A stretch of DNA of 64,000 nt, from assembly GCF_036588685.1 (NCBI RefSeq), contig NC_086381.1:66526001-66590000 (forward strand), read 5' to 3'. This document shows, piece by piece, positions 1-64,000 of this stretch (position 1 is the first letter of the stretch; the number at the start of each line of letters is the position of its first letter). Under the pieces are notes generated by a model. The model made no database searches. It had not been told where the DNA came from and worked only from the letters and a program-made list of their open reading frames with translations. The translations under genes were made by a program, and so were the position numbers. This stretch comes from Mytilus trossulus (taxonomy: Eukaryota).

Positions 1-1867
1 TAAGTCAAAACTTTTAGTTAATGATCCTTAAGACATAAACATCTGGTACTAACCGTTTCAAGAATTGTTTAAAAGAACATCAATCAATTTTAAGACATAA
101 TTGACTTTTAAATAAAAAAGGAAGAAGTTATCTTTCAAAAAATTACTTATTGGTGATTCTTTCGATACGCTCTTGTAAAGAATTGTAGCATTGCGTAATC
201 AGAAAATAATTTCTACAATTTAAAACTCGACTTCAATAGAGTGTGTTATGCTCGTTGTTTTATTTTTAGAAAGGACGCCATATTAACTGACCTTTATTCA
301 CAATCTATGTACCTCTTTAACTAAAATGATCTTCTGTAATGAAAAAATGAGGACAAAATCAATATAGAAAGAGCAAAATTTATAGAAAAAGAGTTCTTCA
401 TATGATAAGTACTTTAAACTAACGAAATTAACATCAGTTGGCTAATTGTCAAAGTACACACATTGATGAATGTTATATTTTCAGTATTGATAAAATGATT
501 ACGAATTCGCCGTTTCAGAATATAATGTATTCTGGAATATATTTTCAAAATCGTAAATCAGAATGATGAGATTGGCTTACAGCGTCCCAAACAATTGAAA
601 TTCAGCCAAAGACATGACGTCGTTTTGTATTTTGGGGAATGAGCAATGAAATTACCACGAATGCATTAAAATCTGAAACGCCAACTTGTTGAGGATACGT
701 CAATGTGATAGTAAACCAACTCCATAAAGAATCAACACACAACTTAAGGTCTTCGAAGATAAACTGGAGTTCTATGGAGTAGACCGGGCTCTGAATTTCA
801 TCGTGTCTGAGCTCATTGCGATTAAGTAAAAAAAAACATTTACTGTTGATTCATATTTGTTTGTGGATACTATTTTTCGTAGATTGAAGATTTCTTGAAT
901 ATTTTATTTCGTGGGTTTTCCAAAATCGCCCTTATAATCCTGTTGAAAATGAATACTTCGATGAGTATTGAAATTTGTAATTGACCCTCGAAATGCACGA
1001 ACATTGCTACCTTACGAATAATAATCAACTATTTTGTGACTGAAATGCATTCAAAAAAAATGGATCAACTTTTCACAAGATTCCTGATTTGCAACAGTCA
1101 CGTGCAAAAGAATCATTTGGATTTTTTTGAATTAATTAAAGATTTGTATATCTAATCAGTTTGATGTCTGTGTATGGCTGTAAATATTCGGTATTCTGAA
1201 TATATTTCATTTACTTATATCATGTTGGTTATTCATCTAGTATGTAAACCCAAACAACTATAATACTGTTGCTTTGGTTATTCCTAATTGTTGTAGATGC
1301 TTTGCTTTCTTTATAATCATGAAATAAGGATGCGTTGTTTTCTTTATAAACTTCTAATGGACATCTTATTGATCTAGTTTTTAAATTAAAAGCTTGGCTT
1401 TGGTAGATCTTTGGAATTTGTAATATAAAACAAATGGTAAATGAGACATTAAAATTATGTTATGCTCATGAATAATTTGAATGTACAATCTGTTTTTCTT
1501 CAAAGATGTTGTGAATACCAAGGTGTTTTGTCTTTTTGTCTGTGTCCATTAACAACATTAACAGATAGATTATCAATATCAGATGTATGAAAATCACAGA
1601 GTGGAATAAATATTAGTGTTGGTTTTAAGTGTTTCTGATGAAGATCAAACAGAAATCCATTGAGGAATAAAACAATTTGTAGCGCGGAAAAGAGACAACC
1701 TTCCATTGTATTAACCATTTTAATTCTACTATGAAAAAAATGTAACAATATTTAACATATAAAAACAAATATGCTGATCAAAATAATTTCCAATGTTGTC
1801 ACAATAAGAGGATATTTCTAAAATCATGTATTGTTTGTTTTCGAAAATTTTAAATAGAAATATTCGG

Positions 1868-4800
1868 TCAATCAAAAATTCTTTTTTCGCATAAAAATGC
1901 GCCTTTATAATTCAACCATAGGTCATGCCATTTATAACCATCAAACTTTTTCATACCAATCACTTCAGTCTGACCTGGGTTACCACTTGAATCAGGTTGT
2001 GTTGAATGCCAATTGAAGTAAGTAATGATTGATCCATCACTGTATCGCCAATGCTCTTCTGCGATTAGATGTGATCCTTGAAACATTATCCAACTGGTAA
2101 CATCAAGATAATCTAAAAAATATTGTACAAAACAATAAGATTGATTTTCCAAACATCTTGGTTTTAAATGACGAAAAGTATTTTTTTATTATTTGAAATT
2201 TAAAATACGATTGTGAATGAGCCTGCCCTCTTAAAAAGTAAAACAACAAAAATACCGAACTCTAAGGAAATTTCAAAACGGAATGTCCCTTGATAATTGG
2301 TAAAATCAAAAGCTCAAACACATCAAACGAAAGGAAAACAACTGTCATATTCCTGACTTGGTACAGGCATTTCCTAATGTACAAAATGGTGGATTAAACC
2401 TGGTTTTGAAGATAACAAGTACACAATATAAATTGAGAATGTGTATATGGGCCTCAGATGCCCCGCTTGTAAATATGCATAAGTCAATTGATTAAGTATT
2501 CCATTTATAAAGGGGCATAACTCAAGAACGGTAAAACTGACGCCACCCAATTTCAAACTTGTTCTTTGTTTTGTGGTAATAAGCAATGTGTAAAAGTTTC
2601 ATAACATTTTGTTGAGGCAAACCAAAGTTAGAGACAAGAAACGACAGATTAAGTATTCCATTTATAAAGGGGCATAACTCAAGAACGGTAAAAAGTGACG
2701 CCACCCAATTTCGAACTTGTTCTGTGATTTGTGGGAATAAGCATTGTGTATAAATTTCAGAACATTTAGTTGAGGCAAACTAAATGAAGAAAACGCAAAC
2801 GAAAAAATCAGCAATTTTCAGCAATATTTATGTTTCTAAGGGAGCAAAATTCAAGAACGGCAAAAGTGATGCCACCCTATTTCAAACTTAATCTGTGATT
2901 TGTGCTTATAAGCATTGTGTATAAGATTCATAACATTCGGATGAGACAAACTAAAGTTAGAAAATGGAAACGAAAAATTCAGCATGTTTTATGCTTATAA
3001 AGGGGCATAACTCATAAACGGTAAAAGTGACGCCATCCAAATTCAACTTAATCTGTGATTTGTGACAAGGGTAACACTTAATGCCCCCTCCGTTACGGCA
3101 GGGGAATCAAAATGTAAATAATTGCAAGTCATCAAACATTGAGCAAAACTCCTCCTGTAAAAATAAGAAGAAAGAGTAGATGGACCATGTTTAAATCGCA
3201 TACATTTTTGATGCATTCAGAATTTACAAATCAAGGTAAAATTAAAACTGTAAGGATTCGTGTGCTCTCCAAAAGGAACGAAACTGGGAGCGTCGAAAGT
3301 GTAAGCGTTTTATACTTTGCATTTTCATACAAAAAATTGCGTGTCATTAGCACATTCCTGTAAACGAAGAACTTAAAATAGCAACACTCACGTGCTTAAC
3401 GTATTAAAAGTGATATGTAAACGTCATACAATGAGACAAAAGGTACTTTAATACTGAAAAATTAATAGCATGACAATATCAAAGCTGAAATCATCAAGTT
3501 TGTTTATGGGTAAATGTTTGAAGTCGTCAATTTTTGTGGATATCAAAATTACATCAAGATAGAAGCCTACAATGCATTTCCTGTAGTTTCCCTGATCTCA
3601 AGTGCACTGGGACTTATGGGTCACATGTATGCACTGACATATAGGTTACAGAGTGACAGAACTTCATAAATATATCTGAAAGTGAAGTTAAAAAGCTTGT
3701 CGATATGTTTTTATTTTTGTTTTAGAGGGTTATGTATAAGAAGTAATCAAGGCAGGTCCTGGGAAGACATGTTTTGACGCTATTCGATGGAGATCGCCTA
3801 ATCATAACAACAACAATAAAAACCACTGGACCATCACGTCACAATGGTTAAACATCTTAGTAAGGGCTTAACCCCCCCTAACGTAATACAGTGATTGTGG
3901 AAATACACATATTAACGTATTTATCACTGTATTCTTTTCCCAAATAATTAATTTCCATCATTTGTTCATTGGAAAAAATCTAAAGAAACAAACCAACATT
4001 TTGCTATTTCAGATCCTGACGGTTAGTCAATGTTTTGGTTCTGCCATAATTTATAACATATTTTGTTTTAAATTTGGAAGTTGATAAATAAATAAATGAC
4101 TAAGAAACTAAGGTTCGAACTCTTCCAAGAAAAAGTTTACCTCAGAAGAATTTGGTAATATTATTGGTCCCGTATTGATATATAACTCATAACGTTTCTT
4201 CTTATACTAGTGATTCATTTATTTTCGTAGAAACTAATTTTCGTGGATTGATTTACCACGAGTAATAATGAATCTACAAGCTATACATTCCGTGCTGTCA
4301 AATGTTTTATTGGAGTCTTTCTTAAGTAGTGTTATGTAAGAAGGTGCTTTGGACGCATCAAATTAATAACGTTTTAATTTGTTGTTTCACAATAATATTG
4401 TAAAGGACTAAAACGAAAAATATAGTAGTAAAAAAAACAACCTAAAGGTGTACAAGATAAATTAAAAACTTAATAAAGGTTATCTCATTAGCAAGCATAC
4501 CGCATCTTCCTATTTTCATAAATATAATTTATTTTGCACGATTCATTTGATACAAATTATCTACTCTACCTGCCGTTAACTAAAGATATTTACCAAGAAA
4601 TGTAACAATAAAAACCTGCTTCTCTTCAGAATCTATTCTCATCAGTTCCGCTCCTTCGAGACCACATTTTGAATCATACTCTGCAGACTGCAATGAAGTA
4701 TCTTTACCATGAATCTTATAACAACTCTGAATCGTTTCACTATAGACGTAACCACTTCTTTTTGGGCATCGACCTGTAATTCAAAGTATGTTTTTGTTAG

Positions 4801-7800
4801 TAAATGTGTAGAAATTAGTTCTTCACCAACTATTTAGCCATATTAACAGTGATTTATGAATAAAAATCAATGGTTGACATTACCCCTACATAAAAAGTTT
4901 AAAAACAATAAATACTCGACGGAATAACAATACCTAGAATACTCCATTCACATCTATTAATCCGAATAAAGCTAGTTTCTAAATCATTGACCTCCATGCA
5001 ATATTAACATGACTGAACCAAATAGAACCGTTTGGAAGATTGCGAGTTGATAGCAGATGCTGGTAGTAACCTCATAGTGCTAATGCATTTCTTATTTGTA
5101 CAGTCAATTGTATATCTTCAACTTCTTTCTTTAGAAATGATATATTACAATCATTTTACAAAAATGAAGAAAAAAAATATTCAGCGAACTTTCTCTTTTT
5201 TAATTTACATTTAGAATAACAAAGAACATAGTTAAACAAATCATTATGATTGCTACTAAACCAGATTTCACTTTGTTTCCATATTGATCTATCTTTAAAG
5301 ATTAAATTACAATTTTAAGGATGTTTTCTACTTTGCTTCAAAATACCAAGCTTTAGCAAAACCTGTTAAAAATTGATAGAATATAAATAACAGACAAAAC
5401 AAAAAGAAAAAAAAAAGAATAAAATAAAAGGTTCGTGCCTAGGTTTATAAGATATAAGCCAGTGAAAATGTGGCGGGAAGTGAATAGCTCTATACTTTTC
5501 ATACCTATAACACTGATTCTTATTTTCTTTCCAGAACTATGAAAATAACAAGGATTTTATAAGATTCTGAGAATTAGCGGTAAGCGGGCAAAATGTTTAA
5601 TGGTACTATATGGATAATGGCAGAGGATTCCGTATATCTAATAAAAAATAAAAACAAGAACAGCAAACATCCTACAGTCACCTTGAACGTTTTCAAGCTA
5701 AAACATTTTCAATTATAATAATGATTACACAAACTGTTTATATAAAACATGCTAAGAAAAGAATACAACGCTTTCAGAAAATAAATCGACCTAATCTTTG
5801 GATCTGTAATAATGGAGATCGTTTTACACAAACAGATTGATAATTTTTTACTTACTTATATGTAGGACTGAACAATTTAAAATAATCATTTCTCCTACTA
5901 TGACTGTTTCTTATGTTTTAGTAAATCTATATATATTCTTCTCTAATCAGGTATATACCATGTGAACAACATATATGAGAAGAACAAAATCCGTATCATG
6001 CCAACAACTGATTTTAGAATTGATGTGTTTATGTCCGATGCAAAGACCCTATCAGTGAATCAATGTTAATACCAAAATATGCCATCTTTAATGACATGAC
6101 AACAGTATCGTAACTATACCCCTTCTGAATAAGTCAGTTTAAAGGTTTGGTTAGGTTTTGAGGTGCCGACATGTTTTGTGTTTTGTATAGAATATTACCA
6201 TAAAATGTATATTATTGTATATACAATTTAAAACTATTTTTTAAAGCTTTTAAATAGAATCGCCTAAAATCCATTGAGTGTATACTTCATACACCTCATT
6301 AATCTCTTTCGTTATATTAAGAAGAAGTATAATAACCTAATGCAATTTATATAACACACTGTTTAAATAATTCGAATGGAATCTACATCATTGTGGATTA
6401 AACTTTTATAAAGTGTTATGTATTATAACTTAACATTGTGATAATGAACGTGGATACCATCATTTTATACACATGTGTGCTTGTGTGGTCTTGCAGAGGT
6501 TTAATCACGTCAAACGTGGGAGGTTTAGATAAAGGATCTTTAAAACATGGATGTTACCGAATTTGTTTACGCTATCTGCTTTAAAAGTCAAACATTGTCG
6601 GTTTGGAGTCTATAGAAGAGAGAAATATTTTCTTTTGACTTGTATTTTTTGTGTTATCTTTTAAAAAACTTGGGGCATATCATTATTATAATGCAAATAC
6701 GTAGCCATGTCTTAAACAACCGATGGTCTCGAGTTTCCATGAAATATTTATGCGAACTATTAACCATATCTCCCCTTACATCTATCATTCATCCCTTTTT
6801 ACACATTTTATAATTCCTCACATAATTAAGATAATACTGAATAACTTTGATGAGTCTTTTTTTACAATGTCGAACTACGTAATAGATTTGGATCGAGCTC
6901 AACTAATGGGTCTTATATGGTCAGAACGCGCTAGACTGGTATATTAGGTTAGTTTACAGCAACTGGGTCGGTGCCTTTATTGATGAACGTATCGTTCCCA
7001 AGAGTATCACCATCCCAGTAGCCAGCACGTCTGAGTTGACATGAAATACCAATGGAATGGTCATTACAGTAAATGTTTTTGTAACTAAAACTAATAAAAT
7101 AAACATTATGTTTTCCCTCCCAAGGCATATAGACGGCCTTAAACATATATGGCACAATTTATTTTCGAAACTTTTGATTTTTTTATGATCTTTAAATTCG
7201 TATTCGGCATTCTCGCTTCTTATGCAGTATAACCGCGAGTCTTGCTCAATACATCAGTAAACCTTGTATATGTGTTAAGCTTTAACAACTGAACATTAAA
7301 CAACTAATAAGCATGATTTCAAAGTATCTATGATTTCCGGGTCTTCGAAAAATAATTTTAAAACTGACCCATGTATTTCACAAACAGAAAAGTAGTTTCA
7401 TACATTGCTGTTGTAAAACTATTTTCTGTGATTATTATATTATTAAAATACTATTAATTTCATGTTTTGGGATAACAGTATGGAAAGGTTTAAAAACAAA
7501 TCTTAGAACAAATATATTATGGAAACCGAAGAAAATGTTAAAAAATTACATGTAAGGGTTTGGTGAATTTTTTAATATGCCTGAACTTAAAATCATTGAA
7601 TTTTTATACAATGTAGATGTCCAGTATATAAAGGTTTTGGATGATTTTGACAATCCTCGGAACTACTTTGTTGCCATGCAAAAGTTTCAAAAAATCGAAA
7701 ACTCCCCAAGCGTCATGAATATTTACAGAATTGTCAACTGGTCTGTGTAGATCATGTAGATGTGAAATTTTCATTTGTCAATTCAAAAATGCATTACATA

Positions 7801-8571
7801 GAAAATAATGCACAATATTTCAAATTGCTCAAAACCTTAAAGTAGGATTTCCTCTATTAAAATCATTGGTCAAGTCTAATGAAACGTTGATGGTACATTT
7901 CCTCTCATGTACCAATGTGACACCTGTCATTAATATTTTGGAAATGGTCACCGTCACCACGGAAACAGCAAAAAAGACAACAAAAAAATCAAAATGCTCC
8001 AAACGCTCAGAAATTTTAACTGGCATATACATATATATTGCATTTGACTTTGGGATTTAAAAAATGGTTGCAGTAACCGTGACAGTCGTGCGGGTGACAT
8101 TCTAGTTACTATTGTTGTTGTTATTACTAGTCTTTGTTATGCCTGGGGTTCTTTTTGTTCAGATGCAAAAAATCAAACACCAACAAATCAAAACAATATT
8201 ATAACAAAGGCTACAAAATACAAGCAAAACATATTATCTTATTTGTAACATAGCCTCTTACTATCTAAAACTAAATGATAGGTCCACCCATCACTGTGGT
8301 ATCCTTTGATATCCTTCATACCATTTACATATCCTGCACTTAAACCGATGCACTCTTTGGATGTTTTTGAATGTGAAACTGACATACATTCTGTCATGTG
8401 ATTACACTGCAAAACACATTCTAAAATGCTCGCCTTAATTTGGAATATCACCGTCTCATTAAAGTAAATGTTATTAAGTTCTGGTGAATTTTCGGTAAAT
8501 CCAACTTTTATTTTACATGCAACTATTTGATATGATATCAAAATATATACAATTTCATGTAAAAATGCCAT
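1868..8571 (-). CDS. Secreted PAN/Apple-domain + C-type lectin domain protein, copy 1 (3 exons: 8571-8262, 4773-4594, 2112-1868; 244 aa)
   Basis: Exon 1: signal peptide MAFLHEIVYILISYQIVAC plus PAN-like C-x3-C-x5-C-x-S...C motif, donor GTAAGA. Exon 2 (not in the ORF track): S-RCPKRSGYVYSETIQSCYKIHGKDTSLQSAEYDSKCGLEGAELMRIDSEEKQVFIVTFL, acceptor ttacAG, donor GTAAAT. Exon 3: D-YLDVTSWIMFQGS...WRYSDGS...YFNWHSTQPD...KWHDLWLNYKGAFLCEK, acceptor ttttttAG. All junctions are phase 1; 310+180+245=735 nt open frame. Confidence 0.9.
2430..3112. mobile_element. Non-autonomous Helentron/HINE-like element with four ~160-bp internal tandem repeats (lectin intron 2)
   Basis: The unit aaggggcataactcaagaacggtaaaagtgacgccacccaa... 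occurs at ~2510, 2667, 2838 and 3000. Terminal GC-rich hairpin ccccctccgttacggc(a/g)gggg. Absent from U4. The superfamily is inferred from architecture. Confidence 0.65.
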
Positions 8572-9675
8572 ATTATATATTAAACATAATAAGATAGTCC
8601 CAATTAGTGAGTAAGTAAAGCCATATGAACTGACGATGCATAAGTGATGATATTCCTTAATGAATTGTACATAAATATATAATATCGATATTGTTTCACA
8701 GCATCCAATTATATCTCTGATATACTTTACATTTTAAATAACTGCTTATCAAAACAGTTAGCGGAACCAAAAATTATAACATGTACAGTAACAATATATT
8801 TCTGTGTATTTATATTCTTTAAATTACAGGTTTAGTCTTATAATTATATAATAAATAGCTTGGGGAAATATGTTAGGGTTTAGTTTGGATTAACACAGAA
8901 AATTGAAATATGCAAAACCAATCTATCAAATTGTTCAATCCATTTCATTGAATGTCTGTTTATGATTATCAAACTAATAAAAATTAACACTACACATTAC
9001 TTTCAATTAAATAAAATTACTTTTAACTAGTAAGAAAATATTGTAAGACCATTTCATCAAAATTGTAATCCTTTAAAAAGGGTACTTAACACGCTTTCTT
9101 GCTAAAAAAGGTAATATATTCTTCTTATCTGGAACTTAAAATATTTGCCATGAAATCTGACTATCAAAAGCAACTTTACTTCAAAATATGTTATTGTAAC
9201 TGTTCCGCTGCACTGGTAAAATAAACTGCCAGTGCATTGAAGATTGCAATGAGGAGGTTACCTCATAATGTGGTTGAAGCAAATTAAAATCGCAACCACT
9301 GTTTTGTATACTCGAATAGAAAATTAAAGGATGTGGGGTATCCATCCATGACCAAACAAAAAGCACACAAAAAGCAAAGGAACATCGTTTAAATTGCTGT
9401 TGTTTGTCTCAAAGTCATAGTGAGGCCTTAAAAAAATCACTGCAAGTTTAGGACAGTCCCTAGCACCAGTATGAGTGGTGTTATTATTAAGTATGCTTCG
9501 TTTAACAGAATAACAAAAGCATGCCTAATATTCAAATTATTGAACATCTAGTATAGCAGGAAATTGAAAGTCTAAAGTATAAAAAAAAACAAAAAACATG
9601 TTAAACTTTTACTCATTTTTTGTTTAGTTTGAGCTGCAAATTTTTGTTTTTATCACATGCATCCGATTTAACCTT

Positions 9676-9732
9676 GAGAGATGCACACGCCTGATGAAGC
9701 TAGTTTGTCTAGCGAAATATTGCGTATTTCTT
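9676..9732 (+). ncRNA. Minimal type I hammerhead ribozyme (U1-A)
   Basis: acgc-CTGATGA-a-gctag(tttgt)ctagc-GAAA-ta-TT-gcgt. Stem I acgc/gcgt is extended by agagat/atttct; palindromic AATATT stem III. Confidence 0.8.
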
Positions 9733-10278
9733 TTTAAAACCTAACAGAACTTTTTATTGTATCAATTAATTAGCTTTATTATATTCTTAGACCTTTATAT
9801 ATATATAAAACGTCTGAAGAATAGTCAACGATTTTTCCCACGAGGGCGCCATATATATATTATCATATCAACTGCCCAATCACAAGACATCTTTTAAGAG
9901 CAGGGCATGATTTTGAAAACGTCACATTTCAAATCATCGAGAAAAACCAAATTGGGATACACAAGGAAGACAAAAGAGAGAGGGATGTTGGATGCACCAG
10001 TTACGAACTCTTGAACATGTTGGACTCAATGAGAGATAAGAAAAAAGATTTGAAAACAAATATAAATAATAATTTTGAAATCATACAAATTAATTGATAG
10101 AAATTCATACAATTAGTCGAACGTCAATAAATATGTTAAACATTTACACCAACTTTATGTAGTTGTAGCTACAAACATATTTTTTACAGAACATCAATGA
10201 ATATGTTAACCTTTCACTCAAATTTTGTGCAGTTCAAGCTACAAAAATATTATTTTGTCATGCATCTGATTTCTCTTT

Positions 10279-10334
10279 GAGAGATGCACACGCCTGATGA
10301 AGCTAATTTGTTTAGCGAAATATTGCGTATTTCT
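10279..10334 (+). ncRNA. Minimal type I hammerhead ribozyme (U1-B)
   Basis: acgc-CTGATGA-a-gctaa(tttgt)ttagc-GAAA-ta-TT-gcgt. Confidence 0.78.
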
Positions 10335-12804
10335 ATTTAAAATCTTTAAGAATTTTAAATGTATTAATAAGCGTGTTTATGTTATGTTCTTAGACAGTTA
10401 TATAATTTCAATTCAGTAATTGTATCAGTTTATTAACTGGTTAAATAGATTGAATGTTGATTGTTGCTATTTTTAGACATTATATATATATTATCATATA
10501 TATATATGTCATAGGATTTTTTTTGGCAAAGATTCATATAGGGTCAAAATATAAATCAAGGTGGAGTTTTTAAGACTAATTTGCAATATTTATTATGGGG
10601 CTGATGTAATGGGTCACTTTTAACAGATTTATATACGTAAAGTCATGCAAATTAAAATAAAAAAATGATGCAAATATTTTTATACTAGATGGCTAGATTT
10701 TATCATAACACTTATGTAACATATACTTATATCTCAAGAAAATTCTATAATTTGTCCATTTTAAGAAGAAATTTACCTTTTTTTAATTGTTTGCTCACAG
10801 TAAACAATTTGCCGATATGTTTTTCGTATCGCAGTGAACTCCGCGTGGCCTTTCTGGTAAAAATCTGGTGAATGCAATACGCATGGATCTGTCATTGAAA
10901 TAACTTAATATCTTACTTTATATGTTATACACTTCCTCTATATCCATGCTTTTTTGTTGACTGTTTACTAAGGTGACAATTGTTAAACTATGGCCTCAAA
11001 ATACGACAATTAATAAGCTGCCATATTTTCACATCGTTGCATACCGAGAGAACTTTTTTGACGATGATACGATACGGATGCGTAAAAAACGATGAAATCG
11101 TGCACAGAAGACTATGTTGATGATTTATTCATGCATGGGTCCAAGAATTGGATAAACATTATTTGTCACCAGTCACTCGTTTCATATGACTTTTATTATC
11201 ATGTAATCGAATAAAAATTAAACAAACATAAATTGAAAAGTGATTGAAAGGACTTTATTCTTAAAAACTACGTATTATAGTCACAGAGAAAAAAGCTTTA
11301 TATTTACAAAAACAAAATAAATTTGACGTTAGTGAATTGCTCAGCAAGATATATACAGTTATAAAATGGTAGAAGACGATTTTTACTGAGAGCGGGGATT
11401 TCCAGCTTAAAAGTTTCCGTTCATTTTCAATAGCTGCTCCCGACGTTACAGCAAGATAAACAAAATTAGCAATTCCGACCACAGATTTCATTTTCATTGT
11501 AATTTATATCATTTAATTTTCAAACATATTTCATTTTGGACAATTAAACAAAGTAGAAGTATTTTTCACGGATAAAAATCAAAATTCATCAATGAATTGA
11601 AAATTATTATCCAAGCGCGAATGAAGGGAGACAAGCCATATAAATCTGCACAAACTATTCTATGTCAAAAACGATAGATTTAGCTGGCACTGAACACTAC
11701 TGAAAATCTCAATCAACTACTTTATCGATGTACTGATTTCGACGAAAACGTTCATGACGCTACTGAATCGAAGACAAAGGCGTTTTTTTTAGTTACCTGA
11801 GACAGTACTGAACTGTCCTGGATCTTCTCCTACTCGGATCGGGATACTGAACACGGACTGAATAATTAAAAAAAGATCTTGACAGTTTTCCTTGCGGTAA
11901 TTTCAGGCATTTAAGACTTGTTCAGTTTAAAATAACCGTTTCAGTAATAAAAACATTTACTAGTGATTTTCGTGGCGAAATCTGTTTCTTATATACTACA
12001 ATATGTGGGTCAAATGTATTTGATTAATGATAGCAAGGTGTTTCTTTCTTTGTAAAAGAGTTCATTTGAATTTGACCTCACGAAAAGTATATCGGGAAGT
12101 TACAGACAAATGGAATGTTGTTGCTCACGTCGTCTTTATTCAATCTCTGGTGGATAGTTGTAACATTGGTAATCATACCACACCATCTCATTTCTACATG
12201 TTTTACATTATTTGTCATAATGGTCATTATTGTTGTTGTGTTAGAACTGTCTGCATAATTTTAATGACTGCAACCAGATGGATTTGACAATTGTGACAAA
12301 TATCAATTGACATACTATTCTTTTGACTCCTTTATTCGTGTTTCCAAACTCGTTCGCTATGACCATGTATGTAGTAAGGTTTTTAATTTCAAAGAACAAA
12401 AATAAGTAACCCTAGTTAAGTATTATTACAAGAAATTCCTTATAACTTTCACTATATTATTTTATATACAAAGATTTTGTTTTGAAGTTTGGCTGTTCAT
12501 GTTAAATTCAGTTTTACGGTAAAGATGTTTATAAAGCTCGTACGCTTAATGCAATCAATATAAATGCTTAGGTCATTTGAATGAACTCATTTTTAAAGAG
12601 TATTATTTTAACACCGTTGTAAGATCATTTAATATGATTTTTATTGGAACAAATATTAATTTTACATTAATGTTACAGCATAAATACATAAGTACTTCTT
12701 GAAATGTATGTCCATTTATGGTCCTAACTTCTGATATTATTTTTATTAGTATGTTTTTATGTCTTGACATAACACTAGCACATGTATTTTTATATTTTTG
12801 TGGT

Positions 12805-12995
12805 ACCGGTGGCCAAGTGTCAACACTTGGGTTGTGAGTTCGAATCCCAAAACTCGTAATAGCGTTCCAACTCTACTCTCCATTATGAAAGATTGTCAGT
12901 TTTTTCTACTATGACTGGATGGTTATCCCAGGGTACTTCGGCTTCCTTCATTAATGAAAAATGATCGCCACGAAATATCGAATAGTGCTGAAATT
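12805..12995 (+). mobile_element. Degenerate tRNA-derived SINE with a V-domain-like centre
   Basis: ggtggccaagtg (A box-like), gagttcgaatccc (B box), ggttatcccagggtacttcggcttccttca (resembles the V-SINE GGTTTTCTCCGGGTACTCCGGTTTCCTCC), tail cgccacgaaatatc...tgctgaaa. Confidence 0.65.
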
Positions 12996-13382
12996 TAAAT
13001 CACTACCACTTTGAGAACTTTCTGTATGTCATTTGTTTTTGTATCACATTCCAATACGATGAGTCAAGCCATTGTTAACTATTTTTACAGCTTCTTCTCA
13101 CGTTGTGTTGTCTAAGGTTCCTCATTAATGTCATTCAAATCAGCTGTAGTTTTCGCTACAATATTCTCTACCGTATTACAACTTCACATTTTAAAAAGAT
13201 TTCTTTCTCACTGATGTTAAACCTCACATTTAATTTCATTCGTAGATATTCGTACTTTAAATATTCCTAAGGAGTAACATCCAAAAGCTATCATTTTTTT
13301 TAAAGGAGTTCTCTTTCATCTGATAATGTTATTAGTGTTTAAAATGTTGAGCAATCTTTAGTATCAACAGAAGAAATTGATA

Positions 13383-13588
13383 TACTGTTTAATCAGTTTT
13401 TGCAATGTTTTTATTATTGCGAAAAATGCGATAAGGTTGTTATCGCAATAATTTAAACTCGCATTTTGAAATTAATTATATGAATTAAAAAGGATTTTTC
13501 TCAATATCGCATAAAGTTAAATCGCATTTTGTCTAAAATCACAAAATCGCAGTAATATATGCATGCAATAATTTCTGAATTTACAGTA
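13383..13588. mobile_element. Tc1/mariner-type MITE (TA-ctgt...acag-TA)
   Basis: TIRs tactgttt.../...aatttacagta. The U2 copy at 27791-27999 shows a longer match (tactgtttattcaacaattattgc vs gcaataatttctgaatttacagta). Confidence 0.65.
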
Positions 13589-16500
13589 GATGCTTCAAAT
13601 TAGAGAAATTAAGTATATGAATGTATTTCAAGCATTGCGGATCCAAAATTCCAAAGGTTTTGCCGAATATAGCTAAAGTGTCATATTCTTAGGATACACA
13701 ATACTTATTATTTGACAAATCAAAGTTTTAATTAAATCGATTGCTGTATATTTACACTATACCAATGATAATATATTAAAAATGTGTAGGAATTTGGTAT
13801 TTGTTGTCAAAATTATTGTATTTGAAAATTAATATGTACTTTTTCATTTGATATTTTTCTATCTATGTTGTTTTTGTATGGCTTTTTAACGAGGGTGAGT
13901 GTTTCATTTTTCATAATTTTCTGATGAATCAAACGTTGGTTTCTTTTATAGAAGATCGATACTTTACATTAGGAAGAAAGTAATAAAAACGGAATGTATG
14001 ATTAACTTGCCAATTTAATCTGAATGCTTCATTACTAGTTCTTTTAAATTACATGAAATTGAAAAACGATCTAAATTACACATGAATTTAAATTCTCTTG
14101 CAATTTGTAATTAATTACAAGTTATTACAATTATTAGTCATAACTTTTAGTTGATTTTCTCACAGACATCAGTGACGCTCGAATATAAATAGGAAAAAAA
14201 GTTAAATAAAGTACGAATTTTAATAGCATTGAGGATCCAAAATTACGAAAGGTTTTGCTGAGTACAGCTAAGGTGACATAATCCTGGGGTGCAACATACT
14301 CGCTAGTCGACAAAGTTTTAAATCAATTGCTTTATATAAAACACCATTTTAATGAAAATAAGTTAAAAATGTGAAGATACTTTGGTTTCTGTTGTCATAA
14401 TTATTGTATTTTAAATTTGATAATATGTACTTTTTCATTTGATATTTTCCAATCTATGCTACTTTTGTATTTTTTGAATTTTTTTTTGACGAGGGAGAGT
14501 ATTACATTTTCATATTTTTCTGATGAATCTAACGTTAATTTATTTCTATAGAAAAATTAATACTTATATTAGGAAGAAAGTAATAGAAACGGAATTTATA
14601 ATTAATTTGACAATACTTAATGTGAATGCGTGCTTCATTACTAGTTCTTTTAAACTACATGAAATTAAAAAAAGATCGAAATTACACATGAATTCAAATT
14701 CTCTTTCATATTGTAATTAGCGAAACGTTTTTTGTAATTATAAGTCAACACTTTTAGTTAATGGTCTGTAGGATCATTAACTAAAAGTTTTGACTTATAA
14801 TTACATCTGGTACTAACCATTTCAAGAATTGTTTAAAAGAACATCAATCAATGTAAAGAAATAATTGACTTTTAAATAAAAAAGGAAGAAGTTATCTTTC
14901 AAAAAATTACTTATTGGTGATTCTTTCGATACGCTTTTGTTAAGAAGTGTAGCATTGCGTGATCAGAAAATAATTTCTACAATTTAAAACTCGACTTCAA
15001 TAGAGTGTGTTATGATCGGTGTTTTATTATTAGAAAGGACGCCATATTAACTGACCTGTATTCACAATCAATGTACCTCTTTAACTAAAATGATCTTCTG
15101 TTATTGAAAAATGAGGACAAAATTAATATAGAAAGAGCAAAATTTATAGAAAAAGGGTTTTTCATATGATAAATACTTTAAACTAACGAAATTAATATCA
15201 GTTGGCTAATTGTCAAAGTACACACATTGATGAATGTTATATTTTCAGTATTGATAAATATGATTACGAATTCGCCGTTTCAGAATATAATGCATTCTGG
15301 AATATATTTTCAAAATCGTAAATCAGAATGATGATATTGGCTTAAAGCGTCCCAAACAATTGAAATTCAACCAATGACGTGACGTCGTTTTGTATTTTGG
15401 GGAATGAGCAATGAAATTACCACGAACGAATTAAAATCTGAAACGCCATATTGTTGAGGATACGTCAATGTGATAGTAAACCAACTGCATAAAGAATCAA
15501 CACACAACTTAAGGTCTTCGAAGATAAACTGGAGTTCTATGGAGTAAACCGGGCTCTGAATTTCATCGTGTCTGAGCTCATTGCGATTAAGTAAAAAAAC
15601 ATTTACTGTTGATTCATATTTGTTTGTGGATACTATTTTTCGTAGATTGAAGATTTCTTGAATATTTTATTTCGTGGGTTTTCCAAAATCGCCCTTATAA
15701 TTCTGTTGAAAATGAATACTTCGATGAGTATCGAAATTTGTAATTGACCCACGAAATGCACGAACATTGCTACCTTACGAATAATATTCAACTATTAAGC
15801 AATTGTCAATATGTAAAATTTGTGACTGAAATGCATTAAAAAAACATGGATCAACTTTTCACAAGATTCCTGATTTGCAACAGTCACGTGCAATACTATC
15901 ATTTGGAATTATTTTGTATTAATTGAAGATTTGTATATCTAATCAGTTTGATGTCTGTGTATGGCTGTAAATATTCGGTATTCTGAATATATTTCATTTA
16001 CTTATATCATGTTGGTTATTCATCTAGTATGTAAACCCAAACAACTATAATACTGATGCTTTGGTTATTCCTAATTGTTGTAGATGCTTTGCTTTCTTTA
16101 TAATCATGAAATAAGGATGCGTTGTTTTCTTTATAAACTTCTAATGGACATCTTATTGATCTAGTTTTTAAATTAAAAGCTTGGCTTTGGTAGTTTTTTG
16201 GGATTTGTAATATAAAACAAATGGTAAATGAGACATTAAAATTATGTTATGCTCATGAATAATTTGAATGTACAATCTGTTTTTCTTCAAAGAGGTTGGG
16301 AATACCAAGGTGTTTTGTCTTTTTGTCTGTGTCCATTAACAACATTAACAGATAGATTATCAATATCAGAATTATGGAAATCACAGAGTGGAATAAATAT
16401 TAGTGTTGGTTTTAAGTGTTTCTGATGAAGATGAAACAGAAATCCACTGAGGAATAAAACAATTTGTAGCGCTGAAAAGAGAAAACCTTCCATGGTATTA

Positions 16501-16654
16501 ACCATTTTAATTCTACTATGAAAAAAATGTAACAATATTTAACATATAAAAACAAATATACTGATCAAAACAATTTCCAATGTTGTCACAATAAGAGGAT
16601 ATTTCTAAAATCATGTATTGTTTGTTTTCGAAAATTATAAATAGAAGTATTCGG

Positions 16655-19600
16655 TCAATCAAAAATTCTTTTTTCGCATAAAAATGCGCCTTTATAATTC
16701 AACCATAGGTCATGCCATTTATAACCACCAATCTTTTTCATACCAATCACTTCAGTCTGACCTGGGTTACCACTTGAATCAGGTTGTGTTGAATGCCAAT
16801 TGAAGTAAGTAATGATTGATCCATCACTGTATCGCCAATGCTCTTCTGCGATTAGATGTGATCCTTGAAACATTATCCAACTGGTAACATCAAGATAATC
16901 TAAAATATATTGTACAAAACAATAAGATTGATTTTCCAAACATCTTGGTTTTAAATGACGAAAAGTATTTTTTTTATTATTTGAAATTTATAATAAGGAT
17001 TTCTGATACGATTGTGAATGAACCTGCCCTCTTAAAAAGTAAAACAACAAAAATACCGAACTTCAAGGAAATTTCAAAACGGAATGTCCCATGATAATTG
17101 GTAAAATCAAAAGCTCAAACACATCAAACGAAAGGAAAACAACTGTCATATTTCTGACTTGGAACAGGCATTTCCTAATGTACAAAACGGTGGATTAAAC
17201 CTGGTTTTGAAGCTAAAAAGTACACAACATAAATCGAGAATGTGTATATGGGCCTCAGATGCCCCGCTTGTAAATATGCATAAGTCAATTGATTAAGTAT
17301 TCTATTTATAAAGGGGCATAACTCAAGAACGGTAAAAACTGACGCCACCCAATTTCAAACTTGTTCTATGTTTTGTGGTAATAAGCAATGTGTATAAGTT
17401 TCATAACATTTTGTTGATGCAAACCAAAGTTAGAGACAAGAAACGACAGATTAAGTATTCCATTTATAAAGGGGCATAACTCAAGAACGGTAAAAAGTGA
17501 CGCCACCCAATTTGGAACTTGGTCTGTGATTTGTGGGAATAAGTATTGTGTATAAATTTCAGAACATTTAGTTGAGGCAAACTGAATTAAGAAAACGGAA
17601 ACGAAAAATTCAGCAATTTTCAGCAAAATTTATGTTTATAAGGGAGCAAAACTCAAGAACGGCAAAAGTGATGCCACCCTATTTCAAACTTAATCTGTGA
17701 TTTGTGATTATAAGCATTGTGTATAAGATTCATAACATTCGGATGAGACACACTAAAGTTAGAAAATGGAAACGAAAAATTCAGCATTTTTTATGCTTAT
17801 AAAGGGGCATAACTCATCAACGGTAAAAGTGACGCCATCCAAATTCAACTTAATCTGTGATTTGTGACAAGGGTAACACTTAATGCCCCCTCCGTTATGG
17901 CGGGGGAATAAAAATGTAAATAATTGCAAGTCATCAAACATTGAGCAAAACTCCTCCTGTAAAATAAACAAGACACAGTAGATGGACCATGTTTAAATCG
18001 CATACATTTTTAATGTATTCAGAATTTACAAATCAAGGTAAAATTTAAACTGTAAGGATTCGTGTGCACTCCAAAAGGAACGAAATTGGGAGCGTCGAAA
18101 GTGTAAGCGTTTTATACTTTGCATTTTCATACAAAAAAATGCGTGTCATGAGCACATTCCTGTAAACGAAGAACGTAAAATAGCAACACTCACGTGCTTA
18201 ACGTATTAAAAGTGATATGTAAACGTCATACTATGAGACAAAGGGTACATTAATACTGAAAAATTAATAACCTGACAATATCAAAGCTGAAATCATCAAG
18301 TTTGTTTATGGGTGAATGTTTGAAGTCGTCAATTTTTGTAGATATCAAAATTACATCAAGATAGAAGCCTATCATCCATTTCCTGTAGTTTTGGAAGTTG
18401 ATAAATAAATAAATGACTAAGAAACTAAGGTTCGAACTCTTCCAAGAAAACGTTTACCTCAGAAGAATTAGGTAATATTATTGGTCCCGTATGGATATAT
18501 AACTCATAACGTTTCTTCTCATACTAGTGATTCATTTATTTTCGTAGATACTAAATTTCGTGGATTGATTTACCACGAGTAATATTGAATCTACAAGCTA
18601 TACATGCCGTGCTGTCAAATGTTTTATTGGAGTCTTTCTTAAGTAGTTTTATGTAAGAAGGTGCTTTGGACGCATCAAATAAATAACGTTTTAATTTGTT
18701 GTTTCACAATAATATTGTAAAGGACTAAAACGTAAAAATATAGTAGTAAAAAAAAAGAACCTAAAGGTGTACAAGAGAAATTAAAAACTTTATCAAGGTT
18801 ATCTCATTAGCAAGCATACCGCATCTTCCTATTTTCATAAATAAAATTTATTTTGCACGATTCATTTGATACAAACTGTCTACTCTACCTGCCTTTAACT
18901 TAAGATATTTACCAAGAAATGTAACAATAAAAAGCTGTTTCTCTTCAGAATCTATTCTCATCAGTTCCGCTCCTTCGAGACCACATTTTGAGTCATACTC
19001 TGCAGACTGCAATGAAGTATCTTTACCATGAATCTTATAACAACTCTGAATCGTTTCACTATAGACGTAACCACTTCTTTTTGGGCATCGACCTGTAATT
19101 CAAAGTATTTTTTTGTTAGTAAATTTGTAGAAATTAGTTGTTCACCAAATATTTAGCCATGTTAATGGTTGACATTACTCCTACATAAAATGTTTAAAAA
19201 CAATAAATACTCGACGGAATAACAATACCTAGAATACTCCATTCACATCTGTTAATCCGAATAAAGCTAGTTTCTAAATCATTGATCCCCATGCAATATT
19301 AACAACACTGAACCAAAAAGAACCGTATGGAAGATTGCGAGTTGATAGCAGATACTGGTAGTAACCTCATAGTGCTAACGCATTTCTTATTTGTAGTCAA
19401 TTGTATCTCTTACACTTCTTTCCGTAGAAATGATATATTACAATCATTTTACAAAAATGAAGAAAAAAAAATATTCAGCGAACGTTTTTTTGTTTTTATT
19501 TACATTTAGAATAACAAAGAACATAAATAAACAAATCATTATGATTGCTACTAAACCAGATTTTACTTTGTTTCCATATTGATCTATCTTTAAAGATTAA

Positions 19601-22600
19601 ATTACAATGTTAAGGAGGTTTTCTACTTTGCTTCAAAATACCAAGCTTTAGCAAAACCTGTTATAAATTGATAGAATATAAATAACAGACAAAAAAAAAC
19701 AGAATAAAATAAAAGGTTCGTGCCCAGGTTCATAAGATATAAGCCAGTGAAAATGTGGCGTGAAATGAATAGCTCTATACTTTTCATACCTATAACACTG
19801 ATTCCTATTTTCTTTTCAGAACTATGAAAATAACAAGGATTTTATAAGATTCTGAAAATTAGCGGTTAGCGGGCAACATGTTTAATGGTACTATATTGAT
19901 AAAAGCAGAGGATTCCGTATATCTAATAAAAAATTAAAAAAAACAAGAACAGCAAATATCCTACAGTCACTTTGAACGTTTTCAAGCTAAAACTTTTTGA
20001 ATTATAATAATGATTACACAAACCGTTTATATAAAACATGATAAGAAAAGAATACAATGCTTTCATAAAATAAATCGAACTTATCTTTGTATCTGTAATA
20101 ATGGAGATCGTTTTACATAAACAAATTGATAATTTTTAACTTACTTATATGTAAGACTGAACAATTTTAAATGATAATTTCTCCTACTACGACTGTTTCT
20201 TATGTTTTAGTAAATCTTTATATTCCTCCCCTTTACCTCTAGCAAATGTAGAATAACCATACATACAGTAATACGCACAGTAAAACTCAGTTTAAAATAA
20301 GTCCGAGTCCGATGTCAGAGTAGGTTACAAAAGAAACTAAGCAAAAGCACAATGATACATAAATTAACAAAAGACTACTAGCAGTTACTGATATGCCAGC
20401 TCCAGACCTCAATTACACTGATCGAAAGATAATGTATTCATCTTTGAAAATCAAGCACAATCCCTCCTGTTTAGGTTCATAGGTTTAGTATCATACCATC
20501 AGAAAATATATGAGAGGAACATAATCCGTATCATGCCAACAACTGGTTTTAAAATTGATGTGTTTATTTCCGATGCAAAGACCCTATGAGTGAATCAATG
20601 TTATTACTAAAATCCATTGAGTGTATATTTTATACACCTCATTAATCTCTTTCGTTTATTTGAGAAGAAGTATAATAACCTAATGCAATTTATATAACAC
20701 ATTTTTTAAATAATTCGAATGGAATCTACATCATTGTGGATTAAACTTTTATAAAGTTTTATGTATTATAACTTGACATTGTGATAATGAACGTGGATAT
20801 CATCATTATATACACATGTGTGCTTGTGTGGTCTTGCAGCGGTTTACTCACGTCAAACGTGGGAGGTTTAGATACAAGCATCTTTAAAAAATAGATGTTA
20901 CCGAATTTGTTTTCGCTATCTACTATTATAGCCAAGCATTGTCGGTTTGGAGTCCAAAGAAGAGAGAAATATTTTCTGTTGACTGGTATTTTCTGTTTTA
21001 TCTTTTAAAAAACCTGGAGCATATCATTATTCTAATGCAAATACGTAGCCATGTCTTAAACAACCGATGGTCTCGAGTTTCCATGAAATATTTATGTGAA
21101 CTATTAACCATATCTCCCTTTACATCTATCATTAATCCCTTTTTACGCATTTTATAATTCCTCACACAATTAAGATAATACTTAATAACTTTGATGCGTC
21201 TTTTTTTACAATGTCGAACTACGTAATAGATTTGGATCGAGCTCAACTAATGGGTCTTATATGGACAGAACGCGATAGACTGGAATCTTAGGTTAGTTTA
21301 CAGTAACTGGGTCGGTGCCTTTGTTGATGAACGTATCGTTCCCAAGAGTATCACCATCTCAGTAGCCAGCACTTCTGAGTTGACATGAAATACCAATCGA
21401 ATGGTCATTTCAGTAAATGTTCTTGTAACTAAAATTAATAAAATAAACATTACGTTTTCCCTCCCAAGGCATATAGATGGCATTAAACATATTTGGCACA
21501 ATTTATTTTCGAAACTTTTAATTTTTTTAATGACCTTTAAATTCGTATTCGGCATTCTAGCTTCTTATGCAGTATAACCGCGAGTCTTGCTTAATACATC
21601 AGTAAACCTGGTATATGTGTTAAGCTTTAACAACTGAACATTAAACAACTAATAAGCATGATACCAAATTATCTAGGATTACCGGGTCTTCGAAAAATAA
21701 TTTTAAAACTGACCAATGTATTTCACAAACAAAAAAGTAGTTCCACAACGATATAAAAAATATACGATACATACAATGCTGTTGTAAAACTATTTTCTGT
21801 GATTATTATATTATTAAAATATTATTAATTTCATGTTATGGGATAACAGTATGGAAAGGTTTAAAAACAAATCTTAGAAAAAATATAGTATGGAAACCGA
21901 AGAAAATGTTAAAAAATTACATGTTAGGGTTTGGTGAATTTTTTAATATGCCTGAACTTAAAATCATTGAATTTTTATACAATGTCGATGTCCAGTATAT
22001 ACAGGTTTTGAATGATTTTGACAGTCCTCGGAACTACTTTGTTGCCATACAAAAGTTTTAAAAAATCGAAATCTCCCAAAACGTCATGAATATTTATTAT
22101 GTCAACTGGTCTGTGTAGATCATGAAGATGTGAAATTTTCATTTGTCAATTCAAAAATGTCTGTCATTACATACAAAATAATGCACAATATGTCAAATTG
22201 CTCATAAAACCTTAAAGTAGGATTTCCTCTATTAAAATTGTTGGTCAAGTCTAGTGAAACGTTGATGGTACATTCCCTCTCATGTACCAATGTGTCATTA
22301 ATATTTTGAAAATGGTCACCGTTACCACGGAAACAGCAAAAATTACAACAAAAAAATCTAAATGCTCCAAACTTAACAATACTTTTCAGAAATGTTAACT
22401 GGCATATACATATATATTGCATTTGACTTTGGGATTTAAAAAATGGCTGCAGTAACCGTGACAGTGGTGCGGGTGACATTCTAGTTACTAGTGTTGTTGT
22501 TATAACTAGTCTTTTTTTATGCCTGGGGTTCTTTTTGTTCAGGTGCAAAAAATCAAACACCAACAAATCCAAACAATATAACAAAGGCTACAAAATACAA

Positions 22601-22948
22601 GCTAAACATATTATCTTATTTGTAACATAGCCTCTTACTATCTAAAACTAAATGATAGGTCCACCCATCACTGTGGTATCCTTTGATATTCTTCATACCA
22701 TTTACATATCCTGCACGTAAACCGATGCACTCATTTGATGTTTTTGAATGTGAAACTGACATACATTCTGTCATGTGATTACACTGCATAACACATTTTA
22801 AAATGCTGGCCTTAATTTGGAATATCACCGTCTCATTAAAGTAAATGTTATTAAGTTCTGGTGAATTCTCGGTAAATCCAACTTTTATTTTACATGTAAC
22901 TATCTGATATGATATCAAAATATCTACAATTTCATGTAAAAATGCCAT
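16655..22948 (-). CDS. PAN/Apple + C-type lectin protein, copy 2 (exons 22948-22639, 19092-18913, 16899-16655)
   Basis: Same exon lengths and GT-AG sites as copy 1, open frame. Differences include Y9D, A18T, LECVL>LKCVM, SKE>SNE, LSAG>LRAG, MKD>MKN, KQV>KQL, KKFD>KKIG. Confidence 0.9.
17232..17914. mobile_element. HINE-like tandem-repeat element, U2 copy
   Basis: Paralogous to 2430-3112. Confidence 0.65.
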
Positions 22949-24062
22949 ATTATATATTAAACATTATAAGATAGTCCCAATTAGTGAGTAAGTTAAGCCT
23001 CATGAACTGACGATGCTTAAGTGATGATATTCCTTAATGAATTGTACATAAATATATAATATCGATATTGTTTCACATCATCCAATTATATCTCTGATAT
23101 ACTTTACTTTTTAAATAACTGCTTATCAAAACAGTTAGCGGAACCAAATATTATAACATGTACAGTAACAATATATTTCCGTGTATGTATATTCTTTTAA
23201 TTACAGGTTTAGTCTAATAGTTATATAATAAATAGCTTGGGGAAATATTCCAGGGTTTAGTTTTGATTAAAACAGAAAATTGAAACATACAAAACCAATC
23301 TATCAAATTGTTCAATCCATTTCATTGAATGCCTGTTTATGATTATCAATCTAATAAAAGTTAACACTACACATTACTTTCAATTAAATAAAATTACTGT
23401 TAACTAGTAAGAAAATATTGTAAGACCATTTCATCAAAACTGTAATCCTTTAAAAAGGGTGCTAAACATGCTTTCTTGCTAAAAAAAAAAAGGTAATGTA
23501 TTCTTCTTGTCTGGAACTTAAAATATTTGCCATGAAATCTGACTATCAAAAGCAACTTTACTTCAAAATATGTTATTGTAACTGTTCCCCTGCACTGGTA
23601 AAATAAACTGCCAGTGCATTGAAGATTGCAATAAGGAGGTTACCTCATTATGTGGCTGAAGCAAATTAAAATCGCAACCACTGTTTTGTATACTCGAATA
23701 GAAAATTAAAGGATGTGGGGTATCCATCCATGACCAAACAAAAAGCACACAAAAAGCAACATCGTTTACATTGCTGTTCTTTGTCTCAAAGTCACAGTGA
23801 GGCCTTAATAATAGAGCTAAAAAAAATCACTGCAAGTTTAGGACAGTCCCTAGCATCAGTAGGAGTGGTGTTATTATTAAGTATGCTTCGTCTAACAGAA
23901 TAACAAAAGCATGCCTAATATTCAAATGATTGAACATATAGTGAAGCAGGAAATTGAAAGTCTAAAGTATAGAACATCAATAAATATGTTAAACTTTTAC
24001 TCAATTTTTGTGTAGTTTGGGGTGCAATTTGTTTTTTTAGCACTTGCATCCAATTTAACCTT

Positions 24063-24119
24063 GAGAGATGCACACGCCTGATGAAGCTAGTTTGTCTAGC
24101 GAAATATTGCGTATTTCTT
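24063..24119 (+). ncRNA. Minimal type I hammerhead ribozyme (U2-A)
   Basis: Core and stems identical to U1-A. Confidence 0.8.
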
Positions 24120-24666
24120 TTTAAAACCTAACAGAACTTTTTATTGTATCAATTAATTAGTTTCATTATATTCTTAGACCTTTATATATATATAAAACGT
24201 CTGAAGAATAGTCAACGATTTTTCCCACGAGGGCGCCATATATATATTATCATATAAACTGCCCAATCACAAGACATCTTTAAAGAGCAGGGCATGATTT
24301 TGAAAACGTCACATTTCAAATCATCGAGAAAAACCTAATTGGGATACACACGGAAGACAAAAGAGAGAGGGATGTTGGATGCACCAGTTACGAACTCTTG
24401 AACCTGTTGGACTCAATGAGAGATACGAAAAAAAGATTTAAAAACAAATCTAAATAATAATCTTGAAATCATACAAATTAATTTATAGAAATTCATACAA
24501 TTAATCGAACATCAATAAATATGTTAAACATTTACTCCAACTTTATGTAGTTGTAGCTACAAACATATGTTTTACAGAACATCAATGAATATGTTAACCT
24601 TTCACTCAAATTTTGTGTAGTTCAAGCTACAAAAATATTTTTTTGTCATGCATCTGATTTCTCATA

Positions 24667-24722
24667 GAGAGATGCACACGCCTGATGAAGCTTATTTGTT
24701 AAGCGAAATATTGCGTATTTCT
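24667..24722 (+). ncRNA. Minimal type I hammerhead ribozyme (U2-B)
   Basis: acgc-CTGATGA-a-gctta(tttgt)taagc-GAAA-ta-TT-gcgt. Confidence 0.78.
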
Positions 24723-27214
24723 ATTTAAAATATTTAAGAATTTTAAATGTATTAATTAGAGTGTTTAGTTATATTCTTAGACATTTATATAATTTTAGTT
24801 CAGTTATTGTATCAGTTTATTTTCTCAAACTGATCCACGCTTAAATAGATTGAATGTTGATTGTTACTATTTTTAGACATTATATATACATTATCATATT
24901 TATATGTCATAGGAATTTTTTTTGCAAAGATTCATATGGGGTCAAAATTTAAATCAAGGTGAAGTTTTTATGACTTATTGCAATATTTATTATGGAGCTG
25001 ATGTAATGGGTCACATTTAACAGATTAGTATATACGTAAAGTCATGCAAATTAAAATAAAAAAATGATGCAAATATTTGTATACTAAATCGTTAGATTTT
25101 ATCATAACACTTATGTAACATATACTTATATCTCAAGAAAATTCTATAATTTGTCCAATTTTAGAAGAAGTTTACTTTTCTTTTAATTGTTTGCTCACAG
25201 TAAACAATTTGCCGATATGTTTTTGGTATGCAGTAAACTCCGCGTGGCCTTTCTGGTAAAAATCCGGTGATCGCAATACGCATGGATCTGTCATTGAAAT
25301 AAATTAATATCTTACTGTATATGTTATACACTTCCTCAATATCCATGCTTCTTTGTTGACTGTTTACTAAGGTGACAATTGTTAAACTACGGCTTCAAAA
25401 TACGACAATTAATAAGCTGCCATATTTTCACATCGTTGCATACCGAGAGAACTTTTTTGACGATGATAAGATACGGATGCGTAAAAAACGATGAAATCGT
25501 GCACAGAAGACTATGTTTATGATATATTCCTGCATGGGCCCAAGAATTGGATAAACATTATTTGTCACCAGTCACTCGTTTCATATGCCTTTTATTATCA
25601 TGTAATCGAATAAAAATTAAACAAACATAAATTGAAAAGTGAATGAAAGGACTTTATTCTTAAAAATCTACGTATTATAGTCACAGAGAAAAAAGCTTTA
25701 TATTTACAAAAACAAAATAAATTTGACGTTAGCGATTTGTTCAGCAAGATATATACAGTTATAAAATGGTTGAAGACGATTTTTACTGAGAGCGGGAATT
25801 TCCAGCTTAAAAGTTTCCGTTTATTTTCAATAGCTGCTCCCGACGTTAAAGCAAGATATACAAAATTAGCAATTCCGACCACAGATTTCATTTTCATTGT
25901 AATTTATAACCATTTAATTTTCAAACACATTTCATTTTGGACAATTAAACAAAGCAGAAGTATTTTTCACGGATGAAAATCAAAATTCATCAATGAATTG
26001 AAAATTATTATCCAAGCGCGAATGAAGGGAGACAAGCCATATAAATCTGCACAAACTATTCTATGGCAAAAACGATAGATTTAGCTGGCACTGAACACTA
26101 CTGAAAATTATCAATCAACTACTTTATCAATGTACTGATTTCTACGAAAATGTTCATGACGCTACTGAATCGAAGGCAAAGGCGTTTTTTTTTAATTACA
26201 TGAGACAGTACTGAACTGTCCTGGATCTTCTCCTACTCGGATCAGGGTACTGAACACGTACTGAATAACTCAAAAAAGATCTTGACAGTTTTCCTTGCCG
26301 TAATTTCAGGCATTTAAGACTTGTTCAGTTTTTAATAACCGTTTCAGTAATAAAAACATTTACTAGTGATTTTCGTGGCGAAGTCTGTTTCTTATATACT
26401 AAAAGATGTGGGTCAATTATTTGATTAATGATAGCAAGGTGTTTCTTTCTTTGTAAAAGAGTTCATTTGAATTTGACCTCACGAAAAGTATATCGGGAAG
26501 TTACAGACAAATGAAATGTTGTTGCTCACGTGGTCTTTATTCAATCTCTGGTGGATAGTTGTAACATTGGTAATCATACACACCATCTCATTTCTACATG
26601 TTTTACATTCTTTGTCATAATGGTCATTATTGTTGTTGTGTTAGAACTTTCTGCATACTTTTAATGACTGCAACCTGATGGATTTGACAATTGTGACAAA
26701 TATCAATTGACATACTATTCCTTTGACTCCTTTATTCGTGTTTCCAAACTCGTTCGCTATGACCATGTATGTAGTAAGGTTTTTAATTTCAAAGAACAAA
26801 GATAAGTAAACCTAGTTAAGTATTATTACAAGAAATTCCTTATAAATTTCACTATATTATTTTATATACAAAGATTTTGTTTTGAAGTTTGGCTGTTCAT
26901 ATAAATTCAGTTTTACGGTAAAGATGTTTATAAAGCTCGTACGCTTAATGTAATCTATATAAACGCTTAGGTCGTTTGAATGAACTCTTTTTTAAAGAGT
27001 ATTATTTTAACACCGTTGTAAGATCATTTAATATGATTTTTATTGGAACAAATATTAATTTTAATTTTGATTTGATATGTTACAGCATAAATACATAAGT
27101 ATTACTTGAAATGTATGTCCATTTATGGTCCTAAATTCTGATATTATTTTTATTAGTATGTTTTTATGTCTTGACATAACACTAGCACATGTATTTTTAT
27201 ATTATTGGGGGTAC

Positions 27215-27405
27215 CGGTGGCCAAGTGTCAACACTTGGGTTGTGAGTTCGAATCCCACAACTCGTAATAGCGTTCCAACTCCACTCTCAATTATGAAAGA
27301 TTGTCAGTTTTTCTACTATGACTGGGTGGTTATCCCAGGGTACTTCGGCTTCCTTCATTAATGAAAAATGATCGCCACGAAATATCGAATAGTGCTGAAA
27401 TTTAA
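27215..27405 (+). mobile_element. Same SINE, U2 copy
   Basis: Paralogous to 12805-12995. Confidence 0.65.
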
Positions 27406-27790
27406 ATCACTACCACTTTGAGAACTTTCTGTCTGTCATTTGTTTTTGTATCCCATTCCAATACGATGAGTCAAAGCATTGTTAACTATTTTTACAGCTT
27501 CTTCTCACGTTGTGTTGTCTAAGGTTCCTCATTAATGTCATTCAAATCAGCTGTAGTTTTCGCTACAATATTCTCTACCGTATTAAAACTTCGCATTTTA
27601 AAGAGATTTCTTTCTCACTGATGTTAAACCTCACATTTAATTTCATTCGTAGATATTCGTACTTCAAATATTCCTAAGAAGTAACATCCAAAAGCTATCA
27701 TTTTTTTTAAAAGGATTTCTCTTTCATCTGATAATGTTATTAGTGTTTAAAATGTTGAGCAATCTATGGTATCAACAGATGAAATTGATA

Positions 27791-27999
27791 TACTGTTTAT
27801 TCAACAATTATTGCGATGTTTTTATTATTGCAAAAAATGCGATAAGGTTGTTATCGCAATAATTTAAACTCGCATTTTGAAATTAATTATATGAACTTAA
27901 AACGATTTTTTTCAATATCGCATAAAGTTAAATCGCATTTTGTCTAAAATCTCAAAATCGCAGTAATATATGCATGCAATAATTTCTGAATTTACAGTA
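27791..27999. mobile_element. Tc1/mariner-type MITE, U2 copy
   Basis: ~24-bp imperfect TIRs flanked by TA. Confidence 0.68.
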
Positions 28000-28069
28000 G
28001 ATGCTTCAAAAAAGAGAAATTAAGTATATGAATGTATTTCAGGCATTGCGGATCCAAAAAATCCAAAAA

Positions 28070-28262
28070 AATCCAAAAAATCCAAAAAAATACCTTAGCC
28101 GTATTTGGCACAACTTTTTGGAATTTTTGGTCCTCAATGCTCTTCAACTTTGTATTTGTTTGGCTTTTTAACTATTTTGATCTGAGCATCACTGATGAGT
28201 CTTATGTAGACGACACGCGCGTCTGGCGTATAAAATTATAATCCTGGTACTTTTGATAACTA
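28070..28262 (+). mobile_element. U2-specific short retroelement-derived repeat carrying a hammerhead with a mutated core
   Basis: Absent at the paralogous U1 site (~13650). Contains CTGATGA-gtct(tatgt)agac-GACA-cgcgcg-TC-tggcg (GAAA changed to GACA). Confidence 0.7.
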
Positions 28263-31200
28263 TTTGCCGAATATAGCTAAAGTGTCATATTCTTAGGATA
28301 CACAATACTTATTATTTGACAAATTCAAAGTTTTAATTATATCGATTGCTGTATATTTTACACTATATCAATGATAATATATTAAAAATGTATAGGAATT
28401 TGGTATTTGTTGTCAAAATTATTGTATTTGAAACTTAATATGTACTTTTTCATTTGATATTTTTCTATCTAATAGTATGTTGTTTTTGTAGGGCTTTTTA
28501 ACGAGGGTGAGTGTTTCATTTTTCATAATTTTCTGATGAATCAAACGTTGGTTTCTTTTATAGAAGATCGATACTTTACATTAGGAAGAAAGTAATAAAA
28601 ACAGAATGTATGATTAACTTGCCAATTTAATCAGAATGCTTCATTACTAGTTCTTTTTAATTACATGAAATTGAAAAACGATCTAAATTACACATGAATT
28701 TAAATTCTCTTGCAAATTGTAATTAATTACAAGTTATTACAATTATTAGTCATAACTTTTAGTTGATTTTCTCACAGACATCAGTGACGCTCGAATATAA
28801 ATAGGAAAAAAAATTAAATAAAGTACGCATTTTAATAGCATTGAGGATCCAAAATTACGAAAGGTTTTGCCGAGTACAGCTAAGGTGACCAAATCCTGGG
28901 GTACAACATACTCGCTAGTCGAAAAATTTTTAAATCAATTGCTTTATATAAAACACCATATCAATGATAATATATTAAAAATGTGTAGGCATTTGGTATT
29001 TGTTGTTAAAATTATTGCATTTTAAACTTGATATGTACTTTTTCATTAGATATTTTCCAATCTATGTTGTTTTTGTAGGGCTTTTTAACGAGGTGAGTGT
29101 TTCATTTTTCATAGTTTTCTGATGAATCTAACGTTGGTTTCTTTTATAGAAGATCGATACTTTACATTAGAAAGAAAGTAATAAAAACGAAATTTATCAT
29201 TATTTGACGATACTTAACAGTGCTGAATGTGCATGATTCATCACTAGTTCTTTTAAACTACATGAAATTAAAAAAAAGATCGAAATTACACATGAATTTA
29301 AATTCCATTTCATCTTGTAATTATTGAAACGTTTTTGTAATTATAAGACAAAACTGTTAGTTAATGATCCTACAGACATATACATCTGGTACTGACCGTT
29401 TCAAGAATTGTTTAAAAGAACATCAATCAATTTTAAGAAATAATTGACTTTTAAATAAAAAAGGAAGAAGTTATCTTTCAAAAAATTACTTATTGGTGAA
29501 TCTTTCGATACGCTCTTGTTAAGAATTTTAGCATTGCGTAATCAGAAAATAATTTCTACAATTTTAAACTCGACTTCGGTGCTTTATTATTAGAAAGGAA
29601 GCCATATTAACTTACCTGGATTCACAATCAATGTACCTCTTTAACTAAAATGATCTTCTGTTATTGAAAAATGAGGACAAAATCAATATAGAAAGAGCAA
29701 AATTTATAGAAAAAGGGTTTTTCATATGATAAATACTTTAAACTAACGAAAGTAACATCAGTTGGCTAATTGTCAAAGTACACACATTGATGAATGTTAT
29801 ATTTTCAGTATTGATAAAAATGATTACGAATTCGCCGTTTCAGAATATAATGCGTTCTGAAATATATTTTCAAAATCGTAAATCAGAATGATGAGATTGG
29901 CTTACAGCGTCCCAAACAATTGAAATTCAGCCAAAGACATGACGTCGTTTTGTATTTTGGGGAATGAGCAATGAAATTACCACGAATGCATTAAAATCTG
30001 AAACGCCAACTTGTTGAGGATACGTCAATGTGATAGTAAACCAACTGCATAAAGAATCAACACACAACTTAAGGTCTTTCAAAATAAACTGGAGTTCTAT
30101 GGAGTAAACCGGGCTCTGAATTTCATCGTGTCTAAGCTTATTGTGATTAAGTAAAAAAAAAATTGCTGTTGATTCATATTTGTTTGTGGATACTATTTTT
30201 CGTAGATTGAAGATTTCTTGAATATTTTATTTCGTGGGTTTTCCAAAATCGCCCTTATAATCCTGTTAAAAATGTATATTTCTTTTAGTATCAAAATTTG
30301 TAATTGGCATCACTAGTAGCCCGATTTCAGTCTGAAACGGTCATTTTGGTCTGATCACATCTTGATTGACTCGATTTACCGCTAGAGAAATTCGTCCAGA
30401 TATTTCAGATCGTTAAGTCGCCGTTCGGATCGATAGCCTCATCAGGTAAATCAGTTTGTTAAGACATGTCAAGACGCAAAAGACTGAATCGTCTAGCGGG
30501 TTGTTTAGACCCGTTAAGACCGTGTCAGACCAAAACAGACCATGGATACAAAATTACGTTCAAAATGTTCAGACCCTGTTTAGATCCGTTCAGTATACCG
30601 GTTTGATAACACGAGTTGCGCCCCTTCTACTCGATAATGCATTTTAGATTAATATGTATATATGTTTTTCAATATTGGGATTTGTTTGAAGTATATTTTT
30701 ATTATTTAAAAAATAAATAATCTTCTGTTGATTCTTTATTTCGTTCTTGTTTTGTCGAGGAACTTATAAATTATTCGTCTATATATGTTGCTTATTTTTT
30801 AATAAATGTTAGTTTATATAAATATATATTGGTAATTAAATGCAAGGACGTATGTTAATTGTATACACACCAGAATGTATGCCATAAACCTTAAAATGTT
30901 GTGAACACCGGTGAAAATGTTTTTCGTATTTGAAGATTAGTAACGGAAAATCCTAAACGTAACCTAAAAAAGTTAAGGATCCACAGAAATGCAGCGGAGG
31001 CAAATTAACACATGCATATTTTTGTTTTATGTATGAGATTTGCTGTAATTCGTTTTCTGTTGATATATGTCCTAGTTAACCGTTGAAGCTGTTGCTATTT
31101 GTTTGCATGTTTATTTTTTTTAGTGCGATTTACTCTATTTAAGTTGGAAAAAAATATTTCCGACATCCGGAAATTCGAAAAAAGACTTCTCGGATCCCGA

Positions 31201-32574
31201 AACCTGATCATCATAACTACATTCATTCAGTCTCTGTCGGGACGGTGCTAAAGTATCACCGTATAGAAATTTGTATTCAAACAATGTATCCTTATAATAT
31301 TTATTTTCTAATCCATATGATAGGTATATTGTACTTAGTATATGGCGTTAATTTGAACAAAATCTGTTTTAGTTAAAATGGTCGAGTTCGTTGGCACGTG
31401 CTAGTAATCAACCGGGTCAACAGGTAACAAAATCAATGATCCGTAACGTAAGAAAGTACATGCCTATTATATATTACAATTACTCTCATCATCATTCTTA
31501 ATAGAAAGGTGCCGTAGGGCTAAACGTTAATAAAGAATTAATGAATTTGTGTATACACGTATTAATGATGTCTGGTCGTCAGTTTTCAATATACATGCTT
31601 ATGTTTCAAGTTTTTAAATTGAGCAAAAAAACATGAACTGTTCGGAAGTTTGTTAAGTATTCAAAAGAAACTTTTCGCTTCTCTACTTATATAGTTTAGA
31701 GAGTATTCCTTTAAATTGTGTCAGTTAAATAAAGTAGTGTGTATGTGTATTCTATTTATTTTGCTAATTGTATCATTATAATATACATTTTGTATTTCAC
31801 TACTATATATGCTTTAAGTTGTAGTGTGATTGATTGTTGGTAGTTTAAAGTCCAGTGGCAAATATTTCATGCATTGTCAGGACCAGCTGTAAGTTAAAGA
31901 CATATATGGAACTCATCGGTGTAGTTTTCACGTGTTATAATATATAACAGAATAATTAATTTCTAAAATATCGTAACATAAAGGAGGCAAGGCGCATGGA
32001 TTACCCGCACTTATCAGTTCTTTTCCCTGTTTTGTCTTAAAAAAATAATGTTATTTTTTTTTTTTTTTTTTTTTTTTATATGTTTATATAATTTACGATA
32101 ACTGCGGTGTATACGTGCTGTCAGACGAAAGAAACAAAACAAAGAAAATAACTTAAAATTTGCAATATTAGTGAAAATAAATACAGGCATAACTTTCATA
32201 ATTTATTTTAACGTTATTTTCAATAAATTTTAAATTCTCGTTTTAACACCTATTTGAGGCACGTATTTATGGTTATATTTCCATATGTCCATGGTCTATC
32301 CCAGACGTAAAATTTTAAAAAGTGATAATACTTTTTTTTAAAGATTTTACTTTTAATTGTTCTCTTGATTAAAACACACTCGGGAATAGCAAGACAGTTT
32401 ACCAAAAGAGAAGTGGGAATTTTACTGATTTTTTTTTATCATATACTAGTATATTTCTGATAGTTTTTCCGACCTCTCCACCTATTTTCAAACTTGAAAG
32501 GAGACCTCTTTTATCCGCGGCACGAGTCTGGAACATGTACAAATGGCAGTTGCAAGTAATAGCTATATAAATAT

Positions 32575-32712
32575 AAAAGAGAAGATGTGGTATGATTGCG
32601 AATGAGACAACTGTCCACAAGAAACCAAAATTACACAGACATTAACAACTATATGTCACCGTACGGCCGTCAACAATGAGCAAAGCCCATACCGCATAGT
32701 CAGCTATAAAAT
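32575..32712 (+). repeat. Abundant short dispersed repeat (agatgtggtatgattgc.aatgagacaact...)
   Basis: Inverted copies occur at ~52860-53005, ~53975-54125 and ~56960-57060, with degraded copies at ~12120-12200 and ~60050-60090. Confidence 0.7.
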
Positions 32713-33149
32713 GCATTTCAAAGATACTATAATTAGAATAAAAGGTTATAGAGTATAACGTACTTACAACATATGTCATCTTGTAGAATGTGATTTCACA
32801 AATATATTATTTTCAAATTCGCAGTCTTAGTCAACGTAAAATCGGTTACACACATTTTTCATGCTATAAATCCATTTCAACAATATCATTTCAAACACAC
32901 ACTAGCTTGCCTTTTCATTAATTTAAATAATACAAATTCAGCTAAATTTTGTTTATTCCCATCAACAGAGAAATCTCACACTTATCCTAGACGTTAATAA
33001 TACTCATGCACTTCAATTTTATTAAACAATTTATTGATACGGATGACAACGCTTTAAAAATACGGTTACATCAGGGTGTAAAAAACGGAAATTTGTTTTA
33101 ATTTGAATTCAAAGATAGATTAAACGGTAGCTTTAATAGTGAAATGTAC

Positions 33150-33465
33150 TATTTTTTGGAGACTCGCCTAAATGTATGTTGCATAGATGTATTTGACCCC
33201 AACAATTTTATTTAGATCATGCTGTAAATTATATTTATAAAACCATTCATTTGTAAATTCCGCATATATCTACTCACTGTTTGAATATAGAAACTTATCG
33301 ATTTTCTAATATTGAAACATATCCGAGATTTTGTAATATGTGTGATAAACAAGAAATTGAAGATGAATATCATTTTCTTTTAGTATGTGAAAAGTATAAT
33401 GAACTTCGAAAGAAATTTATCAAACCATATTGTTGGAGGAAACCGTCGAATCATAAACTTTTAAG
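33150..33465 (+). mobile_element. 3' fragment of a non-LTR retrotransposon (LINE ORF2 C-terminal Cys/His domain) nested in the CACTA element
   Basis: CKFRI/STHCLNIETYRF...RFCNMCDKQEIEDEYHFLLVCEKYNELRKKFIKPYCWRKPS matches the recalled C-terminal pattern of invertebrate LINE ORF2 (HxLxIETGR...CxxC...IEDEYHF...C..Y..LR). Frameshifted. Confidence 0.8.
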
Positions 33466-36059
33466 ACGATCAATGCATTTAAATGGGGACATATAGTTGG
33501 AACTCGTACCTTTTTTTGTGCTCATGCATTGATCTTCCAAAAAGGGAGGGGGGGTCCAATCACAGGAACAATTTTTACAAGCCCAAATTCTTACTTTGCC
33601 TTTGAACAAGTTACTGTGCAAGAATGTTGTGTATTAGAACGTCGATTCATACCTGTATGCACAAATGTAACAAATGTAAACATTTTTCCTTCGAACTCTT
33701 GGCCGGATCAATGATTATTCTCATGTCCGATAGGCATGTTTTAAAATATCATTCATTTCTACTCACCAATGGTAATTTCCAGCTCAGCTAATATTGTGCT
33801 GTAGTGTCCATCTACCATGTCAACGATTTTGTGTAAAATAAATTTGCCATTTGAAGATGCCGACATGCGATAAGTAAAGATCTAGAGGGTACGGTAACGT
33901 TAAATCGTTTACGGGCGTATTTTCCGTGTTTAATCAAACTTGTCAGATTTGATTAATTATCGTCGGAAAATGTCCCTCATGGGTATAGTAATTCAAATTA
34001 AACCAGCTTTACTATGCTGTATGCATGTAAACCTGGTCTTTAAATGTACTTCAGGTACACTGGCCTTTTTCTGCTATAATAATCAAAATTATGAAAGGCT
34101 CTCGAATTATAGACTAATTAAAAAATAAAGATGAAAAGTCAAACGCATGAGTCTGGCAAAAATGAACGGACAATGGCATGACAGTAAACGGAAAACGAGA
34201 AAAGACATAGATTCTAGTTATATATATATATTTTTTTTCCCTGCCTCAAATTTACTCAAATGCAATTTATATAGCCAACATTAAAAGATAAATGAGAATG
34301 CATTCATTTACAATATTAAAAAATGTTACATCTTAAATTTAATTAAACATAATTATCAAGATCACGCGTTTTCAAGTGTTCACGGCCGACATCCGTAATT
34401 ATTTAATAAGGGTGTAAAAATTATCTATTGCGTCAACATGACAAATTTTTCACCACTTACGACAGTCTGTAATTGCAAAAAACATGTATTGTAATCACTT
34501 GTAAACCTTTAACATAAAGGTTCAGGTGCTTACATTCAATGAATAAATGTTATTTCGGCAATCTGTTGATTTTTTTTAGTCAATTTGCGGCGGTTTGTTC
34601 AGCAGTATGACTTTGAGCTACTTTTAAAAAAATACAAAACATGTTAAATAGGATGTAGTAAGAATTCAAATTGAATATTTTTTTTATTTAATTAACACGA
34701 TTAAAGGAACGTGGTAGACTTTCAGTAAACTTAAACCGTCTTCTTTCTAATTTTTATTTTATTTTTAAAAGGGGAGCAACCCCTGATAAACAATGGGAAA
34801 GTTTCACTCGTTTTGTGTCCAAATGATTAAAATCTGAACACGACTGGACACGGTCTGACAACATCTTGACGTAACTTTGTATCCATGGTCTTTTTTGGTC
34901 TGACGTGGTCTTAACGGATCCAAACAACCCGCTAGACGATTCAGTCTTTCCCGTCTTGACACGCCTTAACGAACTGATTTACCTGATGAGGCTATCGATC
35001 TGAATGGCGACTTAACGATCTGAAATATCTTGACGAATTTCTCTAGCGGTAAATCCAGTCAATCAAGATGTGATCAGACCAAAATGACCGTTTCAGACTG
35101 AAATCGGGCTACTAGTGCATATACCTACGAAATGCACGAAAATTGCTACCTTACGAATAATATTCAAGTTTTGAACAGTGGTATACTACTGTTGCCTTTA
35201 TTAAGCATCTGTCAATATGTAATATTTGTGACTGAAATGCATTAAAAAAAATGGATCAACTTTTCACAAGATTCCTGATTTGCAACAGTCACGTGCAATA
35301 CTATCATTTGGAATTATTTTGTATTAATTGAAGATTTGTATATCTAATTAGTTTGATATCTGTGTATGGCTGTAAATATTCGGTATTCTGAATATATTTC
35401 ATTTACTTATATCATGTTGGTTATTCATCTAGTATGTAAACCCAAACAACTATAATACTGATGCTTTGGTTATTCCTAATTGTTGTAGATGCTTTGCTTT
35501 CTTTATAATCATGAAATAAGGATGCGTTGTTTTCTTTATAAACTTCTAATGGACATCTTATTGATCTAGTTTTTAAATTAAAAGCTTGGCTTTGGTAGAT
35601 CTTTGGAATTTGTAATATAAAACAAATGGTAAATGAGACATTAAAATTATGTTATGCTCATGAATAATTTGAATGTACAATCTGTTTTTCTTCAAAGATG
35701 TTGTGAATACCAAGGTGTTTTGTCTTTTTGTCTGTGTCCATTAACAACATTAACAGATAGATTATCAATATCAGATTAATGAAAATCACAGAGTGGAATA
35801 AATATTAGTGTTGGTTTTAAGTGTTTCTGATGAAGATCAAACAGAAATCCCCTGAGGAATAACACAATTTGTAGCGCGGAAAAGAGAAAACCTTCCATTG
35901 TATTAACCATTTTAATTCTACTATGAAAAAAATGTAACAATATTTAACATATAAAAACAAATATGCTGATCAAAACAATTTCCAATGTTGTCACAATAAG
36001 AGGATATTTCTAAAATCATGTATTGTTTGTTTTCGAAAATTTTAAATAGAAATATTCGG

Positions 36060-39000
36060 TCAATCAAAAATTCTTTTTTCGCATAAAAATGCGCCTTTAT
36101 AATTCAACCATAGGTCATGCCATTTATAACCATCAAACTTTTTCATACCAATCACTTCAGTCTGACCTGGGTTACCACTTGAATCAGGTTGTGTTGAATG
36201 CCAATTGAAGTAAGTAATGATTGATCCATCACTGTATCGCCAATGCTCTTCTGCGATTAGATGTGATCCTTGAAACATTATCCAACTGGTAACATCAAGA
36301 TAATCTAAAAAATATTGTACAAAACAATAAGATTGATTTTCCAAACATCTTGGTTTTAAATGACGAAAAGTATTTTTTTATTATTTGAAATTTAAAATAA
36401 GGATTTCTGATACGATTGTGAATGAGCCTGCCCTCTTAAAAAGTAAAACAACAAAAATACCGAACTCTAAAGAAATTTCAAAACGGAATGTCCCTTGATA
36501 ATTGGTAAAATCAAAAGCTCAAACACATCAAACGAAAGGAAAACAACTGTCATATTCCTGACTTGGTACAGGCATTTCCTAATGTACAAAATGGTGGATT
36601 TAACCTGGTTTTGAAGCTAAAAAGTACACAATATAAATTGAGAATGTGTATATGGGCCTCAGATGCCCCGCTTGTAAATATGCATAAGTCAATTGATTAA
36701 GTATTCCATTTATAAAGGGGCATAACTCGAGAACGGTAAAACTGACGCCACCCAATTTCAGACTTGTTCTATGTTTTGTGGTAATAAGCAATGTGTATAA
36801 GTTTCATAACATTTTGTTGAGGCAAACCAAAGTTAGAGACAAGAAACGACAGATTAAGTATTCCATTTACAAAGGGGCATAACTCAAGAACGGTAAAAAG
36901 AGACGCCACCCAATTTCGAACTTGTTCTGTGATTTGTGGGAATAAGCATTGTGTATAAATTTCAGAACATTTAGTTGAGGCAAACTGAATTAAGAAAACG
37001 GAATCGAACAATTCAGCAATTTTCAGCAATATTTATGTTTAAAAGGGAGCATAACTCAAGAACGGCAAAAGTGATGCCACCCTATTTCAAACTTAATCTG
37101 TGATTTGTGATTATAAGCATTTTGTATAAGATTCATAATATTCGGATGAGACAAACTAAAGTTAGAAAATGGAAACGAAAAATTCAGCATTTTTTATGCT
37201 TATAAAGGGGCATAACTCATGAACGGTAAAAGTGACGCCATCCAAATTCAAGCTTAATCTGTGATTTGTGACAAGGGTAACACTTAATGCCCCCTCCGTT
37301 ACGGCGGGGGAATCAAAATGTAAATAATTGCAAGTCGTCAAACATTGAGCAAAATTCCTCCTGTAAAAATAAGAAGAAACAGTAGATGAACCATGTTTAA
37401 ATCGCATACATTTTTTATGCATTCAGAATTTACAAATCAAGGTAAAATTAAAACTGTAAGGAATCGTATGCACTCCAAAAGGAACGAAACTGGGAGCGTC
37501 GAAAGTGTGCGCGTTTTATACTTTGCATTTTCATACAAAAAATTGCGTGTCAGGAGCACATTCCTGTTAATGAAGAACGTAAAATAGCAAAACACACGTG
37601 CTTAACGTATTAAAAGTGATATGTAAACGTCATACAATGAGACAAAGGGTACTTTAATACTGAAAAATTAATAACCTGACAATATCAAAGCTGAAATCAT
37701 CAAGTTTGTTTATGGGTAAATGTTTGAAGTCGTCAATTTTTGTGGATATCAAAATTTCATCAAGATAGCAGCCTATCATCCATTTCCTGTAGTTTCCATG
37801 ATTTCAAGTGCACTGGGACTTATGGGTCACATGTATGCACTGACATATAGGTTACAGAGTGACAGAACTTCGTAAATATATCTGAAAGTGAAGTTAAAAA
37901 GCTTGTCGATATGTTTTTATTTCTGTTTTAGAGGGTTATGTCATCAAGTAATCAAGGCAGGTCCTGGGATGACATGTTTTTATGTTTTTACGCTTTTCGA
38001 TGGAGAACTCCTAATCATAACAACAACAATAAAAACCACTGGACCATCACGTTACAATGGTTAAACATCTTAGTTAGGGCTTAACCCCCAATAACGTGAT
38101 ACAGTGATTGTGGAAATACACATATTAACGTATTTATCAATGTATTCTTTTCCCAAATAATTAATTTCCATCATTTGTTCATTGGAAAAAATCTAAAGAA
38201 ACAAACCAACATTTTGCTATTTCAGATCCTGACGGTTAGTCAATGTTTTGGTTCTGCCATGATTTATAACATATTTTGTTTTAAATTTGGAAGTTGATAA
38301 ATAAATAAATGACTAAGAAACTAAGGTTCGAACTCTTCCAAGAAAAAGTTTACCTCAGAAGAATTTGGTAATATTATTGGTCCCGTATGGATATATAACT
38401 CATAACGTTTCTTCTTATACTAGTGATTCATTTATTTTCTTAGATACTAATTTTCGTGGATTGATTTACCACGAGTAATAATGAATCTACAAGCTATACA
38501 TTCCGTGCTGTCAAATGTTTTATTGGAGTCTTTCTTAAGTAGTGTTATGTAAGAAGGTGCTTTGGACGCATCAAATTAATAACGTTTTAATTTGTTGTTT
38601 CACAATAATATTGTAAAGGACTAAAACGTAAAAATATAGTAGTAAAAAAACCCAACCTAAAGGTGTACAAGATAAATTAAAAACTTTATCAAGGTTATCC
38701 CATTAGCAAGCATACCGCATCTTCCTATTTTCATAAATAGAATTTATTTTGCACGATTCATTTGATACAAATTATCTACTCTACCCGCCTTTAACTTAAG
38801 ATATTTACCAAGAAATGTAACAATAAAAAGCTGTTTCTCTTCAGAATCTATTCTCATCAGTTCCGCTCCTTCGAGACCACATTTTGAATCATACTCTGCA
38901 GACTGCAATGCAGTATCTTTACCATGAATCTTATAACAACTCTGAATCGTTTCACTATAGACGTAACCACTTCTTTTTGGGCATCGACCTGTAATTCAAA

Positions 39001-42000
39001 GTATTTTTGTGTTAGTAAATTTGTAGAAATTAGTTTTTCACCAAATAGTTTGCCATGTTAACAGTGATTTATGAATAAAAATCAATGGTTGACATTACCC
39101 CTACATAAATAGTTTAAAAACAATAAATACTCGACGGAATAACAATACCTAGAATACTCCATTCACATATGTTAATCCGAATAAAGATAGTTTCTAAATC
39201 ATTTACCCCCATGCAATATTAACAACACTGATCCAAATAGAACCTAATGGAAGATTGCGAGTTGATAGCAGATATCGGAAGTAACCTCATAGTGCTAATG
39301 CATTTCTTATTTGTACAGTTAATTGTATCTCTTCAACTTCTCTCCGTAGAAATGATATATTACAATCATTTTACAAAAATGAAGAAAAAAAATATTCAGC
39401 GAACGATTTTTTTTTTAATTTACATTTAGAATAACAAAGAACATAGTTAAACAAATCATTATGATTGCTACTACAATGTAACTTTGTTTCGATATTGATC
39501 TATCTTTCAAGATTAAACTACAATTTTAAGGATGTTTTCTAATTTGCTTCAAAATACCAAGCTTTAGCAAAATCTGTTATAAATTGATAGAATATAAATA
39601 ACAGACAAAAAAAACAACAGAATAAAATAAAAGGTTCGTGCCCAGGTTCATAAGATATAAGCCAGTGAAAATGTGGCGGGAAATGAATAGCTCTATACTT
39701 TTCATACCTATAACACTGATTCCTATTTTCTTTTCAGAACTATGAAAATAACAAGGATTTTATAAGATTCTGAAAAGTAGCGGTGAGCGGGCAACATGTG
39801 TAATGGTACTATATGGATAAAAGCAGAGGATTCCGTATATCTAATAAAAAAATAAAAACAAGAACAGCAAACATCCTACAGTCACTTTGAACGTTTTCAA
39901 GCTAAAACATTTTCAATTATGTTATAATGATTACACAAACTGTTTATATAAAACATGCTAAGAAAAGAATACAATGCTTTCAGAAAATAAATCGACCTAA
40001 TCCTTGTATCTTAAATTAAAAATGATAATTTCACCTACTACGACTGTTTCTTATGTTTTAGTAAATCTATATATTCCTCCCCTATACCTCTCGCAAATGT
40101 AGAACAACCAAACATACAGCAATACGCACAGTAAAACTCAGTTTAAAATAAGTCCGAGTCCGATGTCAGAGTAGGTTACAAAAGAAACTAAGCAAAAGCA
40201 CAATGATACATAAATTAACAAAAGACTACTGTCAGTTACTGATATGCCAGCTCCAGACCTCAATTACACTGATCGAAATATTATGTCTTCATCTTTGAAA
40301 ATCAAGCACACTCCCTCTTGTTTAGGTTCATAGGTTTAGTATCATACCATCAGAAAATATATGAGAGGAACATAATCCGTATCATGCCAACAACTGGTTT
40401 TAGAATTGATGTGTTTATTTCCGATGCAAAGACCCTATGAGTGAATCAATGTTATTACCAAATCCATTGAGTGTATATTTTATGCACCTCATTAATCTCT
40501 TTCGTTTATTTGAGAAAAAAGTATAATAACCTAATGCAATTTATATAACACATATTGTTTAAATAATTCGAATGGAATCTACATCTTTTATAAAGTTTTA
40601 TGTATTATAACTTGACATTGTGATAATGAACGTAGATATCATTATTATATACACATGTGTGCTTGCGTGGTCTTGCAGCGGTTTACTCACGTCAAACGTG
40701 GGAGGTTTAGATACAAGCATCTTTAAAAAATAGATGTTACCAAATTTGTTTTCGCTATCCACTATAATAGCCAAACATTGTCGGTTTGGAGTCTAAAGAA
40801 AAGAGAAATATTTTCTGTTGACTGGTATTTTCTGTTTTATCTTTTAAACAACCTGGTGCATATCATTATTCTAATGCAAATACGTAGCCATGTCTTTAAC
40901 AACCGATGGTCTCGAGTTTCCATGAAATATTTATGTGAACTATTAACCATATCTCCCTTTACATCTATCATTAATCCCTTTTTACACATTTTATAATTCC
41001 TCACATAGTTAAGATAATACACTTAATAACTTTGATGCGGTTTTTTTTACAATGTCGAACTACGTAATAGATTTGGATCGAGCTCAACTAATGGGTCTTA
41101 TATGGACAGAACGCGCTAGATTGGTATCTTAGGTTAGTTTACAGCAACTGCGTCGGTGCCTTTATTGATGAACGTATCGTCCCCAAGAGTATCACCATCC
41201 CAGTAGCCAGCACTTCTGAGTTGACATGAAATACCAATGGAATGGTCATTTCAGTAAATGTTTTTGTAACTAAAATTAATAAAATAAACATTATGTTTTC
41301 CCTCCCAAGGCATATAGATGGCCTTAACACTTTTTGGCACAATTTGTTTTCGAAAATTTAGATTTTTTTTTTTATGATCTTTAAATTGGTATTCGGCATT
41401 CTCGCTTCTTATGCAGTATAACCGCGAGTCTTGCTTAATACATCAGTAAACCTGGTATCTGTGTTAAACTTTAACAACTGAACATTAAACAACTAATTAG
41501 CATGATATCAAATTATCTATGATTACCGGGTCTTCGAAAAATAATTTTAAAACTGACCCATGTATTTCACAAACAGAAAAGTAGTTTCACAACGATATAA
41601 AAAATATACGATACATACATTGCTGTTGTAAAACTATTTTCTGTGATTTTTATATTATTCAAATATTATTAATTTCATGTTTTGGGATAACAGTATGGAA
41701 AGGTTTAAAAACAAATCTTAGAACAAATATATTATGGAAACCGTTTAAAATGTTAAAAAATTACATGTTGGGGTTTGGTGAATTTTTTAATTTGCCTGAA
41801 CTTAAAATCATTAATTTTTTTTATACAATGTAGATGTCCACTATATACAGGTTTTGGATGATTTTAACAAACCTCGGAACTACTTTGTTGCCATGCAAAA
41901 GTTTCAAAAAATCGAAAACTCCCCAAACGACATGAATATTTACAGAATTGTCAACTGGTCTGTGTAGATCATGTAGATGTGGCATTTTCATTTGTCAATT

Positions 42001-42804
42001 CAAAAATGGCTGTCAATACATTGAAAATAATTCACAATATGTCAAATTGCTCATAAAACCTTAAAGTAGGATTTCCTTTATTAAAATTGTAGGTCAAGTC
42101 TAGTGAAACTTTGATGGTACATTCCCTCCCATGTACCAATGTGACACCTGTCATTAATATTTTGGAAATGGTCACCGTTACCACGGAAACAGCAAAAAAT
42201 ACAAAAAAAAATCAAAATGGTCCAAACTTAAGAATACTTTTCAGAAATGTTTACTGGCATATACATATATATTGCATTTGACTTTGGGATTTAAAAAATG
42301 GCTGCAGTAACCGTGACAGTGGTGCGGGTGACATTCTAGTTTATATTTTTGTTGTTATTACTAGTCTTTTTTATGCTTGGGATTCTTTTTGTTCAGGTGC
42401 AAAAAATCAAACACCAACAAATCAAAACAATATAACAAAGGCTACAAAATACAAGCAAAATATATTATCTTAATTTTGTAACATAGCCTCTTACTATCTA
42501 AAACTAAATGATAGGTCCACCCATCACTGTGGTATCCTTTGATATCCTTCATACCATTTACATATCCTGCACTTAAACCGATGCACTCATTGAATGTTTT
42601 TGAATGTGAAACTGACATACATTCTGTCATGTGATTACACTGCATAACACATACTAAAATGCTCGCCTTAATTTGGAATATCACCGTCTCATTAAAGTAA
42701 ATGTTATTAAGTTCTGATGAATTCTCGGTAAATCCAACTTTTATTTTACATGCAACTATTTGATATGATATCAAAATATATACAATGTCATGTAAAAATG
42801 CCAT
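36060..42804 (-). CDS. PAN/Apple + C-type lectin protein, copy 3 (exons 42804-42495, 38988-38809, 36304-36060)
   Basis: Same exon lengths and splice sites, open frame. Exon 3 protein is identical to copy 1. Exon 1 has LHD, NSSEL, LVCVM, TFNEC; exon 2 has DTAL and KQL. Confidence 0.9.
36636..37318. mobile_element. HINE-like tandem-repeat element, U3 copy
   Basis: Paralogous to 2430-3112. Confidence 0.65.
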
Positions 42805-43937
42805 ATTATATATTAAACATTATAAGATAGTCCCAATTAGTGAGTAAATAAAGCCTCATGAACTGACGATGCATATGTGATGATATTCCTTAATGAATTG
42901 TACATAAATATATAATATCGATATTGTTTCACAGCATCCAATTATATCTCTGATATACTTTACATTTTAAATAACTGCTTATCAAAACAGTTAGCGGAAC
43001 CAAATATTATAACATGTACAGTAACAATATATTTCTGTGTATGTATATTCTTTAAATTACAGGTTTAGTCTAATAGTTATATAATAAATAGCTACATTTA
43101 GGGGAAATATTTTAGGGTTTAGTTTTGATTAAAACAGAAAATTGAAATATGCAAAACCAATCTATCAAATTGTTCAATCCATTTCATTGAATGTCTGTTT
43201 ATGATTATCAAACTAATAAAAATTAACACTACACATTACTTTCAATTAAATAAAATTACTTTTAACTAGTAAGAAAATATTGTAAGACCATTTCATTAAA
43301 ACTGTAATCCTTTTAAAAGGGTGCTTAACACGCTTTCTCGCTAAAAAAGGTAATATATTCTTCTTGTCTGGAACTTAAAATATTTGCCATGAAATCTGAC
43401 TATCAAAAGCAACTTTACCTCAAAATATGTTATTGTAACTGTTCCGCTGCATATTATAAAAAATATATAAAATAAACTGCCAGTGCATCGAAGATTGCAA
43501 TGAGGAGGTTACCTCATAATGTGGTTGAAGCAAATTAAAATCGCAACCACTGTTTTGTATACTCGAATAGAAAATTAAAGGATGTGGGGTATCCATCCAT
43601 GACCAAACAAAAAGCACACAAAAAGCAAAGGAACATTGTTTAAATTGGTGTTCTTTGTCTCAAAGTCACAGTGAGGCCTTAAAAACGGAGCTAAAAAAAA
43701 TCACTGCAAGTTTAGGACAGTCCCTAGCACCAGTTAAGTGGTGTTATTATTAAGTATGCTTCGTCTAATAGAATAACAAAAGCATGCCTAATATTCAAAT
43801 GATTGAACATATAGTATAGCAGGAAATTGAAAGTCTAAAGTATAGAACATCAATAAATATGTTAAACTTTTACTCAATTTTTGTGTAGTTTGAGCTGCAA
43901 AATTATTTTTTTTATCATATGCATCCGATTTAACCTT

Positions 43938-43993
43938 GAGAGATGCACACGCCTGATGAAGCTAGTTTGTCTAGCGAAATATTGCGTATTTCT
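43938..43993 (+). ncRNA. Minimal type I hammerhead ribozyme (U3-A)
   Basis: Core and stems identical to U1-A. Confidence 0.8.
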
Positions 43994-44065
43994 ATTTAAA
44001 ACCTACTAGAACTTTTTATTGTATCAATTAATTAGTTTAATTATATTCTTAGACCTTTATATATA

Positions 44066-44110
44066 CACCTGAAGATCTGCGGAAGCAGTGAAAGTACTAG
44101 TAAAAAAGTG
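44066..44110 (+). ncRNA. Minimal hammerhead ribozyme of a different family (U3-C)
   Basis: ac-CTGAAGA-t-ctgc(ggaa)gcag-t-GAAA-gtac-TA-gt; palindromic AGTACT stem III; stem I is short and probably truncated at its 5' side. Confidence 0.65.
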
Positions 44111-44216
44111 ATGCATTGAAACCGTTATTATCTTTTAATAATTTTCTTATATGTTACAATCATACGGACTTTACTTAACTTTTTCTTATATATATATATT
44201 TATATATATATATATA

Positions 44217-44380
44217 CAACTCGTCTAAACATCAACCCAACAATGTTAGATCTGTAAATTTGCTTTCGCAAATTTTTGGTTCTTCCCTCGCCGGGATTCG
44301 AACCCATGCTTCTGTGATATCGTGACACCAAATCGCCTGCACTGCAGCCGTCCCGCTAGACCACACGACCACCTGGTCTC
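44217..44380 (-). mobile_element. tRNA-derived SINE-like sequence within a (TA)n tract
   Basis: Minus strand has an A-box-like TGGTCGTGTGG and a B box GGTTCGAATCCC, followed by a non-tRNA tail; (TA)n on both sides. Confidence 0.7.
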
Positions 44381-44940
44381 TATATATATATATAAAACGT
44401 CTGAATAATAGTCAACGATTTTTCCCACGAGGGCGCCATATATATATTATCATATAAACTACCCAATCACAAGACATCTTTTAAGAGCAGGGCATGATTT
44501 TGAAAACGTCACATTTCAAATCATCGAGAAAAACCAAATTGGGATACACAAGGAAGACAAAAAAGAGAGGGATGTTGGATGCACCAGTTACGAACTCTTG
44601 AACCTGATGGACTCAATGAGAGATACATGTACGAAAAAAGATTTAAAAACAAATCTAAATAATAATCTTGGAATCATACAAATTAATTTATAGAAATCCA
44701 TACAATTAATCGAACATCAATAAATATGTTAAACATTTACTCCAACTTTATGTAGTTGTAGCTACAAACATATGTTTTACAGAACATCAATAAATATGTT
44801 AAACATTTACTCCAACTTTATGTAGTTGTAGCTACAAACATATTTTTTTACAGAACATCAATGAATATGTTAACCTTTCACTCAAATTTTGTGTAGTTCA
44901 AGCTACAATTTTTTTTTGTCATGCATCTGATTTCTCCTAA

Positions 44941-44995
44941 AGAGATGCACACGCCTGATGAAGGTAATTTGTTTAGCGAAATATTGCGTATTTCT
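44941..44995 (+). ncRNA. Minimal hammerhead ribozyme (U3-B), stem II mismatch
   Basis: CTGATGA-a-ggtaa(tttgt)ttagc-GAAA: a G-G mismatch in stem II. Confidence 0.6.
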
Positions 44996-45696
44996 ATTTA
45001 AATTCTTTAAGAATTTTAAATGTATTAATTAGCGTGTTTAAGTTATATTCTTAGACAGTTATATAATTTTAATTCAGTAACTGTATCAGTTTATTAACTG
45101 ATTAAATAGATTGAATGTTGATTGTTGCTATTTGCAGACATTATATATATATATTATCATATATATATGTCATAGGAATTTTTTTGCAAAGATTCATATA
45201 GGGTCAAAATATAAATCTAGGTGAAGTTTTTATGACTTATTTGCAATATTTATTATGGGGCTGATGTAATGGGTCACATTTAACAGATTTATATACGTAA
45301 AGTCATGCAAATTAAAATAAAAAATGATGCAAATATTTGTATACTAAATGGCTGCATTTTCTCATAACACTTATGTAACATATACTTATTTCTCAAAAAA
45401 ATTATATAATTTGTCCAATTTTAGAAGAAATTTACTTTTGTTTTTAATTGTTTGCTCACAGTAAACAATTTGCCGATATGTATTTCGTATGCAGTGAACT
45501 CCGCGTGGCCTTTCTGGTAAAAATCCGGTGATCGCAATACGCATGAATCTGTCATTGAAATAAATTAATATCTTACTATATTTTGTATACACTTCCTCAA
45601 TATCCATGCTTCAAAATTCATCAATGAATTGAAAATTATTATCCAAGCGCGAAGGAAGGGAGACAAGCCATATAAATCTGCACAAACTATTCTCTG

Positions 45697-46398
45697 TCAA
45701 AAACGAACAGTAATACATAAATTTCTCTCGCTAAAATCTAAAACGTTGTTACATACACGAGCGAATCGTACAAGTTGAGATATATAAACACCATAAGATG
45801 GTGACAAGGGAACGTCACCATCTAAAAATGTATAATTAACGATAGGAAAGAAAATCATCTTTTTTATCATATTTTTTTGTATTAAGCCTCCCGTTAATGA
45901 TATAGATTTCAAGATTGAGGAAAGGACAGTGGTCATTGTTAGTATTAGCTTTATTTAAAGTTAGTTCTACAGGATAAATTTCTTTAGTATACATACGGAA
46001 GTCGTTATTATTGAGAGCCAATATATCATCCAAATATCTAAAAGTATTGTTAAATTTTTGTATCAAATCTTGTTTCGATGGGTCTTTGCTAATTTAAGTC
46101 ATAAATTGTAACTCATAACAATACAAAAACAGGTCCGCAATAAGTGGTGCACAGTTATTCCCCATTGGAATTCCAATAACTTGACGATATACGGAATATC
46201 CAAAGCGAACAAAGATGTTATCATGTAAAAATTCAAGCGCATATAAAGTATCAAAGCATGTCCAATTGACATAGTTCTTTTGTTTATTGCTACTAAAAAA
46301 TGACCTAAAGGAGTTTGAACATATGTACTCGCATTCTGACTTTTTAAATGCCCATTTAATTAGAGATGTGAATTTTTTCTTAATAAGAATATGAGGCA
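45697..46398 (-). mobile_element. Penelope-like element reverse transcriptase fragment (interrupted by stop and frameshift)
   Basis: YRQVIGIPMGNNCAPLIADLFLYCYE; FNNTFRYLDDILALNN; IYPVELTLNK; FPIVNYTFLDGDVPLSPSYGVYISQLVRFARVC, spread over three overlapping ORFs. Confidence 0.88.
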
Positions 46399-46760
46399 AA
46401 TAAAGGCAACAGTGGTATACCGCTGTTCAAAACTCATCAATCCATGGACAAAAAACAAAATCGGGATAAGAAACTAAAACCGAGGGAAACGCATTAAATA
46501 TAAGAGGAGAACAACGACACAACACCGAAACGCAACAGCACACAGACACGGACCAAGCAACAGACAAAACACCACGAGAATAACAAATATAACATCAAAA
46601 CCAAATATATGAATTTGGGATAGACAAGTACCGTGCCACGTCTTATCTCAAAAATAAGAGAAAACACAAAAGACTCAACGTTAAAATGCAACACACACAC
46701 AGAAACGAACAATATTATAACAATGGCCATCTTCCTGACTTGGTACAGGACACTTTTAAA
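46399..46760. mobile_element. Dispersed non-autonomous repeat (Helentron-like hairpin end) truncating the RT fragment
   Basis: Starts aataaaggcaacagtggtataccgctgttcaaa (hairpin aacagtgg-tata-ccgctgtt). Shares ttcctgacttggtacagg with the repeat at ~2235-2420, which recurs inverted at ~58150-58335. Confidence 0.55.
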
Positions 46761-48199
46761 GTGGTATATAGGGTAGACATATTAAAACTTTGAACAGATT
46801 CAAAATCACCAATATATGCATGCAATTTATCAAGTACTTCCAACGAGTTTTTGACACTCCAAAAGTAATTAATTCTACTATTTTCAAAGGCCTTATTTGA
46901 CCAATTAATTATCAGGTATTTTATTGTATTGACGATGCGATTTAGATTTCAAAATATTAAATTCAAAATAATTATTACATTGATGGTTTAATTGATTATT
47001 TTTCACCTAGCTTTCAATAACTCAGATCTGTACTTTGTGGTTTTGTTTTGTTTAAGTGGATCGATCTGGTTACTCTTTTTTCAACGGATTTCCATGGTTT
47101 GTTCTTGTGTTGTAAGACCTCGGTCCCAGATTAAGGGGTGTGTAACTGTTTATCATATTTGTTTTCGGTTTATTGTTTGTACTTCAATGAGCTCGTTCGT
47201 TTTTTTATGGTAATTTTAGGCATTTAAATCATTAATCGACTTGCTCAAAAAACTGATTAAAGACAGAACTTACTTCATAAATATTTTTACCCTAGGAGGC
47301 AATAATTAAGCGACTTAACGTATGCATAAGGTATGCTTACGGTTAGCCTCATATTTATTATGCATTATTTATGGGCGATAATTAGATTCATATTGTTATC
47401 AATAAAAACATTCTGGTATTTACAAGACAACAGATTGTGAGATGGCACATTTTATGTTTCTTTTCAATTCTTTATGTATTTCTAATTTTGCCAAACGTCG
47501 TCAGTAAAAAAACATAATCCAGCAAACGAATGTATCTCATTGCAAATGAAAAGTAGGGATACCAGATGTATTGCTTTGTATATTTTAGATAAAGAAATGT
47601 ATCTCCATGCTCCTAATTAGAATAAAATAAGATTGCCTCAAATATTACAATTAGCAGATCGTTACGTGTACATGCAAATCATGAAACGCAATTGCAAAAT
47701 TGTCTAACAAAATATCCGTAGAAAGACATGCAGTTGTTGTGTCGTTCTATAATTAGATGTTGGTAACGGACGAGTGCATTCATTACTTTTATTTTTTCAT
47801 ATGTATTAGTAGACACTCGTTTATTTTCGATATGCATATATTAGATATTGGAATTAACCAAAGAGAGGTGAAAGATACCACCGGAATATTCAAACTCATG
47901 CGATCTGGAAGGGACACCTGTCGGATTAATCGTGTAAGAACAAACCTAATGATAGGTCTAATTCGGTAAAACACATATACGAGTGAAAGAGGACGGAATT
48001 GTGGCTTCAACAATTTGAACAAATCCGTCTTTTTCGGTGAAGGTGTAATACCACCATTGATTTTTCTCTATTATTCTTTGTTAAATTTGCACTTTTCAAA
48101 AAAATATGCTGAATTTATTATTGTTTTAAATACAGAATAATTGGCATGAGTCAAGTTTTATCCTGTCCAATACTACAGAAAATCCTGGTTTTATAGCTT

Positions 48200-48830
48200 C
48201 CATGTAAGCAGCAACCTTCTTTCAAAATGATGTTGATAGGAAATGCAACGCTATATTCAGACTCTGCTGGAAATTTGCGTGAAAGAAATTGAAGGTGCAC
48301 ATTGGGAAGCTTTGTTTAGAAGTTTCCATTTAAAGTCTAGTCCTCAACCGACCCTGATGGCCAAGTTAAACGTACATTAAGACAACATGTCAAGATGTGA
48401 GGCAAACTTTGTATCTTTCGTATCCTTTATTTCAAGTTCAATGGAATAAATGCGTTCAAGATTGTCACCAAACGTTGAATTATTTATTTAGAGAACATAA
48501 TCCATATAGAGAAACGTGAAGTCAAATGATATCGCTCGCCTCTTCTCATTCTTTCAAAAAGTAACTGTCTGAAGTCAACCTAATATCAATAAAGAAATAA
48601 GTCGGCTAGAAGAGGGTCACAATTGGTTTCCATTGGAATGCCGATTATTTGTTAAATAAACCCACTCTCCAAACAAAACAGATATGTTGTCAATCAAAAT
48701 ATAAGTACCTTCACAATGTCAGTCTCAAAAAGTGTTTTGGTTTGATAATAGTGATTTTTTTTACAACGTTTGATTTATTCCACCCTAAGACAACATACTT
48801 GTATCTACTTTCATAATTTTTTTTATGAAA
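48200..48830 (-). mobile_element. Second, older Penelope-like RT remnant of a related family
   Basis: Minus strand reads GIPMETNCDPLLADLF (~48596-48643) and IYSIELEIKDT (~48419-48451); heavily degraded. Confidence 0.7.
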
Positions 48831-50150
48831 CAAAGCAAGACCAAGGTTGTGTTTTTCAATGGGCACTTATATTATTGGGTACATTTGATCTCTCTTATAT
48901 CTATTGATAGGGTCGTTGTCTACCAGTATATAAATAATATTATCACCAAAAAATGTATGACTTTTTTTCAATCAAAAACTTTAAATAACGAAAGTAATGC
49001 ATTATGTAAAAAAAGATGTATTTAGCTCTAACATACTTCATTACTTCGAATACCTTTTTTTTTTCTTTGAAGATCAAATTATATAATTTATATATATTGA
49101 AAGTATTGTTTAAGATCAGAACTATTTTAAATGTAGTCACATTGTAATTTTTGGTTTTTGGTTTTTGTGTTCTTTTGTGTTGTACTGTTTTATGTCAGTA
49201 GTTTGTTTTCACATATTTTGAGTTGTTCTGTCAGTAAAATAGAATGCAATCGCCTTGTAGAAGTTTATTGATTTAATGCTGTGAGAAAAATTGTTTTTAT
49301 TATCTTTCAATTTAGCTAATTATTAGGAAATTGAATACTCATACACAGAGAAAAGATAAAGTGATGTATAAAATAGATTGATAGGAAATAGTTAAGTGGC
49401 AGAACTCAAAGTATGTTAACTTTATATTTGTTGTCATTTGAAAGTTCTTGTGTCAAAAGGATGTTTTATGAAACAGAGTGAAACATATAAATGAAGTTAT
49501 GTTTCCTCAGAATACTTTCACTGTCAAGCGACTGTCTTCATGACACACTTGATGACAGAGAATGGATAAAAAAAGGTAAAGTACAAATGACAATTGAATG
49601 TAAAAATTAAATATTCCCCTACCTACTTTTCTCCGCATGCTTGAAGCTTTAACTTGATATTTGATGTATATTTATCATGACTAATTACACATTAATTTTG
49701 ATTTATGTTTTGCCCGGATGAGCAGAGTTATGGTCATTGGATCTAGAGCATAAACACAAATAATCAGTGTTCTTCCTTTTTTATGTCATGTTTCAAGTAC
49801 AAGATTGGTATATATTGTTATCATGACGAGTTACAGATCAAGTTCAAATTTTGTACCCATGTAATGATTTTGTACAGAGTTACGGTCCCTGGACTTTTAA
49901 AATCACTCAAATAATTAAAAATAAAAATAATGCTTATACTTGTTCTGTATATTTGATATTTGAATTTTTAGATTGTAAAGTGTATCAAGCAATTGAAAAG
50001 ATTGCAAAGGAAAGAACTTTAATGAAGGATATTGGGAAACTGTCTCCTGCAGAAAAGACATCAAGTTTGGAGTCCTACCATAGAGTTGTGTGTTTCTTTG
50101 CACCAAAGTCTGTGCATTTCAAGCATGCAAAAATCGAGGCAAGGTAAGTA

Positions 50151-50556
50151 CCGATTATCAGGTTATCTGCATGTTGATATCGTAAAATATCAGCTGCGAG
50201 ACATAATATGAAGCTTTTTGTCGAGTGTGCGTAGCGAACGAGATCAAAAAGCCTTCATATTTTGTCAAGCAGCTGATATTTTACATTATCAATATGCAGA
50301 TAATCTGATAATCAATTTATCGGGCTATATTTGCGTGTTTAAGAAGTGTTTTCTTTGTTTCACCAGCACACAAAAGATGACTTGATAAGTTCGGGTCAAA
50401 GTTATTAACGTCGGTTCAAACATTATGACGTCGCTGATATGTCCGGGTCAAAGTTATTAAGGCCGGGTCAACGTATTTGACGTCACAAAGACATAATACG
50501 GAATAATATTAAGAGCTGAACAGAGTGATATAGACAGTGGGACGACCGATAATAAT
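50151..50556. mobile_element. Small non-autonomous element with a ~160-bp foldback, just downstream of a transposase splice donor
   Basis: gattatcaggttatctgcatgttgat...tatcagctgc...atatgaagcttttt pairs with aaaaagccttcatat...gcagctgata...atcaatatgcagataatctgataatc (50153-50314). Confidence 0.6.
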
Positions 50557-51429
50557 AAAACTCAATCTTAAAGTACTAGTAATAATCATATTCACTCCAG
50601 ATAATCTTAACTCTAAATATATTTAAAATTGAGTACCCCTAGTGACCTGTATCTGAGCTAGGTGAACAGATATTTGTACAGAAAAGATCTTATTTTTTTT
50701 CAAAGGCCAAGAAATAAATACAATACAGTTATCTTTGTTCTTATGTCACTTATTACCCGTAATTAAATTAAATTCCCAATAATAAATAGGTTGGCTATAA
50801 AAAAAAACATTTATAATGAAAAGGTCTGCAAACATTTTCTTGGGTAATAATATCTAATTGTAAACATGAAGTCATAGTATATTCCCTATGTTAAACATAA
50901 ATAATTTACCTATTTATACTTATCTTATGCCTCTAATAATAGGCATTAATTATGACAAAAAGATTTTGATGTACAAAATGTGACTTTCTTGTTTATTTTT
51001 ATTATAAATTACAAAGTCATGAAAAAGTCAGAAATCAAAATTTCTTCTTTACAAACTGGTAGAACACGGAATCTAACCCTTCATAGTATTTGTCAATGTC
51101 CAATGAAAACTATTGCTATAAAATGTACATGTATGGGAGACATGGTAATCATATATTTTTTTTCTCCAGAATCTACTTGGCAGCAATGCATTTTAATGAA
51201 AATTCTTCAAGACCTCAGGCAGTGACATCAACTGGAACGGCACAATTAAGAGTTTCCTATCCAAAGGCTCGTAAAGGTAAAGGTGTTGCAAAGGAAGTTA
51301 AGGTTAATGCAACGTATGGTAAATATATTTTTAACTTTTTAAAATACATCTATTACAGGCATGATTTTTATACAACTATCAAAAAGTATTTTGTGTTTGT
51401 ATGTATTGGTACCACTTTATTATTATCTG

Positions 51430-52740
51430 GCATCAGGGTTGTCCCAAGACACTTTTTTTCTGGATAATCACTTTAGTTTTAAAAGTGAATGGATCTTTAT
51501 GACATTTAAACACAAGGTTTGAAACCACAAAAGGAAGGTTAGGATTGATTTTGGGGACTATGGTCCCAGCAGGTTTGGAACTAGGTTCCAAAAAGAATAC
51601 TTTTCTTACACTTATAAGTTGCTTATTTCTTTACCAATTTCAAGGGGATTTTATTCCAGATTTCTTGGGTTCTTTCATTTTGGGAATTTGGGCCTGTTTT
51701 AAATTGGTCAAAAAGAGGTCCAAAATTTAATTTTCTTTGATTTCATCAAAAAATGAATTTTTGGGGTTCTTTGTTATGCCAAATTTAACTGATTTTTTGG
51801 AGGGGGAGGGGGTGCAGTTTTCAAATTGGTCTACATAAAGGTTCAAAGGGTCCAAAATGATATTAAGTGTGATTTCAACAAAGATAAATTATATGGGGTT
51901 CTCTAGTTTGCTGAATTAAACCATGTATTTAGATATATGATTTTTGGTCCCTTTTAAAAGTTTCCGGTAAAATGGTCCCAAATTAAACATTTTTTATTTC
52001 ATCAAATTTGTGGTTTTTTGATATGCTGACTTGTAATGTACATGTATATAGAGACTTGTAATTTTGGGTCCCATTTTCAAATTAGTGTACAATAAGGTTC
52101 AAAAAGTCCAAGATGAAGCTTATTGTGATTTCAACAAAATTTAAAATATGGGGTTCTTTGGTTTTCTGAATCTAACGATGTATTTTGATTTTTGGGCCCC
52201 TTTATCAAATTAGTCCCCTTTGAGGTCAAAATGGTCAAAAATTAAACTGTTTTGAATTTAATCTGAAATTAAATTATTGGTTTTTTTTTATATGTCGAAT
52301 CCAAATGAATATTTAGAATTGTAATTTTGGGTCTTGTTTTCAAATTAGTCTGCAAAAGGTTGAGAGAGTTCAAAATTTAACAAATATTGAATTGATAGGG
52401 TTCTTTGGTTTTCGGGCCATGTTATATCAAATTGGTCAACATTGAGGTCAAATGGGTGCAAAAAAATATTTTTTGGAATTCTGGGACATTTTTTTATATT
52501 CTGAATCTAACCCTGTATTTAGAGTTTGGATATTGGACCATAATGGGTAAATTTAAAGTTCAATAATGAATTTGACCATATTCATTCTTGTCAGAAACCT
52601 GTGCTGTGTCAAAAATGTAATCTCAATCTAAATTTAGAGCTGTATCAGGCTTAAATGTTGTGTCCATACCCACCCCAACTGTTCAAAAGTTTCACCTTTG
52701 TGGTCATATCAAGCTGCATCCTGCAGAGCATTTATTTTCA
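51430..52740. repeat. Degenerate ~110-130-bp tandem array (probable HINE-like insertion) in a Kolobok transposase intron
   Basis: Recurring ggggttctttg...ctgaatctaacc.tgtatttaga...ttttgggtcc...tcaaattggtc...aggt.caaa.ggtccaaaatt motifs. Confidence 0.65.
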
Positions 52741-54199
52741 TTAGTTTGCTATTGACTTTGAATTCAATTGTTATTTGATGTTGTGTAATATGTTAATTAT
52801 TTTGTTCAAAGTACATAAATTAAGTGATTAGTTTTCTCTTCTGAATTGTATTTTCTTTGACATCATGGGGCATAGCCGACTAGCTGGTATGGGCCTTGCT
52901 CCTTGTTGAAGGCTTTATTGATCTGAGGTTGCTTATCTCTGTGTCATGTTGGTCTCTTGAGGAGAGTAGTCTCATTTTGCAATCATACCACATCCTCCTT
53001 TTGATATATGTAAAAATTAATTTCATCACTAACTTTTTTCTATGTATTTCTACTTGTTGAAATATAAAAAAAGTCTTGTTTTCTTTCAAGTGCAAATTTG
53101 TTGATATCTGTTCATGAAGAATAATTTGTAGACTTTGTAGATAAACATTTTATTATTTTTACAGGTTATGTTCAAGAACTATTCCAGGATCTGCTGTTCA
53201 GAAGGGAGCGTCTAAAGAGCTACAGTGAAGCAATTGCAGAAAGAAGACGTGATGATAAAGTCCGACCTCTTCCTTTATCACACAGTAAACCTCATCCCCC
53301 CAAGGCAGACATTTTTGATAACCACAAATGAAGATTTAATTTGGAATAAACATTAATTTATTTATTTATCATACATAAAATTGAGAATGGAAATAGGGAA
53401 TGTGTCAGAGAAACAACAATATATATTTCAACTTATTAATATTGAACTGACAAACTTCAAAACTTACTGAGCACAGGGATAAAAATACTTTTGAAAAATT
53501 CATTAAACTATTTCAAAATATAAATTTGTAAAAATTTTCTAAAAATTTAAAAAAACAAACAAGTCTTTAGTCTTAGATGCATGATTTTTTTATTTCTTGT
53601 TAGTGGCATCTGAACTAGCCATCAGATAACTGTGAGTACTCTCAGATCTGTTCATTTTGTCTTTTTGTGTAGGAATGTATAAGTACCTGGCCACGTCCAC
53701 TGGTATTTTTGGCCTATCTGATGAGTTTAGCCTTTTACAACTGATTTTTATAGTTCGTTCTTATGTTGTACTGTTATACCACTGTCCCAGGTTAGGGGAG
53801 GGTTGGGATCCCGCTATCATGTTTAACCCCACCACATTATCTATGTTTGTGCCTGTCCCAAGTCAGGAGCTTGTACAACAGTCGTTTGTTTATGTATTAC
53901 ATATTTGTTTTTCGATCATTTTTTTACATAAATAAGGTCATTAGTTTTCTCGTTTGAATTATTTTACATTGTCTTATCGGGGCCTTTTATATCCGACTAT
54001 GTGGTATGGGCTTTGCTCATTGTTGAAGGCTGTACGGTTACCCATTGTTGTTAATCTTTGTGTCATTTTGGTCTTTTGTGTATAGTTGTCTCATTGGCAA
54101 TAATACCACATTTTCTTTTTTTATAAGTTATATTTGAATTAAATGACAACAGAATAATATAATAATTTTAACAAATTCCTACACAAAGTGTTTATATTT

Positions 54200-57100
54200 T
54201 TATTTTGGATATTTGAACCCACAGTATTCCTGTGATGGAAATGCACCTCTAATGGCGGTAACAACACATGATGGCAAAATCCTTCTGTTTTTCTTTCCCA
54301 GTTTGTGCCAAACACATCTTACAAACCTTCTGTAAGCCAAATATCGATAAGTCCTAAAATGAAACAAGTTTTAATGATAATTATTCCCCCAACTCACTAA
54401 ATTTTTTAATGTCCTAATTAGGGATACTTTGTACTTTTGGTCTGTGCATCTGTCTTGCTTTTGGTAAATTTTCTTGGTCAAGGTAGTTTTTAAGAAATCA
54501 ATCAACTTGAACCTAAGTACACATGTTTTTTATAATTATGATATGATCTTTAGAGTTTAACATTTTGACCACTAAACACATTTTTGTCACTAAACATAGA
54601 AATAGTAGTGCAATAGGGCCATTCATATGTACATGTACTATATATGGACACATTATTGTTAATTATGTAAATTGTATACTTAATCATTTTGGGGGTTTCT
54701 AAACCATGTTTAATCAAGTACTTTGTATATTTTATTACTTGTGAAATTGTTTTTGACAATGTTGTATATATGAAAAAATCAGATTTTGTATAACTGCCAA
54801 TGAAACAACTCCCTAGCAAAAGCCAAGCATTTACAACTTGTACAAATCAGAAATTAAACATGTAGGTTCGGGTACAGCCTTTAATGTAGATCATTGACTT
54901 GCATGCATTGTGATAACAAAGGGACCAGTTATATATATACCCACATTTAAAATACTTCAAACAGGAAAAATCAACAGCTCGATTAATCTTTTTATATGAT
55001 GTACCAAAATCAGAAATAAAATGAAATATAACAACAAGCAAAAAACCCATAAATTTCAATATCTTGACTTGGGACAGGTACATTTGTACCTACAGGAAGC
55101 TTACTGTATAAACATGATAAAGGGCCAGAATTGATATTATTTACATGGTCTAAATATTGCTATAAAACGTCAATATAAATATATTGTCTCATTCTGTTAA
55201 TTGAGCAGATCTAGAGAACCAACAGCCCCTTGCTGACTTGCCTTTGAAAATATAATCCATGTATTTGGTCTTGTTGATTTTTGTTAATTAATCATCTTAA
55301 GAAAAATTCAAAGAATCATGAATTTGATTTTGTAAATGCCAAACCTTATTCATTATTTTGTGACTTTTAGTTGTATTTGAAAATATCTTACTCATGAATC
55401 ATGGCATTGTCCTCTAATGGTCCATTATCCTGAACATATTCATAATATGTTGTCTCTAAAACGTACTGGTTCAGACAGTTTACTTGAAATCCTTCATGCT
55501 CTGTAATACATTTCAAGTCAGCTTCCTCTACTTTACTGTCCACAACATTAGTATTCCTGCAACATTTGCACTCTCTCCTTGTTGGCATTGCTGAACATCT
55601 GCTACATGAACACCTATGAGAACCAAATAAAACAATTATGTTAATTGCTGTTCTGGAAAAAGGTAAACAAAGGCAAAATAAGGGTACAAGAACCTGATTA
55701 AGTATTTGTCAGGGACTCAGGGTAAAAAAAGAGCCTGGTATCCAACTGGCCTCAATGACTTATTAGCTACAGGGAGACAAATATTACCAACAAGAAGAAA
55801 ACATTAACCAAAAGGAAGTATGTTAACAATACAAAAAGAAATTTATTGATAAAATATAATCCTTATAAATTATAATGGGTCCATATTTAGAAAAGAAATA
55901 AAGAATGAAAAAAAAAGAGGGGCTGGGTCCCCTCTTTTCTATGAATAAAATGGTTTGCTTATTTAGGGAATCACTGTTCAAAACATGACCGAAGCAGGTC
56001 CAACCTTATGAAAATTTCTGGATCCGCCACTGATGACGACACTAGCTCCTTTTTTTAATCCATTCACTTGTGTTTTCACTATGATCATGACCACCGTTCA
56101 TAAAAGTACAGCTGATATAGGTACTAGCCATGCAAGCAGGGATGATCGATTGACACAGTAATGAAAATCTTTTGTTTTGTTTTTATGAACATTCAGTGTA
56201 CATACATGTTCATGTACACAACATCTGAAATTCCTGCTCCAAAATAATTTTCTCATCGATTTTTTCCAATTTATAAGACAACTTTTATATTCTAATAAGA
56301 ACAATTACCTTGTAAAATAAATGCGCAAATAGTTGTGAATGTCAACACCAACTTTCAATTTTGATACAATTGTCGAGACATTTATGTGTTTTACCTGACA
56401 GAAAGCTATTACAGGGCAAAATTCATAATTAACAATAATACTGCCTATCTGTGATTACTCATTCCTTGAAACTTTTTGGGTAATAATATAAACCAGCATT
56501 AAAATTTTGTTATTGTTTACGGTGTACATCAACTTAACTATGCACTGTACAGAAGGGTTTATGTGGTCAGCTAAACACCGTACACAACGCTTCTTTTCAG
56601 AATAAAATATTGTTAAAAACATGCATGAAAGATTTAAATGCCAATTATTGATACAACTATACTCATTACACATGCTGAGTGGCCTTCTATCAGAAAAAGA
56701 GTTGCAATGAATATAGAGTTATATTGGATGAGACGAGTGCCAACTTCTTTGACAAGTATTTGCACATGTTTTTAGTAAACATTCTTGTTTTGGGAAAATT
56801 ATGAGCCATCTCGCCTGCTTATAATTAAGTTATGCGTGTGTGAGCAAGATTATATATGTTTGTATGTCATGTGCATGCTTTTACAATGGAAATTGTAAAG
56901 TTATGATGAATTCTTAATAGTATGAACACCCATGGGACAAGGTACATGAATGTTATTTTAAAAGGCCGTACCGTGACCTATAATATTGTTAATGTTTGTG
57001 TCATTTTGGTCTTTTGTGGATAGTTGTCTCATTGGCAATCATACCACATCTTCTTTTTTATATTATTTCCGCCTACAAATGTACATGTACATCACTTTAC

Positions 57101-57633
57101 AGATCTATATGTGTACTAATACAAGCTGGTCTGTAAGCCTTATTTGCGTTCTTGTAAAAAAAAATCCAAAAGAAACTAAGTTAGTAAAAAACTTTATTTT
57201 GATTTGGCATATTGACAGACATACTATAGCATAAGTTAAAATGACTTTTTAGCCGCATTTGTTTACGAAGAGAAAACAACAACAATACCCCCTTCCCCCC
57301 CACCCCCCCACCCCACCCCCCCCCCCCCCCCCCCGACTCCGTTTTAACTGTTTAACATTGCAGTACGCAATTTTTTTTAATTATTTTCAGAACTAAATAA
57401 AAGGAAAGGCTGATTTACCATAAGCTAATGACATCTACTTCTGTTTCTAATCCCGGCAATGGCATATCGTCGTCCGATGCATCCAACTTGCTATCACTGT
57501 CAGTGTCACTTTCCGACTCGGAAATAACTCTTCCCGGGAGAACTGTTGGTTCATACTGATACGGATGCACATACGAACCTTTAATTCCTAATTCTCGTAA
57601 CTCGTCAACATCACTTGCTCCGGAACTAGACAT
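54200..57633 (-). CDS. KolX / P2X7 C-terminal ballast-like Zn-binding protein (exons 57633-57419, 55613-55392, 54353-54200; 196 aa)
   Basis: 215+222+154=591 nt open frame with phase-2 GT-AG junctions: MSSSGASD...VHPYQYEP...acidic tract...SL-W-CSCSRCSAMPTRRECKCC...KCITEHEGFQVNCLNQYVLE...IH-E-TYRYLAYRRFVRCVWHKLGKKNRRILPSCVVTAIRGAFPSQEYCGFKYPK*. The motifs WCxCxxC...ExxCC, CIT, RxxAYR, LPSC, IRxxFP and YxGFK match the P2X7 intracellular ballast. Confidence 0.88.
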
Positions 57634-60600
57634 ACTTAACAATTTTTTTTATATCAGTTGTATACTACGCATGGTGATCAGCTGTAAACAAAGCTATGGC
57701 ACGTATGACGAAGACAAAAGATTCAATTCAAGGGAAGTAAGTCATGAACACAACCGATACTGACAGAACTTTCGGAGGGGGTTTTATGGATATAAATACG
57801 GATTTTGACAATAATTCTTATTTTTTTCGAATAAAACAAATAAGAAGTTTATAGCTAATAAATAAAAACAAAAATTAAAAATCGTTTCCTGTGATCTTTA
57901 AAATACCTTTATTGATGCCTGCATTTAACAAAGTTACAGGTCCGAATAAGATAAATTCGTTGATTACGTATGTGTATGCGCGTTACATGTACATGCATGC
58001 GCAGTAATGACAAGGAACGCAACGATGCCTCAAAGGAGTCAGAAATCAAACCAACAATGGACTTTTTCCACCCTATTTTTACCTACTATGTCTGTTTCTT
58101 TTGTTCACACATCGTTGTCAATATGATGGAATTTGAAGTGACTGTCATACAAGTGAGAGGTTTAGCTATCTATAAAACCAGGTTTAATCCGCCATTTTCT
58201 ACATAAGAAAGACAGGAATATGGCAGTCGTTATCCATTCGTTTGATGTGTTTGAGCTTTTGATTTTGCCTTTTGATTAGGGAATTTCCGTTTTGAATTTT
58301 CCTCGGAGTTCGATATTTTTGTTATTTTACTTTTCATCCAAATTTACAAATAAGACCCTAGAAGTCATTAGTGACAGTTGTAGATTTTAGGTGAATATCC
58401 TTTTTTTTTTATCAAATGTGACGAATCGTCCTATCTAGTTTTATGGTTGACTCTTTCAGCAAGGAAAACATTAATCATAGATAACAGGTTTGTACGTCAG
58501 ACCCACGTTTCGTCTACAAAAGACTCATCATTGACACTCGAAAAAACAAATTTAAAATTGTCAAATAAAACACGAAGTAAAAGTACATTAAAGACCTAGA
58601 ATTTCGAAAGGTTTTGTCATATACAGATAAGATAACGTATTCCTTGAGAGTAAGCACTTGCTGGTCACTTGAATACTTAAATTTTCTCTTTAATCAGATA
58701 AACGTTTTTTTTACATGAATGTCTGAAGAATAAATATTGGTATCCTCCTACAAAAAAATGTCCAATCAGATCAAAACACATATCATATGTCCATGCTTGC
58801 AAGGATCTGCAAACGATCCGTTCTACTTTCTGTTTAAAAAAAAAACTACTTTCGAAGTTATCTGATTTTTTTAGGATTAATATCAATTCAATAATTTGAT
58901 AGCTGAAATGTCTGTGGCTGTTGTGGTAATTACTAAAACACATATTAAAACGAAGTGAAAGATCATTGTAAGTAAAGCTTGGACACAATATAACACTGTA
59001 TTTTAATCTGATTGAATATGGAATTACAGCACAATACACGCGCGATTTTTCTAAAGCCCGACGTATATGATATTGTATTTTGTACTGGTGCCACATTATA
59101 TTGATCATGTGTTATTTCAAAAACAATATATTTTAAATCATTACATTCTATTACTATGCCTCTGAATAATAAACTTCCTTTGCACTATATTCAACCTGTA
59201 ATTCAATGCATTACTACTTCCCTACCTACTTTTCTCAAATTATCTATTTGTTGTCAAGCCACATGGTTATACACTTTATACATAATACTCATTATTACTT
59301 TGGAAACCGTAGAATCCAGTCTGAGATTGAGAACCTGGTTATATGCAATTTCTGAACAATATTAAAAAATCAAATGGATTTATTTGTCTGGGGTCTAATA
59401 AAAATAATGTGACAATGACGATAACAACTATTAAAAAAAAAGATTTAAAAAAAGATTTATTAACAAATTGAAATGCGTGTACGACGATGAAAGTTTTTAA
59501 CGACCTTGACAGCCCTTGGTCGGTCGGTAATATAAATACATGGAAAAAAAGAGTCTATTATAGTCTACCATACGGTATGTGTTTTTCTCATTAGTAAAGG
59601 CCATACGGTTGTCTATAACTGCTTAAAACCACTTCATTTGAACTTTGGTGGACAGTTTTCTCCTTTTTTTTATATTTATTCATATCGCCAATGTTACATA
59701 TTCTATCTGTCAAAGGGAAATAACTTAAACAATGTTTTTGCTTTGGTTTTTAAAATGTGGTCCATATCTTGGAGAAATGTAGGCTTGAAAGCGCTAACAT
59801 TGCAGTTTTGTATATAATTAATGTATCCACGAGTCATAGCTCTATTACAATAGATGATAGGCATTGATTTTGGAACTTTTCCGAACCATTGCTGATATAA
59901 ACTTTTAATATAAATCTCATAGATTTCTAGAAAGAATTTAACGTGTTTTAACATAATTGTTTAACACTAGTCATTTTGGGGGACTTTTTAGCTTACTGTT
60001 CGGTCTGTGCCAAGGCCGCGTTTTTTTGTTTGTTTTTTTTTACTTATATGGAGAGTTGTTCCATTGGCACTCAGACCACATCTCCTTATTTTTATCAATT
60101 GGTAGGTTCATGAAATAACGTCCACATCGGTATATCGAAGGCTGGTAGGGATTCTCTGTGTTCCTTTTAAGAAGCCTGCGAATTTATTATATATCTCCAA
60201 GTAGATATGATTTACCAGAGCTTGCATATTCTATCATGATTTTTTAATAGAAGGTTAAGACTTATGTTTGCCCAGTTTTTGCCCTATTCATAATGATAAA
60301 CAACCTGAGTGAACTCAATTTTTAATGGAAACATGTGCATTACTTTGGAATGTGGTGTGGCGTAACGTTTGCTTTGTACGAAAGTCTTCCCCTCGAATTA
60401 CTACTAACGTTGCATAAACACATATATAAATCTGAAATTTTGAAAATTCTGAAATCTTTTTATTTCGCGTTTAGAACATTGTTATTGGTCGAAAGTTTTA
60501 ATTCCAAGCTACCGTTTGTCTCCTCCGGAACTTATACCATGTACACGATGACCTTATTGTTCTGTTTATTGCCCTTCTTGTCGAAGAGCATGTCCATACC

Positions 60601-60959
60601 ATGGTCTCGCCTCATTTAGGTCATTGCGACTGGGACAATGCCTTCTGGATTTCGAGTACGTTTTGGTGGAAACTTGATAAACCCATGTCTAGCAGTGAAG
60701 GAATGCAGTTCAGTGGTTGTCCTGAGGTCAGGCTACGGTGCTTAAAACTTCGATTTATTTTCTCTTACGTCGGCGTCCATTTCTTAGTTTTGCCAATACT
60801 AAAGCTATTAACATCTGTACAAGCATAATATTAAATTTGATATTTTTCAATCGTGTATTTTGTTGTAAGATTTATTTAAAAACAGATTGAATATCATACT
60901 AGTTACCAGGCAAAAAAAAATTGTACGCCAGACTGGCATGTCTTCTACAAATGACTCAC

Positions 60960-63900
60960 CAGTGTCGCTCGAATAAAAATGTAAAAAGGGTTAAATAAAG
61001 TACGAATTACTAAAGCTTTGCGGATCCAAAAATTTGAAAGGTTTTGCCGAATATAGCTAAGGTGTCATATTCTTAGGATACAAAATACTTACTATTTGAC
61101 AAATTCAAAGTTTTAAATCGATTGCTTTATATTTACACCATATCAATGATAATATATTAAAAATGTGTAGGCATTTGGTATTTGTTGTTGAAATTATTGC
61201 ATTTTAAACTTGATATGTACTTTTTCATTAGATATTTTCCAATCTATGTTGTTTTTGTAGGGCTTTTTTAACGAGGTGAGTGTTTAATTTTTCATAGTTT
61301 TCTGATGAATCTAACGTTGGTTTCTTTTATAGAAGATTTAAAGAAGAATACTTTACATTAGAAAGAAAGTAATAAAAACGAAATTTATCATTATTTGACA
61401 ATACTTAACAGTGCTGAATGTGCATGATTCATCACTAGTTCTTTTAAACTACATGAAATAAAAAAAAATCGAAATTACACATCAATTTAAATTCCCTTTC
61501 ATATTGTTATTATTGAACTATTTTTGTAATTATAGGACAAAACTGTTAGTTAATGATCCTACAGACATGTACATCAGATACTAACCGTTTCAATTTTTTT
61601 TTTAAAAGAACATCAATCAATTTTAAGAAATAATTGTACTTTTAAATAAAAAAGAAAGAAGTTAGCCTTCAAAAAAGGAATTATTGGTGAATCTTTCAAT
61701 ACGCTCTTGTTAAGAATTGTAGCATTGCGTAATCAGAAAATAGTTTCTACAATTTAAAACTCGACTTCAATAAAGTGTGTTATGCTCGGTGCTTTGTTAT
61801 TAGAAAGGACACTATACTAACTGACCTGGATTCATATTTTCAGTATTGATAAATATGATTACGAATTCGCCGTTTTAGAATATAATTCATTCTGGAATAT
61901 ATTTTCAAAATCGTAAAACAAAACGCTGAGATTGGCTTACAGTGTCACAAGCAATTGAAATTCAACCAATGACGTGACGTCGTTTTGTATTTTGGGGAAT
62001 GAACAATGAAATTACCACGAATGCATTCAAATCTGAAACGGCAAATTGTTGATAATGAACAATGAGATTACCACGAATGCATTCAAATCTGTTACGGCAA
62101 ATTGTTGATGATACGTCAAAGAGATAGTAAACCAACTGCATAAAGAATCAAATCAATATTTAAGGTCTTTGAAAATAAACTGGAGTTCTATGGAGTAAAC
62201 CGGGCTCTGAATTTCATCGTGTCTAAGCTAATTGTGATTAAGTAAAAAAAACAATTGCTGTTGATTCATATTTGTTTGTGGATACTATTTTTCGTAGAAT
62301 GAAGATTTCTTGAATATTTTATTTCGTGGGTTTTCCAAAATCGCCCTTATAATCCTGTTGAGAATGTATCAAAATTTGTAATTGACATATACCTACGAAA
62401 TGCACGAACATTGCTTCCTTACGAATAATATTCAAGTATTAAGCATCTGTCAATATGTAATATTTGTGACTGAAATGCATTAAAAAAACATGGATCAACT
62501 TTTCACAAGATTCCTGATTTGCAACAGTCACGTGCAATACTATCATTTGGAATTATTTTGTATTAATTGAAGATTTGTATATCTAATTAGTTTGATGTCG
62601 GTGTATGGCTGTAAATATTCGGTATTCTGAATATATTTCATTTACTTATATCATGTTGGTTATTCATCTAGTATGTAAACCCAAACAACTATAATACTGT
62701 TGCTTTGGTTATTCCTAATTGTTGTAGATGCTTTGCTTTCTTTATAATCATGAAATAAGGATGCGTTGTTTTCTTTATAAACTTCTAATGGACATCTTAT
62801 TGATCTAGTTTTTAAATTATAAGCTTGGCTTTGGTAGTTTCTTGGGATTTGTAATATAACACAAATGGTAAATGAGACATTAAAATTATGTTATGCTCAT
62901 GAATAATTTGAATGTACAATCTGTTTTTCTTCAAAGATGTTGTTAATACCAAGATGTTTTGTCTTTTTGTCTGTGTCCATTAACAACATTAACAGACAGA
63001 TTATCAATATCAGATTAATGAAAATCACAGAGTGGAATAAATATTAGTGTTGGTTTTTGAGTGTTTCTGATGAAGATTAAACAGAAATCCACTAAGGAAT
63101 AAAACAATTTGTAGCGCGGAAAAGAGAAAACCTTCCATTGTATTAACCATTTTAATTCTACTATGAAAAAAATGTAACAATATTTAACATATAAAAACAA
63201 AAATGCTGATCAAAACAATTTCCAATGTTGTCACAATAAGAGGATATTTCTAAAATCATGTATTGTTTGTTTTCGAAAATTATAAATAGAAATATTCGGT
63301 CAATCAAAAATTCTTTTTTCGCATAAAAATGCGCCTTTATCATGCAACCATAGGTCATGCCATTTATAACCATCAAACTTTTTCATACCAATCACTTCAG
63401 TCTGACCTGGGTTACCACTTGAATCAGGTTGTGTTGAATGCCAATTGAAGTGAGTAATGATTGATCCATCACTGTATCGCCAATGCTCTTCTGCGATTAG
63501 ATGTGATCCTTGGAACAGTATCCAACTAGTAACATCAAAATGATCTACAAATATTGTACAAAACAATAAGATTGATTTTCCAAAATATCTCGGTTTAATT
63601 AAACAAAAGTATTTGTTTTTTTATTTGAAATTTGAAACAAGGATTTTTGGTATGATTTTTAATGGTCTTATAAAGAACACACGACAAAATGTAAATCATT
63701 ACATGTCATCAAACGTTAAGCAAAACTCGTCCTGTATAGATAAGAAGGAACAGTAGATAAACCAGGTTTAAATCGCATACATTTTTTTGTTTTGCATTAA
63801 GACAAAATCAAGGTACAATTAAAACTTCAAGAAATGGTACTTTGCACTCAAAAAGGAACCGAAAGTCTTAGAGTTTTATACTTTGCATTTTCATACAAAA

Positions 63901-64000
63901 AATGCGTTTCAAGAGCACATCCATGTTAATGAAGAATGTAAAACATATGTAAAAGTCATGTAATGAGACTGATGGTACTTTGATACTGAAAAATGAAAAT
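60960..64000. repeat. Resumption of the array: tail segment plus start of diverged unit U4
   Basis: 60960-61530 matches the ~600-bp unit-end segment; 61533-63650 matches U1 1-2215. The intron beyond exon 3 is much more diverged. Confidence 0.9.
63300..63544 (-). CDS. Last exon of a fourth, more diverged PAN/C-type lectin paralogue (upstream exons lie outside the window)
   Basis: Acceptor tttgtAG at 63547-63545; 245-nt exon D-HFDVTSWILFQGS...THFNWHSTQPD...WHDLWLHDKGAFLCEKRIFD*. Confidence 0.85.

Follow-up and report, generated by a model that had tools for sequence, protein, structure and literature searches.

An open P2X7 ballast-like KolX gene within a young, one-ended Kolobok remnant of Mytilus trossulus

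The window analysed here, a stretch of 64,000 nucleotides from Mytilus trossulus, contains a KolX gene that is real and correctly identified and that belongs to an ordinary young Kol0 remnant, namely a Kolobok cut-and-paste copy that has lost its left two-thirds, of which 8.4 kb (positions 49534-57897) and one end remain. Very probably, this copy inserted at a TTAA in the spacer between genes of a tandem array, a deletion then removed its left end together with most of its transposase gene, and what is left, at about 1% divergence, is likely decaying neutrally. Because it has one terminus only, the copy would now be immobile, a passenger presumably under no selection, and it is most likely youth alone that keeps its KolX gene open. 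The features of the remnant and of its flanks are listed in Table 1.

Table 1. Features of the Kolobok remnant and its host flanks (window positions)
Feature	Position	Strand	Remarks
Left host flank	48903..49533	.	76-84% identical to the paralogous spacer directly left of C9:66501926
Transposase remnant, broken first piece LHDTLDDREWIKK	49534..49575	+	Breakpoint 49533/49534; begins at P0044 residue 609
Transposase exon with SLESYH	49972..50143	+	Spliced in an X15 contig
High-copy, non-autonomous 408-bp insert	50145..50552	.	At start of transposase intron
Transposase exon (IYLAAMHFNEN...VNATY)	51170..51318	+	Sequence match and reads
Last transposase exon	53165..53331	+	Stop codon TGA at 53329-53331; Ser in intact copies
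KolX exon 3 (154 nt with TAA)	54200..54353	-	RYLAYR, LPSC (C175), IRGAFP, GFKYP, stop
KolX exon 2 (222 nt)	55392..55613	-	Cys cluster C73, C75, C78, C89, C90, C107
KolX exon 1 (215 nt)	57419..57633	-	Acidic N-terminus, low pLDDT
KolX subterminal and upstream region	57634..57877	-	95.9% identical to the C5 copy over 57634-57901
Terminal inverted repeat AGATCACAGGAA	57878..57897	-	Same motif at both ends of C5:23438631-23442773
TTAA target-site copy, KolX-side end	57898..57901	.	Identity to the C5 sister ends exactly here
Right host flank, tandem-array spacer	57902..61833	.	74-92% identical to C9:66501918-66505919

The KolX gene consists of three minus-strand exons with GT-AG at both junctions, both in phase 2, and has an open product of 196 aa; splicing the exons confirmed the three-exon structure, the phase-2 junctions, the uninterrupted frame and all of the motifs quoted in a preliminary description of this DNA. 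The product (P0008) is identical to RefSeq XP_063398534.1, 'P2X purinoceptor 7-like [Mytilus trossulus]', which is the kind of pipeline label that had been anticipated there for a protein with neither transmembrane segments nor ectodomain: Pfam PF20478 (P2RX7_C), at E 2.6e-13, is the only domain. The gene is one more case in which a RefSeq model of this name in bivalves can be a transposon KolX gene. Its assignment as KolX with a ballast fold was upheld by both profile and structure comparison. Matches within the PDB are to P2X7 chains only (residues 476-594, E 3e-4), and P2X7 occupies all top 14 Foldseek matches to the AlphaFold model, the mean pLDDT of which is 65 (below 50 for residues 1-63). 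A VIA comparison with the P2X7 ballast (PDB 8tr5, 6u9v and 9e3m) gave Z 9.2-10.6 and an rmsd of 3.4-4.9 over 116-127 residues.

All seven zinc-coordinating cysteines of P2X7 are kept in the window KolX, where C73, C75, C78, C89, C90, C107 and C175 align to P2X7 C477, C479, C482, C498, C499, C506 and C572 (P2X7 residue numbers being counted from this alignment), and zinc binding is accordingly a prediction from sequence. Binding of GDP or GTP is uncertain: within the GDP site (R546, H547, R574, R578, K583) two of five residues are kept (R149 and R181), whereas Y stands for H547, V for R574 and S for K583; equivalents of R546, Y550 and R578 are present. In the accessible text of PMC7016195, which names the five GDP-contact residues, retention of R546 and R578 alone is the invertebrate pattern. 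Guanine-nucleotide binding, which had been attributed to this fold, thus stands as a property shown for vertebrate P2X7 rather than for KolX. Other differences from P2X7 are the Trp of the WRF motif (W556 by count), which is Cys in the window copy, and the lack, in 196 aa, of the channel, the two transmembrane helices and the ATP-binding ectodomain of the receptor. A counterpart in form is zebrafish nanor, likewise a short ballast protein that stands alone, as do the ZCD proteins (Rump et al. 2020, PMC7016195, accessible text); nanor is proposed to be domesticated, whereas the window KolX is still surrounded by transposon sequence, and intact elements contain relatives 97-98% identical to it. 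The link between KolX and the ballast was published in 2022 by Kojima and Bao (PMC9587614), the accessible text of which proposes both P2X7 and nanor as KolX captures. Regarding KolX function, the term is used only in PMC9587614 within the literature searched, most subscription journals and Repbase Reports being outside its scope.

Within an intact element, KolX likely folds around a two-zinc cluster through its seven conserved cysteines and likely assists the transposase or regulates it, a role suggested by its steady association with these elements and by analogy to PIF/Harbinger. Other two-gene cut-and-paste elements, such as PIF/Harbinger, have accessory proteins.

The Kol0 lineage is defined, in the accessible text of PMC9587614, by a TTAA target site, 5'-RR termini and KolX, and the Kolobok transposase by a DDD/E core with a C/DxxH signature. 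A TTAA target-site copy is found at 57898-57901 and at both ends of the C5 sister copy; short inverted repeats of the form 5'-RR...YY-3' (AGATCACAGGAA) at the window end and at both C5 ends; a DDD/E transposase with C/DxxH at the family level, in P0044, with a THAP domain in the C5 copy; and a ballast-fold KolX as the second gene. The same combination of DDD/E transposase, ballast-fold KolX, TTAA and 5'-RR terminus (AG) is described for the Kol0 type family, Kolobok-1_XT (PMC9587614, accessible text); unlike the lineage, the window copy has a single end, no THAP domain and neither catalytic Asp residue, so that neither the full catalytic triad nor the pair of termini of an autonomous element is present. 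No named Repbase family could be assigned to it: three family motif strings gave no matches in four PMC9587614 supplements, a search limited by aligned or wrapped sequences and by one incomplete file.

At the surviving KolX-side end, the presence of which had been claimed beforehand, the window reads TTAA followed by AGATCACAGGAA at 57901-57886; TTAA precedes this terminus in 8 genomic places, and the terminal repeat corresponds to the other end of the family over 12 bp perfectly and about 20 bp imperfectly. The other boundary is supplied by an empty paralogous site, C9:66501926, which matches the host DNA left of the element as far as 49533 and that right of it starting at about 57898; hence the remnant spans 49534-57897, and the deletion has one endpoint within the left TTAA and the other in a transposase exon. 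It reduced this TTAA to one base (the empty site reads TCAA) and took the left terminus, the THAP domain and both catalytic Asp residues. The earlier suggestion of a recent break is supported. No left terminus was found in the window or in the adjoining 20 kb to its left and right, nor a family left end anywhere on C9, and a displaced left half of the element nearby was therefore rejected. A RefSeq protein, XP_063400258.1 (P0041, 190 aa; 49491-53331), begins in the host flank (MKLCFLRILSLSSD) and runs in frame into the transposase remnant; it is a chimeric prediction spanning the deletion breakpoint.

The four plus-strand pieces of the remnant correspond to residues 609-784 of P0044, the 790-aa family transposase of M. 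galloprovincialis, in line with the earlier statement that the N-terminal and most of the catalytic parts are missing. P0044 carries GGDARC, VTDRH, FDVWH and SLESYH, of which the window retains SLESYH only; this motif is taken here to hold the last catalytic Glu, as part of an assumed D/D/E assignment of the transposase motifs. Both P0044 and P0046 end in SRFNLE, six residues following the Ser (785) that is replaced by TGA, and runs X15 and X22 have a different letter at 53330, within this TGA. Pfam returned no name for the transposase. The tail-to-tail layout of KolX and transposase, already noted in the preliminary description, recurs at all six of the other loci that keep a transposase core, though the phrase itself does not occur in the accessible text of PMC9587614.

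Nested insertions within introns had likewise been taken as signs of breakage, and of these one, the 408-bp insert, proved to be separate and young; the C5 sister shares the repeat of KolX intron 1, and the intergenic DNA is common to other copies, making these features of the family rather than of decay. The insert has 97-99% identical copies genome-wide (40 scored of 2004 candidates, with ends compared in 7), which occur on many chromosomes; it contains a 67-bp internal inverted repeat, has no terminal inverted repeats and sits at the intron donor, leaving a GTAAGT donor. It may be Helentron-associated (HINE-like).

The C5 sister copy, C5:23438631-23442773 (4.1 kb), is 92% identical to the window copy and carries this motif with TTAA at each end; it arose by internal deletion and retains KolX exons 1-2 and a THAP domain. 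The window KolX nests within the family clade with support of 100/100. In sister mussels, the transposase P0044 (XP_076085025.1) and the KolX P0004 (XP_076085027.1) have accessions that are two apart, and two M. edulis transposase-KolX pairs are likewise near-adjacent, which points to intact two-gene elements. This intact, transcribed family (790-aa transposase plus 200-aa KolX), a by-product of the analysis, is a candidate system for exploring both the role of KolX in transposition and the P2X7 ballast before its capture; the isolated P2X7 ballast is amenable to study as a soluble trimer, according to the accessible text of PMC9574498. Within the M. trossulus assembly, there are 71 genomic matches to KolX exon 2 and 54 to exon 3, and no complete KolX of this family was found there besides that in the window, the other copies having missing exons, a TGA at W161 or a frameshift. 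Neither an intact autonomous copy nor an intact same-family transposase was found among the 77 scored of 152 candidates, which yielded only stop-bearing fragments (C5:52.79 Mb, 81-83%).

Other Kolobok families were encountered along the way. Eight copies of one family have near-identical scores, open 631-aa frames and an adjacent KolX (C6:20683748, C7:9165834, C7:49946483, C14:41048890, C10:15743635 and, within 30 kb of each other, C9:63272296, 63282332 and 63301721); this family was likely recently active. At locus L081 (C2:87107057-87110825) lies a compact Kolobok with tail-to-tail intronless frames of 201 codons (KolX) and 611 codons (transposase), a convenient candidate for functional tests.

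Whether the window KolX has been retained by the host or is decaying was explored by counting its private changes relative to the family KolX P0004, a sequence that M. edulis and M. galloprovincialis share without difference. From it, the window KolX differs by P13R, S21Y and D68V in exon 1, by W159C in exon 3 and by deletion of a four-residue repeat, which corresponds to the absence from exon 1 of a 12-nt repeat unit carried by most family copies and is found also in P0002 and P0009. When third copies serve as outgroups, 6 changes among 664 non-coding sites fall on the window branch, or 0.9% (a rate based on just six changes, as all counts here are small); over 468 non-synonymous sites this predicts 4.2 missense changes, and 4 are seen, window-branch synonymous changes being polarised only in part. 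In simulations at 0.9% divergence, and with assumed indel ratios, the frame and splice sites survive by chance with probability 0.23-0.66. Exon 3 has a pN/pS of 0.16-0.30 against more distant copies, which reflects selection on the active family and not on the window copy.

Two controls agree with the neutral reading. The C5 sister copy (23.44 Mb) lacks exon 3 and is unable to make a full KolX, yet its exons 1-2 are open. In a sister Kol0 family (full element C11:58197219-58207803), all four other copies examined, which sit on C1, C3, C5 and C10, lack the transposase core through four different internal deletions, and three of the four keep KolX intact (ATG, splice sites and frame); these copies were found by a KolX search, and the frequency of KolX-bearing derivatives is to that extent biased.

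The preliminary description had offered, as an alternative to a recent break, retention of the gene inside an immune lectin array. Host selection for the copy as a new gene of its own next to the lectin-like genes, an incipient domestication resembling nanor, appears quite improbable. The frame, the splice sites, the upstream region and all seven zinc cysteines are indeed intact in what is the sole complete family KolX found in the assembly, and P2X7 and nanor are two published precedents (PMC9587614, accessible text). Moreover, the transposase remnant has 9 missense changes relative to P0046 (10 relative to P0044) plus a stop in 177 codons, compared with 4 changes in 196 codons for KolX (p 0.058 in a one-sided binomial test and 0.10 in a two-sided Fisher test); at the 2.4% rate of the remnant, four or fewer KolX changes have p about 0.02 and intact survival a probability of 0.02-0.34, so that KolX would be under-diverged if 2.4% were the true local rate. 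Yet the count of changes is what neutral drift at the rate of the copy's own non-coding DNA would give; for purifying selection on the window copy, then, there is 4 versus 4.2 on the one hand and p about 0.06 against the remnant on the other, at low power. Moreover, W159C strikes a conserved aromatic column (of 29 homologues, 24 have W and 5 have F), in agreement with the earlier interpretation of the FVRC motif as early decay, and intact KolX genes recur in unrelated deleted copies. A third, very recent KolX recruitment after P2X7 and nanor, with the transposase remnant decaying about 2.5 times faster, is accordingly doubtful in the same high degree; were retention true, domestication would have been caught at about 1% divergence.

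The read data, which come from 6 of 24 listed runs and for which the status of X15 as RNA is a guess, count weakly against expression of the window KolX copy, as the runs are possibly from other species or from non-carriers. A 371-nt contig of X15 contains the exon 1-exon 2 junction (57419/55613), one of the two junctions proposed for checking; the other, exon 2-exon 3 (55392/54353), is absent among the best-supported matches (40 per table). Another X15 contig joins the last three transposase exons, indicating that the family is spliced as predicted. The X15 contigs, X16 and a few X23 reads have non-window letters at 57431, 57572, 55607, 54314 and 54233, those of other copies, and no window-private alleles occur among the best-supported RNA matches, which argues against retention. 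In X1 DNA, the window letter is a minority at 57572, 55607 and 54233, so that some 'private' changes may be older. X1 also covers the element at a summed depth of 42-189 (unique bins) and has zero depth on the right flank at 57968-58070, which counts against retention only in company, the hole by itself being proof of nothing; in a test for the insertion junction in other animals, a single X3 flank contig (depth 2.7) stops at the TTAA. A further X15 contig, unspliced, spans 54092-55244 and covers KolX exon 3 and intron 2 at a depth (26.7) similar to that of the spliced transposase contig, which extends to 53655 (23.8); transcription of the transposase may continue into KolX in antisense (53164-55244), the contigs showing no strand.

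Less probable still is that the copy, though unselected by the host, is expressed and supplies KolX in trans to autonomous members of the family, or damps them. In favor of this are its intact terminus and upstream region, the spliced transcripts of both KolX and transposase known from the family, and the frequency of KolX-only derivatives (subject to the bias of having been found through KolX), but the same best-supported matches lack a window-allele transcript, and the 77 scored of 152 candidates include no intact same-family transposase. A young neutral remnant remains the preferred reading.

The insertion lies in array spacer, with minus-strand copies on either side of a tandem gene that matches PAN weakly (PAN_1, with a score below the cut-off) and contains lectin-like exons, for which, in isolation, Pfam gave no name; 'C-type lectin' is presumably apt, given a reading of their QPD and WHD motifs. 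Fusion of KolX to these neighbors in the manner of P2X7 was rejected: the two lectin-domain exons checked are in phase 1 and KolX in phase 2, the upstream gene stops at 63300, and there is no in-frame splice. Also rejected, as unproven, was MKMKSVVG... as the signal exon of the lectin gene, the PAN exon having its own Met and hydrophobic start. Over C9:66466001-66600000 the array comprises at least five tandem units (15-19 kb, 92-98% identical) of this PAN plus lectin-like gene, together with an inverted paralogue, about 50% identical, near C9:66483000-66489000, and window positions 45709-61833 duplicate the spacer at its left edge. Degraded reverse-transcriptase-like fragments on the minus strand at 45697-46426 and 48240-48651 (IPMG..CAPLIADLFL, FRYLDD) are taken here to be Penelope-like. 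Elsewhere, at C14:25825471-25825571, a miniature element of about 100 bp bears both termini of the window copy's family.
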